Shown piece by piece: positions 1 to 64,000 of a stretch of 64,000 nt of DNA. Origin of the DNA: Nitrospinales bacterium (GTDB taxonomy: Bacteria > Nitrospinota_A > UBA7883 > JACRGQ01); the NCBI GenBank assembly GCA_023248535.1, contig JAHFEJ010000004.1:3012-67011 (forward strand), given 5' to 3'. Below the pieces are notes generated by a model. The model saw only the letters and a program-made list of their open reading frames with translations. It was not told the origin of the DNA and searched no databases. The translations under genes were made by a program, and so were the position numbers. The first letter of the stretch is position 1; each line of letters opens with the position of its first letter.

Positions 1-207
1 TCCGGAAAGAATGCGTAGATCAGCCTTGGTTAATGGATTGCCACGCCCAAGAGGCTGTCGCGGATTGGACCAGACCGCGCGGTTCACTTTGGTTTGCACA
101 ATAAGGGAAAATGGCTTTAAATAGCTCCGCTGATAGAAAATGAATTTGCTCTAAATGGTTTACGGCCGTAAATGACCGGATGACTGGATGGCCGGAATAG
201 GAGAAAC

Positions 208-1215
208 ATGGTTGCGATAGCGGCTTTAGCCGTTTTTTGGGTCACTCTATTTTTCACAGGGGTATTTCGCAATCATGCATTAAAAAAAGGGCTGGTTGAT
301 ATGCCCGTCGCCCGTTCTTCCCATACCGAGCCTACCGCCCGCGGCGGCGGCGTGGTATTCGTCGTGATCGCTTTTTTGATGGGCGGGGCCTTTTACCGGT
401 ATGGCTATATTGCGAAGGCCGAGTTTATTCTCGTTGCATGTTCATTCCTTATGGCCACCGTGGGAATGGCGGATGATTATCTGAAATTGCGGAACCATAT
501 CCGTTTCGTCGCCCAAATAATCATCGCATCGGTATTCCTTATGTTTAACGGCGTGCCGGAGACCCTTTCCCTCGCGCCGTTAACCATGCGCCTGGGCGCT
601 TTTGCGTGGCCCTTGAGCATCCTTTTCATCGTATGGTCGGTTAATTTATTTAACTTCATGGACGGTCTCGACGCATTTGCCTCCACCACGGCCATCACGA
701 TATTCGCCACATTGGGAATATTGGGCGCGGCGGCCGGCGTGCCGCATTTTCCGATCCTCATGCTTGTACTCATTGCATCGATAGCGGGCTTCCTGAAATG
801 GAACTTCCCTCCGGCAAAGATTTTCATGGGAGATGGCGGCAGTTATTTCCTAGGATTTATGATCGCGGGCGCGGCGCTGGCATTGAACACCAACTATGGC
901 GTTCCCTTGATGGTTCCCGTTACGCTTTACGGCCTCTTCTGGTTTGATGCCACGATCACCCTTATCCGGAGAATGCTCAACGGCGAGAAATGGTACATGC
1001 CCCACAAAAGCCATGCCTACCAACGGCTGCACCAAGCGGGCTATTCCCATCTGCGGGTCACCGGCTATGCGTTGCTCCTCAATATAATATTGGCGTTTTT
1101 AGGGGCCGCCGGATTTTTCTATCCGCAATACATGCTGGCTTTCTTTGCGGCGGGCCTCCTCCTCCTTGGGTTTCTTTACGCCGTGGTGGAGCGGATTAAA
1201 CCTCTTAAGAACTGA
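208..1215 (+). CDS. Glycosyltransferase family 4 (polyprenyl-phosphate sugar-1-phosphate transferase, WecA/MraY superfamily)
   Basis: 335-aa multi-TM protein; N-terminal loop motif DMPVARSSHTEPTARGGG resembles the conserved RSxH-x-PTPRxGG loop of WecA/WbpL-type phosphotransferases; ATG preceded by an AGGAG-like RBS. Confidence 0.75.
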   Translation: MVAIAALAVFWVTLFFTGVFRNHALKKGLVDMPVARSSHTEPTARGGGVVFVVIAFLMGGAFYRYGYIAKAEFILVACSFLMATVGMADDYLKLRNHIRFVAQIIIASVFLMFNGVPETLSLAPLTMRLGAFAWPLSILFIVWSVNLFNFMDGLDAFASTTAITIFATLGILGAAAGVPHFPILMLVLIASIAGFLKWNFPPAKIFMGDGGSYFLGFMIAGAALALNTNYGVPLMVPVTLYGLFWFDATITLIRRMLNGEKWYMPHKSHAYQRLHQAGYSHLRVTGYALLLNIILAFLGAAGFFYPQYMLAFFAAGLLLLGFLYAVVERIKPLKN

Positions 1216-1321
1216 ACGGAAGTTCACGCCCCGCTTTCATGGCTGTAACCGGACATATAAAAAGTGTAGGATGTTCCCATCACCCCTTAAGTTTGGGGAT
1301 ACAAAAGGCGATATAGGGGTC

Positions 1322-2482
1322 ATGCCATCCACAGCAACAGACAGGTATATGAAAGTAGATTTTTACCGGCATAATCTGGACGATGAATGCATCGCCTCGC
1401 TAGTGGGGGCGGCAAAACAGGTTTTTATTTCCACCGGCCCCAAAACCCAGGAATTTGAGGCCGCTTTCGCATCCTACCTCAATCTTCCCCACGCCATCGG
1501 CACCATGAGCTGCACCCACTCCCTGTACCTGGCCTGGCGCGCCCTGAATGTCGGCGCGGGGCACGAGGTCATTGTTCCCGCCATGACGTTTGTGGCCACC
1601 ATCGAAGCGTTAATGTTGACCGGCGCCACGCCGGTTTTTGCCGATGTCGATCCGCGCACCGGCTTACTCGATCCCACGTGCGCCGAAAGAAAGATCACCC
1701 CCCGCACCAAAGCCGTCTGCCCCGTGCATCTGTATGGGACCATGGCGCCGATGGACCGCTTCCGGGAAATCGCCGATAGGCACTCGCTCCTGCTGGTCGA
1801 AGACGCCGCCCACTGCGTCGAGGGGAAAGTCCCCGGCTTTTCACCCGGCTCGCTTTCCGATGCGGTGGCTTTTTCCTTTTACGCCACCAAGAACATCACC
1901 TGTGGCGAGGGGGGAGCTGTCGCCACCCGCCATGCGGAAGTCTCCCATAGGGTCAGGCTGCTGCGGAACCACGGCATCAACCGGTCAGCCATCGAACGGT
2001 TCACCAACAAGGTGTCGGCTTATGACGTGGAAGAGTACGGATTTAAATCGAACATGTACGATCTTCAGGCGGCCCTGCTCATCCCCCAGTTGGCGAAGAT
2101 CGAAGTTAACCACGCGCGCCGTGAAGCGATCGTGCGGGAATACAACAACGCCTTCGGCGATACCGGCCTCACGCCGCCGTATGTGCCGCCAGGCCATAAA
2201 AGCGCCCTGCATCTGTACACCGTGCGCCTGCCCGATGAACAAAGGCGGGATGAATTCATGCGGGCGCTGACGGAAATGGGGGTTGGCTGCACCGTGAATT
2301 ACCGCCCCCTCTCTTCACTCACCTTTTTCCGGACACAACTCAACATGCGCGATGAGGATTACCCAAACGCCACCGGTATCGGCAAAACCACCGTATCCCT
2401 CCCGCTCTATCCAAATCTTACGGACGGGGAAGTTGCCTATGTCATTGACACCGTGCGGAAGACAGCCCGCAATATCCTGTAA
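1322..2482 (+). CDS. DegT/DnrJ/EryC1/StrS family PLP-dependent sugar aminotransferase
   Basis: Family-typical blocks (GPKTQEFEAAFASYL, AVCPVHLYGTMAPMDRFREIADRHSLLLVEDAAHC, FSFYATKNITCGEGGAV with candidate active-site Lys); start ambiguous among in-frame ATGs at 1271/1322/1349. Confidence 0.8.
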   Translation: MPSTATDRYMKVDFYRHNLDDECIASLVGAAKQVFISTGPKTQEFEAAFASYLNLPHAIGTMSCTHSLYLAWRALNVGAGHEVIVPAMTFVATIEALMLTGATPVFADVDPRTGLLDPTCAERKITPRTKAVCPVHLYGTMAPMDRFREIADRHSLLLVEDAAHCVEGKVPGFSPGSLSDAVAFSFYATKNITCGEGGAVATRHAEVSHRVRLLRNHGINRSAIERFTNKVSAYDVEEYGFKSNMYDLQAALLIPQLAKIEVNHARREAIVREYNNAFGDTGLTPPYVPPGHKSALHLYTVRLPDEQRRDEFMRALTEMGVGCTVNYRPLSSLTFFRTQLNMRDEDYPNATGIGKTTVSLPLYPNLTDGEVAYVIDTVRKTARNIL

Positions 2483-2647
2483 CAATATTTTCCGGCCCCG
2501 CCTTTCAACGGTTGCCATCGGCAACAAATACCGGACGGATCTGACGCTATCGAATTGGCTTCCGCGCGGCGGCACTTGCCGTTTTCCGCCGATTTTGCGC
2601 TATAGTGGTGGTGTTGTAAGACAATAAAAAGGGTTGAGGCTATTGTA

Positions 2648-5600
2648 ATGGATGCGCCCGATTTTTCAGGTTTTGTAAACGAGTTCGTTGAGGAAGCCGA
2701 AGAGCATCTGCAAACCCTCAACGCCAGCCTCCTCCACATCGAACAAAGCGCCGCCAGCGGAGCGGCCAACAAGGAAAAGGTGGATTCCCTCTTCCGCGCG
2801 GCCCACACCGTCAAAGGCCTCGCGGGGATGATGGAGTTCGAGGGAATCGAGCGGCTGTGCCACCGGATGGAAGACATTTTCGGGGAAATCCGCCACGGCC
2901 AAATGCCGGTAACCGCCGAAATCATCGACGCGCTCTTCGCCGCGGCGGATACGCTGGCAAAACTGATCGCCGCCGTGCGTGAAAGCGGCACCGACAAGGG
3001 GGTGCCCACCGGCGCCCCGCTGGAACTCATGAACAAGGCGCTACTCGCCGCAAAAGCGGTTCCCGTTTCCCCCTCAAAAAAAACCAAGGGAAAGAAAAGG
3101 AAAAGGATCGATCCCGCCGATCTGGGCATCTCCCTGGACGCCGCCCTGTTGGATGAAAAAGACCTCGTCATGCTTGAAGACGCGGTGACGGCCGGACTAT
3201 GGATTTACGAGCTGGGCAAGGAATTCACCGGCGGAACGCCCCTCGATAAAATTCACCGCCTGCCGGTCTTCCGCGACATCGAACAGGCCGGCATGCTCAT
3301 CGCCACACTCCCTCCGGTCGAGCACATTCCCGCCGCCAAGGGAACCGTCAATTGCCGCTTCATCTTTAGTTCCGACCTCCCCTCCGGCAGTGTACGCGAC
3401 ATTTTTCTTGATCCGGTGACGGTGCTCAAGGAAGGATGGACCGCGAAGCCCCCTCCTTCCGCAGTTGCCGCGGAGCCGGAACCGGAAGCGCCGGAACAGC
3501 GGCCGCTTAACGAAATCCTGGCGCAGTTGGATGAAACGCTGATCCAGGAATTCGTGAAGTCCGCCTTGGAGCAGCTTGACCAGATCGATCTCGCCCTGCT
3601 GGAACTCGAACGGGATCCGGGGGATTCTTACATCGCCATGGAAATCCATAACGGCTTCCGCTCCTACAAGGGAAAAGCGGCCCTCTTCGGTTTTAATAAG
3701 ATCGCCCTGCTGGCGGGCAAACTTGACGGCATTTTCGGGTTGATCCACAACCAGCGGGTCATCGCCGGAACCGAACTTTTCGAAGCGGTTGCCATCAGCG
3801 CCGAAAAACTGCGGCGCCTGCTGGAAGAGCTCAAACTGCGCAAAGAAACCGGCATTTCGGTGAATGACGACCTGAAACGGCTGGACGCCCTGGTTGGAAA
3901 GGCAAAATGGATCCCGGAAGAATTGGGCGCGGTGCTGGCCCAATCGGCGCTGAGTCCCGATGTAATTGCGCAACTGAACGCCGCCGAAAAAGCGCTGATC
4001 GCGGAGGAGTACGAAAAGGGGCGCGCCATCTATCAGATCGTCATCCGCTTCGCCGAAGACGCCTTGAAATCGGGGTACGAACCGCTCTCCATCGTTCCGG
4101 TAATAGGGAAATGCGGCGACATCCTGGTAAGCATCCCCATCATCGACGGGGTGCCCGAAATCTTCCGCTACGAGGCCGACAAGTGGGGCATCGGCTTTCA
4201 CTTCCTTTTCGCCACAAATCTTTCGCCGGAACAGTTACACTCCCGTTTCACCATGCTCCCCCGGTTCATGGAAATTGACCTGCGCAAAGTATTGCATAAG
4301 GAGGCGTCTTCAAAACCTGTCACGGCCCGCCCGGCGGCGGCAGCCCCGGCGAAACAGGTTTCCGCCACGCCAACGCCAAAGTTTGGCGGAGAACGCACCC
4401 ACTTCCCTGAAGAGGCCGCCAGCCGCGGCTTGAAAGAGCCTTCCGCGGCCCGGCTTGAAGAACCCATCCGGCTTGAACGGCGGCAAACCGGGAACTCCCT
4501 TGACGGCTATTCCGCCGAAGATGCGGAAAAGAAACTCAAGGAGAAAGCCGTAAACACCATACGCGTCGATATCGGCCGGCTGGACAAGCTGCTGAACCTT
4601 ATCGGCGAGCTGGTGATAGACCGCACCCGGCTGGAACAATTAAGCGCTGAAGTGCGCAGACAACTGCCAACCAATCCGATCGGCGTTCAACTGGCCCATA
4701 CGAACCAGCTTTTCCAGCGCCACATAAACGACGTGCAGGACATGGTGATGTCGGTGCGGATGGTGCCGATCGGCAACGCCTTCAACAAATTCCCGCGCAT
4801 AGTGCGCGACATGGCGAAATCGCTGAAAAAAAACGTAAACCTGATCATCGACGGCGAAGAGACGGAGCTGGATAAAACCATCATCGAGGAGGTGGGCGAT
4901 CCGTTGATCCACCTGATACGCAACGCCCTCGACCACGGGATAGAGCCGCCGCATGAACGCCGCGCGGCAGGCAAGCCGGAAACCGGCCAGATAACGCTAA
5001 AGGCCTATCACGAGGGGGACACGATCATCATCGAGGTGTCTGACGATGGCCGGGGCATGGACCTTGAAAAAATACGGTCGCTTGCGGTGCAAAAAGGGCT
5101 GCTTGACCCGGATGCCGCCCAGATCAATGAAAAAGAGCTGCTCCAGTTCATTTTCGAGCCGGGATTCAGCACCACCGAGGAGCCTACGATGGTATCCGGG
5201 CGCGGCGTTGGAATGGATGTGGTAAAAAGGAACATCGTCAAACTCAAAGGGCTTATCGACATTTTCTCGGAACAGGGCAAAGGATGCGTCATCCGGCTGC
5301 GGCTGCCGCTGACACTCGCCATCGTCCCCACCCTCATTGTCGGGGTGCGGGAAGAGACCTTCGCCATTCCCCTTTCATCGGTGGCGGAATCGATCCGCAT
5401 AGCCGCGGGGGATATACGTATGGTGAACGGGCGCGAGATGATAACCCTGCGCGATACGGTTTTGCCGCTGGCCCGGCTGGACAAGCTGTTCATGCTGGAC
5501 CACAAGCCGTTGCGCAAAACGCCCCCTCAAGCGCAACAGGGGGGTGCGGCGGAAAAATCCTTTAAGGGCGCGGGCCGGGCGCGGCGTGACTCCGTATTCA

Positions 5601-5842
5601 TCGTGGTGGTCGGCCTTGCTGAAAAACGCCTCGGCCTCGTGGTGGGCGACCTCAAGCGGCAGCAGCAGGTGGTGATCAAAAACCTTGGGGAAATGCTGAA
5701 AGACGCGCCCGGCATTTCAGGCGCCACCATCATGGGGGACGGCCGCGTGGCATTGATCCTCGACGTGGGACAGATCATTGAAGAGGCGGGCCATCGGCAA
5801 CGCCAGCAGCCGGTGGCCGGCGTGAAAGAACCCGTCTTATGA
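2648..5842 (+). CDS. cheA: Chemotaxis histidine kinase CheA (1064 aa; N-terminal HPt, second HPt-like module, dimerisation, HATPase_c, two CheW-like regions)
   Basis: HPt motif RAAHTVKGLAGMM; HATPase blocks HLIRNALDHGIE and DDGRGMD; C-terminal CheW-like segments (FAIPLSSVAE..., SVFIVVVGLAEKRLGLVV...). Confidence 0.9.
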   Translation: MDAPDFSGFVNEFVEEAEEHLQTLNASLLHIEQSAASGAANKEKVDSLFRAAHTVKGLAGMMEFEGIERLCHRMEDIFGEIRHGQMPVTAEIIDALFAAADTLAKLIAAVRESGTDKGVPTGAPLELMNKALLAAKAVPVSPSKKTKGKKRKRIDPADLGISLDAALLDEKDLVMLEDAVTAGLWIYELGKEFTGGTPLDKIHRLPVFRDIEQAGMLIATLPPVEHIPAAKGTVNCRFIFSSDLPSGSVRDIFLDPVTVLKEGWTAKPPPSAVAAEPEPEAPEQRPLNEILAQLDETLIQEFVKSALEQLDQIDLALLELERDPGDSYIAMEIHNGFRSYKGKAALFGFNKIALLAGKLDGIFGLIHNQRVIAGTELFEAVAISAEKLRRLLEELKLRKETGISVNDDLKRLDALVGKAKWIPEELGAVLAQSALSPDVIAQLNAAEKALIAEEYEKGRAIYQIVIRFAEDALKSGYEPLSIVPVIGKCGDILVSIPIIDGVPEIFRYEADKWGIGFHFLFATNLSPEQLHSRFTMLPRFMEIDLRKVLHKEASSKPVTARPAAAAPAKQVSATPTPKFGGERTHFPEEAASRGLKEPSAARLEEPIRLERRQTGNSLDGYSAEDAEKKLKEKAVNTIRVDIGRLDKLLNLIGELVIDRTRLEQLSAEVRRQLPTNPIGVQLAHTNQLFQRHINDVQDMVMSVRMVPIGNAFNKFPRIVRDMAKSLKKNVNLIIDGEETELDKTIIEEVGDPLIHLIRNALDHGIEPPHERRAAGKPETGQITLKAYHEGDTIIIEVSDDGRGMDLEKIRSLAVQKGLLDPDAAQINEKELLQFIFEPGFSTTEEPTMVSGRGVGMDVVKRNIVKLKGLIDIFSEQGKGCVIRLRLPLTLAIVPTLIVGVREETFAIPLSSVAESIRIAAGDIRMVNGREMITLRDTVLPLARLDKLFMLDHKPLRKTPPQAQQGGAAEKSFKGAGRARRDSVFIVVVGLAEKRLGLVVGDLKRQQQVVIKNLGEMLKDAPGISGATIMGDGRVALILDVGQIIEEAGHRQRQQPVAGVKEPVL

Positions 5843-6216
5843 AGCTGATGGCCTGGCTTTTTACCGCGTTCGTATTCGCCACGTCCTCCAGTGCGAATGC
5901 CGCCCAAAAACAGGTAAAAATATGCGGCGCCCAGACTGAAACCCATATCAGCGGAACCAATACGCCGCACAACAACGATGATGGCAATGTGCATGCCAGC
6001 GGCGCCACAACCCCGGCCGCCACGAAGGCGGCTCCCGAAAAAAAAACATCTCCCAAGGAAGCTTCGCGCCAACAACCAGGCGCCGGGCAAGAATTCAATG
6101 ACGGGCATCCCGCGCCGGGCGAAGTGCGCAAGCCGCGCCAACCGCGGCAGGCCACGGTGGAAAGTCCCCGTTCCCCTACTCCACCACGGGCACCGGACGC
6201 CCCCGGCGGAAAATGA
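5839..6216 (+). CDS. Hypothetical small Pro/Ala/Thr-rich secreted protein (ATG overlaps cheA stop)
   Basis: ATGA overlap with cheA stop; hydrophobic N-terminus MKLMAWLFTAFVFATSSSANA resembles a signal peptide; low-complexity remainder; no recognisable domain. Confidence 0.25.
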   Translation: MKLMAWLFTAFVFATSSSANAAQKQVKICGAQTETHISGTNTPHNNDDGNVHASGATTPAATKAAPEKKTSPKEASRQQPGAGQEFNDGHPAPGEVRKPRQPRQATVESPRSPTPPRAPDAPGGK

Positions 6217-6238
6217 CCCGGACAAAAAGGAATAACCG

Positions 6239-7957
6239 ATGAACATAACCTACAAGCCCCGGCTAAGCCCAAATGGTGAATACACGGTGGAGGTCGATAA
6301 ATATGGGCAGGAAATCATCCACAACCCTTTACTGAACAAAGGAACCGCCTTTTCCATTCATGAACAGGAGGAATTCGGCCTTATCGGCCTGTTGCCGCCG
6401 CACATCTCCACCTTGGGGGAACAGCTTACCCGCACCATGGAAAGCTACCATGCCTGCTCCAGCAACATCTCGAAGTACATCTATCTCCGTTCGCTGCAGG
6501 ACCGCAACGAAACGCTCTTCTACGCGATGCTGCGCCAGAACATCCGCGAAATGCTCCCCATCGTGTACACCCCAACCGTCGGTGAAGCCGTGGAGAAACA
6601 CGGACATATCTACCGCAACGCGCGCGGCCTTTTCATAACCCCCGATAACGTATTCAACATGGGGGAAATGGCCAAACACCTCCCCTCCGCGAATATCGAG
6701 ATCATCGTCGCCACCGACAGCCAGGCGATACTGGGCATTGGCGACCAGGGGGTCGGCGGCATGGCCATCCCCATCGGCAAACTTTCACTTTACACCGTGG
6801 CGGCCGGTATCCACCCCTCGGCCTGCCTGCCGGTCTGTCTCGATGTGGGAACCGACAACCGCACCCTCCTCGCCGACCCGCTCTATCTGGGGCGCCGTCA
6901 CTGGCGGCTTACCGGCAATGAATACGCCGTCTTCATAGAAAACTTTGTGGAACAGGTGAAAAAACATTTCCCCAACGCCGTTCTCCAGTGGGAAGACTTT
7001 GCCAAGCAGAACGCCTTTACCAACATGGACAAGTACCGCGACGCCCTCCCCTCGTTTAACGACGACGTGCAGGGAACCGGCGCGGTGGTGCTGGGGGGCA
7101 TCCTCGGCGCGATGAAAATAAAAAGAAAAACCCTGCGGGACCACCGCTATCTGATTTACGGAGCGGGGGCCGCCGGCGGCGGCATCGCCCGGCAGATACG
7201 CGATGGGCTGAAAAACGCCGGCTTAAGCCATGAAGAGGCCTGCGGCCATGTGTTCATGGTGGATAGCGCCGGCCTTGTTACCGAGGGCCGGGAAGGACTG
7301 GAGGAATATAAAAAAGAATTTGCCAAGCCGGAACGGATCACCGGTGGCTGGGTGCGCGATAACGTATACGAGTTGACAATGGCGGAAACCATCCGCCACG
7401 CCAAGATTAACGTTCTCATCGGCGTGTCGGGGCAGACCGGCGCATTCAACGAACAGATCATCAATCTGATGACGGCCAACGATCCCGAACCGCTCATCTT
7501 CACCCTTTCCAATCCCACGTCGAAATCCGAAACCGACCCGCGAAAAGTTCTCCAACAAACAAACGGCAGGGCCATCGTCGCGTCCGGCTCCCCCTTCGGC
7601 TCCGTCACGGTGAACGGACGGGAAATCGAAGTGGGCCAAGGGAATAACGCCTTCATCTTTCCCGGCCTGGGGCTGGGAACCCTGGTCGCCAAGGCGCGCA
7701 AGATCACCGATGGCATGATGACCGCCGCGGCCCATGCCTTGGCCGCCTCCGTGACCGAAGAGCGGTTGGCTTCGCGGACCATTTATCCCCCGGTGCAGGA
7801 CATCTTCGAGGTTTCGCACAAGGTGGCGGTGGCCGTGTACAAACAGGCGGTGGCCGATGGCGTGGCGGAAGTGGCCCACGGCTCGGATCCGGAAAAAGTG
7901 ATCCGCGGCCTTATGTGGCTCCCCGCCTATGCCAACTACACGCGGGCGAAAAAATAA
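6239..7957 (+). CDS. maeA: NAD(P)-dependent malic enzyme
   Basis: 572 aa with malic-enzyme signature blocks (IVYTPTVGEAVEKHG; VATDSQAILGIGDQGVGGMAIPIGKLSLYTVAAGI; NAD-binding GAGAAGGGIA); AAGGA RBS upstream. Confidence 0.9.
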   Translation: MNITYKPRLSPNGEYTVEVDKYGQEIIHNPLLNKGTAFSIHEQEEFGLIGLLPPHISTLGEQLTRTMESYHACSSNISKYIYLRSLQDRNETLFYAMLRQNIREMLPIVYTPTVGEAVEKHGHIYRNARGLFITPDNVFNMGEMAKHLPSANIEIIVATDSQAILGIGDQGVGGMAIPIGKLSLYTVAAGIHPSACLPVCLDVGTDNRTLLADPLYLGRRHWRLTGNEYAVFIENFVEQVKKHFPNAVLQWEDFAKQNAFTNMDKYRDALPSFNDDVQGTGAVVLGGILGAMKIKRKTLRDHRYLIYGAGAAGGGIARQIRDGLKNAGLSHEEACGHVFMVDSAGLVTEGREGLEEYKKEFAKPERITGGWVRDNVYELTMAETIRHAKINVLIGVSGQTGAFNEQIINLMTANDPEPLIFTLSNPTSKSETDPRKVLQQTNGRAIVASGSPFGSVTVNGREIEVGQGNNAFIFPGLGLGTLVAKARKITDGMMTAAAHALAASVTEERLASRTIYPPVQDIFEVSHKVAVAVYKQAVADGVAEVAHGSDPEKVIRGLMWLPAYANYTRAKK

Positions 7958-7975
7958 GCCGCGGGAGAACGCGGG

Positions 7976-8602
7976 TTACACCCGCTCTTTGAGTAACGGC
8001 GATACACGATCCCAGATTTGACCGCTGACCGCGTCAATCCCCTGCCGGGCATCGATGCGTATTAAGCTCTCAAAGCCGGGGCCGTTGAATATGCGGTAGA
8101 CCTTTTTCAGAAACCCGATTTTCTCAAAGCCGATGTTCGCCCCGCCCCGGCCTTCAACGCGTTTAAGCCCCTCTTCCGGCTTGATGTCGAGGAAAAAGGC
8201 GATGTCCGGCTGTGGAAAATGCCGGTTCTTTTCAGCAATGACTTTAACGTCAAAACCCAGCGCCCCCTGATACGCCATATTGCTGGGGATGTAGCGGTCC
8301 ATCACCACAATTTTTCCCGTAATGAGGGCCGGGATGATGTTTTGCTTGCTGTCTTCTTCGCGGTCGTTGATGAACCAGGAAAGTTCCTCTTCGCGGGTAA
8401 CACCGTCACGCCCATGAGTGGCGATCCGGCGTATCTTCTGGCCCCACGGGCCGTTGGTCGGTTCCTTCAGGTAAAGGGCATCATGCCCCGCGCCACGAAG
8501 ACGGTCCACCAGTAATTGAGCCTGTGTGCTCTTCCCCGCTCCATCCAGCCCCTCGATGAGGACAAACAACCCCTTCTTCCGCTCTTCATTCCACACGCAC
8601 AT
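7976..8602 (-). CDS. tmk: Thymidylate kinase
   Basis: P-loop LIEGLDGAGKSTQ at N-terminus and overall dTMP kinase architecture in 208 aa. Confidence 0.9.
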   Translation of the reverse strand: MCVWNEERKKGLFVLIEGLDGAGKSTQAQLLVDRLRGAGHDALYLKEPTNGPWGQKIRRIATHGRDGVTREEELSWFINDREEDSKQNIIPALITGKIVVMDRYIPSNMAYQGALGFDVKVIAEKNRHFPQPDIAFFLDIKPEEGLKRVEGRGGANIGFEKIGFLKKVYRIFNGPGFESLIRIDARQGIDAVSGQIWDRVSPLLKERV

Positions 8603-9145
8603 GGAAGGATTCTATACCGCCTACGGCCGGTGCCAAATAGAATTCAGGCCTGTACCAAAATTGCCCTGTCCCGTCAAAAAAACCGCGTTACTGAGGGCCG
8701 AAGTCTTTCCAGGCCTTCGCGACAATAAAGACTATCGGGGCGCTATGCAGTAAAAGGTCAAAAATGTCTATTGGCTTGCGAAGCGTTCCGTTGGAAAGCA
8801 TCCGTATTTTTTCGACAAGATGCGGTTCCGGCGCCATCGGCCAGGGAGCAACCGCCAACCCGGCGGCGAGTATGATCAAAAGCGGCCAGCTGATATTATC
8901 GAGCATTGACTAATTCCATGAAATTGTTGAGTCAAAAGTGCAAAAAAGGGTTCAATGCTGCCCGTATAAGCACAGCATGATGGAAACACGTATTTATAAA
9001 ATAATAAACTTAATGGTTGATTTCAAAAAATAAAGTGGCATAATTACACGGTTTCTTGGCGCACCTGCGTGCGCCTCTAGCCGGGAACGACGGTTTGCAT
9101 TAGCCATAAGTTGACCGAAAATAACATGGTAAAGGGTTAACAGAT

Positions 9146-9538
9146 ATGAAAAAAGAGTACAAAGAGCTTCTAAACGCCCTGCTGAAACGCAGGGATGAAC
9201 TGGTCGCGCTGGAAGGGCACACCGGCCAAAAGGGCCTGGAAAACCTGGAGCTTGGCCATGGCGACGATATGGATATCGCCGAATCGGTCGTCGAGCAGGA
9301 AATGTCGATGACGATCCGCAACCGCGCATCGCGGGAAATCATCCTCATCGATGAATCTATTGAAAAGCTCCACCGGGGAGCATATGGCATCTGCGAAAGT
9401 TGCGACCAGGAGATTGAAACCAAACGGCTTAAAGCGCGGCCATTCGTAAAATATTGCATCGACTGCCAGACCGAAATGGAAAAAAATGCCGAGGAAAGCG
9501 CCCCCGGCGGCGGTTTCCAATTCGGAAAACTGGAATAA
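9146..9538 (+). CDS. DksA/TraR family C4-type zinc-finger protein
   Basis: 130 aa; N-terminal coiled-coil-like region followed by CESCDQEIETKRLKARPFVKYCIDCQ (Cx2C-x17-Cx2C) typical of DksA/TraR. Confidence 0.8.
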   Translation: MKKEYKELLNALLKRRDELVALEGHTGQKGLENLELGHGDDMDIAESVVEQEMSMTIRNRASREIILIDESIEKLHRGAYGICESCDQEIETKRLKARPFVKYCIDCQTEMEKNAEESAPGGGFQFGKLE

Positions 9539-9587
9539 CATCCCGATATACGGTATACTTCCCTTCAACCTTGCGTGAGGAAATAGA

Positions 9588-9827
9588 ATGTTTGATTTGA
9601 AAATGTATGCAAAGGCGCTGACCGCGGTGCCGCAACGCTATCTCCTTGTCAATGCCATGGTTCACCGTATGCGCCAATTGCAAGGCGGCGCCGAGCCGAT
9701 GGTTGAATCGGAAGGACTTTCCCTGTTCGACATCTCGCTTAAAGAAATCGTCGAAGGCAAGATCGCGATCAAGCAGATCGTCGAAGAGCGGCAAACCCTT
9801 ACCTTAAACGCGGAACACCTGGATTAA
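9588..9827 (+). CDS. rpoZ: DNA-directed RNA polymerase omega subunit
   Basis: 79 aa; VPQRYLLVNAMVHRMRQLQGGAEPMVESEG...SLKEIVEGKI aligns with the RpoZ core (NRFDLVLVAARRARQ...LREIEEGLI); strong GAGGAAA RBS. Confidence 0.65.
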   Translation: MFDLKMYAKALTAVPQRYLLVNAMVHRMRQLQGGAEPMVESEGLSLFDISLKEIVEGKIAIKQIVEERQTLTLNAEHLD

Positions 9828-9839
9828 TCCAACACCGGA

Positions 9840-10190
9840 ATGGCTGAAGATAACAGCTTCACCATTAATGACCGGCGCGGAACCGCCGGGCGGGAGGTCC
9901 CGCCCCCCAATGCGGAAACCGGCAAACGCAATGCTGCACCGGCAATTAACTTCTCCACGTTCATCCTCTCGCTTTCCACTTCCGCCGCCATGAACATGGG
10001 AGGCTATACCGATCCGGTATCCGGCTTGATCCCCCGCAATCTTGAGTTGGCCAAACAATCCATAGATATCCTGGGCATCCTTGCCGAAAAAACCAAGGGC
10101 AATCTTGACGCCGACGAAAGCCACCTGCTCGATTCGGTTCTGTATGAACTGCGAATGCGGTATATTGATGAGATCAAGAAGGGGGCGTGA
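9840..10190 (+). CDS. DUF1844-like protein
   Basis: 116 aa; FSTFILSLSTSAAMNMG...NLELAKQSIDILGILAEKTKGNLDADESHLLDSVLYELRMRY matches my recollection of the DUF1844 pattern; stop overlaps the downstream fliN start. Confidence 0.5.
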   Translation: MAEDNSFTINDRRGTAGREVPPPNAETGKRNAAPAINFSTFILSLSTSAAMNMGGYTDPVSGLIPRNLELAKQSIDILGILAEKTKGNLDADESHLLDSVLYELRMRYIDEIKKGA

Positions 10191-10552
10191 CGGTGGACGA
10201 AGAAGGACGGTCTATTAAAGAAAGTTCGGAAGAAGAAGCCCGGGTAGTCATTGAAAAATCCGAGGAAGAGAAAAATGCGCTCGCCTCGATCACAAAAGAG
10301 CTGGATCAATATCTCGATATCCCGTTGACCGTCAGCACCGAGCTGGGACGCACCAAGATCACCGTCCGCGAAATACTGAAACTGAAAGACGGCGCCGTCA
10401 TCGAGCTTCACAAGCTGGTGGGAGAGCCGATGGAAATCTACATTAACGGCCTTCTTACCGCCCGCGGCGAAGTGGTGGTGGTGAACGAACGCTTCGGCAT
10501 CCGCGTGACCGACGTTATCGACCCGATGGAAATCATCCGGCAGAACGCCTAG
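10187..10552 (+). CDS. fliN: Flagellar motor switch protein FliN (SpoA domain)
   Basis: LDIPLTVSTELGRTKITVREILKLKDGAVIELHKLVGEPMEIYINGLLTARGEVVVVNERFGIRV is the canonical FliN/SpoA C-terminal domain; GTG start (10187 or 10193) overlapping the upstream stop. Confidence 0.85.
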   Translation: MTVDEEGRSIKESSEEEARVVIEKSEEEKNALASITKELDQYLDIPLTVSTELGRTKITVREILKLKDGAVIELHKLVGEPMEIYINGLLTARGEVVVVNERFGIRVTDVIDPMEIIRQNA

Positions 10553-10586
10553 GCCACACGCCGCCCCATCCCTTGCTCCTCCCTCC

Positions 10587-13037
10587 TCAGCCAAGATAAC
10601 GGGTGACGCGGGGAATGAAATCTTCCGGCACGATCGGCTTGGCGATGAAGTCGTTCGCGCCCAATTCAAACACCTTGCGCCGGATATCGATCAGTTCGCC
10701 GCTGACCCCGGTGGAAGAGGAAATGGCGCTGTTAACGATCACGGGAAGCGTTTGAAGTAATGGATTGGCCCGAATCTCCCGGAGCAGCTCAAATCCATCC
10801 ATTTCAGGCATGCCAAGATCGGTGATCAACAACATGACCGAAGTGGTTTTCAGTATCTCCAGGGCCTCCACCCCATTAGAGGCTTCAATGACTTCCACAT
10901 CCTTTATTTCCAGGATGTGCTTTCTCATGATGGCGCGCTGCACCTCTTGATCGTCCGCCACCAGAACCACCGGCCGGATCGGCGGGAACCGCATGGAAAA
11001 AACGGCGCCCCGTCCCTCAACCGAGGCGACCGTTAAATCACCGCCATGGGCTTCCATGATTTCCTTGCAATAGGGAAGCCCCAGCCCCGTTCCCTTTTCA
11101 CCGCCGGTTCCCGTGGTGGTCGTTTTCACCTCCGGCCTGAAAATATCGGGCAGAAGCGATGCCGGTATGCCAACGCCGCCGTCCTTCACGGTGATGGTGT
11201 GGGGATCGGAGGCCCCCACGGTTATGCTGTCGCCTTCACGGCAGAATTTCACGGCGTTTGAAACAAGGTTATTCAATACTTCCAAGATCAGCGCGGTGTC
11301 GGCGAAAACCTTCATGCCGGAGGGGACTTCGTTGATGAGCCGAATCCCTTTTTTCTCGGCGGCCGGAGAGTAATGCCCGAACGAAGAGGCCGCAATATCG
11401 CGTACCGTCACGGGCTTTTTAATCACCAAAATCTTTCCCGACTGCAAACGGCTTAAATCGAGCAATTGATCGATCATCTCCAACAGGCCGCCAAGGTTTC
11501 CGCGCGCCCTCGACAACAAATTCGTCTCCGCCGCCGCGTTCACATTATAATGTTCCTTATTTTCCAGCATTCCCAGGAGCGCCATCACATTCCCCAGCGG
11601 TCCGCGCAGGTCATGCGAGACGAGCGAGATAAACTTGTTTTTGATTTTGGTGGCGTCCTCGGCATGTTCTTTTTCGATCCGCAGCGCGGTCGTCCTTTGC
11701 TCCACTTTTATTTCCAGTTGTTCCTTGGCCTCCAGCAGTATCTGGTGCACCCGCATTTCGTTTTCCAGCGCGCGCGCCTGCGCCTCCTCCTTTTCCCGCC
11801 GGATGGCCGCCGTCTTATCCTTTATGGCTTCCGAAATGGCTATCGACATGAGAATCGCCTCGGCGCAAACACCAACATCCATTGCGTGGCTGGTAATTGC
11901 CGAAAACGGCACCACACCCAGATGAACCAGGCCGTACACCACGATCCCCGCGATGCTGGATGCCCAGGCAAGAAGGAAGAACCGCGCGGCGCGCAAACCG
12001 TTTTTCAACGCCATAACGCCGGCCGCCAATAGCAGCGGCGGATACACCAACGCGGTACAAACAATGATCATGTGGAGTTGGGTATAATTGGGCCATGTCA
12101 GCGACAAAATGGTCATAATGCCACACGCCCAGAGATAGCCAACCATAAGACGGTCGGCGCGGGGAGCTGTTACCCGCGAGTTGAGAAAGACGCGCGCAAA
12201 AACAATCCCGCTTGACTCGACATACATCACGGCAAAGAGTATCGAATGTTTGGACCACCACAGCCAATCCGGCCAGAAATAGGCGTGGGCGAATCCATTG
12301 AAAACCAGGTTCTCAAAAATCCAGCTGGAAAGATAAATGACATAGACGATACTGCTTTTTTCCTTCAGGGAAATAAACATGAACAGGTTGTAGCAAAACA
12401 CGGCGAACAACACACCGAAATTCAGGCCATACAACAGCCATTCGTTCCTCTGCCGCCTGTGGAAATTATTTTCGTTCCATAAGGTAAAGGGTGTCATAAA
12501 CGTAGTTTCCGTCTTGACGCGCAGGTAAAGCGTTGTTTCACCCGGACCGGCACGGAACGGAAAGACCAAGCCCTGGCTGACAATCCCCGTTTCTTCTGGA
12601 ACCTCCATCAAGCCCGCCCTCCGCTCCGTAAACCCCCCTTCCGGCCGGGGAACATAAAGCAATACATGGTCGAGGTGGGTAAAATCCGTTCCGAGAATTG
12701 CTTCGAAGGGAGAAGCGGAGGGATTATCGACCGCCACCTTGAACCAGATGGCTGATGCGGTGAAACCAAAATAGAGGTTATCCATTCTGCTGGGTGCAAA
12801 ACGGGACTGAAACGCGGGCGATGAAACATCGGCGATGGTCAACGCCCCGCCGGGGTCTTCAAAAATATCGACGTGGCGCCCTAACCTATAAAGAGCGGTC
12901 TTGCCATCCAGCACAACCGGTGACGCTTCTGACGTTGTTGCCGCCAAAGACGGAAAAGACTGAAAAGAAAAAAAGAGTGCGGCGATCCCCATAATGAGAA
13001 AATAAGTCCCGCCCCTTTTCCGATTTGCCAACACCAC
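10587..13037 (-). CDS. Hybrid sensor histidine kinase with 7TMR-DISM periplasmic and 7TM domains, HisKA, HATPase_c and C-terminal receiver
   Basis: 816 aa: signal peptide, periplasmic domain, 7 TM helices, coiled coil, H-box (LVSHDLRGPL), HATPase (DGGVGIP...GTGLGL), receiver (VLVADDQ...DLGMPEMDG). Confidence 0.85.
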   Translation of the reverse strand: MVLANRKRGGTYFLIMGIAALFFSFQSFPSLAATTSEASPVVLDGKTALYRLGRHVDIFEDPGGALTIADVSSPAFQSRFAPSRMDNLYFGFTASAIWFKVAVDNPSASPFEAILGTDFTHLDHVLLYVPRPEGGFTERRAGLMEVPEETGIVSQGLVFPFRAGPGETTLYLRVKTETTFMTPFTLWNENNFHRRQRNEWLLYGLNFGVLFAVFCYNLFMFISLKEKSSIVYVIYLSSWIFENLVFNGFAHAYFWPDWLWWSKHSILFAVMYVESSGIVFARVFLNSRVTAPRADRLMVGYLWACGIMTILSLTWPNYTQLHMIIVCTALVYPPLLLAAGVMALKNGLRAARFFLLAWASSIAGIVVYGLVHLGVVPFSAITSHAMDVGVCAEAILMSIAISEAIKDKTAAIRREKEEAQARALENEMRVHQILLEAKEQLEIKVEQRTTALRIEKEHAEDATKIKNKFISLVSHDLRGPLGNVMALLGMLENKEHYNVNAAAETNLLSRARGNLGGLLEMIDQLLDLSRLQSGKILVIKKPVTVRDIAASSFGHYSPAAEKKGIRLINEVPSGMKVFADTALILEVLNNLVSNAVKFCREGDSITVGASDPHTITVKDGGVGIPASLLPDIFRPEVKTTTTGTGGEKGTGLGLPYCKEIMEAHGGDLTVASVEGRGAVFSMRFPPIRPVVLVADDQEVQRAIMRKHILEIKDVEVIEASNGVEALEILKTTSVMLLITDLGMPEMDGFELLREIRANPLLQTLPVIVNSAISSSTGVSGELIDIRRKVFELGANDFIAKPIVPEDFIPRVTRYLG

Positions 13038-13139
13038 TCCCCTTTAACCCCTTTACGCACACCGCCACGCCACAATTACCCGACAGACCTGTATAAATCA
13101 AAAATCCAATAACTATTGCGCCGCGGTTGCCAAATATCA

Positions 13140-13425
13140 TACCATTTTGACATTATTTTTGTTGAAGCAACAAGATGTAGTTATGACCCTCGGCACGGTA
13201 TACTTTTCCTTGATACAAAATACCCGAGCATTTTTATAAGATTTACATAGGTCATTAACATATTATTAATAGCCAACTGACGATCTAAAACTATAACTAT
13301 TTGTTTTTGTTATCTTATTACATGTGCACTTGCTAACATTAATAGTTGACAAATGCACTATGGTTTATATAAAATAGTTGAAGTTTGATAAACTGACCTT
13401 ATGTTGATATAAGTTAAATTTATGG
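13140..13425. promoter_or_regulatory. AT-rich (~30% GC) intergenic island upstream of the sulfur-assimilation cluster; probable promoter/regulatory region
   Basis: Roughly 290 bp of A/T-rich sequence in a ~62% GC genome, immediately upstream of the sulfite reductase gene; contains sigma70-like TTGACA-N16-TATAAA (about 13346-13373). Confidence 0.4.
13346..13373 (+). promoter_or_regulatory. Candidate sigma70-type promoter (TTGACA-16 bp-TATAAA)
   Basis: Consensus -35 hexamer and near-consensus -10 with 16-bp spacer, ~50 bp upstream of the ATG at 13426. Confidence 0.35.
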
Positions 13426-14466
13426 GTGGATATGGATACCAAAAAGAAAAAGCTGAAGATATCGGTCGATCACAACCTTGAAGAACGGACAATCAAGCGG
13501 ATTGAGGTGAATGCTGAAGTGTCCGGCAAAAAACCGGTTGGAAAAATCAATTTTGCCGAACTGCGCGCGGGCGGCTTCATCAAACAGCGCCAGAAGGACA
13601 AGTTCACGGTCCGCCTTAAGTGCCCCGGCGGCAACATGACCCTCGACCGGCTCAAGACCATCGTGGCGGCCACCGAAAAATTCGGCAGCGGCCAGCTGCA
13701 TCTCTCCACGCGCCAGTCGATGGAGATTCTGCATGTGGATTATCACAACTTCGGGCCGCTGGTGGATCTGCTGAAAGAAGCCGGCCAGGACGTTGCATCC
13801 TGCGGACCGCGCGTGCGGGTGCCGAATGCCTGCGGCGGTTGCGAATACAACCCGAACGGCATCACCGATACGCAAAAAATGGCCAACGTGGTGAATGAGA
13901 AGTTTTTCGGCATGCGGACGAACCACAAATTCAAGATGTCGTTCTCCGGTTGCCCGCACGACTGCATACACGCCGCCAGCGCCGACCTCGGCTTGATCGG
14001 CACCGTATGGCCGGTGTGGGAAGAAGCCAGTTGCACCGGGTGCACCATCTGCGCCTCGGCCTGCACCGAGGGGGCGATAGAATCGCACCCCGAAACCGGC
14101 AAGCCGATATTTGACGCGGAAAAGTGCCTTTACTGCGACGACTGCGTACGGGCCTGCCCCACCAGCTCGTGGACCGCGGGGAAAACCGGCCATAGCCTGC
14201 GGGTGGGCGGCCACCACGGGCGGCATCCGGTAAATAGCACCATCGCGGCCCGTTTCCTCACCGACGAAGAGGCGGAAGCCGCCATTGGCGCGTCCATTGC
14301 GTGGTACCAGAAAGCGGGCGAAGGCAAAGGCCGCATCCGGCTGGGCAACTTGCTGATGCAAGAGGGGCAAATGGAAAGCTATATGGCGGCGCTGGCCGAT
14401 GCGATCGGCCCGGAAAAGCTGGAGGAGAACATTGAGGCTCCCCAGAAGATAACCATCAGGAGATGA
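13426..14466 (+). CDS. Small ferredoxin-domain-containing sulfite reductase (nitrite/sulfite reductase family, AsrC/alSir-like)
   Basis: 346 aa; nitrite/sulfite reductase ferredoxin-like half-domain, siroheme/4Fe-4S cysteine cluster region (SCGPRVRVPNACGGC...SGCPHDC) and inserted 2x[4Fe-4S] ferredoxin motif (CTGCTICASAC...CLYCDDCVRACP). Confidence 0.7.
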   Translation: MDMDTKKKKLKISVDHNLEERTIKRIEVNAEVSGKKPVGKINFAELRAGGFIKQRQKDKFTVRLKCPGGNMTLDRLKTIVAATEKFGSGQLHLSTRQSMEILHVDYHNFGPLVDLLKEAGQDVASCGPRVRVPNACGGCEYNPNGITDTQKMANVVNEKFFGMRTNHKFKMSFSGCPHDCIHAASADLGLIGTVWPVWEEASCTGCTICASACTEGAIESHPETGKPIFDAEKCLYCDDCVRACPTSSWTAGKTGHSLRVGGHHGRHPVNSTIAARFLTDEEAEAAIGASIAWYQKAGEGKGRIRLGNLLMQEGQMESYMAALADAIGPEKLEENIEAPQKITIRR

Positions 14467-14711
14467 GCATGGCGGAAATAGCGGCGGACAAATTTATTGA
14501 TATCTCCAGCGAGGTGTGCCCGATGTCGTTCGTGCTGACCAAGCTGGCCCTGGATGAGCTGGAAGACGGGCAGGTGTTGGAACTTGTCTGTCAGGCCGGC
14601 GATCCGGTGCGCAACATCTCTATACAGTTGAAGGATGAAGGGCAGATGATCATCAGCGTAAAAAAGGAAACAGACGGGAATTTCCGCCTGAAAATAAGAA
14701 AAAACGGTTAA
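14463..14711 (+). CDS. TusA-like sulfurtransferase
   Basis: 82 aa with the CPxP active-site motif (ISSEVCPMSFV) near the N-terminus; ATGA overlap with the upstream gene. Confidence 0.8.
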   Translation: MSMAEIAADKFIDISSEVCPMSFVLTKLALDELEDGQVLELVCQAGDPVRNISIQLKDEGQMIISVKKETDGNFRLKIRKNG

Positions 14712-14738
14712 CTAAAAAGCAGGAAGGGATAAAGGACG

Positions 14739-15458
14739 ATGAGCAAAACAACTGAGAACCTCAAAGAGTTGGTCGAGAAGCTGCACTTCGGCGAAAAAGT
14801 TGCCCGCGCGGAGGAGCTGCTGCGCAGCTACTACGACCTGTATGGCGACAACGCAGTCATCGCGAACTCGCTGGGCAAGGACAGCATGGTGGTGTGGGAT
14901 ATGGCGCTGCGGGTGAACCCCAACGCCAAGGGCTTCATCGTCACCACCCCCTACAAGCCGAAGCAGACCAAAGACTACATGGAAATGCTGATGGCCAAAT
15001 ACCCCAAAAACCTGAAGCTGTACCAGGCCGAGGGAGACGGCAGCGAAGAGCTGTACAAAGAAACCCCCGATATCTGCTGCGACAAGTACAAGGTGGAACC
15101 GGTGCGCCGCGCCGTGGAAGATATGAATGTTAAATGCTGGATCACCGGCCTGCGCTGCACCGAAGGACGCACCCGCACCGACTTCCAGGAAGTGGAAGAG
15201 CGCGACAAGGGGTTGATAAAACTGAACCCGATACTGCTGTTCAAGGAGCGCGAAGTGTGGCAGTACCTGGCCGTGTACGGCGTGCCGTGCAACGAACTGT
15301 ACAGGCACGGGTTCCGCTCGCTCGGATGCGCCCCCTGCACCAGCATCACCGCCGATGACAACGAGAGGGCCGGCCGCTGGATCGGCACCTCGAAGTGCGG
15401 CGGCGAATGCGGCATCCACACGAGGCCTTTGAAAGGGGCCGTGGGCGCCGAAGCGTAA
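14739..15458 (+). CDS. cysH: Adenylyl-sulfate/phosphoadenylyl-sulfate reductase (CysH family, Fe-S type)
   Basis: PP-loop-like NSLGKDSMVV; CC...CxxC cysteine pattern (DICCDKY ... CAPC) typical of 4Fe-4S APS reductases; C-terminal ECGIH matches the conserved CysH ECGLH catalytic motif. Confidence 0.8.
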   Translation: MSKTTENLKELVEKLHFGEKVARAEELLRSYYDLYGDNAVIANSLGKDSMVVWDMALRVNPNAKGFIVTTPYKPKQTKDYMEMLMAKYPKNLKLYQAEGDGSEELYKETPDICCDKYKVEPVRRAVEDMNVKCWITGLRCTEGRTRTDFQEVEERDKGLIKLNPILLFKEREVWQYLAVYGVPCNELYRHGFRSLGCAPCTSITADDNERAGRWIGTSKCGGECGIHTRPLKGAVGAEA

Positions 15459-15475
15459 CTAAACGCCAACCGGGT

Positions 15476-15510
15476 TCCCCCGCCATGCGGCGGGGGACCT
15501 GATTTTTTTA
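15476..15510 (+). terminator. Rho-independent terminator (CCCCCGCC-loop-GGCGGGGG + T-tract)
   Basis: GTTCCCCCGCCATGCGGCGGGGGACCTGATTTTTTTAATTTT directly after the cysH stop. Confidence 0.65.
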
Positions 15511-15532
15511 ATTTTAATTGTATGGACAGCCA

Positions 15533-16288
15533 ATGGAAGCCGTTCTCGGGTTTGTAATAGCCTTCGCCATAGCCATTACCGGCGTGGGGGCCGGCACCAT
15601 CACCGCGCCCGTCCTGATGCTGTTCCTTGGCGTCGAGCCCGCCATCGCGGTCGGAACGGCGCTCGTCTTCTCCGTTATCGTAAAAATTCCCGCTGGCATT
15701 TCATACTACGCCAAGAAAAAGGTACATATCCCCACCCTGCTGCTGATGGCCGCGGGGGGCGTGCCGGGGGTGATCGTGGGCACTTTCCTGCTCGGCCATC
15801 TGGCCCAAAACAAGGAACTTAAAACGATCATCCTCACCATCGTCGGCGCGATCGTCCTTCTTTCCGCCATCATGAACATCACGCTGATGGTGAAACGGGT
15901 CGATCTTTCCAGCCATCACAAAAAGCTCAAGCCGCTTATACCGCTCTTCACCTTCTTCATCGGCTTTGAAGTGGGCTTCAGCTCCGCCGGGGCGGGCGCG
16001 CTTGGCACCCTCCTGCTGCTCTATACCACCAACCTTTTCGCCTGCACCGTTATCGGCACCGACATCCTTTTCGGCCTGATTCTTTCAGCCGTGGGCGGCG
16101 GAATGCACTTGGGCATGGGAAGCGTCGATCACCTGCTGACGCTGAAACTTGCCGCCGGGGGGATTTTTGGATCGCTGGCGGGCGTTCATTTTGCTTCCAT
16201 GATCCCCACAAGACCGCTGCGTTTTGCGTTGCTGGCGTGGCTTATCTTCATCGGCTCGCAACTCCTCTACCGCGGCATCACCGGGTAG
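15533..16288 (+). CDS. TauE/SafE (TSUP) family sulfite/anion exporter
   Basis: Polytopic membrane protein with two TSUP repeats (GVGAGTITAPVLMLFLGV ... GAGALGTLLLLY); ORF opens at TTG 15518, first ATG at 15533. Confidence 0.8.
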   Translation: MEAVLGFVIAFAIAITGVGAGTITAPVLMLFLGVEPAIAVGTALVFSVIVKIPAGISYYAKKKVHIPTLLLMAAGGVPGVIVGTFLLGHLAQNKELKTIILTIVGAIVLLSAIMNITLMVKRVDLSSHHKKLKPLIPLFTFFIGFEVGFSSAGAGALGTLLLLYTTNLFACTVIGTDILFGLILSAVGGGMHLGMGSVDHLLTLKLAAGGIFGSLAGVHFASMIPTRPLRFALLAWLIFIGSQLLYRGITG

Positions 16289-16841
16289 CGGAGGGAAAGC
16301 GGGCGGCAAGTTCCGTCCGCACGGCGGCGGTTTTTTCGGTATCGGCAAGTTCCGTGTAACAGCGCTCCAGCATGGTGAGTGCGCTGTGATAGCGGCTCGG
16401 ATTGAGCAACGCCGTCCCCTTCCGCGAAAGCTGGCGCGCGCGTTCAAAATGCGGCGCGGCGGCGGCCCATTCCTTCGCCCAAGCGTGAAACATCCCCGCT
16501 TCAAAATGCGTCTTCGCGTTTTCCGGATCCAGCGCCAGCGCTTTCTCATACGCGCGTAACGCTTCATCATGCCGCCCGGCGGAACGGTAAAGGGCGGCGA
16601 CATCACTCCACGCCACGGGATTTTCACCGTCAAATACCAGCCATTTTTCCGATACCCGGATCGCATCGTTAAAACGTCCGGTTCCCGCATACCCGGCGGC
16701 ACGGGACTGGACAAACCGCATCAACGCCGGTTTCAGAGCAATCAGCAGCAGCGGCACTAGCAGCAGGGTGACGGCAAGCCGTACCCATAAACCGGGATCC
16801 TCCGCCTGAGCGTGATTGTGGCCGTGTTCGTTTCCGCTCAT
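16278..16841 (-). CDS. TPR-repeat membrane-anchored protein (CcmH/NrfG-like)
   Basis: N-terminal His-rich segment, one TM helix, then TPR-like repeats (AALYRSAGRHDEALRAYEKALALDPENAKTHFEAG); 4-nt overlap with ccdA. Confidence 0.55.
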   Translation of the reverse strand: MSGNEHGHNHAQAEDPGLWVRLAVTLLLVPLLLIALKPALMRFVQSRAAGYAGTGRFNDAIRVSEKWLVFDGENPVAWSDVAALYRSAGRHDEALRAYEKALALDPENAKTHFEAGMFHAWAKEWAAAAPHFERARQLSRKGTALLNPSRYHSALTMLERCYTELADTEKTAAVRTELAARFPSATR

Positions 16842-17554
16842 GCGATCAGAATAAATGCGAGGCCCGCCACAACGAGCAGATTACCGGCCAAAAGCTTCAT
16901 GTACGCTTCCATCCGCCGGACATTTGCCTGTTCGCGGCGGAACATGCTGGCGGATAACGCGACGGCAATGAGCGGCACGCACTGCCCCGCCGCGTAACTG
17001 GCGAAAAGCAATGCCGACTGGAATACCGCGCCGTTGAGGAACGAAAGCCCGGCGATGCCTACCAGCGCCGCGCCGCAGCAGGGACACGAAGGAAGCTCCA
17101 ATACGGCGAAAACCACACCGAAACCGAAAGCCGACCTGGCGTTGTTTATCCGCGCGGTGATGGCATCGCAACGGTCCCGCAGCCATGAGGCGCGGGAAGG
17201 TATCAGGCCCGCGAACAGTGCGCCCGCGCCGATCAGCAGAACGCCCAATACCCAGTAAATCGGGCGGCTGGACTGCTCCATCCCCCGTGCCAACCCGCTT
17301 ATGCTGCTGAATGCGATCCCCAACAATGTGAAGCTGACGATGAGTCCCAGCGAAAAGGCCAACGTGTGGATCAATACCCTTTTTTGCGATTCGGGAGAGG
17401 CTGCCGAGTAACCGAACACCACCGGCAGCCGCAGAATAGTGCAAGAAGCGAGTGATGCTCCCGCGCCCGCGGCGAATGACAGCGGCACCAGTTGGAGCAA
17501 CGTCCCGCCCGTAAGCACATCCAGGGATAAAGAACCGTCACCGAACAGCGCCAT
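16838..17554 (-). CDS. ccdA: Cytochrome c-type biogenesis protein CcdA (DsbD transmembrane domain)
   Basis: 238-aa polytopic membrane protein with paired cysteines in TM1 (VLELPSCPCCGAALVG) characteristic of CcdA/DsbD. Confidence 0.75.
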   Translation of the reverse strand: MALFGDGSLSLDVLTGGTLLQLVPLSFAAGAGASLASCTILRLPVVFGYSAASPESQKRVLIHTLAFSLGLIVSFTLLGIAFSSISGLARGMEQSSRPIYWVLGVLLIGAGALFAGLIPSRASWLRDRCDAITARINNARSAFGFGVVFAVLELPSCPCCGAALVGIAGLSFLNGAVFQSALLFASYAAGQCVPLIAVALSASMFRREQANVRRMEAYMKLLAGNLLVVAGLAFILIA

Positions 17555-17577
17555 ACATCACACTCCGCCGTAAGACA

Positions 17578-17826
17578 TTAAAGGTCTTGCACCGCAGCCC
17601 GCTTTTTAGTCTTTTCCAGTTTTTTAATGCGGGCTTCAGCCTTGTGGGCATCGCTTTTCGCAAGTGGCCGGCTTTTTATCAACAGCTTTACCGGCAACCG
17701 CCCACGGGTGTATTTCGCCCCTTTTCCGCTGTTATGGGTGGCGAACCGCTTGCTTACATCAGTGGTCACGCCGCAGTAGCGGGTGCCGTCGGCGCATTTC
17801 AGCAGATACACATACCAACCGGCCAT
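17578..17826 (-). CDS. GIY-YIG nuclease family protein (small, standalone)
   Basis: 83 aa starting [34 protein letters not shown]...; GIY-YIG core (YVYLL...YCG); the longer ORF call extends into the upstream gene and is rejected. Confidence 0.85.
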
Positions 17827-17851
17827 GTAGCTCAGCCTAACACGGTGGCAG

Positions 17852-18883
17852 CTAGAAGCCCATTTCAATGGCCTGGAGCATCTTCTTGGCCTCCGTGAAA
17901 GCGGGGTTTTTCTCCAGCGCCCGCAAAAAGCATTTTTTCGCTTCCTCGATGTTCTTCGCCTCCAGGTAGGCGCGCCCCAGATTGAAAAGGATGTTTTCGT
18001 CATCCGGATCGACATCGATGGCCCGCCGGTAGAGGTTGATCGCCTCGGTGTAATTATGGCGGCGGCGATAGATGATACCAAGCGAGTTATAAATATTGAC
18101 CACCTGCGGGTTGATGCGGAGCACTTCCTTGAAGACTTCCTCGGCTTCGTCGTCCATGTTCCGTTCGAGGAAAATCTTGCCCGCTTTTTCGTAGCATTTT
18201 TCGGCCTCTTCCTGCTCGTTCAGCTTCATGTAGACTTGCCCCATCATCTTGTAGGCGCGGCCGTGGAAATTGTTTATCATCACCGCCTTGCGGAAGGCGA
18301 TGATCGCCTCGTCGTACTTCCCCTGCGCCGCCTTGATATAGCCGATGTTGTAATAAACATCGGCGTCTTCCCCCACCCCCAGTACCTCCTTGTAGATGGC
18401 GAGGGCGGCATCAAGTTTCCCGATGGCGACCATCTGTTTGGCTTTGGTGAAAAGGTCTTCGATCTTGGTGGTGGCGCTGTCCGGGGCGCTGGTAAGGACG
18501 GAGGCGATCTTCTGATCCAGTACGCCGGCTTTGAGCGGTTCCAGCATGATGGACGTAACGCCGAATTTTCCCGCCTCCACCACCATATCGCGGTTGATGG
18601 TGCTGCATACCAGGATGAATGGGATGTTGAACAATTCTTCATCGGCAGAGACCACTTTCAGCAAGGTCATGCCGCTCATCTGGGGCATATCCCACGCGGC
18701 GATAATGAAGTTGATCGGCCGCCGCTTCAGGATATGGAAAGCGGATGCCCCGTCGACGGCCTGATCGAAGTGGACGTAATCCGCCGATTTCAGCATCGCG
18801 ATAATGGTTTCCCGCTTCACGCGGTCGGCATCCGCTATGAGGAAATAAACCCTGTTTTTGTTCAGTATCTTTTCGGTGGTCAT
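17852..18883 (-). CDS. Response regulator receiver domain fused to TPR repeats
   Basis: N-terminal REC (FLIADAD...[12 protein letters not shown]...K) followed by multiple TPR motifs ([26 protein letters not shown]...). Confidence 0.8.
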
Positions 18884-18909
18884 TACTGTTACAGATTACA
18901 CCGGATACG

Positions 18910-20928
18910 CTAGGTTAAATCAAGCGTTGCTTTTCGCACGCGGGTGGTTTGGAATTCCAGCGCCTCGCGGGTTTTAGCCAGCGAATATTCGAATTCCCGT
19001 TCCAGCCGGGGATCGTTTTGCGAGGGAGGGGCGCTTACCCTCAGGTCAATCTTGTGCCCGGCCAGTTCCGCGCGCGAGAGCATGTCCGCCATTTCCATCA
19101 AAGCGGGGTTGATGCCCATACGGGTGTGGCGGAACTCGCCCCACGAATCGTGAAACACCATATCGACCCGCCGGATTTCCCCCGGCGATTCCGCCAAACC
19201 AAAGTTGGGGATCACGAACACCCGGACGACGGCTCGCTCGCCCAGATAATCGCCGCGGGATGGTTCATAGTGGTAGCCGGCAAAATAGGCATGCAGCTTG
19301 TTGAGCAGGTATTCCACATCCTCCTGGCTATAGGGAATCCCTTTTTCAGAGCGAAAGTAGAATTTTATGCCCGGTTTCCAGATGGCGTTGATGATCATCC
19401 ACACCATCATATCCACCAACGATTTCAGACGGTTGAGGGGCTGAACGGTGGAAAGTCCGGCGGTCACTTCCGAGGGGCTGCCGGTATAAAGCGCCCACCC
19501 CCGCTCTCCCCGAACCGATTTCTCAAGAAACAGCGAAAGTTTTTGCGCATCGGCCGGAATGGCCCGGTGAAAAAAAGCTATTTTGCCCGGCACCTGCTCA
19601 AAGTGGGTGAAAAGCTTGCGTCCCAACACCGTCATGTCATCCCGCGTTATATAGGTCAGCTTGTCGACATGGGTCTTCTGATAATCCGAAAGGCGGATGT
19701 AGGCATCAATGAAATAACGGTATACCCTGCCAAGGGAATTTAACCGGCGCTGGGGATCATGGGCAAACAGCTGTTGCAGGTCATCCGCTTCGTCCCCCTG
19801 CCACCCCCAGCGCTTCATAATGGCCGCCAATACCTGTTCCTTGGGCGAAAGCATTTCGGTGCGGGTCCGCAACAAGCGGTCAATGTCGTCCGGCTCAATG
19901 CCGGTTTTAAGGATGAACGCCCACTTCACCAGCGTCACCTCCTTCATCATCCCGCGTTGCACATAAAAGGCGTTGGAACGCTCGAACATCATGATATAGG
20001 GATCAATCTCCTCCAGCGGGCCGGCCGGGTCGAGAACCCGGCGTTTCACCTCCTCGCACAACAATCCCGCCAACGGATTGAACAGGTAGCTTTCCAGCAG
20101 TCCCATTTTCAACACCGACTTGAAAGGGGATCCAAGCGCCTTGTTGATCTGCCACAGAGCCGCGCCAAAGAACTCCTCTTCCTCGGCGTAAATGAGGTGC
20201 CCCAGGTCAATATATTCTTCCAGTCCTTCCATACCTTGCCGCCGCAAAGCGGTGTAAAGCCCCGCTGCTTCCAGTTCCGGGTAGTCGGGTGGAATAATCC
20301 ACCAGAGCGGTTTTCGCCCCGCCACCCAAATGGCGGTGCGGTAAAATTCGTCTTTGAACAACTTCCCCAACGCGGAGCCAACATTTTCCCGGTCCGTCTC
20401 CCCAAAAAGATTCAGGCGAAACTCGCTGATATCCTGCAAAAAGAAGTGCGCCTCCACCCGGTGCCGGGAATAGAGCCATTGCTCAATGGCGGCAAGCTTC
20501 CGTTTGAGTGAAAAAAGATCGGTCTGGGAAAACTCTTCTTTATCGATGAACAGAATGTAATCGAAATCGGATTTGTGCGTCTGCGCCACCGTTCCCAGGC
20601 TGCCGATGAGGGCGAGCGAAATTATTTTTGGCTCCTGGGCCGGATGGGCCGCCGCGCCTGGAGCGATCTCCGCCACCGCCTTCAGATGAAGTTCACGCGG
20701 AATGAAATTATGGATACCGGCGGGCGCGTCCAATACGGGCTTCAACCCCTCGATGCCGCTATAATTTGCGTGCAGCAACAGTGGCACCGCCCCAAAGACG
20801 GTGTTTTCGGCCGGGCTGAAGAGCGACACCGCGCCATAAATGCGGGCCACGTTGAACATGTCAAAGCGGTAGCGCTGCCGCCTTACCTGTTCGGGAATGA
20901 GCGGCGGCGCCGCCAAGCCGCCACTCAT
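18910..20928 (-). CDS. cyaA: Class I adenylate cyclase (CyaA-type catalytic region, shortened C-terminus)
   Basis: Alignable by eye to E. coli CyaA: nucleotidyltransferase motif ALIGSLGTVAQTHKSDFDYILFID (cf. [20 protein letters not shown]), DEFYRTAIWVAGRKPLWWIIP (cf. [21 protein letters not shown]), EEFFGAALWQINKALGSPFKSVLKMGLLESY, DPYIMMFER. Confidence 0.8.
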   Translation of the reverse strand: MSGGLAAPPLIPEQVRRQRYRFDMFNVARIYGAVSLFSPAENTVFGAVPLLLHANYSGIEGLKPVLDAPAGIHNFIPRELHLKAVAEIAPGAAAHPAQEPKIISLALIGSLGTVAQTHKSDFDYILFIDKEEFSQTDLFSLKRKLAAIEQWLYSRHRVEAHFFLQDISEFRLNLFGETDRENVGSALGKLFKDEFYRTAIWVAGRKPLWWIIPPDYPELEAAGLYTALRRQGMEGLEEYIDLGHLIYAEEEEFFGAALWQINKALGSPFKSVLKMGLLESYLFNPLAGLLCEEVKRRVLDPAGPLEEIDPYIMMFERSNAFYVQRGMMKEVTLVKWAFILKTGIEPDDIDRLLRTRTEMLSPKEQVLAAIMKRWGWQGDEADDLQQLFAHDPQRRLNSLGRVYRYFIDAYIRLSDYQKTHVDKLTYITRDDMTVLGRKLFTHFEQVPGKIAFFHRAIPADAQKLSLFLEKSVRGERGWALYTGSPSEVTAGLSTVQPLNRLKSLVDMMVWMIINAIWKPGIKFYFRSEKGIPYSQEDVEYLLNKLHAYFAGYHYEPSRGDYLGERAVVRVFVIPNFGLAESPGEIRRVDMVFHDSWGEFRHTRMGINPALMEMADMLSRAELAGHKIDLRVSAPPSQNDPRLEREFEYSLAKTREALEFQTTRVRKATLDLT

Positions 20929-21082
20929 GGTTTTTCCCGCGCCGCGTGGATGTCAATATCTCCTGAGGACATCATGCCGATATATTACCCTTATCGGGAC
21001 ATCTTTTCCCCCGTAACAATGAAGAACGGGCCATAACCGGATATTTGCCCAATATCCGGCTCCCGGCTGTTATAATCGCCCG

Positions 21083-22366
21083 ATGGAAACATTCAAACAC
21101 AAGCTCTCAATACTCCCGGGGAACCTCCGTTGCCTTACCATACCGGTGCCGATGAACCGCTCGATGACCCTGTTGGTGCTGGTGCGGGTGGGAAGCCGCT
21201 ATGAAACAAAGGAGATTAACGGCATTTCGCACTTTATGGAACATATGTTCTTCAAGGGGGCGGAGAAGTACCCCGACACGATGGCGGTGGCGGGCGCCAT
21301 CGACGGCGCGGGGGGAAGCTTTAACGCATTCACCGGCGAGGAAATCGTCGGGTACTACGTCAAAATATCGTCCGCGCGCAAGGAGATCGCCTACGATGTG
21401 CTCTCGGACATGCTTCTGCACGCCAAATTCGACGCGGCGGAGATCGCCCGCGAACGGGGGGTGATCATCGAGGAGATCCGGATGCACCATGACGATCCGC
21501 AGAACCAGGTGTATCAGGATTTCCACCGCCTCGTTTTCGGTGATCAGCCGCTCGGCTGGGATATCGCTGGCACTGAAGAACGGGTGACCGCCATGTCGCA
21601 TGATCACTTCGCGGAACACCACCGCCGCTTCTATTACGGCGCGAACACGGTGATCACCGCGGCCGGCGGCATAACCCCCGGCGAACACGAAGCGCTATGC
21701 GAAAAATATTTCCGCTTCGCCGCCGCGGGAACCGCCCCCGCCATGCCGGCCCCTTTCGCGCGGCAGGAAGCGGACCGCATGCTCATCCGCGAGCGGGATA
21801 CCGAGCAGGCTCACTTTGTTTTCGGTTTTCCCGCCTGCGCGGCGGAGACCGAGGACGAAAAAGTGCTGAAGGTGGCCTCCGTCATTTTGGGCGGTTCCAT
21901 GAGTTCGCGCCTTTTTTACCAGATACGCGAGCGGCGCGGGCTGGCCTATTACGTCAACGCCTCGTTCTCCCCGTATCAGGATACCGGCGTGTTCCAGGTG
22001 AGCGCCGGTGTGAACCTGGACAAAATACAGGACGCGCTCAAATACGCGCTGGAGGAAATGGACAAGCTGAAACGCGAACCGGTGACGGATGAAGAGCTGG
22101 CGCGTTCGAAGGAGAACATCAAAGGGCATACCGATCTGGCACTTGAGGACAGCCGCCGGGTCGCCAGCCTCTACGGGGTGCGCGAACTGCTATACAACAA
22201 CATAAAGACCCCTGAAATGCTGGCGGCCGAAGTCGATAGCGTGACGGCGGAACAGATTCAAGCCGCCGCGCAACGCTATTTCACCGACGCCGCCATGAAG
22301 CTCGCCGTCGTCGGCCCCCTTAAGCGGGACGATACGTGGGATAAAGCTTTCCGCCTCTCGGTTTGA
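21083..22366 (+). CDS. M16 family zinc peptidase (insulinase/PqqL-like)
   Basis: Inverted zinc-binding motif HFMEHMFFKG (HxxEH) plus downstream Glu; two M16 domains in 427 aa. Confidence 0.9.
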   Translation: METFKHKLSILPGNLRCLTIPVPMNRSMTLLVLVRVGSRYETKEINGISHFMEHMFFKGAEKYPDTMAVAGAIDGAGGSFNAFTGEEIVGYYVKISSARKEIAYDVLSDMLLHAKFDAAEIARERGVIIEEIRMHHDDPQNQVYQDFHRLVFGDQPLGWDIAGTEERVTAMSHDHFAEHHRRFYYGANTVITAAGGITPGEHEALCEKYFRFAAAGTAPAMPAPFARQEADRMLIRERDTEQAHFVFGFPACAAETEDEKVLKVASVILGGSMSSRLFYQIRERRGLAYYVNASFSPYQDTGVFQVSAGVNLDKIQDALKYALEEMDKLKREPVTDEELARSKENIKGHTDLALEDSRRVASLYGVRELLYNNIKTPEMLAAEVDSVTAEQIQAAAQRYFTDAAMKLAVVGPLKRDDTWDKAFRLSV

Positions 22367-22376
22367 ACCCCGGAAG

Positions 22377-23111
22377 CTACAGCTTCGTCTTGAGAAACGC
22401 CTGGGCGACGATATCGATTTCCTTAACGGTAAGGTCGCGTTTCATTTCCATGAAAGAGCGGGAGCGGGAGATGATGTTGAGCAGCCATTTCCGCTGTTCA
22501 GGCTCGGTCTTCTTATGCAGCAACAGGCGGAAGCGGGTGGTGATGTCCTTGACGAGGGCCTTCACCTCGGCATCCGCCACTAACGCGTTCACATCGACCA
22601 GGCGGGTAACTTCGTTGCGATAGGCCTCTTTCTTCCTGTCGCAAAGGTCTTCGTACTGGTGGATCAATTCGGTGCCATGCGCCTGTTTCAACGCCATGAT
22701 GATCCCCTCGGCGACCTGGCGCGGCACAAAACCGTCCACCGGCTCAACCAGCAGCCTTTCGCTCGTCTCTTCATCTTTAGGGAAATGCACTTCGATATCG
22801 AACAGCAGCGCGCGCCCCAGATAATCGTGCCGGACCTCTTCCCATTTCCGCCTCTGCAGGTATTTGGTCATCCGCTCGTTGAACGCGGTGGTCGTGGTGG
22901 ACGCCACGCGCTGGATTTCCGGCATCATTTCGGCCAGCGCCTTATTGATCTGGTCGCGCGGCACGCCCGCCTTGAGAAGCTTCTGCACGAACGTGGTAAG
23001 CACCTCTTTGAACCCCTGCGAAAAAAAGGGGGTTGTCAGCGCTTTCGGAAGCGATTCATCCGGCTCCACCGGGGGGGCCGGGGCCGCATTCCTTTCCATT
23101 TGCCCTATCAT
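22377..23111 (-). CDS. Hypothetical protein (244 aa, no recognised domain)
   Basis: Long intact ORF with genome-typical composition, convergent with the M16 peptidase (10-bp spacer); no motif recognised by eye. Confidence 0.45.
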   Translation of the reverse strand: MIGQMERNAAPAPPVEPDESLPKALTTPFFSQGFKEVLTTFVQKLLKAGVPRDQINKALAEMMPEIQRVASTTTTAFNERMTKYLQRRKWEEVRHDYLGRALLFDIEVHFPKDEETSERLLVEPVDGFVPRQVAEGIIMALKQAHGTELIHQYEDLCDRKKEAYRNEVTRLVDVNALVADAEVKALVKDITTRFRLLLHKKTEPEQRKWLLNIISRSRSFMEMKRDLTVKEIDIVAQAFLKTKL

Positions 23112-23250
23112 CGTTGTTTAATTGTACCGCACTCGGGCAAATATGCAAAAAATATGGCGATTTGACCCCTAAGGGGCATTTAAGGGGGAGCTTTTGCACT
23201 CGAAAATGCTATTATAACCCCCAATGCCGAAGGGCACTTTTGGGAGAAAG

Positions 23251-24396
23251 ATGAAAAACCGCTTTCGTTTTCTTTTTGCCGGATTGGCGGCAATACTCTG
23301 GCTTCCGGCAACGACCCACGCCGCGGGCTACCCGCTTCAGCTTGACGGCGATACCTTCGCCACACTGAGCGTCCGGATACAGGCCGCCGCGGTTCTGGCG
23401 CAGGATCAGGCCGGCGCCGCCAATGGCGACGCCTCGCAGGGGGGTACTCATTATGATTTCTTCGCGCGGCGCATTCAGTTACTCGCCGCCGGACAGGTGA
23501 CCCCCGCCCTCTCGTTCATGATCATGATGGAGCATGCCCGCTACGGCGAAAACTACTCCCGTGGCACCGGCATCCAGACAGCCGACGCGTGGGTGCAATG
23601 GAACATGTCCGAAGCGTTCCACCTGATGACCGGAGCCTACCTTCCGCCATTCTCGCGCAACCAGCTTACCTCCGCGATGTACTTCATCGGGCCGGACCGC
23701 CCGATCTTGGAGAGCATGATGCTGGAATCCCCCGGCATGTACGAAAAGCGGGATCGTGGCGCCGTCCTCTGGGGCAACTTCAGCGGGCTGCAATACCGCG
23801 TTGCCGTTGGCAAAGGGGCAAAGAGCAGGGTTTTGGGCGACGAAACGCTCCGCACTACGTGGCGCGTGCACTATGCATTCCTGGATCCCGAGCCGGTTTA
23901 TTACTACAAGGAAAGCTACCTGGGAAAATCGCGCATCTTCACCGCCGGTTATTCCGTGGACAAACAGGATAAAGTCTCGCTGGATCCCGGCGGCAATCCC
24001 GCCCCTTACAGCGCGTGGACCTCCGACCTGCTCATGGAGGGGGGTGACGGCGGCACCATTTACACCGTACTCTACGCGTATTACAAATACGACTGGGGGA
24101 ACCCCGACCGCACCGGCACGGACGGCTTTTATCTGCAGGGCACCGGATGGACGCTGACCACCGCCTATCTGTCGGCAGGGATGCAGCCATACCTCCGTTA
24201 CACCGATTGGGTCGCCGCCAGCCTGGCCCCCAGCGCCAAGCAGAAGCGGTGGGCCATCGGGACGAATTACTACCTGAAGGGGCACGAATCAAAGTTCACG
24301 TTCGAATACGAGTCCATCAGCTTCGATCTCGAAGGCCCCACATACGATATGAAGAACCACGGCGTCTTCACCCTCCAGTTTCAAACCGCGTTTTAG
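23251..24396 (+). CDS. Outer-membrane beta-barrel protein (porin-like)
   Basis: Signal peptide MKNRFRFLFAGLAAILWLPATTHAAG; alternating amphipathic beta-strand pattern; C-terminal ...TLQFQTAF with terminal Phe typical of OMPs. Confidence 0.6.
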   Translation: MKNRFRFLFAGLAAILWLPATTHAAGYPLQLDGDTFATLSVRIQAAAVLAQDQAGAANGDASQGGTHYDFFARRIQLLAAGQVTPALSFMIMMEHARYGENYSRGTGIQTADAWVQWNMSEAFHLMTGAYLPPFSRNQLTSAMYFIGPDRPILESMMLESPGMYEKRDRGAVLWGNFSGLQYRVAVGKGAKSRVLGDETLRTTWRVHYAFLDPEPVYYYKESYLGKSRIFTAGYSVDKQDKVSLDPGGNPAPYSAWTSDLLMEGGDGGTIYTVLYAYYKYDWGNPDRTGTDGFYLQGTGWTLTTAYLSAGMQPYLRYTDWVAASLAPSAKQKRWAIGTNYYLKGHESKFTFEYESISFDLEGPTYDMKNHGVFTLQFQTAF

Positions 24397-24405
24397 CCTC
24401 TCCAT

Positions 24406-24606
24406 GTCATGCCGGGCTTGACCCGGCACCCAGAAAAATTATCAATGCTTCCCTCAATCGGCCCCTTGGGCCGAGGTACATGCTGAGAGCATGTACCCGC
24501 CGGGCTTCCGGGTGAGTACACAATTCATTGTGTACGCTGGCGCGCCAGCGCCAAGAGAGGTCGGCCCGTACGGGCCGATGTACCCAATAAATTGTGTACC
24601 CACCCA
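24406..24606. mobile_element. MITE-like element, family A (left hairpin TIR + REP-palindrome core; right TIR missing)
   Basis: GTCATGCCGGGCTTGACCCGGCACCCAGAAAAATTATCAATGCTTCC matches the TIRs of the copies at 45822, 53352 and 62347; followed by palindromes GTACATGCTGAGAGCATGTAC, GTACACAATTCATTGTGTAC, TGGCGCGCCAGCGCCA, GGCCCGTACGGGCC, GTACCCAATAAATTGTGTACC. Confidence 0.5.
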
Positions 24607-24679
24607 GGAATGCGGAAGAAAAAGAAAAGGGGGTCTTTTTTCAAAGGCCCCCTTCGTGCGGTTTTAAAGAACCGGTTTG

Positions 24680-26524
24680 TTATTTAACCGGCTTTGCTAT
24701 CCCTGACACTCCCGGTTTTGCGTAGGGAAGGTATCCAGAAGCATACGCAGTGGTTGTAGGTGTAGCAACAACTACGCTGCCGCTTGCATTGACCGTCATG
24801 GTCGCCGCAACAAACCAACCATTCACGTTCGTACTATTAAACGTATAGGTCCACGGCCCGTAGCTGTTGCTGCCGAGCTGGAGCGACACCACGATATCCG
24901 CCTTGGCATCGCCATGCAGCGAATACGAATGCACCGCAAGGACGTAGAACCCCTGCGCCAGTTTAGAGGCGGTCATGTGTTCCGGCCCGTAGCCGTTCGT
25001 ATCGTCGATGTCGTAAAGGATGTCGCAACTTGTGTTGCTGTCCACGCTCACGCCGGCATAATTTGAGCCGGTATCGGTGCACGCATAGCCAGTCTGGCTA
25101 AAGCCGCTTGCATAATATATATGCCAGAGGGCCGTGGCGGGGGTAAGGGTAGCTGCTGTACTGGCTGGAGCCGTGCTGTAGAAGAAAAGGTGGGTATCCA
25201 TATCGGAGTTTGATGTGGATGTGCCATTGCTCCAGGTAAGCGTCGCCGTCATCGTGTTGGCCGTAACGGTGCCGCTGTTGCCCGACGAGGTGGTGGTGCT
25301 GGCGCCGGTGCTCGCCGTGAAGACGCCGCTCCCCTCGTTCATGGTGGGGTAGTTGCACTGCGCGCCCGTCATGGCGCTGACGCTGGCGAAGGATTGGGCC
25401 GTCTGCCCGGTAACGGTGACCGTCACGGTGCCATCCGCGGCGTAGACTACGGTGGTGTTGCCGTTTATGGTAATGCTTCCCGCCGTGGTATGTGCGCTGG
25501 CGAAGGTGTACCGGATCGGGGTATTCGTCACCACCGAGAACGTGCCGCCGTCGCAGAACGAGGCCGGCGTATAGGTGATGGAGGCGGTTCCGCTAATGGA
25601 AACATCCTGATAGGTGGTGGTGGTCGTGGTGGCGGTGGTGAAATTGGTGAACGAGGCGGTAACGCTGTACGCCACGCTGGAAGCCGTCCAGTCATCCTTG
25701 AAGGAGCCATTCATCTTGACGGTGTTGGTGGTTGTCGTATGGGCCGTTTCGACTATCAGGTTGGTGAACGTGAACGTTGAAGCGCTGGCGGTTCCCGACA
25801 TATAGTCGGTCAGGGTCATCGTCCCGTTCGCCGTATCGCTAAAGGTGTAACTGCCGGTGGCGGTGCCGGCCGTATAGGTGCTTGTCAACGTAATGGCCGA
25901 CGACATTTTTGAGACAAGGGTGGTATACGTCGTGCCGCTTACGTTGTAGGCCAACATGACGAGGGGAGTGGCGGAGGTGCCAAGGGTAATGCTGAAAGAA
26001 TTGGCGCTGCCGGAAACGGTGATCGTTCCATCCATCTGGACGCCCGCTTCGCGGCAGGTGTTAAACGTCATGCTTACCGCTGTCGCGCTGGTGGCGGAGA
26101 AAGTGGCCGTGCCTCCGTCGGTGCAGGCAACCGAACCGGAAGTCGCCGCGCGGGCGCCTGCCACGGCCTTTTGATGCTGGCCGATCTTGTTAAAAACCGA
26201 CAATGCCGCCATCTTGCCGGTAGCCTGCGAGAGGGTGTTTACTTTGGCATCGGACGATTGAAGCGGGACGGGCGATGCCGTCTTCGGCGCCGCAACCGTG
26301 CCCCCCATCGAGGTGACCGATATTTTGTCTATATTGGAAAAGGTGGTGCTGGCGCCCTGAGCCATCGATGCCGCCTGCACATTGGAAGAAGTTGCCTGTG
26401 TGCCTGCCGCCGCGGTGCTGATTGTGGTTGTTGTGGTTGCTGGCGCAGTAGTGCCGCCGCCACCGCCGCCGCCGCAAGCCGCGATAAACGATCCGATCAT
26501 AAGAGTAATGATCAGCTTCTTCAT
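24680..26524 (-). CDS. Large Thr/Ser/Gly/Ala-rich surface lipoprotein with C-terminal PPC-like (pre-peptidase C-terminal) beta-sandwich domain
   Basis: Lipoprotein signal MKKLIITLMIGSFIAAC (lipobox) then Gly-run; ~45% T/S/A/G low-complexity body; C-terminal region (DILYDIDDTNGYGPEH...GFYVLAVHSYSLHGDAKADIVVSL) resembles the PPC domain pattern. Confidence 0.6.
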   Translation of the reverse strand: MKKLIITLMIGSFIAACGGGGGGGTTAPATTTTTISTAAAGTQATSSNVQAASMAQGASTTFSNIDKISVTSMGGTVAAPKTASPVPLQSSDAKVNTLSQATGKMAALSVFNKIGQHQKAVAGARAATSGSVACTDGGTATFSATSATAVSMTFNTCREAGVQMDGTITVSGSANSFSITLGTSATPLVMLAYNVSGTTYTTLVSKMSSAITLTSTYTAGTATGSYTFSDTANGTMTLTDYMSGTASASTFTFTNLIVETAHTTTTNTVKMNGSFKDDWTASSVAYSVTASFTNFTTATTTTTTYQDVSISGTASITYTPASFCDGGTFSVVTNTPIRYTFASAHTTAGSITINGNTTVVYAADGTVTVTVTGQTAQSFASVSAMTGAQCNYPTMNEGSGVFTASTGASTTTSSGNSGTVTANTMTATLTWSNGTSTSNSDMDTHLFFYSTAPASTAATLTPATALWHIYYASGFSQTGYACTDTGSNYAGVSVDSNTSCDILYDIDDTNGYGPEHMTASKLAQGFYVLAVHSYSLHGDAKADIVVSLQLGSNSYGPWTYTFNSTNVNGWFVAATMTVNASGSVVVATPTTTAYASGYLPYAKPGVSGIAKPVK

Positions 26525-26704
26525 GACACCCTCCATATTTCTTGCCTGTTTGACCTAAAATCTCTCAACTCCATTCTAACGCCACTTTCCCGTTTTGCGT
26601 GGCTTTGTTCACTAAATTGGGAAAGAATGACGTCGATCGCTAAAGACTTGCTATTAGATGTAAAAAGATGAAGAACACGGTTCATGCGAACCGCCCGCCC
26701 GCGC

Positions 26705-28177
26705 TTATTTTCCGCCGAGCCGTTCAAGCCAGGCGCGGGCGCGGGTTTCGGGATCGGAATGCCCGGTAACATCGGTGATGACGCTCACCATATCCGCGCC
26801 TGTATCCAAAACTTCGCCCGCACGTTCCAGCGTGATCCCCCCGATGGCGGCCAACGGATAATTGAACAACCGCTTCCAAAGCCGCACGGCATCAAGCCCC
26901 TGCGGGGCAAAGGCCATCGACTTTATCTTTGTGGGATAAATGGGGCCTAGCGCGATGTAAGAGGGAGACAGGCCATGTGCGACTGCCGCCTCGTGATAGC
27001 AGTGGGTGCTGACGCCAAGCCGCAGTCCCGCCGCGCAGATGGCGGCGATATCAGCGGCCAGAATATCCTCCTGCCCCAAATGCACCCCGTACGCGCCATG
27101 CTTTATGGCAAGCCGCCAAAAATCGTTTATAAAAAGCCGGATGCTTCTTTCGCGGCAAAACGCCACGCTTTTGATTATCTCGCTCTCCAACCCGGCCCCC
27201 TCCAGAGTTTTTACCCGGAGCTGCATGATCCTCACACCGCACTCCGCCAGCCGCTTCACCCACTCGAACGAATCGACGATCGGATAAAAATCCGGCCACG
27301 GTACCTCGATGGCGGGGAACGGCTGAGGCTCAACTGCTGGATGCCGCACGACCCACGGAAAATCCGCCGGTTCGCAGGGGAACGGCGGCGGCTCCTCCGC
27401 CGCCGCACGGTAGGCATGCTGCATGAATCCGCGCGCCATGACAATCGCGTCGCGCATTTCAAGGCCGTGGGCCATACCCGCCGCGATGGCGGTGGCCAGG
27501 TTGGCGATCATCCCTTTGTGTTCCGACACACGTTGCGGCTGCAACCTGTTTGTGGCTATCCAATAACGCTCAGTCCCGTCGGTGAACTAATCAAAGACAG
27601 CGGTTCCTCCCGGCAGTTGCCCCCCTTTCAGCAACACCGCCTTGGGCCCCATACCCAAAACCTCTTCGGCGGCCCGCACCATCTGATCGTGATCAACAAT
27701 AGGCCTGTTGAGCAACTGCTCGGCCTCGTCGATATCGGGGGTAAAAAGAGCAGTAACGGGAAATACGTTTTTCGTGATGAAATCGGCCGTTTCGGCATCA
27801 ATGTGGTTTTCCGAGAGCGAACCAAAAACGTCGCCATCCAGAATAACCCGCGCATCCGCCCCTTCCAGAGCGTGAAGCAACACCGCGAGGTGCCCCTCAT
27901 CGTAAACCGGCCCCACCTTAACAACCGGATGCCCTCCCGCTTCATCAAGCGCGGCGTCAAGATCATCGAGAAAATCGTCTGGATGGGTGAGCGACAGATG
28001 CACCGGTTCGCCGGGAATCATCACCATGGACGAGGTAATGGCGGGGCGCAGCGGCATGTCGAGCGCATCGAGCGTCCGCTCGTCGCATTCCAGGCTGCCG
28101 GGGCGGTCGATGCCATGCTCCCCGGCGGCGATGACGAAAGGGGCCTTGAGTCCGTCCTTTACGTTGGGGTGGCGCAC
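26705..28177 (-). pseudogene. thiDE: thiD-thiE fusion (HMP-P kinase + thiamine-phosphate synthase) interrupted by one in-frame TAG
   Basis: Upstream ORF (27587..28177) aligns to ThiD (VLLKGGQL cf. VLMKGGHL; TPDIDEAEQLL cf. TPNLPEAAALL) and stops at TAG 27587-27589. The same frame continues ...D*FTDGTERYW...SEHKGMIANLATAIAA (cf. E. coli DWLFTREGEQRF...NTHGTGCTLSAALAA) and then ThiE (FPAIEVPWPDFYPIVDSFEWVKRLAECGVRIMQLRVK, RLFINDFWRLAIKHGAYGVHLGQED). The ThiD N-terminal GGAG motif also looks degenerate. Confidence 0.65.
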
Positions 28178-28196
28178 GTCGCGTCCGGGTGCCGTA

Positions 28197-28988
28197 TTAT
28201 TTTTTCTCCTGGTGCCAAAACGGCGTGCCGACCACCGGGGTGGAGGGGGTGGCGAACTCGCGCTCCGGCATCATCCCGGCCTGATACGCCTTGCGCCCCG
28301 CATCTATCGCCATCGCGAAGGCGCGGGCCATCTCCACCGGATCGCGCGCCAGCGAAACGGCGGTGTTCAGCAACACGCCGTCGAACCCCATCTCCATCAC
28401 GGCCGCGGCGTGGCTCGGCTTTCCCAGCCCCGCGTCGATGATACAGGGGACATCCTTGAACCGGGCGCGGAATGTTCTTAACGAATGGGGGTTCGCCGGG
28501 CCGCGCCCGCTGCCGATGGGGGCCGCCCACGGCATCAGCACCTTGCAACCGGCGTCCAGCAGCCGTTCGGCGAAAACGAGGTCGTCCGTCATATAGGGGA
28601 ACACCTCGAAACCTTCTTTGATAAGTATCTTGGCCGCCTCCACCGTGCCGAATGGATCGGGCTGGAGGTTGTAGTCGTCGCCGATAACCTCCAGTTTTAT
28701 CCAATCGGTGTTGAACACTTCACGGGCCATGCGAGACACCGTCAGCGCATCCTTCACGCTGTAGCACCCGGCGGTGTTCGGCAGGATGTTGAGCTGCATC
28801 TCCTTCAACAGGTTCAGGAAGGCGTTGCTGTCCCATTTGCCGCTGCCGTAACGGCGCAGCGACACGGTGACCACTTCGGAGCCGGATGCCTCGATCGCCT
28901 GCCGCATGGTCTCCGGCGAGGGATACCGGGCCGTGCCGATAAGAAACCTGCTGAATAATTCTTTGCCGCCCAAACGCAACATCGTCAA
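28197..28988 (-). CDS. thiG: Thiazole synthase ThiG
   Basis: 263 aa; [22 protein letters not shown]... and C-terminal [28 protein letters not shown] are canonical ThiG. Confidence 0.9.
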
Positions 28989-29185
28989 CCTCCGGGAAAG
29001 GGCGTGACGATCTCGATATCGTCACCTTCGCCCAGTTTTGTTTTTTCGTAATCGCCGCGGGGGACGAACTCGCCGTTGAGGGCCACCGAGAAAAACTTCA
29101 CATCCCCTCCCAGCGATTTTACCAGTTGGGCGACGTTTTCAACCCTGTCAAATTCGCGGGCTTCGCCGTTGACAACCAGCTTCAT
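28985..29185 (-). CDS. thiS: Sulfur-carrier protein ThiS
   Basis: 66 aa [22 protein letters not shown]...[13 protein letters not shown] ending in GG; ATGA overlap with the thiO stop; the longer ORF call upstream is rejected. Confidence 0.8.
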
Positions 29186-30258
29186 GGATGCGCTTCGTAC
29201 AATTCCGCGAATGCCGCGTCCGGTTTTCCCCCTTCGATCAGGGATATTACCAATTCGGCGATTTTCGGCGAAAAGAGGTAGCCATGCCGGTAAAGTCCGT
29301 TCACGCGGATAAGCCGTCCGCCGTGGCGGATCCTCGGCAGGTTGTTTGGAAACGCCGGACGGCACTGCGTCATCGTTTCGATGACGCGCCCCTCGGAAAA
29401 TCCGCTGTGCATAGCGTAGGCGGCGGAAAGAAGCTCCAGCGTGCCGCGCACCGATATCGGGCTGAGGTCTTCATCGTCGATGGCGGTGGCGCCAAGGATG
29501 AACTGGCCGCCGGGGCGGGGCACCACATAGATGGGATAGCGCGGGTGCATCATCCGCACCGGCCGGTTCAGCCTGACCTCCGGCGCGTGCACCCACACCA
29601 GTTCGCCGCGCACGCCGCGCAGGCCGGGAAGCTGCGTTTTGCCTTTCAGCCCGCGGGTATCAAGCACCATGTCAAAGTCGAACGCGCTTATGGCGGTATC
29701 AATGCGGCCATCGTCCGCCGAGCGGACGTGTACGCCCAAATTCAGCGTGGCGTATTTTTGCAGCCATTCGCCCAGCACCACCAGCAGCCTGCGTGAATCG
29801 ATCTGCCCTTCCAGCGGCAGGTAAAGGCCATCCATAAACGCGTCATCGATATCAGGCTCCAGTTCGCGGAGTTCGGCCCCTTCCACGCGCCGCATTACCA
29901 GATTGCCGGTATGTTCGTCCATCTTGCGTACCAGCCGCATCAATTCATTGCGGTCTTGGGGGTGGGAGATGACCAGACTGCCGGCCGCCTGGCAATAGAC
30001 ATCCCCCCCGATCTGGGGCAGGAGTTGTTGCCACATGGCGAGCGAAGGATTGCCGAGGCGCGCCACCACCGGCTCGGCGTATTCCAGCTCACAGTAGGGA
30101 GCGATCATGCCGGCTGCCGCGTAACTGGTGGTGCCGGTCGCCGCCAGATCGCCGTCATCGAACAGCGTTACGCGCCACCCCTTTTTAGCCAGCAGGTAGC
30201 CGGTCAGCCGTCCGATGATGCCCGCTCCCGCGATGCCGCACGTATTTCCCTTAGTCAT
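29182..30258 (-). CDS. thiO: Glycine oxidase ThiO (FAD-dependent oxidoreductase)
   Basis: N-terminal dinucleotide fold CGIAGAGIIGRLTGYLLAKKGWRVTLFD; DAO-family length (358 aa); position within the thiOSG operon. Confidence 0.8.
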   Translation of the reverse strand: MTKGNTCGIAGAGIIGRLTGYLLAKKGWRVTLFDDGDLAATGTTSYAAAGMIAPYCELEYAEPVVARLGNPSLAMWQQLLPQIGGDVYCQAAGSLVISHPQDRNELMRLVRKMDEHTGNLVMRRVEGAELRELEPDIDDAFMDGLYLPLEGQIDSRRLLVVLGEWLQKYATLNLGVHVRSADDGRIDTAISAFDFDMVLDTRGLKGKTQLPGLRGVRGELVWVHAPEVRLNRPVRMMHPRYPIYVVPRPGGQFILGATAIDDEDLSPISVRGTLELLSAAYAMHSGFSEGRVIETMTQCRPAFPNNLPRIRHGGRLIRVNGLYRHGYLFSPKIAELVISLIEGGKPDAAFAELYEAHP

Positions 30259-30300
30259 CGTATTCCGCTTTCCCTGATCGTGCCGACAAACGAAAACCTG

Positions 30301-31497
30301 TTACGCCAGACGCTCGCCGAAGGCTTTCAAGCGGCGCATCCCCTCTTCGATCCGCTCGGTGGCCATCGCGTAGCTGAAGCGCAAATAGCCTTCCGCGCCG
30401 AACGCAACGCCCGGCACCGGGCCGACCCCCGCGTGGTCGATGAGGACGTTCGCCAATTGCGCCGAATCGCGGATGACCTCCCCGTCGAATTTCTTGCCGA
30501 GCCAGCCGTTGAAATTGGGGAACGCGTAGAACGCTCCTTTCGGGACGACGCACGAAATGCCGTCCATCGAGTTGAGCGCGCCGACGATGATGTCGCGCCG
30601 CTTTTTGAATTCCGACGCGCGCGTGGCGAAAAACGCGGTATCTTTCAGCGCTTCCGCCGCCGCTAGCATCAGCGGCGTTACGGGGTTGCTGGTGGACTGG
30701 CTCTGCAGTTTCACCATCGCCTTGATGATCGGCTCCGGCCCCAGCGCGTGGCCAAGCCGCCAACCGGTCATTGAAAAGCTCTTGGACATGCCGTTCACCA
30801 GAATGGTGCGGTCCTTCACGTCCGCCCCCAGTTGCACGGGGGAGAGGTGTTTGTGGCCGTCATAAACGATGGCGTCGTATATCTCGTCCGAAATGAGGTA
30901 GATGTCGTCGTTCACGGCGATATCGGCGATCTTGCGGATCGTTTCATTGCTGTAAACCGCGCCGGTCGGGTTACACGGCGAGTTGAGGATGATCGCTTTG
31001 GTGGCGGAGGTGATCTTCGATTTCAGCTCGTCCATATCGGGATTGAACCCGTTTTCGGGGCGGCAGTTCACAAAAACCGGCTTGGCCCCCGCCAGCAGCA
31101 CCTGGCTGGGATAGGTGACCCAGTACGGGGAGAAGATGATGACTTCATCCCACTCGTCGAAGAGCACCTGGGAGATGTTGTAGAGCGAGTGCTTGGCCCC
31201 CATCGAGACGATGCACTGGCTCTTGGCGTAATCGACGCCGAGCTGGCGGCTGGTGAATTCGACGATGGCGGTCTTTATCTGGTCGTTGCCGGCGACGGGG
31301 GCGTACTTGTTCTTTCCCTCGCGGATCGCCTTGATGGCGGCCTCCTTGGCCGGTTCGGGCACGTCGAAATCGGGCTCGCCCGCGGCGAAGCTGATGATAT
31401 CCTTCCCCTTCGCGTTCAGCGCCGTTATGCGCCCCGCCACCTCCATCGTGGCCGATTCTTCGAACGAATCCATCCTCCGCGCAAGTTTCATGTTCAT
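30301..31497 (-). CDS. Class I/II PLP-dependent aminotransferase (aspartate/aromatic aminotransferase-like)
   Basis: 398 aa with AAGEPDFDVP, NSPCNPTG and the SKSFSMTGWRLG lysine motif of fold-type I aminotransferases. Confidence 0.88.
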   Translation of the reverse strand: MNMKLARRMDSFEESATMEVAGRITALNAKGKDIISFAAGEPDFDVPEPAKEAAIKAIREGKNKYAPVAGNDQIKTAIVEFTSRQLGVDYAKSQCIVSMGAKHSLYNISQVLFDEWDEVIIFSPYWVTYPSQVLLAGAKPVFVNCRPENGFNPDMDELKSKITSATKAIILNSPCNPTGAVYSNETIRKIADIAVNDDIYLISDEIYDAIVYDGHKHLSPVQLGADVKDRTILVNGMSKSFSMTGWRLGHALGPEPIIKAMVKLQSQSTSNPVTPLMLAAAEALKDTAFFATRASEFKKRRDIIVGALNSMDGISCVVPKGAFYAFPNFNGWLGKKFDGEVIRDSAQLANVLIDHAGVGPVPGVAFGAEGYLRFSYAMATERIEEGMRRLKAFGERLA

Positions 31498-31985
31498 TTC
31501 CTTCCCTTGGCGTGCAGCTTGCGCCGCAACGCATTGGCGACGGCGGGCGGCACAAGGGCCGTGACATCGCCCCCCAGCCCCGCCACCTCTTTGATGATCT
31601 TCGAGCTAATGAACGTGTACTCCTCGCTCGGCATCATAAATACCGTTTCCACCTTCTTGTTTATTTTCCGGTTCATCTGGCTTAATTGCAATTCATACTC
31701 AAAATCGGAAATGGCGCGCAGGCCGCGCACCACCGTGTAAACGCCGCGCGACATGCAAAAATCGACCAACAGATTGTCGAACGCTTCCACCGCCACGCGG
31801 CCATTATGCCCTGCGGTGGCTTTGCGGATGAGGTTCACCCGCTCTTTCACGGCAAAGAGGGGCTTTTTGGCCGGATTCACCGCCACGGCGATGATAATGG
31901 AGTCGAACACCGAGAGCGAACGGGTGACGAGGTCGAGGTGGCCATTGGTGACCGGGTCGAACGTCCCCGGATATACCGCTTTCAT
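31494..31985 (-). CDS. coaD: Phosphopantetheine adenylyltransferase
   Basis: MKAVYPGTFDPVTNGHLDLVTRS (T/HxGH nucleotidyltransferase motif), 163 aa; ATGA overlap with the downstream gene. Confidence 0.92.
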   Translation of the reverse strand: MKAVYPGTFDPVTNGHLDLVTRSLSVFDSIIIAVAVNPAKKPLFAVKERVNLIRKATAGHNGRVAVEAFDNLLVDFCMSRGVYTVVRGLRAISDFEYELQLSQMNRKINKKVETVFMMPSEEYTFISSKIIKEVAGLGGDVTALVPPAVANALRRKLHAKGRK

Positions 31986-32011
31986 CCAGATTCCTCCGTG
32001 TTAAGCGGCAG

Positions 32012-32986
32012 TCAGCGGGAAGCCGCTTGTTTCTTCAATTGTACCGCACGGCGGGCGGCATCGGCCAGCCCCGTGGCGGTAAACCCGCAGGCCTCCAGAA
32101 GCTCTTCCGGCGCGCCGGATGATATGTAATCGTCCTGAATGCCCACGCGGATGACCGGCACCGGATTATTCTCGGCCACCAGTTCAGCCACCGCGCTCCC
32201 CAGTCCGCCGATGATGCTGTGCTCTTCGGCGGCGACCAACGCGCCGCTTTCGGCGGCCGCCTGCAGGACAAGATCGCGGTCAATCGGCTTGATGGAAGCC
32301 ATATTGACCACCCCCGCCGAAATCCCTTCTTTCTCAAGAAGCGCGGCGGCTTCCAGCGCAATGCTCGTCATCAACCCGCAGGCGATAAAGGTGACATCCG
32401 CCCCCTTTTTCAATTGATCCCCTTTGCCCGGGGTGAACGTTTTGGAATCGTTAAACACCACCGGGAACTTGTCGCGCGTGAGACGGATGTAGACCGGTCC
32501 GACGTATGCGGCCGCCCAGCGGACCGCCGCGGCGGTTTCATGGGCGTCGGCCGGCATAATGACGGTCATGCCGGGGATGGCGCGCATCAGGGCGATATCC
32601 TCTCCCGCCTGGTGCGAAGGGCCGTCTGGCCCGACGGTGATGCCGCCGTGCGTGGCGATAATCTTGACGTTCTGGTGCGGGTAGCCGACCGCCTGCCGAA
32701 CCTGTTCCCACGCCCGCCCGGAGGCGAAAATGGCGAACGTGGAGGCGAACGGTATCTTGCCACCGGCGGCAAGCCCCGCGGCGGTGCCAATCATATCCTG
32801 TTCGGCGACGCCCATATTGAAGAAACGTTCCGGGAACGCCTTGGCGAACGTCGAAGTACGGGTGCTGCCTGAAAGATCGGCGTCCAGCACCACGATGTCC
32901 TTGTTGGTTTTTCCCAGTTCCGCAACGGTTTTGCCGTAGTAATCGCGTAACGCAAGCATCTCGGCCATATTATGCCTTCTCCCCAA
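32012..32986 (-). CDS. Transketolase, C-terminal subunit (pyrimidine-binding + C-terminal domains)
   Basis: 324 aa; the transketolase C-terminal half, split from the N-terminal subunit gene, which it overlaps by 17 nt. Confidence 0.88.
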   Translation of the reverse strand: MGRRHNMAEMLALRDYYGKTVAELGKTNKDIVVLDADLSGSTRTSTFAKAFPERFFNMGVAEQDMIGTAAGLAAGGKIPFASTFAIFASGRAWEQVRQAVGYPHQNVKIIATHGGITVGPDGPSHQAGEDIALMRAIPGMTVIMPADAHETAAAVRWAAAYVGPVYIRLTRDKFPVVFNDSKTFTPGKGDQLKKGADVTFIACGLMTSIALEAAALLEKEGISAGVVNMASIKPIDRDLVLQAAAESGALVAAEEHSIIGGLGSAVAELVAENNPVPVIRVGIQDDYISSGAPEELLEACGFTATGLADAARRAVQLKKQAASR

Positions 32987-33800
32987 GCTCGGCCAGCGCC
33001 TTGTTCAGTTCATCCGTGCTGGGAGCTGTGCCGTGCCACTTGGCCAGCCGCTCCATAAACGACACTCCTTTGCCCTTCACCGTGCGCGCCCAGATCAGCG
33101 ACGGCTTATCCGTCACTTTTTTCGCGTTGTCGATGGCGGCGAAAATCTGCCCGAAATCATGGCCGTCGATCTGCTGCACATGCCAGCCGAACGCTTCCCA
33201 TTTCTTCCCTATCGGCTCAATGCCCATCACATCGCTCACGAATCCGTCGATTTGCAGTTCGTTGTTATCCAAAAACGCGATGAGGTTGCCCAGCTTGAAG
33301 TGGGCGGCGCTCATGGCCGCTTCCCAAATCTGCCCCTCCTGCGTTTCACCGTCCCCCATCATGGCGTAGACAAAGGTGTCCCGCCCATCGAGGCGGTTCG
33401 CCAACGCAAGCCCGTTGGCTTGCGAAAGCCCCTGACCGAGCGAGCCGGTGGTGATCTCAACGCCGGGTGTGGAGGGGGCGTACGGGTGGCCGCTCAAAAT
33501 GCTTTCATATTGCCGCAGGGTTTTGAGGTGCTCCCGGCCGAAGTAACCGCATTCGGCAAGCACGGCGTAAAGCGCCGGGGCGCCGTGCCCCTTGGAGAGG
33601 ACGAATTTATCGCGCCGATCCGTTTTTTTGCGGTCTGGACCGTGATCCATCGCGCCGCAATAGAGGGCCACCAGCATATCGATGGCCGAAAGGGAACCGC
33701 CCGGGTGCCCGCTGCCCGCAGCATGGATCATGGTAAGGATATCAACGCGCATCCGGCGCGCGATTTCCTTAAGCTCAACAACGTCTTTTGTCCGTTTCAC
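32970..33800 (-). CDS. Transketolase, N-terminal subunit (TPP-binding domain)
   Basis: 276 aa with GSGHPGGSLSAIDMLVALY and GDGETQEGQIWEA TPP-binding blocks. Confidence 0.88.
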   Translation of the reverse strand: MKRTKDVVELKEIARRMRVDILTMIHAAGSGHPGGSLSAIDMLVALYCGAMDHGPDRKKTDRRDKFVLSKGHGAPALYAVLAECGYFGREHLKTLRQYESILSGHPYAPSTPGVEITTGSLGQGLSQANGLALANRLDGRDTFVYAMMGDGETQEGQIWEAAMSAAHFKLGNLIAFLDNNELQIDGFVSDVMGIEPIGKKWEAFGWHVQQIDGHDFGQIFAAIDNAKKVTDKPSLIWARTVKGKGVSFMERLAKWHGTAPSTDELNKALAELGEKA

Positions 33801-34114
33801 AAATTACCCCCAAAAACCGGTCATCCGCAGCTAATCCCGTGAATAAAGCGGGTTAAGGATAACATACACCCCCTAGGCAGGCAAACGGGGAAAACGGTAA
33901 AAACTGGGAAATGCGGCCAGCCTACGGGTTGTGCAAAAAACGGCAAAAACAGAGGTCAGAAATTGGCGGTCGGCGTGGAAATAGATACCGCTTTCCCCGG
34001 GTTATTGGGAGATAAATGGACTGAAGCGCGAAAGACTGGGAGGAAAGTTGAAACCCGCCGCGGCGGCCTTTAGCGTGCCCTTGATGTTAGGGGAGGCCCC
34101 GATTCCCTTGTTAC

Positions 34115-34315
34115 TCAGTTATTTTGGTAGTGGCTGATCAGGGCATTCATATCCCGATTGGCAAGCTGCTCGCCGCTAAACACATAGTGGAGGATATAGC
34201 CCAAGGTAATGCCAATGGAATCAACCTCTTTATAAAGAATGGCATCAACAGCCCCGGCTTCCCCGGCGAACATTTTGACCACTTTGCGTTCCATATCCTC
34301 AAATCCCTTTTTCAT
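34115..34315 (-). CDS. Hypothetical small protein (66 aa) at the distal end of the flagellar operon
   Basis: Intact small ORF co-directional with the fli operon; no recognised motif. Confidence 0.3.
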   Translation of the reverse strand: MKKGFEDMERKVVKMFAGEAGAVDAILYKEVDSIGITLGYILHYVFSGEQLANRDMNALISHYQNN

Positions 34316-34445
34316 AATGATCGCCGCCTTTCTGTTTTAGTATCTTATCGGATAATTCACCAGTCGGCTTAAGGCGATAGAAAAACCCGTACCAGCGTCC
34401 CGGCATTATATTCGGGAGGTTCTACCTGTCAAAGGAATAATGCAA

Positions 34446-34982
34446 CTACTGTTCCATCTGCCGCTTCGCCAGCTGTTCGCTGATCTGTGCGGCTGTGGCG
34501 GTATCAAGACTGCTCAGGATTTTCGAGGACGACTGGGCTTTCATGGCCATGAGAATACGCAACGCCGTGGGGCGGTCCATAGCCTTCAAACGGCTGGCTG
34601 CGTCGGCCGCGGGCATGGTGGCATAGGCTTTGGCGAGTGTGGTCACATTCTTCACTTCAAGATCGTCGCGCAACTTCACCAGTTCTTCCAGCTTTAGCTG
34701 CACGATCTTCAGTTCGTCGATCTTTTTCTGGATGCTGGCTTCAAGGGTAAGAAGCTGCCCTTCGCGGGCGTTCAGTTCCTCTTCGCGGCGGCGCAGCTCT
34801 TCCTGTTTTTTCTGCAGGTCCTTGGCCATCTCCATCCGCATCTGGTCCTGCGGGTCGGCGCCGGTTTTTGAGGCCGCTTCATTCTGGGCCAGCGCCTTCG
34901 GGATATTCACCGCGCCGCTTCCCGCCGCCACCAGCGCGGCGGCAAAAAGAAGCCCCGTGAAAAAAACAACATTCCTGCTCAT
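34446..34982 (-). CDS. MotE/YlxF-like flagellar protein (N-terminal TM, coiled coil, MgtE-N-like C-terminal domain)
   Basis: ATGA overlap with the fliJ stop; hydrophobic N-terminus; charged coiled coil (QKKQEELRRREEELNAREGQLL); C-terminal KAYATMPAADAASRLKAMDRPTALRILMAMKAQSSSKILSSLD resembles the MgtE-N/FliG-type helical domain of COG3334 proteins that follow fliJ in other fla operons. Confidence 0.55.
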   Translation of the reverse strand: MSRNVVFFTGLLFAAALVAAGSGAVNIPKALAQNEAASKTGADPQDQMRMEMAKDLQKKQEELRRREEELNAREGQLLTLEASIQKKIDELKIVQLKLEELVKLRDDLEVKNVTTLAKAYATMPAADAASRLKAMDRPTALRILMAMKAQSSSKILSSLDTATAAQISEQLAKRQMEQ

Positions 34983-35422
34983 AGCGCCTGCTCCCTGAAC
35001 CACATCATTTGCGCCACCTCGTCGGTGAATTTCACTTCACGCCGTTTTTCCTCTTTCTCGTAGGCATCTTTCAGCCGGTCGCGGTAAATCTCGAGCGCCT
35101 TGCGGCGGCGAAGATATTCCTGCAGCTCAAGCTGCTTCGCTTTCAGCCGTTCGCCGATCTGCTCCAACTCGCGCATCTTCCACCGGATATCCGCGTCGCG
35201 TCCCTGTAAAAAGTCATCGTATAGCCGAAACAGCTTCGGGTCGTGCGCAGTACGGCCCAACTCTGTCATGGCGGCGGCGGCTTCCGTGCGCCCCTGCTCC
35301 AGCGTGGCGAGAACGCCGCGGGCATGTAACTGTTCGGCGTTGACCAGCGCCACTTCGCGCTGCTTTTCTTCCTCCTGCCGTTTCCGGTGGTCAAGGACGC
35401 TTTGCAGCCGGAATTTGAACAT
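34979..35422 (-). CDS. fliJ: Flagellar export protein FliJ
   Basis: 147-aa highly charged coiled-coil protein (MFKFRLQSVLDHRKRQEEEKQREVA...) immediately downstream of fliI with a 1-nt overlap. Confidence 0.75.
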   Translation of the reverse strand: MFKFRLQSVLDHRKRQEEEKQREVALVNAEQLHARGVLATLEQGRTEAAAAMTELGRTAHDPKLFRLYDDFLQGRDADIRWKMRELEQIGERLKAKQLELQEYLRRRKALEIYRDRLKDAYEKEEKRREVKFTDEVAQMMWFREQAL

Positions 35423-36735
35423 CAGAAAATCTCCTTAAGCCGCCGCAACGTATCGGTAAAATCGGCCCGTTCGCCGATCCCCTGCTCAAGAAAGGTGTTT
35501 ATAAGCGGGTATTTCTGTATGGCGAAGTCGATGTCGGGGTTGCTCCCCTTCACATACGCTCCGATGTTGATAAGGTCTTCCGCCTCTTTATAAATGGCCA
35601 GCGTCCGAAACAGCGTTTTGGCCAGTTTCCGGTGCTCTTCGCCGGTTACATCGATCATCACGCGGCTTATGCTTCCCAGCACATCGATGGCGGGATAATG
35701 GCCCCGCGCCGCAAGGGCGCGGGAGAGGATAATGTGGCCGTCCAGAATGGCGCGCGACGCGTCTGAAACCGGCTCGCCCAGATCATCCCCTTCCACCAGC
35801 ACGGTATAGATGCCAGTGATGCTTCCCTCGCCTTCGGTGCCGGCGCCGGCCCGTTCCAGCAGGCGCGGCAGCAGCGCGAACACGCTGGGGGTGTACCCTT
35901 TCGTGGCGGGCGGTTCGCCAATGGAAAGGCCGATTTCCCGCTGCGCCATGGCGAAACGGGTAAGCGAATCGATCATCAGAAGCACATCTTTCCCCTGTTT
36001 GCGGAAATATTCGGCGATGGCGGTTGCGGTATATGCCGCCCGTAAACGGACCAGCGGAGTGTTATCCGAAGTGGCGGTCACCAGCACCGAGCGGCGCAAG
36101 CCGTCTTCTCCCAAATTCTTGTCAATAAACTCGCGCACTTCCCGTCCGCGTTCGCCCACAAACCCGATCACCGTCACATCGGCATCGGTCATCTTTGCCA
36201 TCATCCCCATCAAAACCGATTTACCCACACCGGTTCCGGCCATGATGCCGATTCGCTGGCCGCGGCCGCAGGTAAGCAGCCCGTTCACCGCCCGCACGCC
36301 AAGGTCGAGCGGTTGGTGTATCCGCTTGCGGCTTACGGGATTTATCGGGTCGGCGTAGAGCGGCATTTCACCCATGCAGCTCAACGGCCCCTTTCCATCA
36401 ATGGGATTGCCGAGGCCGTCCAAAACGCGCCCAAGGATGCCTTCATCCACTTTTACCACGGCGCGCCCGGTCAATGCCTCGATGCGGCAACGCGGGGATA
36501 CCCCCTGCGGCGCGGAGAGCGGCATCATCAGTATCCGTCCGTCACGGAAACCAACCACTTCGGCGTCAACGGTTGCCCCCTCGCCCCGCGGGTAGATGCG
36601 GCACATGGAGCCGACCGGCACATCCGGACCGTCCCCTTCGATAACGAGGCCAATAATGCGTACCACCTGTCCCACCGGCACAATAGAAGCGGACTGTGTA
36701 AGCGCCCGCCGGTATTTCGTCAGATCAACGTTCAT
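35422..36735 (-). CDS. fliI: Flagellum-specific ATP synthase FliI
   Basis: 437 aa with Walker A GAGVGKS and extensive similarity to FliI/T3SS ATPases. Confidence 0.95.
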   Translation of the reverse strand: MNVDLTKYRRALTQSASIVPVGQVVRIIGLVIEGDGPDVPVGSMCRIYPRGEGATVDAEVVGFRDGRILMMPLSAPQGVSPRCRIEALTGRAVVKVDEGILGRVLDGLGNPIDGKGPLSCMGEMPLYADPINPVSRKRIHQPLDLGVRAVNGLLTCGRGQRIGIMAGTGVGKSVLMGMMAKMTDADVTVIGFVGERGREVREFIDKNLGEDGLRRSVLVTATSDNTPLVRLRAAYTATAIAEYFRKQGKDVLLMIDSLTRFAMAQREIGLSIGEPPATKGYTPSVFALLPRLLERAGAGTEGEGSITGIYTVLVEGDDLGEPVSDASRAILDGHIILSRALAARGHYPAIDVLGSISRVMIDVTGEEHRKLAKTLFRTLAIYKEAEDLINIGAYVKGSNPDIDFAIQKYPLINTFLEQGIGERADFTDTLRRLKEIF

Positions 36736-36738
36736 CGC

Positions 36739-37554
36739 CTATTTCCCTATCTGCTCGCGTAACGTGCGGTGGATATTTATCAGCCGGTTTTCCACCGTGG
36801 CGTCCAGGCTCCCGATATTCGTTTCAAGGATGCAGCCGCCGGGAGTGATCGCCGGGTCGGCCTTGAATTCCATTTTTTCGACCACTTCCATTTCCTGTTG
36901 CAGGCTTTCCCGCATAACGCCGAGCAATTCCATGTCCTTCGGGCTCAGCCGCACCACGATGCTCTGCTTGGTCTCCAGTTCCGACACCGCCTTGCGCAAC
37001 ACTTCAACGACGATAGCGGGATCCTGCGCCACTTCGCGGCGCACGATCTCGGCGGCGATCAACACCACCAGGTCCACCATCTCCTTTTCGGCCTTGCGGT
37101 ACTGGATGCCGCGGGCGGCCTCCAACTGCTTTAGGCCGTCAACAAGGGTATTCATGAGGCCGGTCGCTTCGGCGAAGCCTTCATGCTTCCCCTTGATATT
37201 TCCCTCTCTATAGCCCTTTTGATAGGCATCCGCTTCGATCTGCTCAACGCGGGCATGGGCGGCGCGCAACATGCCATCAATCTCATCGCTGGTCTTTTTG
37301 AGTATCTCGTCGCGGCGGTAGCCCCCCTTGAATTCGAAGTCAAACCCGCCAAGGACAAATTCATCCTCTCCGCTGGTTTCCGGCCGTTTGTGATCGGGCC
37401 TGAATTCGGCGGCGGCGTCCTTGCGGCGGGCCGCCTCCATAACCTCCGCCTCTTCCGTGAAATTCGCGAAGGAAAAGGGCTTGAAATCGTCGGTGCCGCC
37501 AATATCGAAGTTAGACAAGTTCCTCGCCTCCGCCCGCCAGCACCACCTTGCCAT
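36739..37554 (-). CDS. fliH: Flagellar assembly protein FliH
   Basis: Position between fliG and fliI; acidic/charged FliH-like region (EADAYQKGYREGNIKGKHEGFAE...); start uncertain (ATG 37554 overlaps the fliG 3' end by 44 nt; alternative ATG at 37440). Confidence 0.7.
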   Translation of the reverse strand: MARWCWRAEARNLSNFDIGGTDDFKPFSFANFTEEAEVMEAARRKDAAAEFRPDHKRPETSGEDEFVLGGFDFEFKGGYRRDEILKKTSDEIDGMLRAAHARVEQIEADAYQKGYREGNIKGKHEGFAEATGLMNTLVDGLKQLEAARGIQYRKAEKEMVDLVVLIAAEIVRREVAQDPAIVVEVLRKAVSELETKQSIVVRLSPKDMELLGVMRESLQQEMEVVEKMEFKADPAITPGGCILETNIGSLDATVENRLINIHRTLREQIGK

Positions 37555-38542
37555 CCTCTTCCAGTTTTTTCACAATGCGGATGATGCTCTGCTGGGCCTT
37601 TTCCACGTCGGACAGTTTCACCGGTCCCATCGCCGCGAGGTCTTCCTTCAGCATTTCGCCGGCACGCTTGGACATGTTGTGGAGTATCTTCTCCTTGAGC
37701 TGCTCCGACGCCGTCTTGAGGCCGAGGATGAGGTCGTCGCGCGAGACCTCCTTGAGAATGACCTGCATCCCCTTGTCATCCACCGACAGGAGGTCCTCGA
37801 ATACAAACATGAGGTTGCGGATGCTTTCGGCAAGCTCCGGATTGAACGATTCGATTTCAGTCAGAATGCCGACCTCCATGTTATGGTCGAGATTGTTGAC
37901 GATTTCGGCCACGGCTTCCACGCCTCCCAACCGGCTCCCTTCCATCGCGCCGGCGCTCTGGAATTCGGTCGCCAACGCGCGGTCCAGATCGGCGACCACC
38001 GAGGGATTTACCCGCTCCAGCGTGGCGATGCGGAAAACGATTTCCGAGCGGAAACGGTCGGGCAGGTTTTTAAGGATTTCCCCCGCCTGCGCGGAATCAA
38101 GATGGGCCAGTACTATGGCGGCCGTTTGCGGGTACTCGTTCCGCAGGAATGCGGCGACGGTTTTCGGGTCAAGATGGCGGATCGCCTCGAGGCCGCCCCC
38201 CAGCTCTTCGGTTTGACCGGGCGCGGCGATCTTGGAAAGTATTTCGGCCACCTTCCCCGCATCCATGGTTTTTTCAAGCATTTTCTTCAGATACTCGCGG
38301 CCGCCGGAAAGAATGCCCCCTTCGCCCCCTTCAAGGGCCTCGAAGAATTCGCGCGCCACGGTATCAATCTGTTCGTTGCTGATGTTCTCCATGAACGACA
38401 TGTAGTTACCCACCGCCTGTATCTCTTTTTCATTCATTTTGGCGAGGACTTTTGAGGCGATAGTCTCCCCCATCGAAATCATCAAAACAGCCACCTTTTC
38501 AGGGCCGCTTAATATGTTTGAACCCGGTTTACCACGTGCCAT
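37511..38542 (-). CDS. fliG: Flagellar motor switch protein FliG
   Basis: 343 aa with the conserved FliG middle and C-terminal domains (LSGPEKVAVLMISMGE..., torque helix region). Confidence 0.95.
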   Translation of the reverse strand: MARGKPGSNILSGPEKVAVLMISMGETIASKVLAKMNEKEIQAVGNYMSFMENISNEQIDTVAREFFEALEGGEGGILSGGREYLKKMLEKTMDAGKVAEILSKIAAPGQTEELGGGLEAIRHLDPKTVAAFLRNEYPQTAAIVLAHLDSAQAGEILKNLPDRFRSEIVFRIATLERVNPSVVADLDRALATEFQSAGAMEGSRLGGVEAVAEIVNNLDHNMEVGILTEIESFNPELAESIRNLMFVFEDLLSVDDKGMQVILKEVSRDDLILGLKTASEQLKEKILHNMSKRAGEMLKEDLAAMGPVKLSDVEKAQQSIIRIVKKLEEDGKVVLAGGGEELV

Positions 38543-38568
38543 ACAATAATCCCTCTTCTTGGCCTATT

Positions 38569-40182
38569 TTACGCCTGTTTGGCCCGCTTGAGCCAACTGC
38601 GCAGCAATTCAGCCGCCTGCTCCGGATTGCTGGATATAAGATCGGTCACCCGTTTGCGGTAATCGATTACCTCATTTTCTTTGGCTCCCATCAAACCGGA
38701 AAGCTCCTTTTCCATCTGCGAAACCGTCTGCGGGAAGGTGCGCAGTTCTTCCACTTCCTTGGTGGAAGTGGCCAGCCAGCGCGAAACCGGCCTCAGGAGG
38801 AACAGGAACAGTATCACGCCCGCGATGGCGTACCCGGCGTACTTGATACCGGTCATCATCAACTCCTGCTTGGATTCGGTGTCAAGCCGTTCAGCCTCCG
38901 CCATCAAAGCGGTTTCCTCGAACTGCATGCTTTCTACCGTCACGTTATCCTGCCGGTTCCCCTCGAAACCGATAGCGGAGCGTACCAGTCCCGCGATACG
39001 CTCTTTTTCTTCGTTGACCAGCGGCGTGAACTCGCGTGTCACCTTACCGTCAGCCCCCTTGGTTTCCTTGTATTTTCCATCCACCATCACGGCGACGGAA
39101 AGCTTTTTCACCTGCATGGCAGGTTCCACCACCGTCTTCACCACTTTGTTGATCTCGTAGTTGACGGTTTCCTGCGTTTTGGTCGACTCGGCCGGTTTGC
39201 CGATGATCTGTCCCGCCTCGCCGCTTTCCGGAATGTTGCTCGATACGCCGGCCACCCCCGCGGGCATCGCCGGGCCGGTGTTCTTTTCCTCCACCCGGTG
39301 CTCGCTGCGGGCCACCTGGCTCTCCGGGTCATACAGCTCTTCAGTGCGCTGTTCCTGCTTGAAATCGATGGCCGCCGACACGCGGATGATCGCCTTGCCG
39401 TTGCCCACCACATGCTCAAGCATGGTCCGCACCCGCTTTTCAACATCGTTTTCATAATTGCGGCGCATATCCATTTGCCGGTTTGACAGCTTGGTCATTT
39501 CGTCCCCGTCTTCGTCCGGCACGGTCAGAATGGTGCCGTGACTGTCCACGATGGTGACATCGGAGGGACTCAGCCCTTCAATGGATGACGAAACAAGGTG
39601 GGCCATTCCCTCCACCTGCGATTTGTTCAGTTTTCCGTTCCCCCTCAGCTTTAGCACCACCGAGGCGGTCGGCTTCTGCTTATCCTCCTCGAAAAGCGAC
39701 TTGTTGGGGATGGAGATATGCACGCGGGAACTTTGCACCGCCGCGATGGAATTAATGGTTCGCTGCAATTCCCCTTGCAGGGCACGGCGGTAATTCAGTT
39801 TTTGAACGAATTCGGTCATGCCGAAGGTGGTTTTGTCGAACAGCTCGAATCCGACGCCGCCCCCCGAGGGTATCCCTTCGCCCGCAAGCTCAAGCCGGAG
39901 CTGATAGACGTCTTTGCCCGGCACGCTGACCGCCGTACCGCCGCTTTCCAGCTTGTACATTATCTTGCGGGTCTTCAGCTTTTCGGTGACGGCGAGGGCG
40001 TCTTCCTGCGAAAGGTTCGCATAGAGGACGCTGTAGTCCTCACCGCTGGAAAGATAGCTCGTGACCAAAATGCCGGCGGCCAGCAGGATGCCGAATCCGA
40101 CCAGGGCGATCTTCTTCCCCGTCGGCATATTGTTGAACAACACGGCCAGTTGTCCAAACGCGTTTTTTAGCTGATCAAACAT
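38569..40182 (-). CDS. fliF: Flagellar MS-ring protein FliF
   Basis: 537 aa with N-terminal TM, YscJ/FliF family periplasmic domains and a C-terminal TM + FliG-binding tail. Confidence 0.92.
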   Translation of the reverse strand: MFDQLKNAFGQLAVLFNNMPTGKKIALVGFGILLAAGILVTSYLSSGEDYSVLYANLSQEDALAVTEKLKTRKIMYKLESGGTAVSVPGKDVYQLRLELAGEGIPSGGGVGFELFDKTTFGMTEFVQKLNYRRALQGELQRTINSIAAVQSSRVHISIPNKSLFEEDKQKPTASVVLKLRGNGKLNKSQVEGMAHLVSSSIEGLSPSDVTIVDSHGTILTVPDEDGDEMTKLSNRQMDMRRNYENDVEKRVRTMLEHVVGNGKAIIRVSAAIDFKQEQRTEELYDPESQVARSEHRVEEKNTGPAMPAGVAGVSSNIPESGEAGQIIGKPAESTKTQETVNYEINKVVKTVVEPAMQVKKLSVAVMVDGKYKETKGADGKVTREFTPLVNEEKERIAGLVRSAIGFEGNRQDNVTVESMQFEETALMAEAERLDTESKQELMMTGIKYAGYAIAGVILFLFLLRPVSRWLATSTKEVEELRTFPQTVSQMEKELSGLMGAKENEVIDYRKRVTDLISSNPEQAAELLRSWLKRAKQA

Positions 40183-40221
40183 TCCCGCCTCCCGTCACTT
40201 CCATGTCACCCATATCCCCGT

Positions 40222-40650
40222 TTACCGATTTCCAATATCGATGGCTTTCTGCGCCATCGTTTTCACCGTGTTGATCACCGCCGCGTTCGCCTCGTAGGCG
40301 CGCGTGGCGGAAAGCATGTCCACCATCTCCTTCATTACATTCACGTTGGGCATGCTCACATACCCGTTCACGTCGGCATCGGGATGGCTGGGATCGTACA
40401 CCTTCTGAAACTCCCCCCGGTCTTCCTGAACGGCGACCACGGTCGGCTGCGAAACCGAATCCGCCAACGCCTTGCCGAATCCGCCTTCAAGGGGCGTGGC
40501 GGCCAACACTACTTCCTTGCGCCGGTAGGGGCCGCCTTCCGGCGTGCGGGTGGTATTCACGTTGGCTAGATTGCTGCTCACCACATTCATCCGGGTGCGC
40601 TGCGCGCTCAGGCCCGCCGCTCCAACTTTCATTGCCGACATTAAATCCAT
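40222..40650 (-). CDS. flgC: Flagellar basal-body rod protein FlgC
   Basis: 142 aa; N-terminal rod motif SAQRTRMNVVSSNLANVNTTRTPEGGPYRRKEVV and C-terminal AYEANAAVINTVKTMAQKAIDIG. Confidence 0.92.
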   Translation of the reverse strand: MDLMSAMKVGAAGLSAQRTRMNVVSSNLANVNTTRTPEGGPYRRKEVVLAATPLEGGFGKALADSVSQPTVVAVQEDRGEFQKVYDPSHPDADVNGYVSMPNVNVMKEMVDMLSATRAYEANAAVINTVKTMAQKAIDIGNR

Positions 40651-40666
40651 GGCGTCACTCCTTTAA

Positions 40667-41077
40667 TTATTGCGCCGAAAGCGATATCGCGCTTTTCAAA
40701 AGACCCAACTGTTTGTTCGTGATCGTGGCGTAGGTGGAGTAATTAATGTTCATCTCCGCCATCCGCGTTATTTCCCGTTCCAAATCCACCGTGTTGCCAT
40801 CCAGCCGCGCCGAAGAACCGCTCGCCGTCATCGACGGCGTTACTTTTAAGATGTCGGTTACCGGTAAATGCCCCGGATGCGTTCTCACCATTCCCCCTTT
40901 AGCCGGGGTTTTCAGCGCTTCGGCCATGGCCCCTTCAAAACTTACTTCTTGGGCCTTGTAGCCTGGAGTGGCGCTGTTGGCAATATTCGCCGCAGTCTGC
41001 GATGCTGAAGCGGATACGAAGTCGAGCGAACGGCTCGCCAGCTCCAATCCGTTTGTCGTCAAACCAAATATTTTCAT
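40667..41077 (-). CDS. flgB: Flagellar basal-body rod protein FlgB
   Basis: Starts MKIFGLTTNGLELASRSLDFVSASASQTAANIANSATPGYKAQEVSFE (ATG at 41077; longer ORF call rejected); C-terminal ITRMAEMNINYSTYATITNKQ. Confidence 0.88.
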   Translation of the reverse strand: MKIFGLTTNGLELASRSLDFVSASASQTAANIANSATPGYKAQEVSFEGAMAEALKTPAKGGMVRTHPGHLPVTDILKVTPSMTASGSSARLDGNTVDLEREITRMAEMNINYSTYATITNKQLGLLKSAISLSAQ

Positions 41078-41253
41078 GGCGTCAAAATTCCCTACACAAT
41101 ATTTTTGCCTAACCTCTATAGAGCAAACGCCATGCCGCAAACCGCAACTGCCGGTTTTTGCTCTATTTCCACACTTCCATCAATTCCATGTCCCCGAAAA
41201 CTAACTCCAACGTCAAAAAATGTAATCCTCAAACATCATTAAGTAGGGAAACA

Positions 41254-41268
41254 GCAAATGCCGAGCCA
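41254..41268 (-). promoter_or_regulatory. Candidate sigma54 (-24/-12) promoter for the flgB operon: TGGCTC-N5-TTGC
   Basis: Minus-strand TGGCTCGGCATTTGC with exact consensus spacing and the conserved GG/GC dinucleotides, ~175 nt upstream of the flgB ATG. Confidence 0.35.
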
Positions 41269-41511
41269 CGGAATATTGACGGGCAAGCACCTTTTCCTAG
41301 ATGACAACGACTCTCATAGGCTAGAGGTCAAGGATGAATCCCATAGGCAATGGGAAATTATGGAAAATGGCAAATTTTTTCCGATTTACGATTTTCATAT
41401 CGGCAAAAGGAGGCAAATTCTGCCGGACAAGGGATGGAATGGCTAGGAACTTTATGCACTGCGGGACAGTACGCAAGTAACATCTCTTTTATTATCAGAT
41501 ATTTATCTCCA

Positions 41512-41527
41512 TGGCACAGCTCTTGTA
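41512..41527 (+). promoter_or_regulatory. Candidate sigma54-like promoter for fliK-flgD-flgE: TGGCAC-N5-TTGTA
   Basis: TGGCACAGCTCTTGTA ~43 nt upstream of the fliK ATG; -24 element perfect, -12 element has GT instead of GC. Confidence 0.3.
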
Positions 41528-41569
41528 ATTTTCCATCGGTGAACAGGAAGTAAAACTTTAGAGGTAAAT

Positions 41570-43189
41570 ATGAAAGTAGAAATGAAAAAGGCGACAGACG
41601 TAACCCAAACAGCGGGAACCGGAGCGGCAGTGGTGATGGGAGCTTCCGGGTTGGCGGGGGCCGGCGCATTTGCCACCTTGCTCAGCACCTTTACCGCCGG
41701 CGATGCGAAACAGACGGCATTGCAATCCGCCGATTTTCATTCCGCAAAAAAGAATGCTGATGCTCCGATAGCCGCGCGAAACACCGAATCAAATACCTTT
41801 AAATCGAATGCCGTTAAAGAGGCCTCACAAAAATATGAGAAGACCGCGGCAAAAGCGGCGGCGAAGGCTGAAACCTCCAACACCAATACCGGCAACACCG
41901 GCAGCGTTTCAGCGGCCAAGGCGGTAAACAGCGAATCCAACGAATCAAATGAAAACGATGCCGATGCGGACAACGCGGCCAAAACAGAGACGAAGGGCAC
42001 CGCCGCCCAAGCCGCCAAGGCTCCGCAGAGCGAACAGGCGCCTGATCAAGCACAACCGCCGATGAAGATGGAAGATGTCATTAAAGCGTTAAACCTCAAC
42101 GATCAGCAGGTGCAGCAGTTGGCGCAGGCGCTCAACATCAGCGCGGCCGATCTGAAGCAGATGCAGATCGCCGTCAAGGCGGACGGGCAGACAGGGGGGG
42201 CGCAACTGACCGCCCTGATGGCGGATGGCAAGGAACAGAACCTTTCTGCGATGCTTGGCATGAATTCCGCCGATGGCAAGGCGGCTCCGGCACAGGCGGT
42301 CATGGATAAAATCGCGGGCATCCTGAACCTGGACAACAGCCAAAAACAGGACTTTTTCGCGCAACTTAACATTTCCTCCTTTTCATCCAATTCGTCCGAC
42401 GGTGTCAAGACCGCCAACGGCGACATAGCCCTCAAAAACTCCAACGCAGCCAAACAGGCCGATCAGATACAACCTTCCGCCAACAACGCCACCGCCATCG
42501 AGACGGGCAACACCGCGGTACAGAATGCGGCACAACCCGAGAACAACGGCAACGGCGGCAACTCCTTCAACGGAGAGGCGGGCACGCAGATCGCCGCGAC
42601 AGCACAAAAAGACGGCGCGGTAACGGAACAGTCCCAGAAAACGGATTTCAGCGCCGCCCTCGGCAAAGCGGGCGAAGCCGCCGGCGCCGCCGCCACGCAA
42701 GGGACGAAAACCACGGCGGTTCACGCCGCGGCGCAGACGTTGGCGGCTGAAACGGCCAAACCCGACGCCAAGGTTATGAACCAGATCGTGGAAAAGGCGA
42801 CCATACTCCAGTTCCCCAACGCCACGCAGACCAAGATCAGCCTGAACCCCAAAGAACTCGGCAACGTGGACATAAAGTTGACGATGCACGACTCGTCGGT
42901 GACGGCGAGCATCGTGGTGGAAAACAGCGCTGTCAAGCAGGTGGTTGAGCAGAACCTCGACCAGCTCAAGAACGCGCTGCACCAGCAGGGGATCACCGTG
43001 GACGAGATGATGGTCTCTGTCGGCCAGCAGAACGGCGGCAACGCGCAGAATTCAAACCAGTCCCAGCGTGAAGCGGCGGCCAACGCCCCCTTCACCGGAA
43101 CCGCCCAGCGTGCGCCCGAACCCGCGGCCGTCAGCCCGGCGTTCATGCGCCGCCCGATCGGCAACCACCGGGTCAGCGTCACGGCATAA
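41570..43189 (+). CDS. fliK: Flagellar hook-length control protein FliK-like
   Basis: 539 aa; low-complexity Ala/Gln/Asn-rich central region; C-terminal Flg_hook domain (TKISLNPKELGNVDIKLTMHDSSVTASIVVENSAVKQVVEQNLDQLKNALHQQGI). Confidence 0.8.
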   Translation: MKVEMKKATDVTQTAGTGAAVVMGASGLAGAGAFATLLSTFTAGDAKQTALQSADFHSAKKNADAPIAARNTESNTFKSNAVKEASQKYEKTAAKAAAKAETSNTNTGNTGSVSAAKAVNSESNESNENDADADNAAKTETKGTAAQAAKAPQSEQAPDQAQPPMKMEDVIKALNLNDQQVQQLAQALNISAADLKQMQIAVKADGQTGGAQLTALMADGKEQNLSAMLGMNSADGKAAPAQAVMDKIAGILNLDNSQKQDFFAQLNISSFSSNSSDGVKTANGDIALKNSNAAKQADQIQPSANNATAIETGNTAVQNAAQPENNGNGGNSFNGEAGTQIAATAQKDGAVTEQSQKTDFSAALGKAGEAAGAAATQGTKTTAVHAAAQTLAAETAKPDAKVMNQIVEKATILQFPNATQTKISLNPKELGNVDIKLTMHDSSVTASIVVENSAVKQVVEQNLDQLKNALHQQGITVDEMMVSVGQQNGGNAQNSNQSQREAAANAPFTGTAQRAPEPAAVSPAFMRRPIGNHRVSVTA

Positions 43190-43200
43190 GGAGAAAAACC

Positions 43201-43947
43201 ATGATAGTAAATTCAAGCGCTGAAACCACCGCGACGCCGCAGAAGGCGGCGGCCGGAAGCCTGCTTCCCGGCGGCAAAGCCGCCACTTCCCAGGGAACCT
43301 TGAGCAAGGATCAGTTTCTGAAGCTGCTCATCGAACAGTTGAAGCACCAGGATCCGCTCTCCCCGATGCAAAACACCGAGTTCACCTCGCAGATGGCGCA
43401 GTTCAGCCAGCTTGAACAGCTCTACAACGTGAACACAAGCCTGGGCACGATGGCGCAAGCAAGCGTTTCCGCAAACAACGCCCAGTCGTTGAGCCTGATC
43501 GGCAAGGAAGTGAAAGCGGCCGGCAACAGCATCGAGGTGAAGAACGGCGCCGCAAGCGACATGGCCTTCAACCTGCCGGAAGCCGCCTCCGACGCCTCGG
43601 TCACCGTCAGCGACGCGAAGGGCAACGTGGTCGCCACCATCGACGCAGGCGCGAAAGCAAGCGGCGACAACACGGTGGCGTGGGACGGCCGCGACGCGGC
43701 GGGCCAGCCGGTGGCCTCGGGCACTTATACCTTCAGCGTGAACGCGCACAACCTGGCGGGGAACAGCATCACCGCCTCCACCTACATGAGGGGCGTCGTG
43801 AAATCGGTGAGCATTCAAAACGGGGTGTCATACCTGAACCTCGGCAACAACATAAAGATTCAGTTGGGCGACGTCATGGAGGTCAGCCAGCCAGGCACGG
43901 CGACAACCTCCGCGGCGGTAAAGAACTTGGGCATTTTTTCGTATTAA
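43201..43947 (+). CDS. flgD: Flagellar hook assembly/capping protein FlgD
   Basis: N-terminal FlgD motif LSKDQFLKLLIEQLKHQDPLSPMQNTEFTSQMAQFSQLEQL; C-terminal FlgD Ig-like/Tudor region. Confidence 0.92.
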   Translation: MIVNSSAETTATPQKAAAGSLLPGGKAATSQGTLSKDQFLKLLIEQLKHQDPLSPMQNTEFTSQMAQFSQLEQLYNVNTSLGTMAQASVSANNAQSLSLIGKEVKAAGNSIEVKNGAASDMAFNLPEAASDASVTVSDAKGNVVATIDAGAKASGDNTVAWDGRDAAGQPVASGTYTFSVNAHNLAGNSITASTYMRGVVKSVSIQNGVSYLNLGNNIKIQLGDVMEVSQPGTATTSAAVKNLGIFSY

Positions 43948-43962
43948 ACAAGGAGGCAGATC

Positions 43963-45210
43963 ATGAGTTTAAACAGTGCAATGTATTCCGGGGTCAGCGG
44001 CATTATGACGCTGGGCAACGCCATGAACGTGACGGGCGACAACATCGCCAACGTCAACACGGTCGGCTACAAGGGGAGCCGCACGATGTTCTCGGACATC
44101 CTGTCCAATTCGCTTTCCAACGGCTCCACCACCATGCAGATGGGGCGCGGCACCTTTTTGAGCGGCGTCACCCCCTCGTGGTCGCAGGGGTCCTTTGAAA
44201 GCACCGCCAACGCCACCGACATGGCGCTGCAAGGCTCCGGCTTTTTCATGGTGAAAGACCCCGTCAACAACGCCAAGTTCTACACCCGTTCCGGCCAGTT
44301 CACCCTTAACAACCAGGGGCAACTGGTCAACGGCAACGGGATGAACGTGCAGGGGTATCAGGTAACCAGCACCGTGAACGGCGCGGTGAACACCAACGGC
44401 CAGATCAGCAACATCAACATCGGCGGCGTGCAGTCGGTGCCCAAGGCCACCACGCAGTTCCGCATCGGCGCGAACCTCAACGCCGCGGCCAGCGCCAACG
44501 CCACGTTCGCCACCAGCTTCGACGTGTACAACAACCTCGGCGGCCGCGTGACGCTGACCTACAGCTTCACGAAAAGCCCCCTGGCCCCGCTGACGTGGAA
44601 CTACACGGTCGCAGCCTCTTCCGGCACGATAACCACCGGCGGCGCGGGCGCCATGACCTTCAACTCCTCCGGCCAGATGGTGACACCGGCGGCAAACCCC
44701 GCGCTTTCCATCACCGGCTTCCCCACCGGCGCCGCGCCCCTGACGATGAACTGGACGCTCTTCAACCCGGTTGGCGGCGCGCTTTACGGCGACATCACCA
44801 GCTACAACGCCGGATCGACCACGACCTCGATCATCCAGGACGGCTACTCGACCGGCACGCTGAAGGGCCTCTCGGTCGACGGCAAGGGGGTCATCAGCGG
44901 CCTCTTCTCCAACGGCCAAACGCAGGCGCTCTACCAGTTGGCGATAGCCGACTTCGCCAGCCCCTGGGGCCTCAGCCGCCAGGGGGGCAGCATGTACGCC
45001 GAAACCATGCAGTCGGGCCAGCCGTTGCTGGGCACCGCCGGATCGGGCGGACTGGGCACCGTGCTCGGCAGTTCGCTGGAGCTTTCCAACGTCGACCTCG
45101 CCAGCGAGTTCGTGAAAATGATCCAGAACCAGCGCGGCTACCAGGCGAACTCGCGCATCATCACCACGGTGGACGAGATGATGACCGAAGCGGTGAACCT
45201 GAAACGGTAA
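43963..45210 (+). CDS. flgE: Flagellar hook protein FlgE
   Basis: 415 aa; N-terminal rod/hook heptad region (MSLNSAMYSGVSGIMTLGNAMNVTGDNIANVNTVGYKG) and C-terminal LSNVDLASEFVKMIQNQRGYQANSRIITTVDEMM. Confidence 0.92.
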   Translation: MSLNSAMYSGVSGIMTLGNAMNVTGDNIANVNTVGYKGSRTMFSDILSNSLSNGSTTMQMGRGTFLSGVTPSWSQGSFESTANATDMALQGSGFFMVKDPVNNAKFYTRSGQFTLNNQGQLVNGNGMNVQGYQVTSTVNGAVNTNGQISNINIGGVQSVPKATTQFRIGANLNAAASANATFATSFDVYNNLGGRVTLTYSFTKSPLAPLTWNYTVAASSGTITTGGAGAMTFNSSGQMVTPAANPALSITGFPTGAAPLTMNWTLFNPVGGALYGDITSYNAGSTTTSIIQDGYSTGTLKGLSVDGKGVISGLFSNGQTQALYQLAIADFASPWGLSRQGGSMYAETMQSGQPLLGTAGSGGLGTVLGSSLELSNVDLASEFVKMIQNQRGYQANSRIITTVDEMMTEAVNLKR

Positions 45211-45226
45211 ATAAGATAACGTAAAT

Positions 45227-45248
45227 CCCGCCGGTGTTCCGGCGGGAA
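45227..45248 (+). terminator. Terminator-like hairpin after flgE (no clear U-tract)
   Basis: CCCGCCGG-TGTT-CCGGCGGG 8-bp GC stem 17 nt after the flgE stop; lacks a T-run, so it may be rho-assisted or only an RNA end structure. Confidence 0.25.
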
Positions 45249-45562
45249 CGTTGAAGGATAACGATGTACATAAGGAGTGTTAGCACGGTCAAGCATTTTT
45301 CGCCTCCTTGTTTCGACCGGCGCCTTTAAACACTGCGTCCTGTTCAACCCCCGCCGGGATTAACCCCCCGGCGGGGGCAAAAAATGAGCGGATGAAATTT
45401 AGAAGCAAGCGTTTTTGAAATTGGAAGTTAAGAAGGGAACCGCCGTTTTCGCCTCCTTGTTTATACGGCGCGCGTCCTTTTAACTGCGTCAAAATGCCCG
45501 GCCGGCAGCCTACCGGCCGGGCGCCCAAATCCCCCCTCTTCCCCTTCCCCCTGTCAGAAGTG

Positions 45563-45657
45563 AACCACAGAGCAACAGAGACACGGAGAGGACTGTTTGG
45601 GGTAATAAACAACGAAAAAAAGATTTTTCTGCCCTGTGCCTCTGCGTCTCTGTGGTT
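45563..45657. repeat. Long imperfect hairpin repeat, family B, copy 1
   Basis: AACCACAGAGCAACAGAGACACGGAGAGG ...~40-nt A/T-rich loop... CCTCTGCGTCTCTGTGGTT; related copy at 60744-60846. Confidence 0.5.
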
Positions 45658-45670
45658 ATCTCCATATTCC

Positions 45671-45821
45671 CCGGTGGGTGCAGGTTCTCAACATATACAT
45701 CGGCCCGGCGGGCTTGGAGAGTTGCCGCTGGCGCGGCAATGTCACACAGGAATGTGAGACCTGCTTCCCATGGTGGGACACGCATTCTTGCGTGTCATCG
45801 GCCCGGCGGGCCGATTGCGAT
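45671..45821. repeat. REP-like palindrome cluster
   Basis: Successive GC-rich palindromes GGCCCGGCGGGC, GCCGCTGGCGCGGCAA, GACACGCATTCTTGCGTGTC, GGCCCGGCGGGCC sharing motifs with the RAYT-flanking REPs. Confidence 0.5.
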
Positions 45822-45994
45822 GTCATCCCGCACTTGATGCGGGATCCAGAAACATTATCAAAGCTTCCCCCATCGGCCCGCCGGGCCGACGTTCCCTTGG
45901 CGCGGTGCGCCAATGTACCCAATAAATTATGTACCTACCGGGAGGGGGAAAGTTTGGACAATATTTCTGGGTGCCGGGTCAAGCCCGGCATGAC
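45822..45994. mobile_element. MITE-like element, family A, complete copy (two ~45-bp hairpin TIRs flanking a REP-palindrome core)
   Basis: Left TIR GTCATCCCGCACTTGATGCGGGATCCAGAAACATTATCAAAGCTTCC; right TIR (reverse complement) GTCATGCCGGGCTTGACCCGGCACCCAGAAATATTGTCCAAACTTTCC; core GGCCCGCCGGGCC / TTGGCGCGGTGCGCCAA / GTACCCAATAAATTATGTACC. Confidence 0.6.
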
Positions 45995-46042
45995 AGAGAA
46001 GGAATTGGCGCCGCATTGCCAACTGCCTCGATACCCGTTATA

Positions 46043-46339
46043 ATGGGAGCCGTGATAAAGTCGTTTGCCGGCAAAATGACCCGGAAGCTTTTCGAGGAAG
46101 GAAAGGCCGAAGGTCATTTACGGGCAATCGAGGCGGCGGCGAAAAGAAAGCTCGCCATGCTTCACTTTGCGCGGCGGCTTGCCGACTTGCGCGTGCCGCC
46201 GGGAAACAGGCTGGAAGCCCTTAAAGGCGGCAGAAAAGGACAATTCAGCATCAGGATAAACGACCAATATCGAATCTGCTTTCGTTTTGATGAAGGAGAA
46301 GGCAATGCTTACGATGTTGAAATCACCGATTATCATTAA
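46043..46339 (+). CDS. higB: HigB-like toxin (plasmid-maintenance killer protein, RelE/ParE superfamily)
   Basis: 98 aa MGAVIKSFAGKMTRKLFEEGKAEG...NRLEALKGGRKGQFSIRINDQYRICFRFDEGEGNAYDVEITDYH matches the HigB/killer family (FKxxxxxKxF ... RLEALKG...QFSIRINDQYRICFRF...DVEI.DYH). Confidence 0.85.
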   Translation: MGAVIKSFAGKMTRKLFEEGKAEGHLRAIEAAAKRKLAMLHFARRLADLRVPPGNRLEALKGGRKGQFSIRINDQYRICFRFDEGEGNAYDVEITDYH

Positions 46340-46351
46340 GGAAATGAAGCC

Positions 46352-46651
46352 ATGAGCGGTATTGGATACGCCATTGAACATCCGGGGGCGGTGCTGTGGG
46401 AGGAGTACCTTCAGCCGATGGGGATAACCCAAAGCCGCTTCGCGCGGGAGATCGCCATCAGCTTTACGCGAGCCAACGAACTGATAAACGGGAAACGGGG
46501 CTTTACGCCCGATACCGCCCTGCGGGTGGCGAAATATCTGGGCACGTCGCCGGAATTCTGGATGAACTGGCAAGCGGCCTACGATCTCCAGCGCGCCCGC
46601 AAAGAGCACGCCGGCGACTATCGCAAAATAAAAACCGTCACCGCCGCGTAA
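46352..46651 (+). CDS. higA: HigA-family antitoxin (XRE-type HTH)
   Basis: 99 aa; IEHPGAVLWEEYLQPMGITQSRFAREIAISFTRANELINGKRGFTPDTALRVAKYLGTSPEFWMNWQAAYDL is the canonical HigA/VapI HTH antidote pattern; 12 nt after higB. Confidence 0.85.
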   Translation: MSGIGYAIEHPGAVLWEEYLQPMGITQSRFAREIAISFTRANELINGKRGFTPDTALRVAKYLGTSPEFWMNWQAAYDLQRARKEHAGDYRKIKTVTAA

Positions 46652-46770
46652 CCCTCCATCGGCCCGCCGGGCCGATTGTCTTGGTAGGTGCGACATTCCT
46701 GTCGCACATTGGCGCAACGCGCCAACCGTGTCGGCCCAATGGGCCGATGTACCCAATGAATTGGGTACCC
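46652..46770. repeat. REP-like palindrome cluster abutting the higA stop
   Basis: GGCCCGCCGGGCC, GTGCGACATTCCTGTCGCAC, TTGGCGCAACGCGCCAA, GGCCCAATGGGCC, GTACCCAATGAATTGGGTAC: the same palindrome types as in the RAYT-flanking arrays. Confidence 0.55.
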
Positions 46771-46780
46771 ACCGGGAAAG

Positions 46781-46810
46781 GCAGGGGCAGGTTTGAAACC
46801 TGCCCGTACA
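46781..46810. repeat. Palindrome GGGCAGGTTTGAAACCTGCCC (copy 1; second copy at 47939-47967)
   Basis: Near-identical 25-29-bp hairpin plus flank (…CCCGTACA(A)GCATCCG) present twice, bracketing the low-GC cassette. Confidence 0.45.
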
Positions 46811-46837
46811 GCATCCGGTCCACCAAGAACAAGAAAG

Positions 46838-46864
46838 GGCCGGCCTGGCGGGCCGCTTTTCTTC
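46838..46864 (+). terminator. Possible rho-independent terminator (GGGCCGGCC-loop-GGCCGC + TTTTCTT)
   Basis: GC-rich stem followed by a T-rich run ~190 nt downstream of higA; weak assignment. Confidence 0.3.
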
Positions 46865-47185
46865 GTGGCACGATCCGGCTTTGCCCGAGAGAACGCGGAT
46901 CGCATATTCAGGGTTATACCCGCAATTGACCTGAAATTCCGACAGTATCCCCGCCCCTTCTTCTTCCCCTCTGCCTGCCGGCACCGCTCCCGGATCGCCA
47001 CAAAGTATTCTTTCCGCTATACTTTCCCCATTTTCCGCGTTCCTTTTGGTTACATTTAATATGAGGCAATTCGTAGTATAAATAAACCAGCTATTTGACA
47101 TCTCAAAAAGTAGCATTCCGAGGTACAATCAACATAATCTAAAGAGTCTCTGCTCTTCCTTTGATTTCATCGGAGGTGTCTGATC

Positions 47186-47455
47186 TTGAACAAATTCAAC
47201 GTTAAGAAGACAGCGAAAGATGACCTACTGAACATTCCCAACGTACATTCTCATCCGGGAATTCAATTTCCCCTCCTTGTAGAGCCTGTAGCGAACTCGA
47301 TTACATGCTTATTTGAAAGCCAGCACCACTATAACAACGGGGTGAACGTACTGCATGACAACACCAGCCGGGCAGGTGTTGAAGGCGCCGCTATCCAATT
47401 GCTCACGCTGACATCTTTTCCTTCCGAAGTGGTGGCGTATGAGCCTAAACAATAA
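47186..47455 (+). CDS. Hypothetical small protein in the low-GC cassette
   Basis: TTG start 9 nt after GGAGG; ORF lies entirely in ~45% GC DNA; no recognised domain. Confidence 0.3.
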   Translation: MNKFNVKKTAKDDLLNIPNVHSHPGIQFPLLVEPVANSITCLFESQHHYNNGVNVLHDNTSRAGVEGAAIQLLTLTSFPSEVVAYEPKQ

Positions 47456-47903
47456 GCGCCTTGCGGCGCTCATCGGGTGTCTTTTTATAGCCTACGGCGC
47501 AATAACGGGATGTGGCCGTAAATTGAAGCCAAATGAAGGCGGCACCGCGTCTTCCGGCGGGGGTGGCTTGCCAAGCGCATATGATTCATCAACGCCATCG
47601 GGCACCTCGAATGGCGCGTCATCTTCAAGTAACAATGCCCAGCGGCATGGCTGTCAATACCCATCAAGCGGCAATCCAACATCGTGCGTTGAAAAGGATA
47701 ATATCGTCAGCCAGGCAAATTGCAATAATTATGAGACGTTCGCTGATTCTTGCCCTTTGACCGGCCTTGTCGCCACATGCTCCATTAAAGATACATATGG
47801 CTCTGTCATCAAAATAAATTATGAATATACCGGCACCCTGCAAGACGCTCAACTATACACAACGATTGGAACAGGCGAGACACTTTCTTGCATAGGCCCT
47901 TGA
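47439..47903 (+). CDS. Hypothetical Cys-rich lipoprotein in the low-GC cassette
   Basis: Lipoprotein signal MSLNNKRLAALIGCLFIAYGAITGC (lipobox ITGC); Ser/Gly-rich linker; 8 further cysteines; low GC. Confidence 0.5.
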   Translation: MSLNNKRLAALIGCLFIAYGAITGCGRKLKPNEGGTASSGGGGLPSAYDSSTPSGTSNGASSSSNNAQRHGCQYPSSGNPTSCVEKDNIVSQANCNNYETFADSCPLTGLVATCSIKDTYGSVIKINYEYTGTLQDAQLYTTIGTGETLSCIGP

Positions 47904-47938
47904 CGGCAAGACGCAACGCACCTGAGCCGCCTTTTGAG

Positions 47939-47967
47939 GTACGGGCAGGTTTGAAACCTGCCCGTAC
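47939..47967. repeat. Palindrome GTACGGGCAGGTTTGAAACCTGCCCGTAC (copy 2)
   Basis: 12-bp perfect stem with TTGAA loop 36 nt after the lipoprotein stop; same element as at 46781-46810. Confidence 0.5.
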
Positions 47968-48006
47968 AAGCATCCGCCCCGCCGGGAGAAAGGAAAAAGA
48001 CAAGAG

Positions 48007-48050
48007 AGCTTTGAAAATATTTCTGGATCCCGGGTCAAGCCCGGGATGAC
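48007..48050. mobile_element. Solo right-end TIR of MITE family A, 7 nt downstream of the rel stop
   Basis: AGCTTTGAAAATATTTCTGGATCCCGGGTCAAGCCCGGGATGAC: its reverse complement GTCATCCCGGGCTTGACCCGGGATCCAGAAATATTTTCAAAGCT matches the family A TIR consensus. Confidence 0.5.
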
Positions 48051-48057
48051 AAAAAGA

Positions 48058-50235
48058 TCAGCGTTTTTCGGCGCGGCGGGCATCCATGATACGTTCGACG
48101 CTGCGGATGCCATCGAGGCCGCGCACCGTTTCCAATATCCGTTGCAGGTGATTGAGGTCTTCTATCTCGACCGTGAGATCCAGATCCCCCTCTATCGCGC
48201 TGGTGGCGGTGACGGTGGCGGATGCGATATTCGCTTCGCACCCGGCGATGGCGGCGGAGACCCGCGCCAAAATGCCGGGACGGTTGAGGCTCTTAATGAG
48301 GATGCGCACCGGGCGGAGCTGCTTTTTCGCGGCGGTCTCCCACCGGGCTTCGAGCAGCCGTTCGGGGTCGGCCTCCAGGGATTTAAGGGAGGGGCAACTT
48401 TTGGCGTGGATCACCAAGCCGTGCCCGGCCGAGATGTACCCCAAGATCGGGTCGCCCGGCACGGGGTTGCAGCAGCCGGCGAAGCGGATCAGCATGTCGT
48501 GGATATCGCCCACGCGCACCCCCAGGTTTTCGGTCACGCTGGCGATGTAGTTCTTGCGGCGGTTTTCGACCTCGCGCCATTTTTCGGCCGGGAGCAGCTT
48601 GTGCAGCACCGTGTAGGCCGATAGCGACGAGATGCCGATACGGTCGAGCATCACCTCGGCGTTTTTGAAACCGAGGGCCACGGCGGCGGCCTCCATCGTT
48701 TCTTTCGTCCAAAACGCCTTCAGGTCCAGCCCGTGGCGGCGCAGCTCGTTCTCCACGATCTCGTTCCCCAGCCGCAGCGATTCCACCTTCTGCGCGTTGC
48801 GCAGATACCCCTTTATCTTGGCGCGGCCGTGGGAGGTGACGGCGATCTTGAGCCAATCGCGCACCGGGTGCTGCTCGTTCGAGGTGAGCACCTCCACCAC
48901 GTCGCCGTTGCGCAGCTGGTAGTCGGGCGGCACCGGCTTGCCGTTCACCAGCGCGCCGAGGAAGTGGTTCCCCAACTGGGTGTGGATGCCGTAGGCGAAA
49001 TCGAGCGGGGTGGCCCCGGCGGGGAGCGCTTTCACCTCCTGCTTCGGGGTGAAGACGTAGACCTCGTTCGGAAAGAGGTCCATCTTGAGCGTGTCGATGA
49101 ACTCCTCGGAATTGTCGACGCTGAGGCCCAGGTCCAGCAGCCGCTTCACCCAGATGAAATTCTCGTCGTCCTTGGTGGGGGGGCGCTTCCCCTCTTTATA
49201 GCGGAAGTGCGCCGCCACGCCGTCTTCGCTGTTGCGGTGCATCTGGCTGGAGCGTATCTGGAATTCCACCCGCCGCCCGGTGTGCGTGAGCACGGTGGTG
49301 TGTATGCTCTGGTACATGTTCTCTTTCGGCAGCGCGATATAGTCCTTGAACTTGCCGGGGATCGGCTTCCACTTCGTGTGGACAAGCCCCAGCACCTTGT
49401 AGCAGTCGAGCAGGCTGTTGGTGATGATCCGCACGCCGATGAGATCGTATATCTGGTCGAAATCGAGGTTCTGTTCGGTCATCTTGCGGTAGATGCCGTA
49501 AAAATGCTTGAAGCGCCACGACACCTGCCCCATGATCTTTTCCATCAGCATCAGGTCGCGCGTTTGGGCGCAGAGGCTGGTGATGAATTTATCCAGCTCC
49601 TCCTGCCGCTCTTTCATCAGCCCCTCGATCCGCTTGTACTCGAACGGCATGAGGTACTTGAAGGCTATGTTCTCCAGCTCCACCTTGATCCAGTGCAGGC
49701 CCAGGCGGTTGGCCAGCGGGGCGTAGATATCCATCGTCTCCTGCGAGATGAATTTCTGTTTCTGCGGGGGGAGGAAATCGAGCGTCCGCATGTTATGGAG
49801 GCGGTCGGCCAGCTTGATGAGCACGACGCGGAGGTCGTTGCTCATGGCCAGGATCATCTTGCGGACGTTTTCGGCCTGCGATTCCTCTTTGCTGGCGAAG
49901 GTGAGGCGGCTGAGCTTGGTAAGCCCCTCCACCAGCAGCAGCACCTCCCCGCCGAAGATCGAGCGTATCTGGGCGGGATCGGCTTCGGTATCCTCCAGCG
50001 TGTCGTGCATCAGGGCGGCGGCGATGGCGGCGGGATCCATCTTCATTTTGGTGAGGATGAACGCCACCTGCATCGGGTGGCTCATATACGGCTCGCCGGA
50101 AAGGCGCACCTGCCCCTTGTGCGCCGCCGAGGCGAACGCGTAGGCCCCCAGTATCTTGTCCACCTCGGCGTCCGGCTGATATTCGCGGACGGCTTCGATG
50201 ATCTCCTCCAGGTGTATCGCCCGCAGCGCCTGCAT
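48058..50235 (-). CDS. rel: Bifunctional (p)ppGpp synthetase/hydrolase, RelA/SpoT family
   Basis: 725 aa; HD hydrolase domain (HPMQVAFILTKMKMDPAAIAAALMHDTLEDT), RelA/SpoT synthetase domain, TGS and C-terminal ACT. Confidence 0.95.
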   Translation of the reverse strand: MQALRAIHLEEIIEAVREYQPDAEVDKILGAYAFASAAHKGQVRLSGEPYMSHPMQVAFILTKMKMDPAAIAAALMHDTLEDTEADPAQIRSIFGGEVLLLVEGLTKLSRLTFASKEESQAENVRKMILAMSNDLRVVLIKLADRLHNMRTLDFLPPQKQKFISQETMDIYAPLANRLGLHWIKVELENIAFKYLMPFEYKRIEGLMKERQEELDKFITSLCAQTRDLMLMEKIMGQVSWRFKHFYGIYRKMTEQNLDFDQIYDLIGVRIITNSLLDCYKVLGLVHTKWKPIPGKFKDYIALPKENMYQSIHTTVLTHTGRRVEFQIRSSQMHRNSEDGVAAHFRYKEGKRPPTKDDENFIWVKRLLDLGLSVDNSEEFIDTLKMDLFPNEVYVFTPKQEVKALPAGATPLDFAYGIHTQLGNHFLGALVNGKPVPPDYQLRNGDVVEVLTSNEQHPVRDWLKIAVTSHGRAKIKGYLRNAQKVESLRLGNEIVENELRRHGLDLKAFWTKETMEAAAVALGFKNAEVMLDRIGISSLSAYTVLHKLLPAEKWREVENRRKNYIASVTENLGVRVGDIHDMLIRFAGCCNPVPGDPILGYISAGHGLVIHAKSCPSLKSLEADPERLLEARWETAAKKQLRPVRILIKSLNRPGILARVSAAIAGCEANIASATVTATSAIEGDLDLTVEIEDLNHLQRILETVRGLDGIRSVERIMDARRAEKR

Positions 50236-50627
50236 CAGATCACCTCTTCAGGCGTACGGGTCAGCCGCCGGGGGGAGGGGCCGTAAAAACAGGCGACCGT
50301 GATGTCGCCCGCGCCCCGGTTCACCATCGCGTGCGGGGCCCCTTTGGGGATTTTGACGGCGGCATTCCGCGGGCGGAGCGTTCTGTCGCGGCCGCCGTGG
50401 CGGACGACCACCGCGGCGCCGTCCCCTATGCAGATGAGATACTCGTCGTGATGCGGGTGGACGTGGTTTCCCCGCACCGCCCCCGGCTTCAGGGTGGCGA
50501 TATGGAAATCCTTGAGATTCCCCGCCTTGAGGCGGCTCGCCAACGCCGCCGCCATGGGAAACAGCACCATCCCGCGCGCATCCTTGAAAACGCGCGCTTT
50601 TATTATTTGCATCGATTTTTTCGGCAT
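50235..50627 (-). CDS. Cupin-fold protein (WxcM/FdtA-like sugar 3,4-ketoisomerase family)
   Basis: VFKDARGMVLFP...RGNHVHPHHDEYLICIGDGAAVVV matches the small cupin isomerase pattern (F.D.RG.L...RG.HAH....Q...C..G); start taken at MPKKSMQII; 1-nt overlap with the rel start. Confidence 0.5.
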   Translation of the reverse strand: MPKKSMQIIKARVFKDARGMVLFPMAAALASRLKAGNLKDFHIATLKPGAVRGNHVHPHHDEYLICIGDGAAVVVRHGGRDRTLRPRNAAVKIPKGAPHAMVNRGAGDITVACFYGPSPRRLTRTPEEVI

Positions 50628-50671
50628 AATTTCTTTCCAAACCCAAAGAGTGTGCATATATAATAGCCGCC

Positions 50672-53338
<2,667 letters not shown>

Positions 53339-53351
53339 CCGCGCCTTTCAT

Positions 53352-53498
53352 GTCATGCCGGTCTTGAACCGGCACCCAGAAATACTTTCAAAACTTCTTG
53401 GCGCTACGCGCCAATGTACATGCTCTCAGCATGTACCCACCCCGGGGAAAAGAAAGTTTTGAAAATATGTCTGGATCCCGCATCAAGTGCGGGATGAC
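53352..53498. mobile_element. MITE-like element, family A, complete copy filling the gap between the convergent secA and topoisomerase B-subunit stops
   Basis: Left TIR GTCATGCCGGTCTTGAACCGGCACCCAGAAATACTTTCAAAACTTC; core TTGGCGCTACGCGCCAA + GTACATGCTCTCAGCATGTAC; right TIR ...AAAGTTTTGAAAATATGTCTGGATCCCGCATCAAGTGCGGGATGAC. Confidence 0.65.
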
Positions 53499-53502
53499 AG
53501 CT

Positions 53503-55392
53503 CTAGATGTCGGCTTCGAAGCCGGCGGCGTTTTCGGTGATGAACTTGAAGCGGGCCTGCACGTCGCGCCCCATCAGGTCGCTGAAGGCCTTGTCGGTCT
53601 CTTCCGCATCGACCAGCATCACCTGCAGGAGGGTGCGCTTTGATTTATCCATGGTGGTCTCTTTCAGCACCGTCACCGGCATTTCCCCCAGCCCTTTGAA
53701 GCGCGAGACCTCCAGCTTCCGGTTTTTGTGCTTCGCCATCACCTGTTCTTTTTCGGCGTCGTCGGCGGCGTAGATCACCTCGTCCTTGCCCATCGTGATG
53801 CGGTAGAGCGGCGGCTGGCTGAGGTAGATGTGGCCGTGATCGATGAGCGGCCTCATGTTGCGGTAAAAGAACGTGAGCAGCAGGGCGCTGATGTGCGCGC
53901 CGTCCACGTCGGCGTCGGTCATGATGATGATCTTGCTGTAGCGCAGCTTGTCCAGGTCGAACGCCGCGCCGATGCCGGTGCCGATGCTGAGCATCAGCGC
54001 CTGTATTTCGGCGTTGGCCTGCAGCTTGGCGTCGGCCGCGCTTTCGACGTTCAGTATCTTTCCGCGCAGCGGGAGGATGGCCTGCGTTTTGCGGTCGCGG
54101 GCCTGCTTGCTGCTGCCGCCGGCGCTGTCGCCTTCCACGATGAACAGTTCGCACTCATCGGGGCTGGCGCTGGAGCAATCGGCCAGCTTGCCCGGCAGCG
54201 TGAGGCGGTGCGACACCAGCCCCTTGCGGTGCACCTCTTCCCGCGCGGCGCGGCTGGCCATGCGGGCGCGGGCGGCCAGCTCCACGCGGGCGATGACGGC
54301 GTCGGCCACGGTGGGATTTTCCAGCAGGTACTTTTCAAACGCGGGACGGACGGCGCTTTCCACCTGGCCGGCCACTTCCACGTTGTTCAGCTTGTCTTTC
54401 GTCTGCCCCTGGAACTGCGGCTGGCCCACCAGCACGCTCAGGATGCAGGTAAGCCCTTCGCGCACGTCGTCCGCCGTGACCGGCGGCGCCTTCCCTTTCG
54501 GCAGCTTGCGCTCCATCGCGTCGCGCACGGTCTTCACCAGCGCGCTCCGCAGTCCGGCCTCGTGCGTGCCGCCGTCGCCGGTGGCGATGCTGTTGCAGTA
54601 GCTTTCCATGCGGCTTTCGGTTTTCTCGGTCCACTGGAAGGCCGCCTCCACCTTGATGGGGGAGGTTACGCTTACGAAGAACGGGGCGGGCATCACCCCT
54701 TTTTGCGCGCCGAGCACCTTGTTGATGTAGTCCAGAATGCCGTTCTCGTAGAAATAGCTCTTGGTTTCCTTGGTACGGCGGTCGGTGACGCTGATCTTCA
54801 GCCCCTTGTTGATGAAGGCCTTGGATTCGGCCCGGTCGCAGATGGTCTTGAAATTGAATTTCAGCTTGCCGAATATCTCGTGGTCGGTGACAAAGTGCTG
54901 GGACGTTCCGTGCGCGCGCGTCGCCTCGCCTTTCCGCAGCTTGGTTTTCGCGACGCCGCGGCTGAACTCCTGATGCCAGGTGTAGCCATCGCGCTTCACC
55001 TCCACCTCCAGCTTTTCGGAGAGCGCGTTCACCACGCTAATGCCGACGCCGTGCAGGCCGCCAGAGGAGGAATAGTTCTTGTTGTGGAACTTGCCCCCGG
55101 CGTGCAGCGTGCACATGATGATCTCAAGCGCCGGTTTTTTGAATTTGGGATGCAAGTCGACCGGTATGCCGCGGCCGTCGTCGGAGACCTTCACCGCGTT
55201 GTCGGCGGTGATCTCTATCTCGATGTGGGTGGCGTAGCCGTTGATCGCCTCGTCCACCGAGTTGTCGACCGCCTCCCACACCAGATGGTGCAGGCCGGTG
55301 CTGTCGGTGCCGCCGATGTACATGCCGGGGCGCACCCGGACCGGCTCCAGCCCTTCCAGTACCGTTATGTCTTCGGCGGTATACTTACCCAC
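53503..55392 (-). CDS. Type IIA DNA topoisomerase subunit B (GyrB/ParE family)
   Basis: 629 aa, GTG start; GHKL ATPase blocks ([31 protein letters not shown]), TOPRIM ([12 protein letters not shown]); assignment gyrB vs parE not resolvable by eye. Confidence 0.9.
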
Positions 55393-57655
55393 GCGCCACC
55401 CCTATCAGTTTCTTTTTGCCGGCGCCGCCGTATACGCGGCCGGCTTGCGCCCGCTGCCCCATATCCATGCCGCCCACTTTTTCCACCGCGTCTTTGCCGC
55501 CGTCGAACATGAAGGTGAGGGTGTTTGCCTTGTTCACCACTTTGGCGGCGATGATAACGTCCTTTGCGTCCATCTTGATGAGCTTCACCCCGGCGCCGGG
55601 GCCGGTGAGAAGCGGAATTTCCTCCACGGGGAAGAGCAGCCCCTTGCCGCCATTGTGGGCGGTATAGAGGTACTGGCCGTCCACCGGCAATACGTCGAAC
55701 ACGGCGTTGTCTTCCTTCACGTTGGCGTATTTGCGGCCCGCCTTGGTGGTTTCGGTAACGGCGGCGCGGGCAAAGCGCAGTCCCATGCCGTTCTCCAGCA
55801 CCGCCACGTATTCCCCTTTCGGCTCCGCCCCGCTCCGGATGTGGTCGAAGTGATCCACCGCCACCACCCGCTCGCCGTCGCCGAACTTGAAGAAGCTCTG
55901 CACCGGCTCGCCGAAGCCGGTGGTGGAGGGGAGGTCGTACGCCTTCACGGTGTACACCTTTCCGGCGGAGGTGAAAAAGCCGATGTGCTCGGCGGTATCG
56001 GCCGGCAGCACTTTCAACAGCGCGTCCCCTTCCTTGAAGCGGAGCTGCCCTTCGTTCGGCTCGTTCTTCATCCGCTTCACCCAACCGTTGCGGCTGATGA
56101 CGACGAAGCACTTCTCATGCTGGATGAAATCGTCGGCGGTGAAAGCCTCTTCCTCCGCCCCCGCTTCCAACCTGGTGCGGCGCTTGTCGCCGTATTCGTT
56201 CTTCACGTCGAGCAGCTCTTTTTTCACCAGGCCGCGCAGCTTCACCTTGCTCTTCAGGATGTCCTCTATCATCTCGCGGCGGACCTCCAGCTCGGCGGCC
56301 TCCAGCTTGATCTTCTGTATCTCCATCGAGACCAGCGCGGCCAGCCGCAGGTCGAGGATGGCGTTGGCCTGCACCTCGTCCAGCCGGAAGTGCTTCATCA
56401 GCCCGGTGCGGGCCTCATCGCGCGTTTTGCTTTTGCGGATGATGGCGATGGCGGCATCGAGGTCCTTCAGCACGGTGGTGAGCGCGCGCAGGATGTGCAG
56501 CCGCTCCAGGATATTGTTCAGCTCGTGGCGCAGGCGCTTTTCGGTGGTCTCCACGCGGAAGGCGATGAAGGTAAGCAGCATCTCGGCCAGGCCCATGCGG
56601 CGCGGCGCCCCTTTGGGGTCGAGCGCGGTCATGTTGACGGCGAAGTTGTATTCCAGATCGGTGTACTTGTAAAGGAACGCCATGATCTTGGCGATGTCGG
56701 AACCGGCCTTCGGTTCCAGCACCACGCGGATGACCTCGGTGCTTTCGTCGCGCACGTCGGCCAGCTGCGGCAGCTTCTTTTCGATGATGAGACCGGCGAT
56801 CTTTTCCACCAGCTTCGCCTTGTTCACGGTGTAGGGGATGCTGGTGATGACGATCTGCTGCTTGCCGCGCTTGGCGTCCTCCACCTCGTACTCGCCGCGG
56901 ATGCGGATGGAGCCGCGCCCCTCTTCGTAGATGGCGCGCAGCTCTTTTTTGGTGGCCAGCATCGTCGCGCCGGTGGGGAAATCCGGCCCCTTGATGTATT
57001 TTTGCAGTGCGGCGGTGTTGAGTCCGGCGTCGTCGATAAGCGCCACGAGGGCGTCTATCACCTCGTTCATGTTGTGCGGCGGGATGTTCGTCGCCATGCC
57101 GACCGCAATGCCGGAACTTCCGTTCACCAGCAGGTTGGGGAAACGGCTGGGCAAAAAGACCGGCTCTTCCAACGTGGCGTCGTAGTTGGGGCGGAACGGC
57201 ACCGTATCCTGCTCTATCTCCTTCAGCAGCTCCATCGCCAGCGGGCGGAGGCGCGCCTCGGTGTAACGCATGGCGGCGGCGGAATCGCCGTCGATGGAGC
57301 CGAAATTCCCCTGCCCGTCGATAAGCGGATAGCGGAGCGAGAAATCCTGCGCGAGGCGGACGAGCGTATCGTACGCGGCCTGGTCGCCGTGCGGGTGGTA
57401 TTTGCCCAACACCTCGCCGACGATGGCGGCGGATTTGCGGTAACGGTTTTCGGGCGTGAGGCGCATCCGGTACATGGCGTAGAGGATGCGTCGGTGAACC
57501 GGCTTGAGGCCGTCGCGCACATCCGGCAGGGCGCGGGCGGCGATGGTGCTAACGGCGTAGCTGAGGAAGCGCTGGCGCAGTTCGCCTTTGAGATCGGTAT
57601 GCTGTATATCGTCGCCTGCTCCGCCCGCGAGCGCAAGTTGTTGTTTCTTACTCAT
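55385..57655 (-). CDS. Type IIA DNA topoisomerase subunit A (GyrA/ParC family; no GyrA-box found)
   Basis: 756 aa; [24 protein letters not shown] with catalytic-Tyr region; beta-pinwheel CTD; no QRRGGKG GyrA-box detected at the start of the CTD; 8-nt overlap with the B-subunit gene, which it precedes. Confidence 0.9.
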
Positions 57656-57753
57656 TGGAGAAAAGAAATAACAGATTTCGCCTTAAAATGGAAGCGGTAT
57701 AAATAGATATATGCGAATTAATGTGTTTTTATTGGTTGAATTCGTCTCCTTGC

Positions 57754-57991
57754 TTGGTGGGTACCCAATTCTTTATTGGTGGGTACCCAATTCATTGGGT
57801 ACATCATGCCACAAGGCAGGACTTTCCCCTTGGCGCTGGCGCGCCAACGTACACATTAAAATGTGTACCTACCCGGAAAAGCCCCTCTCTTGGTCTCGGT
57901 GGGACGGACACTCCTGTCCGTCATCGGCTCGCAGGGCCGACTCTCTATTGGCGCTGGCGCGCCAACGTACACATTAAAATGTGTACCCACC
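57754..57991. repeat. REP array (left flank of RAYT): two repeat units of GGTGGGTACCCAATTC(T)ATTGGGTAC / GGCCGACTCT / TTGGCGCTGGCGCGCCAA / GTACACATTAAAATGTGTACC
   Basis: Ends 4 nt before the RAYT stop; contains the same four palindrome types (P1-P4) as the right-flank array, plus GACGGACACTCCTGTCCGTC. Confidence 0.6.
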
Positions 57992-57995
57992 GGCA

Positions 57996-58487
57996 TCAAG
58001 GCAACATATTTTCATTTACAATCAGCCACGGGTAATCTTGCGGCCTTTCCGCAAGACCGGCACGAACCGCATTCCCCCGTATATACTCATATTTATCCAG
58101 CCATTCATCTTCATTCCGCACTATCCTGTCGTAGGACTCCTTCTGCCAGCAAGAACCGGTACGCTTGAGCAATCTGTTGACCGGGTGCGATGTTTTGCCT
58201 TTTATGGTTTTTAGAATGCCGGTCAGCGAATAAAATAACCCTGCCGCTTTCTCCAGCGGTCTTATCAAAAGATGTATGTGATCGGGCATAATAACGCCTA
58301 TTGAAACATCGTACTTGCTCCGCGCACCTTCAAGTACCGCCAATCGAACAATGTCACGCCCCGCCTCCGGCAACAAAAATCCTTTTGTGCGGAAGGTGAC
58401 AAAGTACCACATGCCCCCTTGCTGCCAATGAGGGAGCTTCCGGTGGGTGATCGTTACATCGGTTGCGGTAATGTTCCGCTTCGGCAT
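57996..58487 (-). mobile_element. REP-associated tyrosine transposase (RAYT, IS200/IS605 Y1 HUH transposase family)
   Basis: MPKRNITATDVTITHRKLPHWQQGGMWYFVTFRTKGF...IMPDHIHLLIRP (HxH/HUH motif) ...YEYIRGNAV (catalytic Tyr region); flanked on both sides by REP arrays; the ORF call extends with a TTG start into the REP, so the ATG at 58487 is preferred. Confidence 0.8.
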
Positions 58488-58512
58488 AAGCCGATGATAA
58501 CATTTCTTCCCT

Positions 58513-58950
58513 GCTCGGTGGGTATCCAATTTTTTATTAGGTGGGTACCCAATTCATTGGGTATATCGGCCCAACGGGCCGACTCTCTCTTGGCGCGTTG
58601 CGCCAATGTACACAATAAATTGTGTACCTACCCGGATGCTCGGTGGGTACCCATTTTAATGGGTACTTCGGCCCAACGGGCCGACTCTCTCTTGGCGCGT
58701 TGCGCCAATGTACACAATAAATTGTGTACCTACCCGGATGCTCGGTGGGTACCTATTTTAATGGGTACTTCGGCCCAACGGGCCGACTCTCTCTTGGCGC
58801 TTTGCGCCAATGTACACAATAAATTGTGTACCTACCCGGATGCTCGGTGGGTACCCATTTTAATGGGTACATTGGCGCAAAGCGCCAAGAAGGTGTCATA
58901 CCTGACGGCATGATGTACACAATAAATTGTGTACCTACCGGGGAAGCGGG
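58513..58950. repeat. Tandem REP array (right flank of RAYT): four ~102-bp units, each a string of four palindromes
   Basis: Unit GCTCGGTGGGTACCCATTTTAATGGGTACTTCGGCCCAACGGGCCGACTCTCTCTTGGCGCGTTGCGCCAATGTACACAATAAATTGTGTACCTACCCGGAT repeats at ~58513 (with a 23-bp insertion), 58638, 58740 and 58842 (last copy degenerate). Confidence 0.7.
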
Positions 58951-58985
58951 AATAAAAAAAGGGGCTTGGGTTGAACCCAAGCCCC
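58951..58985 (-). terminator. Rho-independent terminator of the porin gene
   Basis: Minus strand: GGGGCTTGGGTT-loop-AACCCAAGCCCC followed by TTTTTTTATT, 25 nt after the porin stop. Confidence 0.7.
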
Positions 58986-59010
58986 TTGTATGACGAATTA
59001 AGCGTTCTGG

Positions 59011-60234
59011 TTAGAACACGTATTCGAGCATTACGATCATCTTGCTTTCGAACGGCTTCGCATCGCCGGAGGCGTTGCAGACGTCGATGGTCAGGTCGAC
59101 GTTCTGAGCAACCGCCCACCAGCCGCCGATGAAGGTGGCGGTGTAAGCATTGCGGGTAGCCGCGCCGTTGTCAAACGAACCGAAGCCAGCTTTCAAACCG
59201 GCATGGTGGGTGATGCCGAGTTCGGCGCCAACGCTGAAACCTTTGTTGTCTTTGCCGGTTGCGTTGTAGATCGACTGCGCATCGCTCTTGACGGTTGCGT
59301 AGTTGGCGATCACTTCCAGGCTCATGCCGGCAACCGGCATCTGGAGCTGGCCATCGACCATCATCGAGTCGGACGCAATTTCGGTGTCGGTGCCGGCCGC
59401 GGTGCCGGGGAAATTGCGGATCTTGGTTTTGCCGCTGGTCAAGGACACGCCAACCGCCAAGTCCATATCGCCGATCTTCGGGGTGATCGCGGCGCGGATG
59501 TAGTTGGAAAGGTTGAAGCCGACGTCGTAGTTACCACCGGTTGCGGTACCGCTGAAAGAGGATGCCGCCGGAGCAAAGAGGGAGACGTTCACGAAGAACA
59601 TGTCGCTGCCGGCGAAGAAGCCAAGGCCCTGCGCACCGTTGTTCCACGGACCGTTCATCGCGGCGCGGGGGTGCCACTGGGTGACTTCGTAACCGAACTG
59701 ATTCCGCTGGTTACCGGTCTGGAAGAGCTCCATACCGTACGCCGGGCCGGCATCAGCAGTCGAGAACACGGTCAAACCGCCGCGTACCCCGCCAAAGTCT
59801 TTGGAGAAGACGAACTTGTTGTTCGGCATATGGCCGTCGCCGGAGAATTCGTTCAACGCGCCCATGTTTTCGCCAACGCGGCCGCCGATCAGGATCGCCG
59901 CCTCGTCGGGGATGTTCCACTCGCCGTACTTTTTGCCGGTTGCTTCGGGGCTCTGGTTGACGAGGCGGATTTTCACGACCACCGCGGCGTTGAGAACCGG
60001 GGGAAGGGAAAGGCCGTCATCCTGGATAAGATCCTGCGCGGCCTGGGTAAAGCCGCCCAGTTTGAAATCGCGGCCGAAAGCGTTGAGCTTCGGGATGTGC
60101 TGGTAATGGCACGAGTAGCAGGGCACGCCGACCTGGCGCGCGAAGGCCGGAACGGCTTCCGCTTTGGTGGGGGCCACGATCGCGCCAACAAGGGCAACCG
60201 CCGCCGCAAGGAACAACATTGAAAACTTCTTCAT
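59011..60234 (-). CDS. Outer-membrane porin-like beta-barrel protein
   Basis: Signal peptide MKKFSMLFLAAAVALVGAIVAPTKAEA; ~380-aa mature region with alternating beta-strand character; C-terminal ...MIVMLEYVF (terminal Phe); own strong terminator. Confidence 0.65.
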   Translation of the reverse strand: MKKFSMLFLAAAVALVGAIVAPTKAEAVPAFARQVGVPCYSCHYQHIPKLNAFGRDFKLGGFTQAAQDLIQDDGLSLPPVLNAAVVVKIRLVNQSPEATGKKYGEWNIPDEAAILIGGRVGENMGALNEFSGDGHMPNNKFVFSKDFGGVRGGLTVFSTADAGPAYGMELFQTGNQRNQFGYEVTQWHPRAAMNGPWNNGAQGLGFFAGSDMFFVNVSLFAPAASSFSGTATGGNYDVGFNLSNYIRAAITPKIGDMDLAVGVSLTSGKTKIRNFPGTAAGTDTEIASDSMMVDGQLQMPVAGMSLEVIANYATVKSDAQSIYNATGKDNKGFSVGAELGITHHAGLKAGFGSFDNGAATRNAYTATFIGGWWAVAQNVDLTIDVCNASGDAKPFESKMIVMLEYVF

Positions 60235-60743
60235 TTAAAAACCTCCTCGAATAATTCCTGTCTAAGGATTAACCACTGTTTAATGCGCCTGTTTGTTCTT
60301 CAGTTTTCCGGCTGGCCCAGGCTTGCCGCACCGCAACAACGCCCACCTCCTTATTGCTTCAATTTTTTTTTACTGTTGCTTTTAAGGCTCCCTCTCCCTT
60401 TAACAATCGGCACACCGCGCTTGGCGCAACGTGCCAGTTGGTAACTAAACCGCAAACTTGAGCGATACTACCAAAATTACCAAGGCCCTGTCAACTTTTT
60501 AAGGGGCTTGCATAATCCAATCCGTTACCCAAAAGTGGCAGGCCGTTCAAAGGCTTTATTCCCCCCCGGGAATCAAAGCCAAGCCATCCGGGGCGGATAC
60601 CCGTTTTTGCGGCATCCGGCATGGGGATAAACTTCCCTTTTTCGTGCGCCCTCACCCCTTTAGGCCATGCACACGGGTGCAGTATACCGTAATTACCGTC
60701 AAAACCGCATGAAAAAACTTTGGGGTGGTTAAAGGGGGCAGCA

Positions 60744-60846
60744 AACCACAGAGCCACAAAGACACAGAGAAATCTGTTTAGTAAAGGCACAATAAAATAT
60801 GGCAAGAGGCTTGTTTTGCAACTCTGTGTCTCTGAGCCTCTGTGGT
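60744..60846. repeat. Long imperfect hairpin repeat, family B, copy 2
   Basis: AACCACAGAGCCACAAAGACACAGAGA ...loop... CTCTGTGTCTCTGAGCCTCTGTGGT; arms ~85% identical to copy 1 at 45563-45657. Confidence 0.5.
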
Positions 60847-60883
60847 CATATCCATACACAGAAATGCCGCAAGGCATGACCCC

Positions 60884-61040
60884 TCTTGGCGCTAACGCGC
60901 CAATGTACACAATGAATTGTGTACCTACCCGGAAAAGACCAGCCGGATGCTTGGTGGGTACCCAATTTATTGGGTACATCGGCCCGCAGGGCCGACTCTC
61001 TCTTGGCGCTGGCGCGGCAAATCGGCGACAGAGTGTCGCC
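60884..61040. repeat. REP-like palindrome cluster upstream of folC
   Basis: TTGGCGCTAACGCGCCAA, GTACACAATGAATTGTGTACC, GGTGGGTACCCAATTTATTGGGTAC, GGCCCGCAGGGCC, TTGGCGCTGGCGCGGCAA, GGCGACAGAGTGTCGCC. Confidence 0.55.
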
Positions 61041-61070
61041 GCTACCTGGGGGAGAGGGTATAGTACGGGG

Positions 61071-62315
61071 ATGTTTGAAGGGAAGGGCTACCGGCGGATA
61101 CTGGCGGAACTGTACGGGATGCAGCGGTTTGGCATACGCCCGGCGCTGGCCCCCACCGTGAAATTCCTGCGCGCGCTGGGAAACCCCCACAAGAAGCTCC
61201 GCTGTTTCCATGTGGCGGGCACCAACGGCAAAGGCTCGACCACCGCGATGACCGCCGCCTCGCTTGCGGCGGCGGGGTACAAAACCGGCGCGTATTACAG
61301 CCCGCATGTGAGCGATTTCCGCGAGCGGTTCCTGATAAACGGCGCGTTCGTCCCGCGAAAAGAGATTTATGAAACGCTGCGATGGATGGGGGAGGCTTAT
61401 GACGCGGCCCTGAAAGGGGGGGACGCCCCGCGATACCTCACCTTTTTCGAGTGGAGCACCGCGCTGGCCTTTTGCCTTTTCGCCCGCGCCAAGGTGGATG
61501 TGGCGGTGCTGGAAACGGGGATGGGGGGACGGTTCGACGCCACCAACGTGGTAAGGCCGGAGGTATCGGTCATCACCAACATTTCGCTGGAGCACACGGC
61601 GATACTGGGAACCAGCGTGGCGGAAATCGCGGCGGAAAAGGCGGGGATCATAAAAAAGGGCCGGCCGGTTGTCTGCTGCGGCACGGATGCGGCGGCGAAC
61701 CGGGTTATCGCGGCGGCGGCGCGGACGAAAAAATCGGCCGCGCTGTTCATCGGGCGGGATTTCACGGTATCGGGCCGTGGCCTGTTCACCGCCGCCGACG
61801 GTACGCGGCTGCGCCTCGCGCCCGCGATGCGCGGAACGTTCCAACTGCGCAATGCGGCGCTGGCCGCGCAGGCGTTGCTGGCCCAAGAACGGTTTGCGGT
61901 AACGCCGGAGCAGATCGAACGGGGCGTGGCGGCGGCGCGGCTGCCGGGGCGCTTCGAGATGGCGCGGCGCGGCGGCAAAACGGTCATCTACGATGTGGCG
62001 CACAACCCCGCCGCGATGAAGGAATTGGCCAAGAATCTGCGCGCCAGCGGAATAAAAAAATGCGCGTTCCTGCTGGGCATACTGGACGACAAGGATTTTT
62101 CCGCCATGCTGAAGATACTCAAGCCGCTGGCCACGGCGGTTTACTGCATCAAGCCGGACGCCAAGCGGGGGCTGGACGCCGGACGGCTGGCCGCCGCCGC
62201 GCGCACGATGGGGATCGACGCAGTTGCGGGCGCGCCGCGGACGCCGCCTTCCATACTCTGCGTGACCGGCAGCTTCACCACGGTGGAAGCGGGAAAGAAA
62301 CTCTTCGCGCGGTAG
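61071..62315 (+). CDS. folC: Bifunctional folylpolyglutamate synthase / dihydrofolate synthase
   Basis: Mur-ligase P-loop HVAGTNGKGSTTAM; FolC blocks (YYSPHVSDFRERF, GGRFDATNVV, TNISLEHT); start at ATG 61071 (the ORF call 60720 runs through repeats). Confidence 0.88.
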   Translation: MFEGKGYRRILAELYGMQRFGIRPALAPTVKFLRALGNPHKKLRCFHVAGTNGKGSTTAMTAASLAAAGYKTGAYYSPHVSDFRERFLINGAFVPRKEIYETLRWMGEAYDAALKGGDAPRYLTFFEWSTALAFCLFARAKVDVAVLETGMGGRFDATNVVRPEVSVITNISLEHTAILGTSVAEIAAEKAGIIKKGRPVVCCGTDAAANRVIAAAARTKKSAALFIGRDFTVSGRGLFTAADGTRLRLAPAMRGTFQLRNAALAAQALLAQERFAVTPEQIERGVAAARLPGRFEMARRGGKTVIYDVAHNPAAMKELAKNLRASGIKKCAFLLGILDDKDFSAMLKILKPLATAVYCIKPDAKRGLDAGRLAAAARTMGIDAVAGAPRTPPSILCVTGSFTTVEAGKKLFAR

Positions 62316-62346
62316 ATGCATTCCTGCCGCAAAATCCGCCTCCCTT

Positions 62347-62490
62347 TGTCATCCCGGCCTTGAGCCGGGATCCAGAAATATTTTCAAAGCTTTCTCCATC
62401 GGCCCGGTGGGCCGACACTCTTCAGCGGCAGGCGTGCCAATTTAAGAAAGCTTTGATAATGTGTCTGGATTCCCGCCTACGCGGGAATGA
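62347..62490. mobile_element. MITE-like element, family A, complete copy between the convergent folC and NHL-protein stops
   Basis: Left TIR GTCATCCCGGCCTTGAGCCGGGATCCAGAAATATTTTCAAAGCTTTC; right TIR GAAAGCTTTGATAATGTGTCTGGATTCCCGCCTACGCGGGAATGAC; short core with GGCCCGGTGGGCC. Confidence 0.65.
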
Positions 62491-62504
62491 CAGGGATGGG
62501 GAGA

Positions 62505-63422
62505 TCAGTAATCCAGCGAGGCGAGGCGGTGGGAGAGCGTAAGCGGAATGAGGATTTTGCGGTTTTTACGGTCGATAAAAAGCGAGCCGGGGGTTTTGAG
62601 CTTTTCCTTCAGCACCCGTTTCGGCCCCTGCCCCAGATCATCCATCCGCACCACCTTGCCGCGCGTGAAACTGACCGCATAGACGCGCCCATCACCGTCG
62701 ATATCCATGCCGACAAGGTTGCGGAAATCGGCCTTGATGAATTTCGGGTTCACTTTCCCCGCCATGTCGATGCCGCCGATGTAACCGTTGGCGAGGGTGA
62801 CAAGGAATTTATCCAGCTGCGGGCTGTAAGCGATGGCGCTGGGGGAATCGAGTTCCCTGCCGGTGGCAAAGACCGACACCTCGTTGTTATTCGCCGGGTC
62901 GATGATGAATATCTTCGAGCCGATGGTATCGCACACATAGATGCGCCCCTGGGGGCCGCGCGCCATATCGGCCAGGTATTTCGCCCCCTGCGGGGCGAGA
63001 TCGACCGAGGCCAGAAGCGCGCCGCTGTTCTTATCCGCCACCACCACACGGTCTATATCGGAGATGTACAGGCGGTCGCCGTCTATCAGCAGCCCCTTGG
63101 GGGCGTGAAGCTTGAAACCCCCTTTTCCCCCCTGGATGAATTTAAGCTCCGCCAGCGTGCCGTCCGGGTTGAGCCGGGTGATAAAACCGCGATTCCCCTT
63201 TGAGAGTTGGCGGCCGTTCAGATTGGCGATGAAATAGGTTCCGGCCGTTTCGTCCTTGATGAAGCCGCGGGGAAAGGAAAGCCCTTTGATGTGGAACTCG
63301 TCAGGCGCAGATACTGCCGGAACGGGGGACGGCTCCGATTTATCTTGACCCGCGCCGTGGGCGGACAGGGGCGTAAAAGCGAGGAATAATAACAGGAGGG
63401 CCGATTGCGCCCTTACTCCCAT
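62505..63422 (-). CDS. Secreted NHL-repeat (six-bladed beta-propeller) protein
   Basis: Signal peptide MGVRAQSALLLLFLAFTPLSAHGA; repeated blades of the form GRIYVCDTIGSKIFIIDP / DRLYISDIDRVVVADKNSG / GRVYAVSFTRGKVVRMD. Confidence 0.6.
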   Translation of the reverse strand: MGVRAQSALLLLFLAFTPLSAHGAGQDKSEPSPVPAVSAPDEFHIKGLSFPRGFIKDETAGTYFIANLNGRQLSKGNRGFITRLNPDGTLAELKFIQGGKGGFKLHAPKGLLIDGDRLYISDIDRVVVADKNSGALLASVDLAPQGAKYLADMARGPQGRIYVCDTIGSKIFIIDPANNNEVSVFATGRELDSPSAIAYSPQLDKFLVTLANGYIGGIDMAGKVNPKFIKADFRNLVGMDIDGDGRVYAVSFTRGKVVRMDDLGQGPKRVLKEKLKTPGSLFIDRKNRKILIPLTLSHRLASLDY

Positions 63423-63608
63423 ATGCCAAAATAGCCCACGCGGGTATCGGCGAACCGCGGCTCCGCCGGTTCCCGTTCCTGATCCGGGGCGGATGCGGCA
63501 AGCGCGAAGCCTCCCCGCATACGGATCTCCATTTCCAGCGCGTTCATTTCGCGGGTCAAATCCTTGAGGGCCATATCCATGTCCATGCATAACCTCCTGT
63601 ACATATCG

Positions 63609-63956
63609 CTATTCAAGGGCAAGTTCAATCTTTTTTCCGCCGGCGGCCGTCAGGGTGATGCCCGATTCGCCGATGGCGGCCACGCGGCAGCCGCCCAGGC
63701 GGCCGCCGATATTGAGCAGGACGCTTTCACCGCCGGGTTCGCGCAGCAGCGCAGCCCGCTTATCGGGGTCGTTGTGGAACACAATGCCGTCGAGCACGAA
63801 CACCGGCGCGGGGGCCGCCTGTACGCGATGGCGGACAGGCGGCTCGATCCCGGCTGGTTCTTTTCGGGTAACGGGGAAGGATAAATCGGGGCCGGCCGTT
63901 GTTCGGGGTGAAATCTCTCCTTTTTCACCCAGCGGTCCGGCCCCTTGCTCCTTCAT
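63609..63956 (-). CDS. Hypothetical protein
   Basis: 115-aa ORF near the window edge (window continues past 64000); no recognised domain. Confidence 0.2.
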   Translation of the reverse strand: MKEQGAGPLGEKGEISPRTTAGPDLSFPVTRKEPAGIEPPVRHRVQAAPAPVFVLDGIVFHNDPDKRAALLREPGGESVLLNIGGRLGGCRVAAIGESGITLTAAGGKKIELALE

Positions 63957-64000
63957 CGGATAGGTGGCGGCGTCAGGCGGCTCCTCGTGCGCGGATAGTT

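Follow-up and report, generated by a model that had tools for sequence, protein, structure and literature searches.

A locus of a groundwater Nitrospinota-like bacterium, analyzed within a 64-kb stretch of DNA (the window), is very probably a REPtron, in which a single RAYT (REP-associated tyrosine transposase, a Y1 HUH endonuclease), fixed in the chromosome, has clusters of its cognate REPs on either side. The word 'single' applies to the window, which contains one RAYT copy only; no RAYT was found near the REPs of related MAGs. The REPtron and its GTAG dependence were defined previously (PMC3333891), and a GT[AG]G foot has been described for REPs (PMC6006769). A preliminary description of the locus, made from the sequence alone, had proposed this architecture, and it held up: REPs flank the gene on both sides, the locus is the same in relatives, and dN/dS is 0.15. 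Neither of the two outcomes that it had named as refuting was observed: the protein matches Y1 transposases, and the flanking palindromes recur in the dispersed copies.

The transposase and its gene

The RAYT (TnpA-REP) gene occupies positions 57996-58487 of the minus strand and encodes 163 aa from ATG to stop (stop codon at 57996-57998). The open reading frame as listed carries a TTG extension to 58529, which enters the repeat; the N-terminus MPKRNI is kept in the homologs P0002 and P0003 (163 aa each), identifying the ATG at 58487 as the start. The NCBI gene call (P0001) is unnamed and truncated to 138 aa. The neighbors of the RAYT gene code for a topoisomerase IV/gyrase A and a porin-like protein, with no tnpB adjacent. 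An extended -10-like box (TGTTATCAT, 58494-58502, minus strand), found by manual comparison only, stops 6 nt short of the ATG, between the foot of the proximal REP and the start codon, an arrangement kept in four loci; boxes at the same distance of 6 nt are also present in L001 (TGCTATCAT), L024 (TGTTAATAT) and L019 (TATAAT). No Shine-Dalgarno sequence precedes the ATG, and a strict sigma-70 scan of 57600-59100 returned no promoter. The box is a possible promoter, which would give rise to a leaderless RAYT mRNA.

The protein had been described as a Y1 transposase with an HxH motif and a catalytic tyrosine, and the profile, PDB sequence and Foldseek searches all returned matches to TnpA-REP. 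Against the NCBIfam model NF047646 (REP_Tyr_transpos) the 163-aa protein scores 80 bits, exactly on the cutoff of 80 (E 1.6e-22), while against the IS200 model NF033573 it scores 16.1 bits vs a cutoff of 55; the two profile scores clearly separate the families, though the RAYT score is borderline on the curated threshold. The match to Pfam Y1_Tnp (21.5 bits) is slightly under the gathering score, and a PHROGs search returned an unannotated family only. The sole real PDB sequence match is 4er8, E. coli TnpA-REP (E 1.2e-5), in an alignment that pairs HIH with HMH and Tyr135 with Tyr115. The AlphaFold (AF2) model (pLDDT 91.5) has 4er8_A as its top Foldseek match (E 3e-9, TM 0.70), and the ISDra2, IS200 and IS608 transposases rank next.

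The HUH motif is H70-I-H72 and the predicted catalytic residue is Tyr135; together with W114 and N139, these three residues are invariant in 39 homologs. Class-2 TnpA-Y1 proteins are characterized by a Y---NP signature and a conserved W(Q/E) motif (Quentin et al. 2018, PMC6006769). The protein contains a WQ motif (W114-Q115), and its tyrosine motif, Y135-IRG-N139-A, keeps the Asn and has Ala in place of the Pro of the clade consensus YIxxNP. Homolog matches come from Nitrospinota, Desulfobacca, Binatia and Planctomycetes, many of them named RayT or REP-associated tyrosine transposase at source. The profile, sequence and fold matches support assignment of the protein to the RAYT branch of the Y1/HUH enzymes. 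An N-terminal motif (RKLPHWQ) and the taxa of the homologs point to a putative subclass distinct from Group 3 / subclass 2.5.

The Y1/HUH fold, the presence of IS200, ISDra2 and IS608 as the next-best structural matches, the weak Pfam Y1_Tnp match, and the hairpins on each side of the gene also fit an autonomous IS200/IS605 insertion sequence, encoding an ordinary TnpA, with the hairpins as its subterminal ends and the whole moving as a unit. This explanation is very improbable: the IS200 model falls far below its cutoff whereas the RAYT model reaches its own, the adjacent genes do not include tnpB, and the chromosomal neighbors are unchanged in lineages at dS 0.81. Moreover, the flanks are variable arrays, the same repeats are dispersed without any gene, and 64 kb of sequence contain a single copy.

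The REP element and its arrays

The REP is 25 nt long and consists of a 5' GGT[A/G]G foot and a hairpin whose stem is 8 bp and whose loop is 4 nt long. The repeated unit had been read as a string of four distinct palindromes, P1 to P4, a reading that has to be revised, since P1 and P4 belong to the same REP family in opposite orientations; each unit of ~93 bp is thus an inverted REP pair (REPIN/BIME-like). The two REPs are arranged tail to tail with their feet outward, and the ~43-nt spacer between them holds P2 and P3, two GC-rich 7-bp hairpins. Folding of a 109-nt unit as ssDNA, a check suggested in the preliminary description, gave four hairpins (z = -7.3).

The element is far more frequent than expected by chance, with 20 matches to the head motif GGTRGGTACMCA vs 0.37 expected, and 20 window sites combining GGTRG with an 8/4/8-type hairpin vs 0.31 in shuffles (maximum 3). 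Of these 20 foot-plus-hairpin sites, 12 belong to the RAYT flanks, and the remaining 8 are spread over six further intergenic regions. Pairing is bimodal among the 939 GGTRG sites of the window and relatives, 54 of which have at least 7 of 8 pairs; in a set of sites pre-selected for pairing, compensatory changes occur at 8/8 stem pairs and the foot is invariant. The terminal hairpins include at least seven stem types, always with the GGT[A/G]G foot and the 8/4/8 geometry, and REPINs with unlike ends are frequent. Nine doublets in the window are complete: four belong to the right array, and the others lie at 24511-24604, 46683-46773, 57778-57873, 57898-57991 and 60953-61046. The module is found in both orientations, and doublets are also present in related MAGs. 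An Rfam search of the whole window at gathering thresholds gave no matches. In a search at permissive E-value, covering the RAYT locus and one dispersed site, sub-threshold generic-hairpin matches to MIR1222 (34 vs 90 bits) and AaHKsRNA22 (31.5 vs 39.8 bits) were rejected as chance.

The left flank of the RAYT gene contains 4 full REPs and a half-REP, and the right flank 8 full REPs and a half-REP, with GTGG or GTAG feet. The feet of the proximal REPs point toward the gene on both sides here, in L001 and in L024, and on the upstream side only in L019. On the left, a half-REP comprising foot and left arm (GGTGGGTACCCAATT, 57756-57770, plus strand; family D10) is duplicated 22 nt upstream of a full REP. 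The first REPIN (57778-57873) has two REPs around two hairpins, and is composed of a plus-strand REP (57778-57802), an imperfect hairpin (ATGCCACAAGGCAG), a P3-type hairpin (57830-57847) and an inverted REP with a GTAG foot (57849-57873). The second REPIN (57898-57991) has unlike ends, and is composed of a GGTGG+GACGGACA-type hairpin (57898-57922), P2 (57924-57940), CTCTCTA, P3 (57948-57965) and an inverted GTAC-type REP (57967-57991). Its foot ends at 57991, leaving 4 nt before the RAYT stop codon at 57996, in agreement with the spacing originally given for the left array.

The right array begins at 58513-58517, 25-29 nt from the RAYT ATG (previously estimated at ~25 nt). The element nearest the RAYT start is a half-REP (GGTGGGTATCCAATT, 58517-58531, plus strand), 23 nt upstream of the first full REP. 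Half-REP duplications were seen nowhere but in RAYT flanks, at this locus and in L001, a hint that strand transfer or slippage took place locally, in connection with the RAYT locus. Three near-identical REPIN units with a 102-bp period follow (58540-58836; individually 58540-58632, 58642-58734 and 58744-58836), in which a plus-strand REP with a GTGG foot, P2 (TCGGCCCAACGGGCCGA), CTCTCTC, P3 (TTGGCGCGTTGCGCCAA) and an inverted REP with a GTAG foot are arranged in this order. Successive units are joined by a 9-nt head-to-head linker (CGGATGCTC). In the Marinomonas guide model, GTAG and GTGG feet pair with an adjacent CT or CC dinucleotide; relative to this model the linker is crosswise, with CT before GTGG and CC before GTAG. 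The fourth REPIN (58846-58939) is a variant with a different imperfect hairpin where P2 would be expected, and contains a plus-strand REP (58846-58870), P3 (58872-58888), the imperfect hairpin (CATACCTGACGGCATG) and an inverted REP (58915-58939). Of the four 102-bp copies originally counted on this side, three are therefore near-identical (TRF: 58540-58870, period 102, 3.2 copies, 96% matches, score 613) and the fourth is divergent. The array features lie where the preliminary description placed them, but the right-hand end of its interval (57754-58985) takes in an intrinsic terminator (58959-58987, minus strand) that lies outside the REP array, belongs to the upstream 407-aa gene (59011-60234, minus strand) and is also present in L001.

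The tandem block may have arisen without the transposase. A separate assembly of this sample, from ENA, encodes an identical RAYT protein and lacks exactly one 102-bp unit, indicating that either the number of tandem units is polymorphic or short reads failed to resolve it. This difference, the 96% identity and strict head-to-tail order of the units, and the presence of one unit at the homologous site in a relative are all consistent with slippage or unequal homologous recombination between REPINs independent of the RAYT, with a copy number that is perhaps an outcome of assembly; tandem BIME numbers likewise vary at one locus among E. coli strains (PMC3333891). Such an origin is a serious possibility, if a somewhat less than even one. 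It is, however, compatible with a REPtron, as the E. coli model involves transposition or recombination followed by local amplification (PMC3333891), and the restriction of the half-REP duplications to the RAYT flanks speaks against independence from the RAYT. Furthermore, private SNPs in the units (58754 and 58801) suggest that at least three of them are real.

An open frame (58419-58913, plus strand, 164 aa) crosses the array, and the 102-nt period is divisible by three and in frame, amounting to 34 codons, as it would be in a repeat protein. That the block encodes one has virtually no likelihood, and the frame was rejected as coding after checking: its TTG start lies within the RAYT gene and antisense to it, Pfam gave only sub-threshold, unrelated noise, the modules occur in both orientations across many intergenic contexts, and every segment is palindromic, with compensatory changes in the stems.

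The same repeat families occur in the RAYT flanks and in dispersed copies, and the claim that the palindromes recur in at least six other intergenic sites of the window was confirmed (~24.4-24.6, 45.7-46.0, 46.65-46.78, 53.35-53.5, 60.86-61.05 and 62.35-62.42 kb). The first (24458-24604), between convergent genes, contains P2, a GTACATGCT-type hairpin and a full REPIN in the opposite orientation (REP 24511-24535, P3, GAGAG, P2, inverted REP 24580-24604). The second (45772-45939) is a mosaic of a GGTGG+GACACGCA hairpin, P2, a T3 repeat, P2, P3 and an inverted REP (45915-45939). The third (46659-46773) combines P2 with a REPIN with unlike ends, in which a GGTAG+GTGCGACA hairpin (46683-46707) is followed by P3, P2 and an inverted GTAC-type REP (46749-46773). 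At 53398-53441, P3 and an inverted GGTGG+GTACATGCT hairpin lie inside an inverted pair of T3 repeats (53351-53499). The copies upstream of folC (60865-61046) comprise a hairpin (ATGCCGCAAGGCAT), P3 and an inverted REP (60905-60929), then a REPIN (REP 60953-60977, P2, CTCTCTC, a P3-like hairpin and an inverted GGTAG+CGGCGACA hairpin, 61023-61046). Downstream of folC, an isolated P2 hairpin (62399-62415; families D7 and D8) lies beside a T3 repeat. Most of the dispersed arrays are located at gene 3' ends or between convergent genes.

Conservation in relatives

The RAYT proteins of two relatives are 78% and 75% identical to the present one and are encoded beside the same porin-like gene; this neighbor is kept in L001, and both the porin and folC neighbors are kept in the P0003 contig. 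The RAYT dN/dS of 0.15 (dS 0.81), together with the intact gene and the invariant catalytic residues, indicates that the gene is under purifying selection. The 25-nt REP is identical in L001 despite this dS, and its preservation while synonymous sites are near saturation fits continued recognition or homogenization. These observations weigh against the RAYT being a stranded relic, with repeats that are independent of the enzyme by now and are kept because they serve the host, for example in protecting mRNA 3' ends, in termination or in binding nucleoid proteins. Such functions would suit the location of the dispersed arrays and the properties of P2 and P3, which are stable GC hairpins with freely varying loops, and REPs persist in E. 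coli strains that have lost tnpA-REP (PMC3333891). Nonetheless, a relic is quite improbable for an intact gene with dN/dS 0.15 and a REP sequence unchanged over such a distance.

Among 185,579 species genomes searched, the REP 25-mer was found only in Nitrospinota/Nitrospinales-like MAGs (15 loci in three MAGs). The closest species-level MAG contains only ~14 exact REP matches, a number too low to indicate high genome-wide abundance. At the site homologous to the tandem block, one relative contains a single module. Each of the more distant RAYTs (46-55% identity) has palindromes of its own on its flanks. A second RAYT from the same sample (55% identity) is flanked by one of several hairpin types with a common foot, and the P2-P3 core is common to REPINs around at least two RAYT paralogs (55% identical) in this sample. 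A metagenome-wide scan for the P2-spacer-P3 core returned one soil contig, without flanking REPs. In the L026/L017 subclade, long terminal inverted repeats surround the gene instead, and this subclade was left out of the supporting evidence.

Proposed mechanism and relation to known systems

The E. coli, S. maltophilia and Marinomonas enzymes are so far the only ones shown to bind and cleave REPs on ssDNA with dependence on the foot (PMC3333891, PMC8266576). The foot guides the choice of cleavage site (PMC8266576), a choice to which the Marinomonas work links GTAG and GTGG feet. By analogy with the E. coli, Stenotrophomonas and Marinomonas enzymes, the present RAYT would propagate REPs as follows. 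The enzyme would bind a folded REP on single-stranded DNA through the GT[A/G]G foot and the hairpin, with a metal ion presumably held by His70 and His72, and Tyr135 would cut at a dinucleotide beside the REP, forming a 5'-phosphotyrosine link. Rejoining of the strands by the enzyme would then allow REP or REPIN modules to be copied or moved in trans, while the gene stays put. Local amplification of one such module may have produced the tandem block of three to four 102-bp units upstream of the RAYT. We infer all of the enzymatic steps, as well as the REP types acted on by this RAYT and the origin of the tandem array. A further-reaching reading of the repeat anatomy, in which the mobile module would be a four-hairpin REPIN of interchangeable parts (a P2-P3 core with variable ends) and the RAYT mRNA would also be leaderless, is unlikely though worth stating. 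If the parts are indeed interchangeable, these RAYTs would read foot and hairpin shape rather than stem sequence, and several RAYT/REP families would then swap parts or cross-mobilize.

In the E. coli K-12 REPtron (tnpA-REP/yafM; Ton-Hoang et al. 2012, PMC3333891), too, the Y1/HUH gene is present once, at a locus that stays fixed, and inverted REP pairs border it in variable number, some of them amplified in tandem; the REPs have a 5' GTAG-type foot and are also dispersed between genes. E. coli TnpA-REP (4ER8, PMC3479197) is the best sequence and fold match, yet is only 18% identical in structural alignment. E. coli REPs are imperfect palindromes of 30-40 nt with a bulge needed for activity, whereas those described here have perfect 8-bp stems, a 4-nt loop and a GGT[A/G]G foot in which GTGG is as common as GTAG. 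The spacer also differs, with two extra hairpins here and L/S linkers in E. coli, as does the phylum.

In the Group 3 / subclass 2.5 systems of Pseudomonas fluorescens and Stenotrophomonas maltophilia (PMC3116915, PMC3686654, PMC8266576), as here, short perfect-palindrome REPs form inverted doublets, with one vertically inherited RAYT per REP family and several families that may coexist. Their DH.H and WQ motifs resemble those of the present RAYT. By contrast, their tyrosine motif is YI[VI]ANP rather than YIRGNA(V), and the REPIN spacer here is longer and structured, with unlike-ended REPINs being frequent. Structured spacers do occur in REP dimers (PMC3733652): the CGTC-3 dimers of Agrobacterium tumefaciens (Di Nocera et al. 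2013, PMC3733652) are also inverted REP pairs with two stem-loops in the spacer. These dimers carry a CGTC tag and are without a dedicated transposase, whereas the REPs here carry a GT[AG]G tag and flank a RAYT, and the P2/P3 spacer is common to REPINs with different terminal hairpins. IS200/IS605 elements (IS608, ISDra2) share the HUH/Y1 fold and chemistry, and flanking hairpins with a 5' guide tetranucleotide, but are multicopy, mobile as a unit and often accompanied by tnpB, in contrast to the conserved locus described here, for which the IS200 model failed.

No other case of a domesticated transposase that is inherited vertically and accompanied by a resident population of non-autonomous repeats is as well documented as that of the RAYTs and their REPINs. 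To our knowledge, nearly all work on them has concerned γ-proteobacteria. A system of this kind is already known in E. coli and Pseudomonas; the example is new, and brings a clean RAYT/REPIN case to an uncultured Nitrospinota-like lineage, leaving the current understanding of the RAYT/REPIN mechanism unchanged. For genome annotation, it accounts for assembly breaks at such loci, for the truncated and unnamed 138-aa gene call, and for long spurious open reading frames running through the arrays. For the biology of the family, the locus offers a natural experiment, in which an invariant foot is combined with many stems, GTAG occurs beside GTGG, a structured spacer is held in common, and one module is locally amplified.

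The RAYT protein and its start

The 163-aa protein encoded at 57996-58487 on the minus strand (ATG to stop; the one minus-strand ORF of 57754-58950) is a REP-associated tyrosine transposase (RAYT, or TnpA-REP), as the preliminary description had proposed. The NCBIfam equivalog REP_Tyr_transpos matches residues 20-154 with 80 bits (E 1.6e-22), a score exactly at the curated cutoff, versus 16 bits for the IS200/IS605 model (cutoff 55), and Pfam Y1_Tnp scores 21.5 bits, slightly under its gathering score of 23. The single meaningful match in a PDB sequence search is 4er8 (E 1.2e-5), the E. coli TnpA-REP in complex with a REP hairpin (PMC3479197), and the alignment places HIH (70-72) over the E. 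coli HMH and Tyr135 over Tyr115. Nine residues (T31, M67, H70, H72, K96, W114, D120, Y135 and N139) are invariant across 39 aligned homologues, and many homologues carry the database names ‘REP element-mobilizing transposase RayT’ or ‘REP-associated tyrosine transposase’. The AlphaFold model built from this alignment is confident (pLDDT 91.5, pTM 0.87), and its top Foldseek match is 4er8_A (E 3e-9, TM 0.70, rmsd 2.6 Å), with the ISDra2, IS200 and IS608 transposases ranking below it. The tyrosine motif YIRGNA departs from the published class-2 RAYT signature Y---NP (PMC6006769), whereas the clade consensus retains NP. The NCBI-derived version of the protein is unnamed and truncated to 138 aa; the 163-aa start is supported because the MPKRNI N-terminus is kept in 75-78% identical homologues.

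An extended -10-like box (TGnTATCAT; TGTTATCAT) lies at 58494-58502 on the minus strand; exactly 6 nt separate it from the start codon downstream. The box recurs at the same 6-nt distance in three other loci, as TGCTATCAT in L001, the locus of a 78%-identical RAYT (888-896), as TGTTAATAT in L024, a 47%-identical RAYT locus from the same metagenome (~224-232), and as TATAAT in L019, a contig from the same sample (~3917-3922). No Shine-Dalgarno sequence accompanies the box in any of the four loci. This arrangement suggests a leaderless RAYT mRNA starting just inside the proximal REP foot, offered as a hypothesis because a strict consensus promoter scan did not flag the box in the window.

The REP unit and the flanking arrays

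Each repeat unit had initially been read as a string of four distinct palindromes, P1-P4. Two of them, P1 and P4, are instead one element in opposite orientations, the REP, which reads GGTGGGTACCCA..TGGGTAC in its plus-strand form and GGTAGGTACACA..TGTGTAC in its minus-strand form. The 25-nt REP consists of the foot GGT[A/G]G (5 nt) and a hairpin whose stem has 8 bp and whose loop has 4 nt. The unit thus comprises two REPs, inverted and tail to tail with their feet outward (a REPIN). Its spacer of ~43 nt holds two GC-rich 7-bp hairpins, P2 (TCGGCCC-NNN-GGGCCGA) and P3 (TTGGCGC-NNN(N)-GCGCCAA), connected by CTCTCTC, and a linker, CGGATGCTC, connects each unit head to head with the next. Folded as ssDNA, the 109-nt unit gives four hairpins independent of one another (-30 kcal/mol, z = -7.3), and as RNA the two feet pair too, closing a multi-branch structure.

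The left flank comprises a half-REP (57756-57770) and two units, one at 57778-57873 and one at 57898-57991, of which the latter has GGTGG+GACGGACA.. as a differing hairpin at one of its ends. The right flank comprises a half-REP (58517-58531), three near-identical units (58540-58632, 58642-58734 and 58744-58836) and a fourth (58846-58939) with another, imperfect hairpin in the place of P2. The gene-proximal REP on either side aims its foot toward the gene, and the short distances first reported hold: 4 nt separate the last left-hand palindrome, which ends at 57991, from the stop codon, and the right block starts 25-29 nt from the ATG. The original right boundary, 58985, reached into an intrinsic terminator at 58959-58987 on the minus strand, which belongs to the neighbouring 407-aa gene and not to the array.

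Tandem Repeats Finder confirms the 102-bp period at 58540-58870 with a score of 613 (3.2 copies, 96% matches), well above any other tandem repeat in the window, but the count of four equal units is not borne out, given the variant fourth. A second, independent assembly of this sample (ENA ERZ27280116) encodes the exact RAYT protein as well, on the 66-kb contig k141_3033711, but its array has exactly one 102-bp unit fewer. The array may thus be polymorphic or beyond short-read resolution, and the ‘four copies’ may be three, or variable. Most simply, the tandem block is a local amplification of one module, which the enzyme, slippage or unequal recombination could have produced.

In RAYT-flanking arrays only (window 57756-57802 and 58517-58564; L001 1403-1444), a REP foot and left arm are followed by a T-rich stretch of 3-8 nt and then a full REP, at a spacing of 18-23 nt. 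These half-REP duplications may be traces of events at the hairpin loop, either slippage or strand transfer. GTAG and GTGG feet occur side by side in the window; a Marinomonas study ties this difference to the choice of cleavage site (PMC8266576).

Dispersed copies in the window

The flanking palindromes are shared with dispersed sites, as first described. The window contains 20 copies of the 12-nt head motif (0.37 expected), and the foot-plus-hairpin pattern (GGTRG, then an 8/4/8, 9/3/9 or 8/3/8 hairpin, one mismatch allowed) has 20 sites, versus 0.31 in shuffles (maximum 3). Twelve of the 20 lie in the RAYT flanks and eight in other intergenic regions, at about 24.6, 45.8, 46.7, 53.4, 60.9 and 61.0 kb, the majority of dispersed sites being at gene 3' ends or between convergent genes. 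Dispersed REP sites and a few others also carry P2 and P3, with conserved stems and freely variable loops, and whole modules are present in both orientations (e.g. 24511-24604). Across the window and related loci, pairing at GGTRG sites is bimodal, with a background mode of 2/8 pairs and 54 sites at 7-8/8. Among 26 distinct foot-plus-hairpin sequences, GGT.G is invariant and all 8/8 stem pairs show double (compensatory) changes; this set was pre-selected for at least 6/8 pairs, so that the diversity of pair types, not the pairing percentage, is independent evidence.

A third dispersed repeat of ~50 nt, T3 (TGTCATSCCGGNCTTGANCCGGSAYCCAGAAAWATTWTCAAAGCTT), has compensatory variants in its internal hairpin and no Rfam match. 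Copies lie on the plus strand at 24405-24436, 45821-45852, 53351-53382 and 62347-62378, and on the minus strand at 45964-45995, 48020-48051 and 53468-53499, with a further occurrence in L016 (1443..1657). Inverted T3 pairs enclose P2/P3/inverted-REP modules at 45821-45995 and 53351-53499, forming MITE-like elements of 150-175 bp, an arrangement also found in a Nitrospinales MAG. Long ORFs traverse REP arrays at 60720-62315(+), 46118-47128(-) and 58419-58913(+), one being a TTG-extended folC frame whose true start is probably near 61080; such ORFs are likely to cause mis-annotation.

Relatives, proposed mechanism and place among known systems

A scan for the REP 25-mer across 185,579 species, with a single representative genome per species and the source genome not among these, matched 15 loci, all within three MAGs (Nitrospinales nzgw267, a groundwater Nitrospinota MAG and ‘bacterium WY2.bin26’). 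These loci show REP-P3/P2-inverted-REP modules like those of the window, and no RAYT was found within 8 kb of them. In L001 the porin-like gene and terminator known from the window again precede the RAYT, with one REPIN before it and a half-REP and REP after it, at the contig end; a 75%-identical RAYT shares the gene order folC, porin-like gene, RAYT. Between window and L001, RAYT dN/dS is 0.15, and the REP GGTAGGTACACAATTTATTGTGTAC is identical despite a dS of 0.81. The conserved neighbours, the dN/dS and the identical REP thus indicate a stably placed, selected single-locus gene with its REP held constant, as described for RAYTs (PMC3333891, PMC5581495). The 407-aa gene (59011-60234, minus strand), followed by its strong terminator, is syntenic with RAYT in two relatives; its product is secreted, has no Pfam match and bears an N-terminal haem-binding-like motif, CYSCH.

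Distant homologues (46-55% identity) each have palindromes of their own on their flanks. L019, whose tetranucleotide correlation with the window (0.95) falls inside the window's own range (0.91-0.97), carries a second RAYT, 55% identical, flanked (3774-3856 and 4001-4432) by GTAG+GTGCGACATTCCTGTCGCAC REPs (stem GTGCGACA..) with the same P2/P3 spacer; a REP of this type is found in the window too, at 46683-46707. The L024 RAYT has GTAG-footed REPs (stem GTACACACG..) at 1-238 and 734-904. REPINs with unlike end hairpins occur in the window (57898-57991, 46683-46773 and 60953-61046) and in L019 (5611-5704). In a subclade of 52-55% identical proteins (P0005/P0006), inverted repeats of at least 50 nt, including a GGTACGACAGGCG.. 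palindrome, flank the gene (L026 1-205 and 701-787; L017 4567-4703) with feet directed away from it, resembling a TIRYT-like (TIR-associated) arrangement, unlike a REPtron.

By analogy with TnpA-REP enzymes, the RAYT would bind folded REPs on ssDNA through the GT[A/G]G foot and hairpin (PMC3333891, PMC3479197, PMC8266576). Cleavage would follow at a dinucleotide close by, through a 5'-phosphotyrosine intermediate formed by Tyr135, with the metal held by His70/His72, and the enzyme would then rejoin the strands. REP/REPIN modules would thereby be spread or rearranged in trans, while the RAYT gene stays in place.

In Pseudomonas and Stenotrophomonas, RAYT/REP families are known to coexist. REP dimers with two stem-loops in a structured spacer have also been described previously (PMC3733652). 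The modular features of the window are therefore variations on a known theme rather than a new system, and the evidence supports a REPtron/REPIN-RAYT system of known type, with neat modular features, from an under-sampled phylum.
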